NCBI GenBank assembly: GCA_039621445.1
Contig: CP154954.1
Location: 22,704,954 to 22,768,953, forward strand
DNA length: 64,000 nucleotides
DNA from: Euglena gracilis
Lineage: Eukaryota
Direction of reading: 5' to 3'
Position 1 is the first letter of the stretch. Each line of letters starts with the position of its first letter. A program made the position numbers and the translations under genes. This document shows, piece after piece, positions 1 through 64,000 of this stretch. The notes beneath the pieces are model-generated. The model saw nothing but the letters and a program-made list of their open reading frames with translations. It searched no databases and was not told the DNA's origin.

Positions 1-1264
1 GGAGTCTGGGGCGCTTGTTGTTCCGCGCTCCGGTGGTTTGTAGGCCGGGGTGGTCGAAAAGGGATGTGGGCCAGAAGCAGAGCTGGTCCCCTGGCAGGGG
101 GGTGAAGGTGCAGAGGTCGGAGCAGGGTGGCCAAGGTAGGTGCGGTGGCCAGGGCTGCGTCGTGTCGTCAAAGCCGATGTAGTGTTGTGCTGTACGGTGT
201 GATGACCACCTGCACCAGAGGGCGAGGGTGTCCAAGGGGCAACCAAACTGATGGAGGTATTTGGCTGTAGCCCGTCGGATGGAGTGGAAAGGGCAGTCTG
301 CCGCTGGGGTCGTCTGGGTGACCTCCCCAAACCAGCGGTGGAGGAGGTGGTGCGGGAAGATGGGGTGGAGTGGTGCAGCTGTAGGTTGAGAGCGGAGGAG
401 GAAGGTACACCATGCCATGATGTACAAGGGGGGTGTACGGGAGATACGGCCTTGACGGTGTGGGGGTAGTTTTTCGGGGACGAATGAGATATGTGGTGAG
501 CCGGGGCCGAGGACGTGCAAGTCCACGGGTCGGATGGAGGCGCATTCACCCGCCCGAAGACCGAGTGACAACGCCACAAGGACGGCAACAAGGGGCCGGA
601 AGTCGCGCCGTTCCTGGCAACGTTGTGCGATGGGAATAAGGGCCGAGATGGGAAACCACTTGCGTGCGGGTAAGGTGCGGAGCCGGTCGGCAGCGATGGA
701 GGCGCGCCACCAAGCGGGTTCCGGCCGGAGTGGCGACCACTGGAGGGTGTAGAGGCATTGCAAGGCCGAGAGGATTCCCCTGATGGAGGAAGATGCGGCG
801 CCCCTGCACGCCAGCTGGGAAATGTACGCTTCGACCACGAGGCGAAAAGATGCGTCCGAAGGTAAGGTGGAGCGGAATTTGTGCAGGGCGAGAAATCTTT
901 GGCGGTATGTTCGGAGGGTAGACGGGGCCCAGGAATAAAGGATGGTGGACTGGAAGTCAGAGGGCGGAGGGGGGTGAAGTAGAAGTAGAAGCTGGCATTG
1001 CTCGAGGATGGCATCCCAGGCATAGTGGGCGGGTAGGGGGTTTTGGGTTTTGGGCGGCGGGGTTTGTAGCGGGTTGGCGTTCAGGTGAGGTTGCGGGTCG
1101 GGAGGGAGGGGATTGGGGGTCGGGTGCAAGGGGTGTGGGGCCCGTGGGCCCCCCAACCCGTCAATATTTGTGCTGTTCTGCGGGACAGTCCCAGTGCCAG
1201 TGTGGCACTTGGCATCGAAAGCAAGGTTTTGGGGGAGGGAAAGAGACGTCCCACAATGGTCCAT
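1..1264 (-). CDS. Tyrosine recombinase (3' partial, absent from the ORF track because it has no stop in the window)
   Basis: Manual translation, frame open from 1309 to 1, first ATG at 1264. Motifs: SWAPSTLRTY (N-terminal), LGLRAGECASIRPVDL (box I Arg), FHSIRR (HxxR), CRWSSHRTAQHY (W and catalytic Tyr). Overlaps the end of the Gag-like ORF. Confidence 0.92.
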   Translation of the reverse strand, partial: MDHCGTSLSLPQNLAFDAKCHTGTGTVPQNSTNIDGLGGPRAPHPLHPTPNPLPPDPQPHLNANPLQTPPPKTQNPLPAHYAWDAILEQCQLLLLLHPPPPSDFQSTILYSWAPSTLRTYRQRFLALHKFRSTLPSDASFRLVVEAYISQLACRGAASSSIRGILSALQCLYTLQWSPLRPEPAWWRASIAADRLRTLPARKWFPISALIPIAQRCQERRDFRPLVAVLVALSLGLRAGECASIRPVDLHVLGPGSPHISFVPEKLPPHRQGRISRTPPLYIMAWCTFLLRSQPTAAPLHPIFPHHLLHRWFGEVTQTTPAADCPFHSIRRATAKYLHQFGCPLDTLALWCRWSSHRTAQHYIGFDDTTQPWPPHLPWPPCSDLCTFTPLPGDQLCFWPTSLFDHPGLQTTGARNNKRPRL

Positions 1265-2012
1265 CCTTGGCCACGTAAAATTTTCTCCCCTCCAGATAGG
1301 CGAACTTAGTCATGCCTCTACAAGTGCGTTCCTCGACCACCTGGCCACCCTTTCTGAGTACGTCGTCGGCGGTGAAGGGGGCAGGAGGATGAAATGTGGA
1401 GCGGGGGCGGTTTGGTGCGGAGTTTGTCGGCGGTGTACGAGTAGACGCACTGTCCTGGGAGAAACCACCGAAACGTTCTTTGTTGCGGAAGTAGGCGCGA
1501 ATCATGGTGTTCCAAAGAGGTATGAGGTGGGATGTCTTGTCTTCAGATATATCCGAAAAGGCGTTATGGAAAGCCGAGGCCATCTCGCGCATCCAGATGG
1601 CAGTGTCTTGCAGGTCACGGAAGCGCTGAGCACCCTCCACGGTGGGGTTGTCGCAGAACCACTCCTCCGTGATTGGGGGGGACAAGTTGCGTTCCAGCTT
1701 CAGCTTGGCCAGCTCAGTGCGGAGGGCGAGCAACTCCGAGTTTTGTGGGCGAGCTTCCCAAACAAAGTTATTGTGTTGGTGTAGGAGGGTGGATTCGGTG
1801 TACAGTTCATAGGCGCAGCACTTCATCAAAAAGTCGGGGATGTCCGGGCTCAAACCAGTGCTCACAAGTAATTGGGCAACCCAATCTGAAGGCCACTTTG
1901 AGGATCTGCTTTTAAGGTTAACGACAGCCCGGGCAAGTTGGACGGAATCGGCCACGGTGATGAAATCCGTAGCACAAGCGCTGACGAATGTGGTGAATGG
2001 CATTGTCGTCGG
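1161..2012 (-). CDS. Gag-like protein with C-terminal zinc knuckle, starting at the Pro released by 2A
   Basis: Part of ORF 1161..2516; coiled-coil-like ELLALRTELAKLKLE and PPPKPCFRCQVPHWHWDCP (C-x2-C-x3-H-x4-C) directly upstream of the YR. The Gag call is inferred from motif and position. Confidence 0.7.
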   Translation of the reverse strand, partial: PTTMPFTTFVSACATDFITVADSVQLARAVVNLKSRSSKWPSDWVAQLLVSTGLSPDIPDFLMKCCAYELYTESTLLHQHNNFVWEARPQNSELLALRTELAKLKLERNLSPPITEEWFCDNPTVEGAQRFRDLQDTAIWMREMASAFHNAFSDISEDKTSHLIPLWNTMIRAYFRNKERFGGFSQDSASTRTPPTNSAPNRPRSTFHPPAPFTADDVLRKGGQVVEERTCRGMTKFAYLEGRKFYVAKDGPLWDVSFPPPKPCFRCQVPHWHWDCPAEQHKY

Positions 2013-2051
2013 TCCCGGGTTGCTTTCAATGTCTCCACATTGCAACAAGGC
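2010..2051 (-). other. 2A-like StopGo peptide #2 (ALLQCGDIESNPG|P)
   Basis: Exact match to the D(V/I)ExNPGP consensus with upstream LLxxG. Confidence 0.9.
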
Positions 2052-2529
2052 CGTCCCATGTCTGCTTACGGCGCCAAGCGCAACGTTGTCGCAAAAGAAG
2101 ACGTACACGGGCCATGGCGGGGGGGGGGGGGGGGAGGGGCGTCCCACGAAACCGGAACATGGCTTGTGCAGGAATACGGAAGGGGAAGTGGGTGAGGCGA
2201 TGCAGAAATGCCAGCGTGGGGGCGTGTAGTGCTGGTACAAGCAGCAACATGCGGCATGGCCATAGCAAGAGGTAGTGTAGTACAAGAGGAAGGAGGCGAA
2301 ATGGTGGGTTGGCCCACAAGATTCCGTGTAATTCGGACCAACGCTGCTGAAAGGCATCAGAGCCGGCAGTCCAGAATTTTGGTGCCCTGGCGTTATGTGG
2401 GGCAGCGAACAGGTCGAACCTGGGATATGGGACACCGAAATGTGCGGCCGCAGAGAGGATGAGTCTATATTCCAAAGCGTAGTCGTCCCGGTCCCCCAAT
2501 GGCGCCGGCGAGACAAGGGGGGGGGTCGG
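2052..2529 (-). CDS. DIRS-type Dam-like DNA N6-adenine methyltransferase; 1-nt frameshift in the G16 run at 2119-2134
   Basis: DRDDYAL...FDLFAAPHNARAPKFW...DAFQQRW...LWANPPF. Removing one base in the homopolymer continues MFRFRGTPLPPP into PWPVYVFFC and 2A #2. The homologous MTase near 63200-63660 ends MF...MPPARWPLLC, supporting that join. Confidence 0.88.
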
Positions 2530-2568
2530 TCCCGGGTTTTGTTCTACGTCTCCACAGCGGAGTAGGAG
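2527..2568 (-). other. 2A-like StopGo peptide #1 (LLLRCGDVEQNPG|P), in frame with the MTase
   Basis: Manual translation of the MTase frame upstream of the track ORF: WKPEGYQRYIPTLLLRCGDVEQNPGPTPPLVSPAPLGDRDDY. An in-frame TGA lies at 2605-2607. Confidence 0.9.
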
Positions 2569-2840
2569 CGTGGGGATGTAACGTTGGTATCCTTCCGGCT
2601 TCCATCATACCCCCCCCGGCAGGCCGACGTCGAGCGTGGGGTGGGCCTAGTTGTCCTTTGGGGCTTGGGGGGGGGGGGCGCGGCACAAGGCAATAGTGGC
2701 TGCACTCCATCACATGTCGTGCGGACGGGAAGGCTGGGTTCTTGTCAAGGGGCGGAGCCCCGGGCGATAGTGTCGTGCCCCAGCATTTACGGGCACTGTC
2801 CAGCCAGATGGATAGTAGAGACCGACGGAAAGCCAATAGA

Positions 2841-3713
2841 TCACCCGGGGTTGGTTCCAGGCATCGGAGAGCGGAATGAAAATTTTTTGCCAATTTGGTA
2901 CGTGTCTCCACCACCAGGCCCTGTCAGATGGGGGAGTAAGCCAGGAGTCTTCTGAAAAGGCTGGGGGGGGGCTTGTGGGTGTGTGTCCCCTTTCTGGTTC
3001 TGCAGGGGCCCGTTCCAGGGATAAGAGGGCAGACATTGGCAGAGAGATGTGGTCAGGCGGGGTGGTGGCCGGAGGCTGGGCCGTGGGGGGGGGGCCGGTC
3101 CCGGAAAGCCCGTGGGCAAAATTTGTTGGGGAAATTGGTGGGGCATTTGGGGGGAAAGTTGGGAATGAAGAAGTCCCAAGTGAGGGGGGTTTTGGGCAGG
3201 GATCTGGCCAGCTGGGGGGGTCTGGTGGGAAAAATTTTGCTGTGCCCATTGGGGTCCCCAATGGGTGCCCAATTGTGGCCCAAATTGTGTCCCAAATTGT
3301 GGCCCCATTTGCTGCAAACCGGGCTGGGGCAGAAGCAGGCCCTTCAGCACATCGATCACAGAGGCAGTCACGAGGTCACGTGTGGGGGTAGGGGCTGCGG
3401 TTACTCCTCTCCTGGGGTTCTCCTCCTCACTCCTCTTTCTTGTCGCCTTGAATCTCCGAAATGGGCCGCCATCGGGCATCATGATTTGTGTGGCCTTGGG
3501 CTTCTTCCCCGGGGAAACGTTGAAGATCACCTCCTGCTCTTGTTCCAGGTGCAGCCGTCCTTCGCCAACGGTGGACACGTCGGAATGGTGGAAGAACAGC
3601 CGCACAGACTCCTCATCACCCATCTTGGTAACCAATTCGTTGTCTTCACTGATAATCCATCCGTAACCCTTCTGGTCCAGGAACCGCTCAATTTTCCCAG
3701 TGTATGGTGGCAT
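2841..3713 (-). CDS. Cold-shock domain protein with Q/P/G-rich low-complexity tail
   Basis: YTGKIERFLDQKGYGWI (RNP1-like) and LFFHHSDV (RNP2-like), then V.FNV.PGKKPKA; intronless; tail GPQFGTQFGPQLGTHWGPQW from short tandem repeats. Confidence 0.85.
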   Translation of the reverse strand: MPPYTGKIERFLDQKGYGWIISEDNELVTKMGDEESVRLFFHHSDVSTVGEGRLHLEQEQEVIFNVSPGKKPKATQIMMPDGGPFRRFKATRKRSEEENPRRGVTAAPTPTRDLVTASVIDVLKGLLLPQPGLQQMGPQFGTQFGPQLGTHWGPQWAQQNFSHQTPPAGQIPAQNPPHLGLLHSQLSPQMPHQFPQQILPTGFPGPAPPPRPSLRPPPRLTTSLCQCLPSYPWNGPLQNQKGDTHPQAPPQPFQKTPGLLPHLTGPGGGDTYQIGKKFSFRSPMPGTNPG

Positions 3714-3797
3714 AGCGTTGCTTCCAAAGAAAGAAGCTGTAGAACGTGGAGGATCGATTGAATTCGGTATCAGCAGATCTCGCGATCATAGATCGCT

Positions 3798-3889
3798 CGA
3801 TCACGATTCCCGGTGGAGAAACGGGGGGCGCCTACGGCGCCCCCCGTTTCTCCACCGGGAATCGTGATCGGACCCCGCTTTTTCTTATA
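3798..3889. repeat. Hairpin repeat copy 1 (35-bp perfect stem, TAC loop)
   Basis: 3798-3832 is the exact reverse complement of 3836-3870; 3798-3889 is identical to 4405-4496. Confidence 0.95.
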
Positions 3890-4392
3890 AAAAATGCCTT
3901 GTAAATGTTGCTTACAGCATTTACATAGGTCCGAAAACTGGACACTGGCATGGAGCGAAGGCGCCCATCTTTTCCAGACTGCCTAAAAGGGCATCCACTC
4001 CAGCAGCTCCTAGGGAGCTGGCACCACGTAAAACAGCCAGAAATTCATCTACGTTGGGGGGGCGGGGCATCTGTGCTTCCATCATGTTGGCAAAACGCTT
4101 CATCGGACTGTGGGGAAAAGCAGCAGACAGACAGAAACACAAATGTTAAAAACCCCAAAAAATTCAAATTCCGATCACGGGTAACACCTTGCGCAACCGT
4201 GGTCGGTTCACGGGTGCACGCACGGCAGCCGTGGACGGAAATTCCGTTCACGGGTGCGCACTACGGCACCCGTGAACGGCCAAAGTTCACCCGTGAACGC
4301 CAAAAACGAGATTTTTGACCCCCTAGGCATCTCGTTAGGAAGCGCTTGCCTACTGCGAGGAAGCCCGTGAACTTGGTTAACGGTTTTAAGAC

Positions 4393-4496
4393 AAAAGCGG
4401 GGTCCGATCACGATTCCCGGTGGAGAAACGGGGGGCGCCTACGGCGCCCCCCGTTTCTCCACCGGGAATCGTGATCGGACCCCGCTTTTTCTTATA
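4393..4496. repeat. Hairpin repeat copy 2 (47-bp perfect stem, TAC loop)
   Basis: 4393-4439 is the reverse complement of 4443-4489. Confidence 0.95.
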
Positions 4497-4556
4497 GAAA
4501 CCGTGTATCGGAGGCTCTGGGTTCACGCCCGAACCGGTGTCTAGGGACACACGGGA

Positions 4557-7335
4557 GGTTAGGCAGTACGGGGGGGGGGGTGGCTGTGGACCCCCCGGTG
4601 AACTTCATCAGTGAACGTTCACCAGGGGGGAGGGGGGGGTACTTTTAGCGGTGAAGTTCGAAGTTCACCAGTTAATTTCACTGTTTTGATGGTTGGGGGC
4701 AGGGGTGCAAGGGGGGCTCGGGGGGGGGGGGGGGGCGCCCCCCCCGAGATTTTGGGAAGAAATTTTTTTTCACTTCACAAAAATGTGTTGTAGTTATGAA
4801 CCAAAGTTTTGTCCAAATTTATTAGTGAAAAGTAAAATTATTGATTTTCACACCAGTTTTGCACAATCTCTGAAGGGAAAACCGCAACTGTCTGGCTGCC
4901 CTTCGGGCAGCATCACAAGGTTTGAGAGGGGGTTTGGGAGGGGGGCATGAAATTTTCAAGACAAAAATGTTTTTTGTTCGACATAATGGCGGGCCCCTGG
5001 GGAAGTTTCAAGAACCAACGGCATTCAAGGACCAATGGCAAATAGGCAAAATTTCCTTTATTAACAGCATTTTGGGAGATGACAAACATACGTGTCATGT
5101 TCCAAACGTGCCCAAGTTTGGTTTTAGGGGTTTGGCTTCTCCGGTGTATTTTAACATTTTGTTGGAAGGAAAACCATTACCGTCTAGCTGCCCTTCGGGC
5201 AGCACTGATTTAACATTTTAGCTCCCTTGTCCCTAGCCCACATTGGTCTTTGGGTTTGGGATAACTTTTTTAAAAAAAATAGAGGAAAACCCTGCCCATC
5301 CCCAAGTCCGGCGCACCCACGCTCCCCAGGGGTCCAATCTTAAAAAGAATTTCATGTGACCATTTCACCTTTGCTTTTCTTCGATAAAAATTGAGGTGAT
5401 TGTGAACGTTTTGTGGTTCTGCAAATTTTCTTGTGGATAACAAACACGTTACCGTCTGCCGCCCTTCGGGTAACAGCTTGCGGTTCCATATGGTCTTCGG
5501 CGTTCGGCGGAATGTTCGCCCCCCCCCCCGAGAAAAAATTGATCCGGCACCTATGGTTGAGGGTGAAATTTTCATGGGTAAAATTTTAAGGGTGATAGAC
5601 AGAGGGTCATTTTAGGTCCCCAGTGATTTCCTTTGATTGGCCATCATTGTGGATATATTTTGAATTCTTGATTATTTTTTTTTTGACCCGGAATGGCCCA
5701 AAAAAAAAAACATCAAAGCAACCCAAAACAATGCATTATTTGGAGCAAAATGCCTTTAAAGAGGCCACCACCCGGGCTAGCTGTGGAGTTGCAAGGAAAT
5801 CAAATTGCCGTTAGATGGGGCGTTAAATGCTTGAATTTTGGTCAGTGGATTTCCTTTTATTTTGTTTCATTTCCAAACATCAATCTTTTGACCCCCCCCA
5901 AACAAGCCCAAATTGCCGCAAAAAGGGCCAGAATTTGATTAACTTGGGGAACACAAAGAGTAGGAAAAAAAGAGAAGCATGGATGGATACATCCTCTATC
6001 GCCCCTGGACACTGTTTTGGCCACTGACGTTTGCTTGCCGGCTCGTTTTTGTGGCCCAAAACAGCCATTTTGGGCGTTTTTGGGGACTGTTGGGGGGGGG
6101 TCAAAATCCATTTTGACAAAATTGCTCAACGATGAAGCAAACAAAAGGAAATGTCTGGATACCAAAAACGAAGCCTTGGAACGCCGCATCCAGGGGCACA
6201 ACATTTTCGTCTGACAGACACTTTTGGAAATAATGCGTGTTTTCTCGAGATGTTTTTGAATGAATTGATTTTTTTTTTTACTGTGTATGGAGGCTTTGGG
6301 TTCACGCCCGAACCGGTGTCTTGGACACCGGTTCGGGCGGGAAACCGGTGACTTGGACAACCAGAGAGGCTTCTTGGCGTTCTGTTGATTGCTCTGACAC
6401 GCTTTTTGTTTTGGGTATTTCACCAAAACTTCGGTCACCCCCCTCCCGCTCTGACGGATGAAAACACCCCACCGTCAGCTCCAAAAACGTCTCAGGCCTT
6501 TGGCCCACCTTGTAGGCAATCAACAATACAATAAATTCATCCTTTGGCTCTCCAAAAAATGGTTCCAGTTTGTCAACTCAAAGAGTCACAAAATTTCTTC
6601 CTCAGACACTACAGGCACCTCCTGTTCTTCGCCTTTTGCCACTTCTCGCGAAGAGAAGCGGCGTTGAAGAAAGCACAAAATTGTGGATAATGTGGCTGCA
6701 CCGAAGGCACAAAGGGGCTGATATGGGAGGGCACTTCCCTGTACAAAGCAGCCAGAGCGTTGACCATCGTGGTCAACGTGGAGGGGAACCAGGACCGATC
6801 CTTGCACCTTGGCATTAGCACAAATTTCTTTGCATTGGGCGGCAGCTGCCTGTTGCTTCTCATCACCGTGATCAAAAAGGCACGTGACCTTTACTGTCCA
6901 AAGGGCAAATGAAGAGCCAGTCGTCCAGTTTGTCAAACGTTGCCCCACGCAGCTGGCAAACCTTTTGGAAATCCTGGGCAGCTGCCCGCGCCACCATTTT
7001 GCCTTTCGCAAGACCACCACGGGGGCAACTGTTGACAAATGTTTCCCCAAACAAAAGTGAGTGGGCTGCTGGGGTTTCCCGAGGTGCGGCGGCAGCCTCA
7101 AGTCCTGCCAAAAATTCTGCTGGTGTGGGGGGTTGGGGCAGCGCACTGGTGCACACGGTAGTAACCTGGCCGGCGTACATTAAGAAAAAACCTGCCAAGA
7201 ATAGTAATACGTGACCGTGGAGATCAGGCAGTAGACTTTGGTCATTTTGACCCCCCTCCCCCCCCTATGGTGAAGTTCACTGTTTGAAAGTTCACTGGGG
7301 GGTCCCGGACCCCCTCCCCCCCCCTCTGTCTAACC
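4557..7335. mobile_element. Putative non-autonomous TIR element (about 2.8 kb)
   Basis: Imperfect TIRs of about 70 bp (GGTTAGRCAG, G run, GGACCCCCC.GTGAACTT) with repeated GTGAA/TTCAC motifs at both ends; no clear TSD or recognisable transposase. Confidence 0.5.
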
Positions 7336-8740
7336 ATCGGTGAACTTCACCACTGAAGTTCACCAAGAGAGCACTTTTTGGCCAAAAATGGCCAAAAATG
7401 ACATTTTTGGGCAAGTTTTCGGAAATTTCGATTAAATTCCATGAAGCATCAACCTCAAAATGACCATTTTGAGAGGAAAGGAGAAAAATTTCATGGACTG
7501 GACTGACTGGACTAGTCCAGTCAGTCCAGTGGCTGACTGGACCCCCCCCCCCCCCCGAGGGGGGGTCCAGTCAGCCACCTGGCACCTTTTTCTCCTGCCA
7601 GCATCTCCCAGCTGGGCTACGGACCGGGGGTTGAGTGGGCAGCCGGTAGGACACACCCCCTGGACCCCCCACCCCCAACACTGTTTTTCCAGCCAGCACC
7701 TTTTTCCAACCAGCACCTTTTTCCACCTAGGGCTGGACCCCTCTCCCGGGGGGGGGGGGGTCCAGTTTTTTTCCCCCCAACTCCCCGACTCCCCGCCAGG
7801 TCCGAGTTACTCACCCGCGAAGGGCAAAACTGGCAGGGGGCGACAGAGGGCCTCTGGGGTGCATTTGGTTTGGCAGACATGAATAAAATCCGAAATAATG
7901 CACGTTTTCTTGAGATATTTTCGAAAATCGATTTTTTTTTACCGAATATCTCACCCTGGCGAAATGGTAGGGTCAAACTGGGGGAGCTATCTAATCCTAC
8001 CCTGCCGACACGCCTGGCCCATGTTCCGGCCGGCGCGCTTTTTGTGGCCCAAAACGGCCATTTTGGGTTGTTTTCGGGCCGTTTTCGGCCATTTTTTGGG
8101 TAAAAAAAATCGAAAAACTGTGGACCTAAAATAAAACCACGAGGACCCTCTATCGCCTCATATGTGCCGCCAGGGCTATACGCGCCAGGGCTGGCCAGGC
8201 CACCGGTCCTTGGCCGGTTGCGCCGGGCCGGGCCGGGCTGGGCTAAGCTGGGTCGCCGCCCTTGGGCCGCGCTGGGCTGCTTCCTCCAATTTGCCAAATT
8301 GAGCTGGGCTGGGCCGGGCCGCCAGGTTGGGCCGAAGGTCAGCCCTATGCCTCAATTGATACACAATGATCGTTATGGATTCAACCGGGGGAGGAGGGTG
8401 GGGTGTAGGCCACATTGAATCCAAAATACCAAGAACACCATCTGAAACGCCACTGAACACGCAAAAATGCAGCTATGATCGTGATATTGTGAAGAGTGTT
8501 TGGTATGTGACATTTCTCAGCAAGCGAAATAGAGGATCAATCGAGTCGTGTCGGCGAAAAGAAAATTCACAAACATCTTCTGTGGGGGGGGGTGACAATT
8601 GGGCAGCACGGAGGGGGGTGACAATTTCCCGGGTGACAAATTGGCCGGCACAGCCAGGGGTGACAATTGCCCGGGGGCGTCAATTGCCCCGGGGGGTGGG
8701 GGCTGGTAGTTGGCAGTTTGGGGGGGGGGATTTTGTTGTT

Positions 8741-9175
8741 TCGACCCTGGGTCGAAACAGCAAGATTTTTTGCACTTTGTTCCCTCCCTTGGTCGTTCAG
8801 TGACGCCCTGATTGCGATTCTTCACAAGAAAATATCCATTTTGGTTAAAAAAAAGTTCAATTTGAGTGCCAAATTAATCCAACCAACCATAAAGCTGCCA
8901 CAACTTTATGCTTGGGGTTTCGGGGTCCCAAAACCCCGAAACCCCAAGAGGGGGAGGGCTGAACATTTGAAGGGATGAAACGTGTTTGAGTGACCTACTT
9001 AAATGTGAACTTTATATCAACTCTCTTGGGTTTTCCTCCCATTTCCCCCTTGAATTGAACATTTTTTTGACCAAAATGGATACGTTCTTGTGAAAAATCG
9101 CAATCAGGGTGTCACCGAACGACCCAGTGGGGGGAACAAAATGCAAAAATTTCTTCTCTTTCGACCTGGGGTCGA
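8741..9175. repeat. Foldback element with about 125-bp imperfect inverted arms
   Basis: 8741-8863 vs 9053-9175 are inverted; each end is a TCGACC-nnn-GGTCGA mini-palindrome. Confidence 0.8.
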
Positions 9176-10607
9176 TAGATTTTTTACCCTACATTTGTCC
9201 TCCAGCCATTTTCTGAACAATTCTTACGATTCTTACAATCTTTCGAACGCCTTCTTAAGGACCCCTGGGGGGTGTCCCGTTGGCCGGCTGGCCAAAAAGT
9301 GCTGGCTGGACCCCCCCCCCTGGGGCTGGGGGTCCAGCCAGGGATGTATGGGAAGCCTTGAGGGAGGGGGTCCGGACCTCCCTCCCAACAGGGGGGTGGG
9401 GTTGGACCCCCCCCCCTCCTACCTCGAAGCCGAAGGGGCTGGGAAAATTTTCAGTTTTGTGGACCGGTAAAAGCCCAGAGACCAAGCCAAAGTTGGTCAA
9501 AAAATCCCTGATTTTTCATTGAAAATGAATCCAAAAAAACATTTTTGGCCATTTTTTGAACCCATTTTCAAAGTTTTTTGGTGCTTTTGTGCCGATTTTT
9601 TTTGGTCCATCCTGGCTTTGCCAGGCTGGACCCAACTTTGTTTCAGCAAACCCGGGGGGGGGGTCCGCAGCCCCGCTAGGAGGTGTTGGCTGGAAATAAA
9701 ATGCTGACTGGCTGGACCCCCCTCCCTCCCTGGGGTCCCCTCCGGCTTAAGAAAACCCTTGCAGGGGGGGATATGCAAAAAAGTCACAAAATATGCAATG
9801 CAAAAAATGAAAAAAAAAATGCAAGAAAGTGCAAACAATGCAAAAAAAATGCAAGAAACAGTGCCTTGCACATTATTCACAATTTCCAGAAAACCCAAAA
9901 ATGCGGCAACCAGTTGGTTTAACCAGTTGAATGCACTTATGCAACACTGTTAATATGAAATCGGTCCAAAAATGTGCTGTACAACTTCCAGTTGTCTGGT
10001 GATACAGCAAGCGCCTGCCCGATTGCCCGGGGAAAAAAAGAAAAACATGTAAAAAAAAAGCAAAAAAACTGTTTCAAAATTTTTCATTAAGTAAAGAATG
10101 CAAATCTTCAACACGTTGGATTACGCAAAAAAAGAAAAATGTGAAACTTGCATTGTTCCCTCCTTCTGAATTGGGGGGAGTATGGTGGGCGAAATCAGAC
10201 CCCCTGGGGACTCCATGCTTGTGGGGGGGATTATGTTTGTGGGTTTATTTGGGTTTGGGTTTGCATTTGCTTTTCTGCGCCGTGATGTGTGTGTACAATC
10301 ACAATTGAGAAAAAAACCTCATCCAAAAATTATTACCACCTGAGCTGCTTTCGACATGCATTTTCTTGCAGATTGGACTTCCACGCATCTTCCCGAAGCC
10401 CACTGAGACGTTGCCCGAGGTTGACAATAAACTTGAGATTGGGATGATGAAAAAGAAGGATCCCAAAAGAGGCCATTATTGAACTGATTTCGATCCCATT
10501 TCGTCCGAGGATTGCAATGTGCAACATCGCCCTCCTCATACCCCACAGATGGGTTAAATCTCACCAATGCTTCTGGGTATCAAGCCACTCATAAATCCCA
10601 AACTCAC

Positions 10608-21001
<10,394 letters not shown>

Positions 21002-21443
21002 CTGGAACGGTAAGAAAATGGGGGCACAGGGGAAGGGGTTGTGTCGAAAGATTTGGAGCTCTTGTTTCTGCAGACAATCCCCGTCCTCCCAATTCCCCAC
21101 AAGACCGACATGTGCATTCGTTTTACTGTATGAACAAATGGCTTTAAATATCCTTGGGCGCAAAGAACAGCCGCAGAGCTTTTTGATGCTTGCCAAAATG
21201 TGGTGCCATCAACTTGAATGGAAATACACCATCTGACAGGTTGTTCTGTGACAGTACTTTTTTTCACCCCTCATCATCCCATGCGTTGGGGAGGGGGCTT
21301 TCCCCCTCCATAGAGCGCTGACCCTCCTGCTTCGTTGGGCTCAGCAGCTCCCCGGGTCGCCAGCAGTTGGGGAGCGCAGCAGGAAGTGACAGACGGACTG
21401 GACACTGCAGAAATGCCAAAAAACAGTAAAATGCAGGTCACAT

Positions 21444-21815
<372 letters not shown>

Positions 21816-22198
21816 GAGAGACGCATGCACGCACTCCCCACACCACCCACTCATCCATCCAACCCCCACCCACCGGGGGGGGGGGGTAATGCAACATGGA
21901 CCCTCGAAAAAGCACCGCAAACGCAAAAAAACAACAACACATTTTGCCTTCAACAGCTCCCCCATATCCCTCTAGAATCTTTTTCACCTCCTCAGGACCT
22001 AATTTGTCCTTCCAAAAGTACAAAAAATCCACATGAAATCCACATTAATTGGGAATTTGCAACCCAATTAGGAACCAAACTTCCTAATTGGACCTATTTT
22101 CGGGTGCAAATTCCTCTGCCTCACGCAGCAGTGCCCCAGCCAGCTCTGCTACAGTGCGCCATGGACATGGTGGATATTTTCATCAGAGCCCCCCCCCC

Positions 22199-22735
22199 CA
22201 GGGATGGATGGGAAGCCCTTCGGTATTGAGGTAGGTGGTAGGGGGGGGTCCCGACCACCCCCCCCCCCTGGGGGGGTAAGGTGGTAGGGGGGGGGGTCCG
22301 GACCACCCCCCCCCCCCCTAGATGTTGGGAGGGGGGGTCCGGACCCCCCACCCCCCCCTCCTTGACAGGTGCCAAAAATAGCAGAAAATTTTCTTCCGGC
22401 GCTGCGCGCCGGAAAATGAGCAAAAAACACCCCTTTTGCTGACTTTTGGCCATATTGCCCATTTTTTGATGTGTTGGTGTTTTCCCCCAAAAACATGTTC
22501 AAAAAATTCAAAAAATGAGCATTTTTGGATCGATTTTCAAAGAAAAATCAGGTGTTTTTGACCGATTCCGACCCGATTTCCGGCCCTTTGCCCGTCCATG
22601 AAATCGAAAAAATTTCGGCCCCCCCTCAGTTTCGAGGTAGGAGGGGGGGGGTCCGACCCCCCCCCCCCCCCTCCGTGTCGGGAGGGGGGGGGTCCGACCC
22701 TCCCCCCCCCCCTCAAGGCTTCCCATCCATCCCTG
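22199..22735. mobile_element. hAT-like MITE, 19-bp TIR CAGGGATGGATGGGAAGCC
   Basis: Perfect TIR, inserted in a C run (C8 on both sides, compatible with an 8-bp TSD); a related end is at 9339. Confidence 0.85.
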
Positions 22736-23995
22736 CCCCCCCCCATGTAGTCGCCAACCCCAGCTTACAGGGAGGTGAGATGGTCCATACTGGGGTGGGG
22801 TGGGTGGCCTTAGACGATGGCAACCTGCCAATGCAGGCTGGGAGGGCAGTGACAGGTCAAAGTGGCCATTTTGGGCCAAAAATGGCCAAAATGGCCTAAA
22901 ATTGCCCAAATGGCCACCGGGGTCGGGGTTAAAATATTTCAGCCCGGGACTTTGTGCTTTGCCTCCGGGCGATCACCCAGACCACGCCACTGTTTAGGTG
23001 GGGTGTCCCCCCCTTCCTGGACCGGAGGGGGGAGTGCATGTTGATTTGACCAGTTGTTCAGTCGGTCGACTCAGCAGTCTTATGTGTGTCGGGGAGGATT
23101 TGGGTTGGTGGACAAATTGGCCCTTTTTAGTCTTTTCCGACTTTCAAATACACCACAATGCGTCCAAATGGCATCAGTGTCGGAAATACAGCAAAATGAT
23201 GTATTGTAAATGAGGATCCCCGGACCAAGCACCTTTGATGATGCTCGGCAATGCTGAGTGATACTAGCTGATGCTGGGTGATGCGGGCATTTTTTTGCAC
23301 ACCTTGAAGACTTAAACCCACTTTTAGGAGTAATAAGCAATCATTTTCCCACAAATTTCATGCTATACCAATTTTGGCAATTTTGACTTTATTTTTGTTA
23401 ATTTGTGGGCATTTTGTGATGATTTGGGCAAATTTTGGGCTAATTTGGGTGAATATGAGCAAGTTTATGGCATTTTTGGCCTTTTGGATGCTATTTTGGT
23501 TATTTTTGGCATTTTCCCCCCCATTCCTTTTTAGTCATTTTGCGGATATTTTAGGTAATTTCAAGCCGTTTTAGGTGGTCTATTTTCTTGGACTTTTTAT
23601 GATCATTTTTTTGGGCTTTTGTGGTCATTTTGGCTATGGAGTGGATGCAGATGCCGGACAAGGTGCAACCGATGCAGATACTAAATGTAGTGGATGTAGA
23701 CACTGATGCAGTTACTGGAGTGGATGCAGAGACTGGACAAGATGCAGTAAACACAGAGACTGGAGAGGAAATGGGCCCAAGGCAGTAAAAGTGGCGAGAA
23801 ACAATGAGAAGCAATCAAAAGCATACCTAGTAGCAGCCGCCAGCCAAAGATCCGGTGAAATTGGGGAAAAGTAGCCAAAAGTAGCCAAAAGTGGCCAAGA
23901 GTGACCAAAAGTCACAAGCAAGTGAATGACTAAACTTGGATAGAAGCAGCGGATGGGGACAAATATTGCTTTCTTCTTCTTAACCTTTTTTGCAG

Positions 23996-30080
<6,085 letters not shown>

Positions 30081-30190
30081 GCGGGGCTGAGTGCAATCCA
30101 TCTCCCCATTTCAACAACAGCTTTAAACTGCTTGAGAATTTCATCGGTGGGTTTGTTGTTATTTTTCAGTCTCTCACTGTGTATTGGGCC

Positions 30191-30414
30191 CAGGGTTGCA
30201 TGGGAATACCCGCAACCCTGTGGGTGGTGGGTGTGGGGTCGACCCCCCCCCCCATCCTGGTGGTAGGTAAGGGTCCCTAACCAGGCCTTCCCGTATTTCT
30301 GGGGATGCCAAAATTCCTTTGGCGCCAAAGGCGGCGCCGAAGGAATTTTCTTTGGTGGGTGCCATGGTGGGTGGGGGGGTCCAACCCCCCCACCAGGCCT
30401 TCCTTGCAGCCCTG
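30191..30414. mobile_element. hAT-like MITE, TIR CAGGG(T/C)TGCA, degenerate 8-bp TSD
   Basis: Flanks ATTGGGCC / ATCAGGCC (6/8). Confidence 0.7.
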
Positions 30415-30423
30415 ATCAGGCCT

Positions 30424-30838
<415 letters not shown>

Positions 30839-31937
30839 CTGAAAAGTTGTTGTGTCGATGTGGTCCCCCCCATCTCATTGGCACCCTGTACGAACCGGCA
30901 CCTATTTGGCGGTTTCCCCAAAAAATCACCAGTAATCACGAGCAATCATGGATGTCCATGAGCAACCACGAACGAGACCTTTGCCCCGTTGGTGAATGCT
31001 TTCCTCCAAACATGGCCTTTTTAGCAAGGATTGCCACCCCGCTGAGGGAATGAGAAAGAGAAAGAGGCGAAAATTTTCTCCTCAGTATTCGCAGGGGGGA
31101 GAATGCGATGCAAACTCATAAAACTCAACTCAACTCAAAAAATTCGACGCAAAGAAAAACACGCAAACAAACACACAAAAAAAACACAAAAAAGAACGCA
31201 AATTGCATATGAAATTCTTTAGGATCTTCCCTAGGGATGTGCACTCATTCACTGGAGAAGACTTAGAAAAATTTTCGGCTCTGCTGGGGAATTTTTTCAG
31301 TTTGCATAAAAATAAGCATTTTGTTGACCAAAAATGTGGAAAAAATGACATGAAATTTACAAACCTTTAGGTCTCGGGGGAAAATCGGGGCCAAAAGGAT
31401 GAAATTTTAATTGTCAAAAAAGTTAACCACCAGGCTTTTGAAACCAACATCACCTGGACCGATGAGCCGTGGGGAGGGGACTTGAAATGAGTCACAAATA
31501 TAGTTGATTCCACGATGGCAGTAACAAATAACAAATAACCCCCCCCCCCCCCCGAGGACCGACTTCGGCCGCCCAAATAATAAACCCCCCTCCGACAGGT
31601 GTGAAGGCAAAGGAAAACAAGAGTCAAAATAAGCTGAAATGTTGCAAGCATCACCAAAACGGATACAATTGGTGCAGAAAATATGCCAAAAAAGCACCCA
31701 TTTTTCAAAAGCCCCAAAATGCCAAAAAAGTGACCATTGGAACCTGTGGAGGTGGTTTTGGGTCGATTTTTTGACTTCGAGATTTGCCCAAATAATAAAC
31801 CCCTCCAAATAATAAACCCCCCTGGACCCCAAATTCGAGTGCACAAATAATTGGCAGGGGGATTATTTTGGGGGGTTTAGAATGCGGCATAAAACAGTGA
31901 ATTTTTTTTGAGTTTTTTTTTTTATGGCTGCTGTTGG

Positions 31938-34900
31938 ATGCCAATTGCTGGTGGTGATCAGTGGCAGAATGGTGAGCCATATCAGCGGCATTTGGCTTCT
32001 GACTTCGGTCTAATGTGGGAAGTTCATCGCCTTGCCATCGCCCCTCGAAGGTTCACGGTGATGTTCCTGGCCTACAGTGGGGGGCTGTCCAACGCAGTGG
32101 CCAGTCCTCTGCCGAAGCACCCCCCTGAACACGGTACCCCGCTTTAAGGGGAGCACTGCACACAACAGCTCTGGGGGGGGGGGCTGTTCCGGAATCCTGG
32201 TGGGAGACATTTTTTTCCAGTCAGCTTTCTTGTGTTTCCCAAAAAAATTTCTTCAGAGTGTATTGTAGCCCAGCCTGAATGGAAAGTGTGGTCTGGTCTG
32301 AGGCCACCAGCGCCCTTGTTTCTGCCAGCAGCAGCCAGTGCCATCCTGCACTGGCTGTTGCCCCCCCCCCCCATGACCCGGGAATGTCCAGAGCCCTGGA
32401 AGGAACCTACTCGCTGGTGCAGCCGCTCGAGGTGATCAAGACCCGGATGCAGTCATCCAAACGAAACCTGATTGAGATCAGGCTCTCCTTTTTTCGGATG
32501 TTCACATCACCAGATTTTTTCCCATGTGCTCAGTTTTTATTGCAGACCTTTTTTTTTTGAATCCAACCAAATGGCTAAAAAGGAAACACGTTTTTTGTCC
32601 ACCAAATCTTATTCGGTTATGTAATCGAGTGCCCACACCCTGTCTGTTTTGGTGATCATTTCTGGAAACAAACTGGTTGTAAAATTTTCCGTGCGAGAAC
32701 CAGGAACTGAGGACAGGGGCTTCGACCAGATTAATGATTGTGACATATTTAATTATTGTCATTACTAGGGTGAGTTGTGCTTCAAAAATAAATAACTTCT
32801 TAAACTCAACTTTGTATGGCATTCCAATGCTCTCTTGTACAAAGAGCCTTGCTGAGACCGTTCAGGACATTGTGGATCATGCGGGCTGGCGGGGATTGAC
32901 GTTGGGCACAGGGGCCACAAGTGTAGGGATGTTCATGTACGGGTGTGCGACCTTCCTGTGTGCTGCCGAACACTGCTCTCCTGGAGGGGTTTGACTTTTT
33001 TTTATTCGTGAAGCCTCTCGGGAAACTATTCCTGATGAAACTTAATCGTATTTGTCAATTTTGGCTTTTTTTCAATGCACTTTTCACTCTTCTGACGTTG
33101 CAAAGGTTGACGTCCTCAAATTCTTTGCATTATTCACCCCACCAGAAAAAATGCTGGGATCCCACCCCAAAGAGGGAGTTTCAAGAAAAAAGTATCTTGA
33201 ACTCAAGCACAAATTTGAAACAGCCAGGAAGCATGTCATTCCCCGGGTACACATGTTTGCTAGGTCTCAAGGTGGCCTGAGCATCATGGCCTGCCTCACT
33301 TCTGTTTTGCCTTTTGTCTCAGGTTTGTGATTTTCCCCATGTTTGAGCTGGGGAAGCTATACCTCTCCGGCACCCTTGGAGAAGATGTTATTGCGAGCTA
33401 TCGCCTCCCTTCTGTGCTGCTCAGCGTTGCCTGCTGTTTTTTTCTGAGTCAGGGCGGATCAGCTGGAGAAGGGTTTGCCAGGAGATTGGAGGAATGTGGG
33501 AAACCTTATTTGTGCACAATGTGGAGGAAAACCAGATAACACTCTTGAAAATCTCTGGAGGTGACCTTGGTCTCATAAAATACAATCTTAATCCAATTGA
33601 AAGCGACAAGTCCCCATTCTGGGACCATTCGATGCACATTTTGCAGTCTCGGAACAAAAAGAAACAATAAAATTGCTGTGCAGCTGTGGTTTCTGGAATT
33701 CCATTATTTGCAAAAGAAGCAAACAAGGCTTGCATCCACCCAACTTTAGAGGGGAATAGAATTGCCGTCGGCAGGCATAGCTGCTCACGTTCATCAGCAT
33801 CATCTGCACTCTTGTTTGTCTCCTTCTTCTTGGTTCCGTTTGAGACAGCAAAAATACGGATGATATCGGACCCTGAGAAGTATGTGCAGCGACCTTCACA
33901 GCAGGACCCCTCCCTCCGGAAGCTGCCCTGAGCAGTGGCTGGCAATGTTCTGACTACATGTGTTTGCTCTCTGAAGTGGCAACAGTACGTCTTGAACCTT
34001 TTTTTTTTTGTGCTGAGCCCCTTTCCAAAGAGCATAGGGCAAGGTTTAATACACATTTTTTTCTGCCCAAATTTCCCCCTTTGCAAACAAAGGTCTTTCC
34101 TAGCCCACAACATCAAGGGTGTCGATCATACCATTGCTTAACACCTTTCCCACCCCACCCCCCGGGGGGGTGTGACTGGTTTTTTCAGAGTGACTGACTG
34201 GTTTTCTGGCCAAGAGCCCCCCCCCCCCATGGGGGTGGGGTAGGCCCGAAAATGAAGAGGTGGCTGGCCTGGCGCCGAAGGCGCCGGAATTTTCTTTGAA
34301 ATTTTTGAGACTTTTTGGCAATATTGCCTTGCCAGCATGAGCGCATTAAAGAGTGGCCGATGCCCCCCGGGGGGGGGTAAAGTGACTGACTGGTTTTTTG
34401 GGGGAAAAGTTATTGACTGATTTTTTTCAGGGTGGAAAGTGACCCCCCCTCCCCCCCCCCCCCAGGGGTCGCTAAGCAATGGCATGGTGTCGATGGGTGT
34501 GGCCCCTTTTCCTCCAGCATCAAACCAAAAAGCCATCAAATGAGCCCAAATGAGCCCACAAAGTATCTCTGTTCTCAACGCCACACCAAAGTGGCTAGTT
34601 GTGGAAGGCTAGCCCTGTGGTCGTTGTGCGAAGTGCGTGCTTTCCTGCATTGCGACCACACTTGTCAGCTTCCGACCCCGTTCTGCTGCAGGACATCGGC
34701 TCCCGCACATGTCCTGCTTTGTGTGCATGTATTTCTCAGCGTGCAGACACACATTCGGCCTGAGCTGAAAGTGCCTGTCTCCAGAGACGCCTTCCTGGCG
34801 CTGGCAGAGGGTTTTGTCCCGGGACATCTTTAGGCTGCTTCGACAATTTCGGGGGCATTTTTGCAAGCCTGGCTGCTTTTCCAGCCCCAAATCTCTTGGC

Positions 34901-37900
34901 ACGACTCAGCACGACGCGACAGGCTGCACGAGGGGTAGGACATGCCTCCAGGACGGCGCAGCAAGTCTCAGTGCTCCGTTCCCCACAAAGCCTGAGATGC
35001 TGAGCCTGTTTGGGGTGTTCCACCGGATCCGACAGACAGAGGCTGAGGGCTGCTTGTATTGCAAGTCTCTTCTGCCTGATTTCCAGGAGGGCATATTTTT
35101 GGACCTATGGGGCATTTGTGTCTGGACAAAGTTGGATGGAGGGCAGGGCATTCCTGCAAAATTTTCCCATCACATTTGGCCACCAATTTTATTTGGCGTT
35201 TCCTTCCCAAAAAATTTGCCATTTTCCCCGTCATCTTTTTCCACAATATGTCATTTAAGCCTTTCTGTGTTGGTGTGCACAAATGCGCACATGTTCAAAA
35301 TTTTGATTTCTTGGCCAGCATTTCCAGAACATTGAGCAAGTGGGATCACAACTGCAATTGTCTTTCCTGTTGTTTTTTCCCCCCAGCATTGAACTAATTC
35401 ATTGCTGCCATTGTTTGAACAAAGAAAGAACGTACCCCATGAAAAAAAGCTCTCCAGAACTCTGCCGCTTTCAACAGACCAAAACATGTGCATGCCGAAT
35501 GGAACCCTCTGTGATACAAATTTATGAAGTGAGGGTCGTGTTTTTGGATCTAGCAAGAAAAGTTTGGAGTAAGGTTTATAAATGGGAACAATGTGTGATG
35601 AAGAACAGTGGCTGTACCTTTGTTTATACCTCTGTTTATGGAGTCTCGTTTTCCTAAACAGTTCACGTGGGCACTTGGGCACACTGACCATTGTGGATGT
35701 TCAACAGAATACGTCGAATGACAGGAGAAAATATCCACTCATGTGCAAGTTTGTATGCCTTTATCCACCGATCTTTTTTGCGTCATAGGTTTTGAAGTTG
35801 CACGGGAGGAATTGATGACGATGACGTTTAAACCCTGCAAACCTTTGACATTTTCTTTCAGAATAATGTGCTCTTGTCCGGGATCCTTTTACCATTTTTT
35901 CCACCGGGTTGTTTCGTTTTTGTCCCCAGAAAACTGGAGTTGCACACCCAAAGTAGCCGTCGCAGGTGGTCGTTGGGGCGGTATACGATGTGTAATGTCT
36001 TAAACGTTGCTTTCGTGGTTGGTTTGCACAAATCTGACGATGTTCGCCTGTGCACAAGTGAGTGGTTTTGCGCCAAATGCGCACACCAACGACGTGCGCA
36101 TTTGTGCAAACCAACCACTTTTTTACATCCTCGACACACTGGTCTTTGACACAGACCAGACCGTTGATTGATTATCTCGGCGTTCTTCACCACCAGAAGT
36201 TCATTCTTTCCCTACGTGTGGCCCTCCGGGTGGCTGGGCATCCTTGTGGAGCGGCTACCCCGTCCTGTGCCTCCGCAACATCATGGCCGGGGCCATGCTG
36301 CCGCGAGGCGGAGCACGCCCCCGCGGTCGTGTAACGTCGGCCGGTTCATGGTGTTCGACTGCTTCGACGACGCCGTCCTCTTCATAAATCCGGCGGCGCA
36401 GCAGCTGTTGGCAGAGCAAAGTCAGTACTCCGTGGCCAGTGTGCGATGTGCATTCACGAATTTCATGCGATCTGGTCGATGCGATCTGGTGGATGTGGTG
36501 TGGTGGATGCGCTCAGAAATTTGACATGCGCCATTTGTGTCAAATACTTTTATAATATTTCCATTCTGTTGTGCCTAAAATGCCAATTTTTTTTGTGTGG
36601 ATTTAATCACCTGTGTGTTGAAATGAATGCGATGAGAATAGCGTGCACAGGATATTTCTGCTCAAAAAAACCTCTGAACTTTTTTTTTTTGCTGTTTTCA
36701 ATAACAGCTTCAACAATTGTTGTGCATTATCCTGCCTGTTCTGTACTACGTTGGGGGTCCACTGGGGTTGTTCTGAATGATGGTCGTGGGTGGATGGGTT
36801 CCCGAAAAAGGGGTGGGTGGTTTTGGGTCCCGGGGAAAAGCCCACCAGGGGCGCCACTGTGAATCTGTGGGGAAGTGGGTGGTGTGACCAGGACTGACCC
36901 CCAAGAAGTGATTACGCCCTCCCAGAGGACCCTGTAGACAACCAGGTTGTAACGCTGAGGATGAATTTGGTGGTGCCGGCATTCCATGTGCTTTTCGCAT
37001 TGTCTGGGCATTCCGCGCTGCCTTCGGCTGTTCTGTTAGGTAAAGGAGCTGCCAACGGCATGGTGTCACTCAAGCAGTCTTGAATGGTTGTGGTGCAGCG
37101 CAGCGTGGCCCGAGGCACAGTGTGATGTACACTGTGATTTCCCCCAAAAGTCCAAATGTTTTGAGGCAGATTTCATAGCAAAGAGTTGCTTCTGTTCGGC
37201 TGTTTTTTAAAAAAAACTTTTGGCATTTTAACCATGTTCTTGCGACAATGTACTGGCATCACAAGATATTGCACACGTTCCCACTTGCGTGGTGCATTGT
37301 GTGCATGCTTGTGAAGTTTCTCAGGTATAAAGTCCCCCCCCCCCGATAAACAATCCCCAGGTTGTTCGCCACCCTCGCAGGGGGCTGGGCGAGCGCCACC
37401 GATCATTTGATTTGATTCTCCCTTTCTTTGTGTACTGACCCCCTTCCCCCCCGGCCTTGGGGCCACCAGTTTGTCAGTTGGGAGACCACTCCTTGCGTTG
37501 TGTTGTTTTCGGTGTGCTGCTGACCGTCGTTGGCTCTCATTAATGTGAACCTGCAACGGATTTTCTACATTTTCACATTTCCCACAACCTGCTGGCATCA
37601 CAGCCGCGATGGTCGGTGGTTGCTTCATGTGGTGTGGTGGGCGTTGATTCATTACATCTACGTCACCCCCCCCCCCCCCCCCCCCCAGGGCAGAACGGGA
37701 AGGCCTGGTGGGGGGGGGCGACCCCCCACCTTGGAGGTGGGGGGGGTGGACCCCCACCCACCACAGCATTTTCACAAGTTTTTTTAAACAAAATTTTCCC
37801 GGCGCAAAGGCGCCAGGAAAAAATTTTGGTGTCGAAAATTGGTGCTCCTGGAAATACGGGAGGAGGTGGTGGCCCACCACCACCCTGGCTGTTTGGCCGA

Positions 37901-39659
37901 TGGGTTGGGTTGGCCGTTGGGTGAGCCGTGGGTCAGTCCGACCCAGCCTTTCTTTTCAAGGTGGGTTTTGGATGGGTGGGTGGGTGGGTTGACCCCGGGG
38001 TCAACCCACCGGGGAGGGTTTGAGAAGAGTGGGTGGGTGAGTTTGGGTTGCCCCGCTGGGTGGCGGGGGCTGGCACCGGACTGTTACCCCATCGCTGGCA
38101 TGGCGGCGGCCGTCTTCTCCACCCCGGCGGACAGCGTACTGACGAAGGTGACCCGGGCAGGGCATTTGTTATCCAGATCCCCCCTCCCCCAGGGGGCGGC
38201 CGACCAGCCAGTACTTCTTCCCCCAGCCAGCAGCTCCCAGCCAGGCGGCGCCCCCTCCCCCCTGTCCCGGGGTTCAGTGGACTTGACGTTTTCGGAGGCT
38301 TGCGAGAATTTTATGGTTTTTATGAACCTAAACCCAACCGGACCTGGAGTGGATTTGGACTTTTTTTTGCCTGTTTCTGGGTTCCAGCAGGTGCAGCCCG
38401 GCCGCTGGTGGGACCCACCCCCCTGGCCCCTTCACCCCCTGGGGGGGGGGGGTCCAGCCAGCACCTTTTTCCAGCCAGCTGGAACTCCCCGGGAAAGAAA
38501 TCCGAAGAAATTCCCTGGATCTGGGGGCCCCGGCGCGGCCTCTCCATCCCGGAAGCGGCCCGGGAGGTGTACCGCGAGCAGGGCCTCCCAGGCTTCTTCC
38601 GGGGCGTCGTCCCCCGAGTGGCGGCCAGGGGCCTGTCCCATCTGCCGGGCAGGGCCATTTTGGTGCAGATCGGGGGTTTGCTTCCCTGATAGAGTTATCT
38701 CCCCCCCTCCATCAGGCTGGTCTTTAAGGCGGTGCCGACCCCACCCCGGGGGGAGGGTGCCTGTCTGGGCAGGCACTCCAAGGCACCCAGATCCGACCCC
38801 GGGGGGGGGGGGTAGGGCACATGGCCAAAAGTGCCGGGCACTCGGCCAAGACACCTCCGGTTCCAAAGGCGCCGGAAGCCAGGCACCGACCCGGGGGGGG
38901 GGGGCTGCCTGCCCAGACACTCCAGGGCACTCCGAGACCCCCACCCCCTGGGGTTGGTCAATGTCAGTCTGCCCTCCATGTTAGCACCCAGTGCCCAAGT
39001 TAGTGCTACACCTCTGAGCCTCCGACAGTCAAAGCCCGAAACAGCGTGTCCCTCAAAAAGCCATTTCACGCTGAACCAGGGCACAAATAAGCGTGCCCCC
39101 TACCCTGGGGGTCCGAAGCCACGGTCCAGAAACGTGCACATCCCGGGCACTTAAATGGGAATCACCTTTGTCTCTGATGCGGATAATAACCCTCTCCGTC
39201 TGCGCCGCCATCTTTGTCTCTGCACCTCGCAGTTTCACGATTGTCGATTCCGATTCCATTGCCATTCTCCATCCGACGTTCATTTGTTTTTCCATCTGCA
39301 TGTGTGTACATCAACATAAGACATGCATTCACACGTGTGGCTGCAAGTAAACCCCCTCCCAAATAACAAACCCCCTCAAATAACACCCCCCCCCCCAAAT
39401 AACACCCCCCTTGGGGGCCGATTTCGAGTGCCCAAATAACACCCCCTGTTTTCCTTTGGTTTTCCCTGTAAAAATAACCCCCCCAAATAACCCCCCCCCC
39501 CCATGGTGCCCCAGTTCGGGTGCCCAAATAACACACCGGGGGGAGTGTTATTTAGGGGGGTGTACTTTCCATTCCTCTCCTCCTTCCCAGCAGGCAGAGG
39601 CCCCTTCTCCATGGGCCATGCTGCTGAATGCGCCGCAGTTCTTCATCTATCAGGCCTGA
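31938..39659 (+). CDS. Mitochondrial carrier family protein, phosphate-carrier-like, multi-exon
   Basis: Three carrier repeats: GGLSNAVTYSLVQPLEVIKTRMQ...GWRGLTLG; LVPFETAKIRMISDP...EGWASLWSGYPVLCLRNIMCNVGRF; AVFSTPADSVLTKV...GLPGFFRGVVPRVAWAMLLNAPQFFIY. The P-A-D third repeat is typical of phosphate carriers. Start codon uncertain. Confidence 0.9.
38158..38517. mobile_element. MITE-like element forming almost all of nonconventional intron 38155-38522
   Basis: TIR CAGGGCATTTGTT / AAGAAATTCCCTG; flanks GACCCGGG / GATCTGGG (6/8); the internal CCAGCCAGCACCTTTTT motif is dispersed through the window. Confidence 0.8.
39350..39562. mobile_element. TA-flanked MITE (Tc1/mariner-type TSD)
   Basis: TA|A...CCCCC..AAATAAC at left and GTTATTT.GGGGGGTG|TA at right, with internal AAATAAC repeats. 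Confidence 0.6.
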
Positions 39660-42600
39660 AAGACCTCTTCTTCGACAGCCTAATTTCTGGTCGCGTCTGA
39701 CCCCATCTGCCAGGGTTCCCACACAGGCCTGCCTGTGCCACTCTTTACCCACCTGCGTCAGTTTTCTTTTTGCAAAGGGATATCTTTGCTGGAAAGCATC
39801 TTTTTCAGCAAACACCTCCACTTATAAACCGAAGGGGAGGGGGGTTACAAGTGGGGTTTATAAATCAAGGAAATTTTGGTGACAATCTGACCCTCCTAAA
39901 TGACCCCAGGACCCCCCTCAATTTGTCAATTTTTGGCAAAATTTGTCAAAAATGGCATGCTTGATGATGGTCAGTTACAATGAAACTGCCACAAATCAGT
40001 TTTGGGAGGTTGTCCCAGCGGCTTTTATTTTTCATCCCTGGGGGGGGGGGGGTTATAAGTCAAAGTTTGGTTGGTCGCCCAAGGGGGGTTTGCAAGTGGG
40101 GGGGGGGGTCGCTGAACTCTTATCTTTGACGATGAAAATTCCTTGCTTTGGCTCCCCCGTTCCCCCAAGACCAAAACTTTTGTCATTTTTTTTATTTTTT
40201 TGGCATCTTTGCATTTTTCTGGTTATGCAAAACGTACAAGCTCCTGGCTGCTTCCCCAAATCGTGTGTGGCAGTAATGCCCAGCGTAGGCTGGCCTGGCT
40301 GGAGCCAGATTGCAAACGTTTGGTCTAGGCTGTGCCACATTGCCTCGCGGTCAATGGCTTCCGCCTGCCCATTGGCGCCCGACTCTCACCCCACTCTCTT
40401 GTTGAACAAGGCAAGTTGACAGTGGCGGAATTTTTTGAAGGTCCAGAAGGGGTCTCAATTTTTGGTGCGAAGCCCCAGAAGATGCTTTGGACCAAAAATG
40501 CTCCCCCCCACCCTCGTGGGCCCCTGGGGGACTAGGGGTGTGTGGGACGGTGCCAGACCCTCCTGTGTCCTAAACATCTTTGGACCAGGGCTTGGGGGGG
40601 AATTCAAATGCACGTTTTTTGTGCCTTTTCCAGTTTTTTTTTGATTTTTGCAAAAGTTGCATTTTTTCCCCTGACGATTTATTGATTTCTGCTGGGGAAA
40701 TTTTTGGACGTACAAATCTCCACTTTTTGGAACTTTTTTTCGCCTGGAGACAAAATTATTGTTTTTTCCTTGCATTGTTGCATTTTTTGTCCAAAAAATT
40801 GCATAAAAATTTGCATTTGAACCAGAATGTTCCCGAAATCGGACCAAAAATATCCTTCAAAATGTAATCATTCTCCTATGAAATTTCATTTTTTTGCTAC
40901 AATTGCATTTTTGTTGCACAGTTTGCCCTGTTTCCCCCCTGATTTTGTTTTTTTTTAGGTGGAAAAATGTGAATGATTGTATAAATATGTGTCATCTAAA
41001 TATATGTGCAATGTTAGATAATGAAAAAATTTCACTGGAGGAGATGAAGTTTTTCCAAGTCCTCTCCAGCAGAAAGTGTACATCCCAGGGGACTTTATGG
41101 ATGTATTTACATGCAACTTGCATGAGGTTCTGGACTCAATGACCAAGAGATCGTATAGATTGAGATGTATTTCATGTGCACAGTTAGGTTTCACTATGGA
41201 CAAAAAGTAAAATCAATTTCTCTTTCTTGGTACAAAGTCTGGATTACAATGCCACGGGGAAAATTCCAAAAAGTAACAGGATAATGGGGAAGATGGGGAT
41301 GAGCAAATAAAGAAAATTTGTGTACACAATGGTGAAAATTGAAATTTTGGTAAAAGAATACAGGGCAACCCAGAATCCGCAGAGAATGCATGAGAGAACT
41401 GGAAAGAGCCGGAAGAAACGGGCGAAATCTGACAACAAGTGTGCTGACTGACAAACACCCATATTGGCACATCTTCAACGTCTCTCTCAGCCATTCCCTC
41501 CCGGAAGCCCCAACCCGCAGCCTCTCATCATGGGTGTCCGTCGCAACCGCCAGCGGTCGACTCCAATGTTTGCTTCTCATCCATGCTGCCCTCCCCCACG
41601 GTGGCCACTGTTGCCACCGCTGCTGTTGCCACAGCTTTGCCTCCCTCCTCTGCCTTTGCGAGAGCGAGTTCGGGCCTCGCACGCGACCCCCACCCCGGCC
41701 CAACGGCCCTCTCGGGGCCCGCAGCCCGTCCAGCCGTGTGCTGTGGCTGAGGCCTCCTTCCCCCCGGACAGTCGCCGGGACGATCGACCGTTGCCTCTGG
41801 CGGCTGCGCTGCTTCTGCCTGCCAGGCATTGGGAGCAAGCACACTGTTTGAGGCACGATCGTCCCAGGCAATCCCAAGGCACCAAGGAAATGCCCCTTGC
41901 CACCCCAGGCGGCTGGTAATTTTCATTAGAAAAGCCAACCAGAAACCTATGATACCTACGTTTGTTAAAGCAGGGTTTTTGAATGACCCATAACCGCATC
42001 AGTCCTTCATCCACCATCGTGATTTAACGTGATTTCACTGGGAAAAAATCTGACCAAATCTTGGATTCGTGGTTGTTCGCGAATTCTCGTTCCTATCCAT
42101 CCACCTCAGGTTTGCAGTTGGGACAACAATTTGCCTACCCCCCTCTGGGGAATTGTCCTCTCCCAGGAAAATGCCACCTAACCTCTGTACTCGCTGACCT
42201 GTCACCTTCCTCTGTGACCTGTCAATCTCAATTTTTTGGGGGATTTGACGTTTTCTCACAGAAAATAAATTTTTTTGAAGGTGAAAATTGAGTGGACCCC
42301 ATTTTGGAATTTTAGCCACAAAAATATGAAGGACAGATGAAAGAATCGCTTTTTTTTGGATTTATGGGTCAGTGGGGTGTCAGGAGTTTTGTCTTCTTCT
42401 TTCCAACCCGGATCCCGAGGAATTGTCACCTAAGCCCCGTCCGTACTCACAGACCTGTCACCATGGGGACCTGTCACCTACCTCTGTACTCGCTGACTTG
42501 ACAGGTGAAAATTTCTGGGATGTCTGAGGAAGCGTTTTTTCCGCTTCCTCCTCTTCCGCTTTCTGCTTCAAACCGTCCAAAATTGTTGGGCAATTTATGC

Positions 42601-42778
42601 TGCCTGAGGGAGAAAGTATTGGAGTCCACCAACATCGGTTTTTCTCATCACCATTTTTTTATATATTTGCCATCCTCTTTGTCATTTCCCTGGCTGGAAC
42701 ACCTTGGGGTTTTGTTTTTTCGTTGATCAAATGTGTGAGTCTGAAATTGCTGAGTATTTTCTAAGGAACTCTCAAGTA

Positions 42779-43154
42779 ACCCCCCCCCCCTAATAAGTGC
42801 ACGGCTGTGCACATTTTAAGGACGTAGTTTTGGACGCCAAGGGGTACACTTATTAGGGCACTAATAAGTGCGCAGCGCCCTAATAAGTGCACAAAGTACA
42901 ACATACCACTCTTTTTCAGTTTTCCCCTTTCTTATGATGTCAAGCTATGAGTTAAGTGATTATGTAAAAATATTTGGCCTGAGAAGGACAGTTCTGAGAA
43001 TTATGTGTGCTTTCCAACCTGAGATGTGACAGTGATTTCTCCTTTGGGTGTGTGTGCACTTTTAGGGAGGTAATTTCGGACCCTTGGGGGGTGCACACTT
43101 ATTAGGGCACTGTGCACAATTAGGGCACTGCGCACTTATTTGGGAAGGGGGGTT
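42779..43154. mobile_element. TA-flanked MITE
   Basis: C run + AATAAGTGC at left, GCACTTATT + G run at right, TA outside both ends. Confidence 0.65.
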
Positions 43155-44374
43155 TAAAGGGACACTGAAAGCTTCTCAATTCCCAATGCAATTTTTGCCA
43201 GTATGTTGCAGCGCAATGATGTGAAGGATACACCATTCCTGTGTATTACAAAGAAACAAGTATGACTGACAATGATTTGAAGAGTTCAAGCACACCCACC
43301 CACCTTAAGACTTGCCCTCTCTTAGTGCGCTTAACTGCTCATTTTTTGATTGAATTATCAACACATCATTGATCCACCTGCATTTGGCCTTTTTCCTGCT
43401 TCATTTGTCAGAGATCATACCATATGTTCTGAAAATTGCATAACGGCATCAAAGTTGTGCAACTCTGTTTTTTTTTTAAACAATGGAAAGTTTTGCCCTT
43501 GGGAAAAAACCACCTCTGCCTGTGAGAGGTGGTTTGCCTGCTCCGACCCCTGCTGTGACACTGTCAAGGCACATCGCATGCAGGTTTTTATCTTCGATCG
43601 GCATCTTTCTTGGACCTCCCAGAATGATTTGTTTTGTTTTCAAGGTTGGTATTCCAGATGGGGACGAGTATAGCTAATGGCGAAGGTCAAACTGCTCAGC
43701 GTCGAATTCCTCGTGATCCATAACCACAGATTCAGATCCACTTAACACCTGCGTGACCCATCTGAGGGGATTTCGAGAGTGGGTGGGTGGGTCCTGGACC
43801 CCCTCCCTGGGGGGGGGGGTTAGGAGGTTTGCACCCCCTACAGGGCCCTGGAGCATAATCCCTCGGCCTCATTGGCTGTTTCCCGAATGGAAACAATCCA
43901 AGGTATCCTTTTGAGCTTAGCCTTATTTTAATTTTTTTTCTGTGGAATTTTTGAAACTGTGGGCAAAGATCACAAACTTTCGACCGGGGAGGGTCTGGGG
44001 GTCGATGTCGTGGTTTTTTTTCTGGTTCGTCCACACAAAAGAGCCACCCTGAAAATGCATTGGCGGGCTTGGGGCCATTTTCCCTTCGAAGTGGCCAACC
44101 TTTGCCACCGCTCCCCAACCTTTTAGTAATGTGCGGTGTGCGTGCTTGTGCAACCTTTTCGGCTATAGGGGGGCCCTTGGCCTTCATCCCTCGGCCTTTT
44201 TGGCTGTTTCCCGAATGACCGCGTCAAATCACGCACAGTCACGTCAAATCACGATTGAATTGCGTCGCTGGCACGGTTTTGTGAAAAGTGTGGGTTTCCG
44301 CTGCAGCAGGATGGAACAGTCCCCACCTTTGTTGACCAAATCGTCTCCGGGCACAGCGCCTCGCCCTACACCAC

Positions 44375-44787
44375 ATGGCCGCGGAGGCCACCCTCCACCT
44401 CTCGTCCGCGGACGTCCCCATGGTTTGGCCGACTGCCCAGGCCTCGGTTCTGCTCTTTTCGCCTCAGAGTGGGGGGGGGGTACTCTCCGCTGTGTGCCCA
44501 ACCCTGGCAGTGCCCTTGGCGTACTTCGACATGGACGCCGGGACCCTGGGCGCCATCAAGAAGTTCCCCGCCTTCGCGGACTGGGCGCTGGCAGTACCCA
44601 GCCACCCCGAGTTTCGCGTCACTGGGTAGGCTTCCGTTCGTGGCAACACAAGTTGTGGACAAGATGAGTGCTGTGCTGTCACAGACATCATGGTGCCTGA
44701 GTGAGTGTGTACATGAGTGAGTGAGTGAGTGTGTGTGTATGCCGTTTGGTGTGGTACATGGCATGGCGTGGCGTCGCATGACGTCGT

Positions 44788-44858
<71 letters not shown>

Positions 44859-47800
44859 AGTTATTAAGCCAGACCCGTCCTACCACTGGGGGTCCAGCCA
44901 CCCAGCACCTTTTCCCCAGACAGCAGCTCCCAGCCAGGCTAAGGACCCCCCCCCCCCCTGAGCGGTAATAAAGTTTTGCAGCCTGTAAAGCCGGCCTGGA
45001 CTGAAAGTATTTGAAAAGTGTTCAAAATATACAAAATGGCCATTTTTGACCGTCCATATTTTGGCTGAAAAAGTACATGCCAGCTGAGTTTGAGCCCTTT
45101 TTTTTGCCTGTTTTCAGGTGCAGCTGGGTCCAGCCCGGCAGCCGGTAGGACCCCCCCAGCCAGCCAGTACCTTTTTCCAGCCGCACCCCAGGGGGTCCTG
45201 AAATAAATTAAATGGTGCATACGTATGCCAGTCCCTGAGCGGCGTCACGGAAGCCTGTCACCAAGGTGGAGGTGGAAAATGTGCGGTGGATTGGGCAGCG
45301 AGTCGATGGGGTCCGGGCAAAGGTGGACGTGCAGTCGACGTCTGGTCAGGTGGTGACGCAGGCCACAGGGTTGCCTGTCGTTTGCCATTGCCAGTCCGGG
45401 CCGTCGAAGGTTCTTCAAGCATTTTGGTGGGGGGGCGGTCTTCACGAAGAATGGGCGGCTGGGTTTGGCACTGGAACTTTTTTTTTGTGTCGGATGACTC
45501 CACCCCTGGGGGTGGGTGGGTGGGTGGTCCGGGGCCAAGCCCCCCCCCAGGTGGCTCAGAGAGGTCCCCACGCCAGGGGGCCTGAGTCTGAGCTGCCAGA
45601 AAAGCTCCAGAAAATCTTTAGAAAACGCCTTCAGACACTCCCCCCCCCCGCCCCGGGTTTTGAGCTGTCCTGGGTGGTGGGGCGCCCCTCCTCCTTCATC
45701 CTTCTCAGGGATCGCAAAGCGAATCTCTGGATACCACCGCTGCGCCATTTGGGTGAGGAACACTGGAACTTCCCAAAGCGTGGCACACACCACACAACCC
45801 CCACACAAGACAAGCAATGAGAAGAAAACAGGTCTATCCATAAGGTTGCCAAGCCGGAGGGGAGCCACCATCTGGGCCAGGGGCGGTCACAAAAATACAA
45901 GAGAATCAGGCGGCCTAAATGAGACTCCCCCCCAAAGCTTTCCAGCAAAGCACCTAACTCCCCGCCCCCCAATTGAATCACGGGGCCGCAACAAGCGCAG
46001 GGTCCAAATAGAGAGCACCTGCTGCCAAAGGCGACGATCCGCTGCAAGCGCACCCCTCATTTCCATGGGATTTCTAAATAAAATCAACAAAAATCTCGCA
46101 GGTAGGGTCCAACTAGAAGCGCACGCCCCCGTCGCGGCCGTCCGACGCCCACGGCTCCGAGGCGGCGGTCCGCTGTAAGCGCAATGTGCTTCTATTGGGG
46201 GTTTAACAGTAAGTCCCGGGTCTTATTTGGGGGACGGTCACAACAACACCTGCGGGGGTCTGAAACTCTCCTTCATCGAAAAAGCAGAAAACGGCGGTTT
46301 ATTTGAAAGGCTCGGCCGGCAGCGATTCTGCGGCAGCGCCGTGTGGCGCGGTGGTGGACACGGCGGAGCACAAGGAGCTGGCGGTGGTGCTGCCCGTCCT
46401 GCGACGGCCCGGGGGGCAGTTCCTCTTCCTCGAGCGGAGCACCTTCGTCACCCCCGGCCGCCGCTCCCTCGTCGCCCTGCAGGGCCACGTGGCGGGGCCC
46501 CGGGACGTGCCCAGGGCCACTGGCCAGTCAGCCGTTTGAAAACCTGACGTCGCTCCAGCTCGCCAAACTTTTTTTTTTGCAGTACGGGTCGCCAATGGTC
46601 ATTGCGCCAATATCGACCCCCTCACAAGGAACCCCCTGGGCTGCACAAGAGAGTCAGCATGGTTTGGAGCCCCCCCCCCCCCGGTGCTCGTCCGCAATGT
46701 CGGCCCCCCCGTCGGCGTCCCACACCCTGCCCCCAGTGCTGCGCGACGCCGCGGCGCTGGAGGCCATTGGGCTGCACCCCAGCCACGCTGTTCCCTGGTG
46801 GGTGTCCTGCCCTCGCAACCAGGCTCTGCTTAAGGGATTGCAGTACCCCCCCCCCCGAGTGGCGTGCTGGATTGCAGCTAGTCCAAATTTGGCTAGTGGG
46901 ATTTCTAGCAGACCTCCCCCCCCCCGGGAGGTCTGCTAGCAGGGCTAGCTAGTGGAATTTTTTTTCCAGTGACCGGCCCCCCGGTCCTTAAGCAGAAGCC
47001 TGCTCGCAACCCGGGGGGTGCATATACCCACCTAGTTTGAGAGAGAAAAGGACCTAAGAATATACACGTCCCGAGTGACGTGGCATGTGGCGTCACTCTA
47101 ATCATGCATGACCTGTCCATTCGGGACACACCAGAGGTACACGAATCCATGGCTGAGAGCAGTGATGAGAGCGAGCCCCAGCAAGCCCGCAGGTGGGTGG
47201 GGCAGTGCCTGTGACGCGGGTATGACTGGCTTTTTTTGAGTGATCGGCTGGCTTCCCCTCCCACCCCAGAGAAGCGACGGTGTGGCCCCAGCCCGGCGGA
47301 CATCACGCCCCTGTCCCCCAAGGCGTTCCACTGCAGCACCGACGGCAGCGCGGAGGCAGTGCGCTTCTTCTGCTGGACGATCGGCGACCGCCCCATGACG
47401 CACTTCCCGGCGCCGTACGGCGCGCAGGCGACGGCCGGCGAATGACCACAACGCTGAAGGTGCGGAAGGTCTTCCAGCCCCCTGGGGCCAATTTCTGTAC
47501 CTTTCTGAGCTTCCAGGGGGTTCTCATGGCAAGTTTTCAGCAAGTTTTAGGGTTTCACATACCTAGCCCCCCCCTGAGAAATTGCTATGCCCGGGAAACT
47601 GTCATGGTCCCAGTAAACCCCCCCCAAAAATAAGACCCCGGGTCCATTTCATGGGTCGGTTGCTGGAAAGCCCGAGGGGGGGGGGTCTTATTCATGGGGG
47701 GGTCCATTTTATGGATTTTTGCTGGAAAATTTTCGACCCCCCATAATGTCCAAAAATGCCCCCCAAAATACCATTTTTCGAAAACTTCGGCGCTTCGCGC

Positions 47801-48482
47801 CAGACAAATAGGGGAAAATATGCTGAATTGTATGGAAACTGTCCCAAAATGACAGATTTACCGCCCAAAAATGGCCTTTTTTCAAAAATCCGGCGCTTCG
47901 CGCCGGCAGGGGGGGTCTTATTTATGGGGGGGGGTCCATTTCATGGATTTTTGCTCGGACCGGCCAGGGGGGGTCTTATTTTTTGGGGGGTCCATTTTAT
48001 GGGGGGTCTTATTTTGTGGGGGGTTACTTGGTAATATCAAGGTCTCCGGTGCTGGCCGACCTTGAGGTGACCGTTTCCCAAGGGGGCAGTTTCACTTCTT
48101 TTGGAGCTTTTTTTGCTGCCCAGCTCTGTCCCTCCCAGGGGTGGGGGGGGGCTTCTGTCCTTTCTGATTCAGTGTGTTGTTTAGCAAAATAACTATTGTC
48201 CTCAGAACCTGGAGCCTGTGGCAGCGGGCCAACACCTGGGCGGCGGATCTGTCTCAACTGATGGCTTGGCATCATTCTTCGCAACAACCGCCCCACACAC
48301 CCGCATCACCACTCCCCCCCCTTCCTGCCTGGCGCCTGCCCCCCAGCCACCAGTTCGTGCTGGTGGGGGAGGCGGAGGTGGAGGAGCAGGTTTTCGGCCA
48401 CGCCGCGGGCAAAGGGGAGCTGCGCATCACGGACGCCAACACCGTCCTGGCGCTGGCCCTCTACCGCAAGCTGCAGCGCGGC
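44375..48482 (+). CDS. Nudix-fold protein (ADP-sugar pyrophosphatase/NUDT14-like) lacking the Nudix box; multi-exon, ends uncertain
   Basis: Exons: FPAFADW...FRVT|KVEVENVRWIGQRVDGVRAKVDV...G, LAVVLPVL...TPGRRSLVALQG, AALEAIGLHP|SPADITPL...STDGSAEAVRFF, ITDANTVLALALY. By memory they are collinear with plant NUDT14-type proteins. Possible upstream exons near 41500-41850 and 43650-43720. Confidence 0.6.
44788..44856. repeat. (GT)n microsatellite
   Basis: Direct inspection. Confidence 0.95.
46820..47002. mobile_element. hAT-like MITE, TIR CAGGCT(T)CTGCTTAAGG, perfect 8-bp TSD CTCGCAAC
   Basis: TSD at 46812-46819 and 47003-47010; internal sequence shared with 58758-59149. Confidence 0.92.
47616..48024. 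mobile_element. TA-flanked MITE
   Basis: TIR ACCCCCC.CAAAA(A)TAAGACCCC / GGGGTCTTATTTTG.GGGGGGT with TA outside both ends. Confidence 0.7.
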
Positions 48483-50608
48483 TGCCCCCCCCCCCCCCCC
48501 CGGGCTCCCCCTTCGCCTGAACGGGTGCACGGCTTCTCTGTGGTCTGTGGGGTCGCCTGCGCACAAGGTGGGTGCTTACTTCATCCATGCGTGGGGTGGG
48601 TTTTTTTTGAATGTTGCAACTTTCACTTCCTCCATCCTCCCGCAGTTCGATGCCAACCCTCAACGTTTTGGACCCGAACCGATGTATGTCTGTTGTGTGT
48701 TTCAGCGTTGCTGCTGGCGTGCCGCTTCCCTGCAGCAACCTCGAACTGAACACTTCTGTTGCGAAGTCGGAAGTGGCAAGGCGATAAGAGGGAAAAGGGG
48801 TACAGGGTGGTCCACACAGAATCGGATTTTTCTAAAAAAGGCTTCTGAAGGTGTGGAGTTTTGCCAGCACTGGCAAAACTCCACACATGTCAAGATTCTC
48901 ATGGAAGAGATTTTGCGGCATTTTTTTTGAGCTGGTTTAGGTATGGGAGAGGAGAAGCAAGGAAGCAGATAAGGGGTAACGGGTCCTCATGTTGTGTGGA
49001 TCTCTGCCAAACTGGTCGTCATTGCATGCAAGCAAAATTATTGGTTCGTGGTTCGTCTCCACCCTACCCACACCGGCCGTTTTTGGGACCAAGACTTTCC
49101 GGAATTTGCATTGGGACGAATTTAAGCTACTTTCTTTTCTTATTCCTTTTCCTCGAATGGCTCTCCTTGAAATACTTTTTTTGTTGTGTGCACAGCAAAC
49201 AGTGCCCATACCCATTTCCTTTCTACAAGCATGTTTGTCTACATCTGAAATTTGATTACCATGGCCAAGCAAAACATCTCGAAAATTTGTAGGAAGATCT
49301 GAAATTCAGTTAGATCCAAATTATAATAATTTTTCGTATCAATTTTTAATTCGGCTGTATGTTCGACTTTGTTTGATTTTGGGTTCGATTCTTCCCGAGC
49401 ATGCAGGGATGCAGGAAGGTCTAGAGGGGGGGGGAGGTTGGTAATGCAATAAAATCTCTGCGTCCTTCACAGGTCGTTTGTGATCACGATGCATGCAACG
49501 TACTGCAGCGGACGATGGGTCTCGACGTGACTCTGTTTCAGCCACCCCTGGATTGCATTCATGCTTCATTTTCTTCCACCATGGTACAGGGGTTGACATT
49601 TTTTTAAGCATGTTGATGCCGAGATATGGGAATGAGTTCTGATTGCATGATGTTGTGTGTGCCCCAAAACCCCCCCCCCCCAAATACCCCCCCCCCCCGA
49701 AGCCCAGCCCAATCCTAAAAACCAAAATCCCCCCAAACACGCAACCTTTCCCGTTGGTTGTTGACAACCCAAAAGAAACAGTTCTCTAGACTCCTAGGTG
49801 CAATTTTCCGTTTTCCGATGAAGAAGGGCCCACACTGTCCCAACTTGGCCAAGACCACTGGGAGGGACAGGAACGCACCCTCATAACAAGGAGGCAGGAG
49901 GACGTGCCACAGTGGCAATGGATTCTCTCAATCATTCCAATGAGGCAGCCAAGGAGGGAAACCCTCGGCTCAAAGATATCCACACTGTATGATGTCTTCA
50001 TTATGTCCACATTATGATTCATGTCTACATTATGATATCTACCCCTGCATGAATAATTGATGCCAGAATGGGGGGCTGCGTTCTGGGTGGGCGAGAGAAA
50101 GCCGGGAGAGCTCCCATCCTGGAGGGGTGCACTTTGGCTGTTTGGTGCGGAACATCTTCGGGACAGGCAGCCAAAACGGGGCGGGGGAGGATGGTGGTCC
50201 CCCAGAAACTGCTGAAAAATCGGCGGTCATTATTGTGACCGGCAATTGCGACCTGTTTAACTGGTGAGTTTGTACAAAGTTTGCACAAAATAATACACAC
50301 GGCCCAGGGCAGGCTCTGGCTGCCGAGAGGCCATCTGAGGACCTCTGGGCGACGCCGCCTGCCACAGCTTTACATGCCGAGCCAGTTTTTTTTGCACGTG
50401 TTGCCTTTCGGTTTTTATTTGGGGAAATGTTGGACGGTGCAAGGGAGCGTTGCAGATGCGTTTGCGCAGCTTTGTGGCTTCCGCGCAGCTGGCGAACGGT
50501 GTGCTGCCTTGCGGCTTACCCGGGGAGGGGGTGGGGTAGGGTTGTGTGCCCAGCGGCCCATTCCTCGGAGTTCCTGTGCGTTCCAGAGGTGCCGGCAGTG
50601 GTGTGGCG

Positions 50609-60644
<10,036 letters not shown>

Positions 60645-62199
60645 TGGCTTGCTGCTGGCCCCCTGACCACCCTGACAGTGCCAGAGACTGGCGAACGAAG
60701 TGACGGGGTCCATGGCTTAGTGCGATGCGGGTGAACAGATGCCAGTGCAGGGAACTCAATTCACCGCAGTCACATTATTGTGTGTACCCGCCTTGATTTG
60801 TTGGTTTACTGGCATTTCTCCTGCCACCAATGACAAGACACAGCATGTGGAAAAGAACATGCCAGTGACACTTGCATGCACACGCGCGTTCAAGTGCCAG
60901 TGTTCCAGTGCCCTCAATAGTTGCCGGAAGAGCTCGACTAACACAAGTGCCGGCTGCCCCCGCCCGCCCCGTCCAGTGAGGCCCTGGCGGCGGTGGACCC
61001 GATGGACCTCCTCTCCCCCCCCTACCCCGCCTCCCAAACGTCCGGGGAGAGGGAGCCCTTCCCCTCCACCGTGTCCTCTGCCGCTCAGGCCCACCCCCTC
61101 CCTGGGGCAAGGGGTTTTTTTTTTAGTCTTGGACCCCGGGGGGGGGAGGGTGGGTGGGTCTGGCCGAGCCCCCCCACCCCCCCCCCGGGGGTGTCCCCTC
61201 TAGGGGGGGTGGGATATACTTTTTGGCGTCGAAGGTGCCGAAAAATTTGAAAAAGTGCTGTTTTTAGCATTTTTCGCAATTTTTTTATCCATTTTCGGGG
61301 AAAAGTTAGTGGGTCCCCCTCCCCAAAATGGCCTCTCCGGTCCCAGGTCGTTGGGTTTGGGTGGGTTCGGCCTGGTCCCAACGCCACCCCGCGGCTTCAG
61401 CCTCCGCCCGACGAGCCGCCGTCCCCGCCGTTCCCTGGCCGCCCACCATTGACTAATGCTGGGCAGCCCCCCGAGCCCCCCTCCCCTCCAGCCTGACAGT
61501 GCCGCGAGTGTCCAATGAGTCGAGGCCAGACTTTGTTTGGGGTGGCGGTGGCTGATTGGTCGATGGTGTTTCGTGTCTTTCCAAAAGTGCGGGGGGGGGG
61601 CTGAGGAGGGCGTCGGGAAGCCCATTGCGGTGTGGACAGTATTGGGCGCCCCTTAATCGTCCCGAAGGTCCCCCAGATTGCCAATCAATCTGCCCTTTTA
61701 TTGTCGTCGCACGGCTCGGGATGGCTTGTGCGGCGGTCCTGCCAGCCCCGACACATTCGGCGTTCGCCACACCAGAAGGTGGCACCAATCCGCCCTCCCC
61801 CCCATGTACTCCACTGTCCCCTCCTGTCGGGGCGAGCTGATCCTCTTTACACTTACTTGAATTTCTTGTGCGACATTTTCTTTTGCTCGGCCGAGAAAGT
61901 GTCGTCGGGCCGTTGGGACACATTTTGTTGTTTGGTGCACTTGGAGAGTTTGCCTGGGGAACCTGGTGCATTCCATTTCGGAGAGAAATCTGCCTTTGGC
62001 ACATCAATGTCAAACGGTGCCAATCAGTACCAACGCCAGAGTAAGTTATTTCCCCCAGGTCCGATTTCAGCAACAAAAATATGGAAGAATAACAAAAAAT
62101 CCATGACAAATTTCCAGAAATTTTTTCCAAAAAAATATTTTTTTTTGTCACAAAAGAAAACTGAAAAAGAGGGTCGTGGTGGAGTAATTTTTGACGCCA

Positions 62200-64000
62200 A
62201 TTTTGCCCAAACAATCAGCCTCCACGGAGGTCGGCTTGCCTCGACAAGGGAGGAAGGGACACCGAGGGCTTCCGCTCCCGAAGGCTCCGCACTTTGCCTT
62301 TGTGAGGCCAGATTGTGCACTGAAAAAAGGGGGGCCAGGGCATTCTCCAAAGCAGCTTTGGGCACCAAGTCTTTGAAAGTGGGCTTTGAAAGCCTCCACC
62401 CCCTTCCGCTGACCAATTTCAAAAACTTCTTGGGCAGAAAAGCCCGATTTTTTGAGTGAACCAACCCCTTCCCCTCTGATGGAGTGGGGTCCCCACACCT
62501 GGGGGGATACCACATGCTGGGCCAAAAAGTTTTTGGTTATAGAAGCAATGGCGTCAACCTTAATGTCTTTATGGGGGGTTTTCATGAAATCAGAAGGGGG
62601 CCCCCAGGTTTCACAAAGAAACGTGGTGCATCAACATTAGACATCATCAAATGACAGGGACTGATTTGGGGGCACTGGGGAATAGAGACAACCCTCTCCC
62701 ACTTGTGAATTTTTTGACCTTTACGTTTGATTTTGATGTAGGGTGCCCCCCCAAACATGCTGGTGGTTCTTTGGACCTGTGCCAAATCAGGAGATCGATA
62801 TAAACAGAGGATTCGTGAACAGAAAATGAGTTGTGTACGTAATGTACACATATAAGAGGGCAGGGAGGATTGCGCCAGCCCCAGGAGGATTGGGAGGGGA
62901 TCCCAGAATGCACCATATTTTTCCAAATTTTGGTTCCAAAGCCTTTTATAGGGTTCCAACATGGCATGGAACCTCAGGCCACCAAAGCCAGGGATCAAAA
63001 GCATAGCACTGTATGCATTGCGTGCTTGGGCCTTTGAAAAGTGAAACAGTTGAATTAAAGCGTCAACCACTTGGTAAGTGGTGGCTTCAGGGAGGCGGGT
63101 ACCCCCGTTTTGTCCAAAATCACCCATAAAAGCGTAAAGGCGCTTTGATAACGCTTTGAAATGGGGTTTCTTCCCAGGAAATTGTTAATGGTTGTATTTT
63201 GTATTTAATTCCCCTCCAGAATTTGCCTGAGCAAATCATGCAAAGCAGGGGCCACCTGGCGGGTGGCATTTTCTCCCCCCCCTGCAATTGGAGAACATAC
63301 CCATGTTAGGGGTGGTTTTCAGGCAGGGGGTGCCTGGTACTTTCATTTTTGTTAACTGGGGCCACCATGTGGCTGAATCCCAGTAGGGGTGACCATAAAA
63401 ACTTTGGCCTGTGGAAACATTTTTAATCTGGGGAGAAATTTTGGATTACAGACCAGGGGGGGTTTGCATAAAGATCCTCCATGTTGTCCAGTGGACATTG
63501 TAATGCATCTACGGCTGTGGCCACCAAGTGGGGCCACCTGGCCACAAATTGTGGCAGTTTTTTGTTGCCTGGTGAGGCAAAAAGGTCTGTTTTTAGGCTT
63601 ATATATTTTTTGTACTGCTGCCTCAGTTATTGAAAAAGATGGGGGTCCAGGGATTACCCCCCCTGTCCATTTCCCACCTGCTTATGGGGTCTGCCAGGCA
63701 TTCCCTTGAAGGGACCCATTTTACTTGCAGGTTTATGTTGTGCTCCATGCACCATTTGAAAAAGGGTCTTAGCACGGAATTGAAGGGGTCTTTTCTGCCC
63801 CCCCCCCCCCTTTGTTAAGTAATAGTAAATTAATTTATTGTCCACTGACAGGGACACAGTTTCTCCTGGTTGGCTGAGACTTTTTACTGTGCTTATTGCT
63901 TCACTTAATTATTTGACGTTCATGTGCAAAATGGAGTGTTCCCTCCAAAATTCCTACACAATTTTGCATGTTCGAATGCCCAGCCCCCCCCCCCCCCAGG
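62200..64000 (-). pseudogene. Decayed DIRS-like retrotransposon: RNase H - adenine MTase - tyrosine recombinase; continues beyond right edge
   Basis: RNase H (about 63660-64000): HMNVK*L, SVDNKLIYYYLTKGGG, WVPSRECLADPISR. MTase (about 63200-63660): TDLFASPGNKKLPQF...AVDAL...LYANPPW. YR (about 62200-63200): LYRSPDL, WGPHSIRG, AFKAHF. Multiple stops and frameshifts. Confidence 0.88.

Follow-up and report, generated by a model that had tools for sequence, protein, structure and literature searches.

Positions ~1-2600 of the analysed stretch of DNA (64,000 nucleotides; hereafter, the window), read on the minus strand, probably make up the upstream two thirds of a tyrosine-recombinase-encoding mobile element, whose first cistron is organized by StopGo (2A) peptides. 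Over 1-2607, the minus strand holds a 2A motif, a Dam-family methyltransferase (MTase), a second 2A motif, a 282-aa Gag-like ORF, and then the tyrosine-recombinase ORF (Table 1). Because the MTase is flanked by two 2A peptides, it would probably be made as a free-standing protein, encoded on one message with the Gag-like, structural-type protein of the element. What joins the recombinase and the MTase-Gag cistron into one putative element is their adjacency, strand, and composition. An earlier, sequence-only reading of this DNA had set the MTase inside a tyrosine-recombinase polyprotein; the recombinase lies outside the polyprotein because it has its own ORF, in the third frame and after the Gag-like stop codon.

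Table 1. Features of the element and of the neighboring gene, in window coordinates
Feature	Position	Strand, frame	Description
TGA stop	2605..2607	minus, MTase frame	12 codons ahead of the first 2A; intervening codons hold no ATG
First 2A/StopGo, LLLRCGDVEQNPGP	2568-2527	minus	predicted skip between G (2532-2530) and P (2529-2527)
Dam-family MTase, main part	2119..2526	minus, frame 1	D-x-F-A and LWANPPF motifs, PF05869
C16 homopolymer (G16 on the plus strand)	2119..2134	minus	poly-Pro coding; site of the +1 frame break
MTase C-terminal tail, ...WPVYVFFCDN...	2052..2118	minus, frame 2 (Gag frame)	runs to the second 2A
Second 2A/StopGo, ALLQCGDIESNPGP	2051-2010	minus	predicted skip between G (2015-2013) and P (2012-2010)
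282-aa Gag-like protein	1164..2009	minus	stop 1163-1161; helical middle, β-rich C-terminal part, Cys/His knuckle
Knuckle, CFRCQVPHWHWDC	1185..1223	minus	C-x2-C-x3-H-x4-C
Tyrosine-recombinase ORF	2..1309	minus, frame 0	continues past the window start; homology ~1018-2
Cold-shock-domain (CSD) ORF, 290 aa from first ATG	2844..3713	minus	Pfam CSD E 1.4e-6; atlas look-up agrees

Both 2A motifs lie on the minus strand and bracket the MTase, as had been proposed. They follow the class-A motif, (G/H)D(I/V)ExNPGP (bioRxiv 10.64898/2026.09.24.754024), in the forms GDVEQNPGP and GDIESNPGP. In a six-frame translation of the 64 kb, D.E.NPGP matches twice, at these two motifs, out of four NPGP in total, and none of 200 block shuffles contained a match. 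The motifs are also nucleotide-identical in the window and in contigs from public runs: the first has no differences in the contig of run X1 spanning 2231-2588 (whose only two differences fall at 2446 and 2504), and the second has none in the X1 and X12 contigs, all six differences of 1951-2257 lying elsewhere. A suitable upstream tract was taken as ~18-30 residues within a frame open on both sides. For the second 2A, this tract is open only with a shorter C run, as in contigs that are 4 nt shorter and in the related protein P0075, while the first 2A has, in the window copy, 12 open codons upstream, without an ATG. Co-translational separation would be expected at both NPG|P sites.

The same arrangement is found in one uninterrupted frame in P0075, a public protein of 527 aa that reads 2A-MTase-2A-Gag-like, which agrees with the placement of the MTase upstream of gag in a single polyprotein. 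Eight of 22 MTase relatives (at least 420 aa) carry 2A motifs, and these are the eight best-scoring ones; besides P0075, the other seven sit in reverse-transcriptase (RT) polyproteins. Six of the eight have a 2A just before the MTase and two start with the MTase; the following 2A comes after the MTase in five and after the MTase plus a knuckle domain in three. P0071 has five NPGP motifs in 587 aa. The classic location, with the MTase after RT/RNase H, occurs in P0082, P0083, P0087, and P0088, and is also described in PMC5890265. At the level of sequence, the 2A-MTase-2A-Gag-like order is supported as a conserved design. In the MTase tree, the 2A-flanked MTases do not form one resolved clade (three changes, with open forks), and the window MTase groups with the RT-RNaseH-MTase type, across a 98/97 split from seven of eight LTR-type rows. 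Two scans of metagenome_contigs, with the Gag-like and the recombinase alignments, gave no relative, and three scans of viral_contigs returned only L001, whose match is confined to the 2A peptide.

The motifs could instead serve mainly to tune expression, by lowering downstream yield or releasing a leader, rather than to free the MTase. Down-regulation of products downstream of 2A was proposed for non-LTR elements by Odon et al. (PMC3708506). Along the same lines, 59-70% of the retrotransposon 2A-like peptides tested lowered protein abundance, and many eukaryotic 2A-like peptides cut protein yield instead of separating products (bioRxiv 10.64898/2026.06.17.732966). Separation is nevertheless favored over tuning alone, which we consider unlikely, because paired motifs that coincide exactly with both edges of a folded domain are seen again in five relatives with varied neighbors; the two roles are, moreover, compatible.

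The protein directly after the first 2A is the NPPF-type MTase that had been read there: its LWANPPF motif is intact, and it matches the Pfam Dam family PF05869 above the cut-off (E 5.8e-8; 33 bits against 28.1; profile positions 8-69 of 169). Residues D64, F66, W89, and N99-P100-P101 are invariant in an alignment of 22 sequences. The structural model has a pLDDT of 79.8 overall and of about 90 over residues 40-150, and its predicted fold is that of a class-I SAM-methyltransferase: all 50 of the 50 VIA-align matches listed are SAM-dependent methyltransferases, with Z from 8.0 to 5.2, values of 6-8 counting as middling. Foldseek gave nothing at E<=1e-3 with the same model, and a search of the PDB by the MTase sequence gave no enzyme match, only 2A tails. 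The 2A of P0002 (694-709) is letter-for-letter the tail GRGSLLTCGDVEENPG at the C-terminus of engineered PDB chains, which we take to be the remnant of a T2A expression tag.

The substrate is a separate matter. The suggestion that the enzyme marks element DNA with N6-methyladenine (6mA) is weakened because its relatives gave a null result in E. coli and because its fold matches include RNA adenine methyltransferases. The NPP triplet followed by an aromatic residue is a feature of the eukaryotic transposon DAM family, whose domains lack CD-1/TR-1 of the bacterial enzyme and gave no 6mA gain in dam-deficient E. coli; a DNA-RNA hybrid was suggested as the substrate (bioRxiv 10.64898/2026.05.21.726589). 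The best structural match of the window MTase is a cap-specific adenosine N6-methyltransferase (Z 8.0 over 119 residues), and the rRNA adenine methyltransferases Erm, KsgA/DIMT1, and METTL5 score level with DNA Dam enzymes (T4 Dam, Z 6.8; EcoDam, Z 6.0). Thus, the protein may modify RNA, either the transcript or an RNA:DNA hybrid, or may be a catalytically silent binding module. We regard this as rather doubtful: the sequence family is Pfam Dam, the Z scores that point to RNA enzymes are only middling, and raised 6mA on Dam-carrying LTR elements is reported for some hosts in bioRxiv 10.64898/2026.05.21.726589.

As written, the window copy cannot be translated through the MTase. The frames of the MTase (2604-2119) and of the part downstream (2118-1164) are +1 apart and switch inside the C16 run. 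The 1-nt shift noticed in this run is real, and homology to relatives crosses the break into the other frame: homologues read the MTase tail (MPPPSWPVWVLYI / MPPPSWTVWALYI) in a single frame, and in the window the corresponding stretch is found only in the other one (ORF 1161-2543). Relative to the window, the contigs of X1 (1951-2257) and X12 (1919-2257) both lack 4 nt, and both halves therefore fall in one frame; contigs of three public runs share this shortfall, in line with the idea that the shift would vanish in other copies. Contig rows 2108-2146 were dropped as repeat, so the 4 nt are placed only within the stretch that holds the homopolymer. Upstream of the first 2A, the TGA first pointed out by the sequence-only reading is present in the MTase frame, one of three stops within ~110 nt. 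The X1 contig is gapless to its end at 2588, and the sequence near the first 2A is therefore shared; the listed contigs leave 2589-2630, with the TGA site, uncovered. An ATG ATG at 2606-2601 was considered as a possible start but is out of frame with the MTase, and a simple homopolymer error between it and the 2A fails because the C4 run there shows no gap in the X1 contig.

These lesions raise the question of whether the cassette is a dead relic, the fossil of a once-active element that, with a real frameshift and real stops, yields no product. The +1 shift in C16, the three stops, and the lack of an ATG would fit such a relic, as would the silence of RNA run X24, which had no reads on 1-2600 (~5% of the run read), and the finding of no second copy of the element within the window. 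No RNA run was among those listed as containing the window sequence. Other observations speak against decay. Between the window and the X1 contigs, the three coding cores have 17 differences, 11 synonymous and 6 nonsynonymous (synonymous site fraction 0.244, P = 5e-4, dN/dS about 0.18), which indicates purifying selection on all three coding parts. The contigs of three runs are 4 nt shorter at the break, and the recombinase ORF is open with its catalytic residues complete. Long homopolymers, moreover, are typical sites of assembly error. A relic is, on balance, a less favored explanation, which we hold to be fairly improbable; the copy as assembled, with its +1 shift and its leader not open, may reflect either a homopolymer assembly error or decay.

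Purifying selection would equally be expected of a domesticated, fixed, low-copy gene cluster, kept by the host for its recombinase, MTase, or Gag-like functions. Each segment is covered by one contig, with the same differences in three runs that bear three organism labels; the depth is near that of the CSD region (44.6 vs 46.3 in X12 and about 82-120 vs 107 in X1); and at least half of the sampled window words occur in 18 runs, from 16 studies. Depth from summed contigs is, however, not copy number, and a flank contig at 5775-6000 is 13-16 times lower in all three runs, so the element could be multi-copy. An active transposon lineage is also expected to show purifying selection, and the relatives are found within RT polyproteins of a type usual for active elements. 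Domestication is, in our judgment, improbable, and a mobile element with a StopGo-organized first cistron remains the preferred reading.

The protein that follows the second 2A is 53% identical to P0001 and 32% identical to the C-terminal half of P0075 (E 6e-41). It matches no Pfam family, and its model, built from three sequences (pLDDT 58.5, pTM 0.29), had no Foldseek match at E<=1e-3 and atlas scores of at most 0.87. With neither a Pfam nor a fold match, the label 'Gag-like' is provisional and follows from position and the Cys/His motif only. The sequence-only reading called this a Zn-knuckle protein: a knuckle is present, and its spacing, C-x2-C-x3-H-x4-C, is kept in all three Gag-like proteins, but it is not the spacing of the retroviral zinc knuckle, C-x2-C-x4-H-x4-C. 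In P0072-P0074 the knuckle domain also comes after the MTase, with Q, Q, and K in place of the His (His in none of three); the window domain is 41% identical to that of P0073 over 41 aa (E 5e-5).

The recombinase ORF and the end of the Gag-like ORF share 146 nt (1164-1309), or 149 nt including the stop codon. The recombinase has 66 relatives at E<=1e-3, the best of them 35-41% identical over 318-375 aa, and Pfam Phage_integrase and SAM_1 match weakly, below the cut-off. Residues R169, K197, H259, R262, W285, and Y294 are invariant in an 11-sequence alignment, and the predicted catalytic set, R..K..HxxR..(H/W)..Y, is complete. The basic C-terminal tail matches the ends of homologues, and the ORF is therefore short of no more than a few residues. 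No RT, RNase H, or terminal repeats were seen in the window, because it ends at the recombinase C-terminus; tblastn of 89 proteins, RT-bearing ones included, likewise found no RT in the window, the part downstream of the recombinase lying beyond it.

Taken together, the element may work as follows. A single mRNA, with translation starting upstream of the first 2A, would encode in cistron 1 a short leader, the first 2A, a Dam-family MTase of ~170 aa, the second 2A, and the 282-aa Gag-like protein with its knuckle; the recombinase would be encoded next, in its own overlapping ORF. The ribosome would drop the nascent chain at each NPG|P and then continue. The MTase freed in this way would start with Pro, end in the second 2A, and be made at a roughly constant ratio to the Gag-like protein. 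The freed MTase would act on the element's own nucleic acid, be it DNA, cDNA, an RNA:DNA hybrid, or RNA. The 2A peptides may double as module boundaries, since 2A-fenced modules (the MTase, the knuckle domain, and a small one rich in Cys) appear in varying order among RT polyproteins.

Dam-like MTases in transposons and 2A peptides in retroelements are each already known. Cryptons resemble the window element in that a tyrosine recombinase is the sole visible transposition enzyme, there being no RT within 2.6 kb upstream of the window recombinase. To our knowledge, Cryptons have no Gag-position ORF or Dam domain, in contrast to the window element, whose sequence downstream of the recombinase lies outside the window. 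Dam-carrying DIRS-order elements (Goodwin & Poulter 2004, as cited in PMC5890265) share the MTase family (PF05869, NPP triplet), a phage-type tyrosine recombinase in a separate ORF, and a Gag-position ORF upstream. However, their MTase is a C-terminal domain of Pol, whereas that of the window precedes the Gag-like protein and is 2A-fenced, and they have an RT, whereas the window element, known here only up to the recombinase C-terminus, shows none. The main text of bioRxiv 10.64898/2026.05.21.726589 makes no mention of skipping, NPGP, or self-cleaving.

On the 2A side, non-LTR retrotransposons (L1Tc/Ingi, CR1, and Crack, among others; PMC3708506) likewise carry GD(V/I)ExNPGP near the N-terminus of their first long ORF, and the ORF2 proteins described in bioRxiv 10.64898/2026.06.17.732966, in which a 2A lies after an N-terminal accessory domain and before the RT, likewise split an accessory module from the core. 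P0002, P0003, P0072, and P0074, relatives found here, are RT polyproteins of broadly this sort. The accessory modules of those retroelements are PHD, APE, and deubiquitinase, whereas the window combines an MTase between two 2As with a tyrosine recombinase; the main texts searched on 2A-like peptides in retroelements name no methyltransferase, recombinase, or integrase. SymbioDIRS-Dnmt3 and SymbioLINE-Dnmt similarly show, within one lineage, DIRS and LINE kinds with a captured DNA methyltransferase in shuffled order; theirs, however, are C5-cytosine methyltransferases in Pol or as ORF1, and no 2A is reported in the available part of PMC5890265. Several NPGP also split one ORF in the polyproteins of picorna-like RNA viruses (available part of PMC11512398), which are RNA virus replicons, unlike the genomic DNA and the RT or recombinase elements considered here. 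A 2A-bracketed MTase, or a 2A in a recombinase element, was not found in print in the main texts searched, and the earlier claim that no tyrosine-recombinase element with this cassette has been described stands to that extent.

We tentatively suggest, at a little under even confidence, that 2A peptides act as portable module borders and that fenced MTase, knuckle, and Cys-rich modules have passed between unrelated transposon classes, those with a recombinase and those with an RT. If so, the window would hold the first known recombinase-encoding element to use StopGo, as well as a transposon Dam enzyme in its natural mature form with exact ends, a form that may be needed to detect the so far elusive activity of these enzymes. 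Two recent and so far unjoined lines of work would meet here, on transposon-captured Dam-like MTases and on StopGo/2A recoding in retroelements. If the cassette works, the MTase is a separate protein and not a Pol domain; the 2A sites define where it truly begins and ends, giving a rational construct after the failed E. coli tests of domain fragments; and the use of 2A extends to a recombinase-encoding element. The arrangement further suggests a way for accessory enzymes to pass from one transposon class to another that needs neither protease sites nor new promoters.

Upstream of the element, the CSD ORF lies inside a GC-rich block (0.58-0.59 over 1-4000 vs 0.48-0.52 beyond). It was considered as an upstream part of the polyprotein and rejected, as the frames do not join; contigs differ in length nearby (+1 in 2855-3094, +3 over 2631-3353), and no continuous frame results. 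No CSD was found among the 2A-carrying relatives scanned. Rfam and tRNA scans found nothing, and a dinoflagellate spliced-leader motif had no match with three or fewer mismatches. Repeats at 3798-4500 belong to a separate high-copy family, one end of the element itself falling off the window, and a Pol lambda/beta-like gene with introns is present at 10604-11386.

The element occupies the left end of the window, with all its features on the minus strand (see table). Six-frame translation of the 64 kb returns four NPGP tetrapeptides in total, and the longer pattern D.E.NPGP is matched by just two ribosome-skipping (2A/StopGo) motifs, LLLRCGDVEQNPGP and ALLQCGDIESNPGP; it was found in none of 200 shuffled sequences. 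Both motifs conform to the class-A form (G/H)D(I/V)ExNPGP as quoted in 10.64898/2026.09.24.754024. The sequence-only reading had placed these motifs, a methyltransferase (MTase), and a Gag-like ORF at these minus-strand positions, and the observation is confirmed. The MTase ORF contains LWANPPF, and its match to PF05869 (E 5.8e-8) exceeds the curated cut-off; a Pfam scan assigned no family to the 282-aa Gag-like ORF. In minus-strand numbering, the MTase is read in frame 1, the Gag-like ORF in frame 2, and the tyrosine recombinase in frame 0, i.e., with a +1 shift at each step.

Coordinates of features in the window and of a Cys-rich module in related proteins
Feature	Position	Strand	Basis or remark
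First full 2A/StopGo motif, LLLRCGDVEQNPGP	2568-2527	minus	six-frame translation
Second full 2A/StopGo motif, ALLQCGDIESNPGP	2051-2010	minus	six-frame translation
MTase ORF	2604-2026	minus	after first 2A; Pfam PF05869, DNA N-6-adenine-methyltransferase (Dam)
Gag-like ORF, 282 aa, C-terminal CFRCQVPHWHWDC	2009-1164, stop 1163-1161	minus	after second 2A
Tyrosine recombinase ORF	1309-2, off window edge	minus	third ORF
C16 run	2134-2119	minus	codes a poly-Pro stretch
Two adjoining 13-nt units	2565-2590	minus	9/13 positions identical; both code IPTL, in different frames
Cold-shock-domain (CSD) ORF	2844-3713	minus	290 aa; long Pro/Gln-rich tail
96-nt units, direct repeat	3798-3893 and 4405-4500		each palindromic
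Two family-X DNA polymerase exons	10604-11386	minus	Pol lambda/beta-like, GSYRRG..GDVDILI
Long (CA)n/(TG)n microsatellites	~14300-14700, 21400-21800, 30500-30800		spurious His-Thr or Cys-Val ORFs
Second Dam-like remnant	63260-63650	minus	far end of window
Cys-rich module, P0002	368-489		protein residues
Cys-rich module, P0003	229-332		protein residues
Cys-rich module, P0070	258-360		protein residues
Cys-rich module, P0071	390-493		protein residues
Cys-rich module, P0072	208-329		protein residues

Independent sequences support the proposed 2A-MTase-2A-Gag-like architecture. One is P0075, a public protein of 527 aa from a 2141-nt contig, in which a leader, a 2A, the MTase, a second 2A, and a Gag-like part follow one another in a single ORF with no interruption. 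Compared over 274 residues, the C-terminal half of P0075 shares 32% identity with the Gag-like protein of the window (E 6e-41). The one close relative of the latter in a 5.8-billion-protein collection, P0001 (277 aa, 53% identity), begins with a Met three residues past the 2A position, and its end coincides with that of the window protein. A profile search with the MTase (8000 candidates scored) returned 22 proteins at E<=0.01. The eight top-scoring ones carry 2A motifs and the other 14 lack them, the latter including Ty3/Gypsy-type Pol and RT-RNaseH-MTase proteins of the classic DIRS type. A 2A directly precedes the MTase in six of the eight (P0002, P0003, P0070, P0071, P0072, and P0075), and the N-terminus of P0073 and P0074 is the MTase itself. 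Another 2A follows the MTase in five of the eight, two of which are missing the Asp (GVExNPGP). P0072-P0074 join the MTase to a domain homologous to the knuckle domain of the window (for P0073, 41% over 41 aa, E 5e-5), with a 2A afterwards. P0002 and P0003 were found when searching longer proteins carrying the MTase. Pfam places RVT_1 on P0003, P0072, and P0074 and only the Dam match on P0002, with no integrase or RNase H family in any of these four; by eye, the C-terminal part of P0002 appears to hold a SAPGPSGLRPSHLQ-type stretch like that upstream of the RT in the other three.

From this layout, we infer on good grounds that skipping would release the MTase in stoichiometric amounts. Among PDB sequences, an MTase-plus-2A profile matches only the GRGSLLTCGDVEENPG tails at the C-termini of engineered chains, and residues 694-709 of P0002 have the identical sequence. 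We take such a tail to be the remnant of a T2A tag; if so, it would suggest, indirectly, that peptides of this type are capable of skipping.

Five of the relatives also have, between 2A motifs, a Cys-rich module of ~100 aa (C-x2-C ... H-x3-C by eye), which lies before the MTase in P0002 and P0072 and after it in P0003, P0070, and P0071, and looks like another 2A-fenced module. P0081 (932 aa) has an N-terminal Dam-like domain and, by eye, a putative C5-cytosine-methyltransferase-like stretch near its C-terminus; Pfam gave no family for it at E<=0.01. The protein may be an example of the dual-methylase type that the 2026 Dam preprint describes. L001, a 3241-nt IMG/VR viral contig, matches at 442-525 in the 2A peptide region only (57% over residues 8-35) and presumably represents an unrelated 2A-using virus.

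The MTase frame of the window ends at the C16 run. Relatives read ...MPPPSWPVWVLYI... through in one frame, and the window's counterpart, ...PPWPVYVFF..., is found solely in the next frame, continuous with the second 2A; thus, the break lies inside the homopolymer. We compared window 1-6000 with Logan contigs from three public DNA runs bearing three organism labels, which cover the element at ~99% identity. The contigs spanning 1951-2257 (run X1) and 1919-2257 (run X12) each fall 4 nt short of the window's length, with all six substitutions assigned elsewhere and the gap rows located in 2108-2146, masked as repeat. Shortening the C run by 4 brings the MTase, the second 2A, and the Gag-like ORF into one frame. 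The C16 run may stem from misassembly or may be a genuine change; the window's copy, as assembled, is not translatable.

On the upstream side, the MTase frame is interrupted by a TGA (2607-2605) that precedes the first 2A by 12 codons, two further in-frame stops lie within ~110 nt upstream, and no in-frame ATG was found between this TGA and the first 2A; the motif thus has no visible open leader in the window's copy. The tandem ATG ATG at 2606-2601 was rejected as a start, being in another frame than the MTase. The stretch 2589-2630 is in none of the Logan contigs listed. In P0070, P0075, P0071, and P0072, the leader before the first 2A measures ~40 to 205 residues. The two 13-nt units come after the out-of-frame ATG ATG and ahead of the first 2A. 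No gap is seen here in the X1 contig, so the feature is common to contig and window and not a window-specific defect.

The recombinase had been read as part of the polyprotein, which does not hold: it occupies its own ORF in a third frame, and none of its 66 relatives at E<=1e-3 (10 at <=1e-30; HMMER run against all 1.84 billion representatives) contains NPGP or HPGP. It is therefore a separate product, as is typical of DIRS elements (10.64898/2026.05.21.726589). The best relatives are 318-375 aa long and 35-41% identical, and R169, K197, H259, R262, W285, and Y294 are invariant in an 11-sequence alignment. The window ORF terminates in the basic tail of its homologues and is therefore essentially complete. 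No RT or RNase H was found in the window, which ends at the recombinase's last residues; the element may thus be either a retroelement or a DNA element. Over 465-1144, the X1 and X3 contigs lack 7 nt relative to the window (6 nt at 976 and 1 nt unlocated), and nine substitutions cluster at 1019-1071, in the Pro-rich linker from the Gag-like stop to the recombinase core; these differences may bear on the true start of the recombinase ORF.

Selection was assessed between the window and the X1 contigs in three cores, the recombinase (2-1000), the Gag frame (1164-2118), and the MTase frame (2119-2526), leaving out the nine linker differences with their two gaps. Eleven of the 17 differences are synonymous and six non-synonymous, at a synonymous site fraction of 0.244 (P = 5e-4; dN/dS ~0.18). 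Those at 2067 and 2104, read in the Gag frame, comprise a synonymous change and a Tyr-to-Phe replacement, in agreement with the Gag frame being the real frame downstream of the C run. Neither 2A motif carries a nucleotide change relative to the contigs.

An AlphaFold2 model of the MTase, built from a 22-sequence alignment, has pLDDT ~90 across residues 40-150. Foldseek returned no match at E<=1e-3. VIA-align, run all-against-representatives, listed 50 rows, all SAM-dependent methyltransferases, at Z values that the tool itself rates as middling: a cap-specific adenosine N6-methyltransferase came first (Z 8.0, rmsd 3.2, 119 residues), with T4 Dam at 6.8, E. coli Dam at 6.0, DpnM at 5.8, and TaqI at 5.4, and many rRNA adenine methyltransferases were listed beside the DNA enzymes. 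The predicted fold class, a SAM-dependent methyltransferase, is clear; the substrate may be DNA or RNA. Eukaryotic Dam domains are reported to be missing a portion of their bacterial counterpart and to yield no 6mA gain when expressed in E. coli (10.64898/2026.05.21.726589). A 6mA function of the element's MTase is doubtful. The second Dam-like remnant, at the opposite end of the window from the element, most resembles the C-terminal MTase of the RT-RNaseH-MTase protein P0082 (42% over 69 aa, E 9e-8); its RT, if any, would sit past position 64000.

Dam-like methyltransferases have long been known in DIRS elements (PMC5890265) and are also carried by Ty3/Gypsy elements (May 2026 preprint, 10.64898/2026.05.21.726589), and 2A peptides are established in non-LTR elements (PMC3708506, 10.64898/2026.09.24.754024, 10.64898/2026.06.17.732966, PMC12338488, PMC12846837). 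The finding joins these two known things. The main text of the Dam preprint has no occurrence of skipping, self-cleaving, or NPGP; 'methyltransferase' and 'recombinase' are absent from the main texts of the last four 2A sources, as are 'methyl' and 'recombinase' from that of PMC3708506. A full-text search combining NPGP with 'tyrosine recombinase' found nothing. The earlier statement that no tyrosine-recombinase element with this cassette has been described stands for the main texts searched, where we found neither a 2A-bracketed Dam domain nor a 2A in a recombinase element; examples might still be present in the supplementary domain tables of the two 2A surveys and the Dam preprint.

The CSD ORF lies directly upstream, on the element's strand and within the same GC-rich block (0.58-0.59), and may belong either to the element or to the host. 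The contig depth of the element equals that of the CSD region and, in each of the three runs, exceeds that of the flank contig at 5775-6000 by a factor of 13-16, although contig depths, by the tool's own warning, do not equal copy number. Depth at 3798-4500, which spans the 96-nt units, is tens to a hundred times the element's in all three DNA runs, indicating a very high-copy repeat family. The two polymerase exons are separated by ~375 nt, which marks the window as nuclear DNA from an intron-bearing eukaryote, and the long microsatellites account for the spurious ORFs listed in the table.
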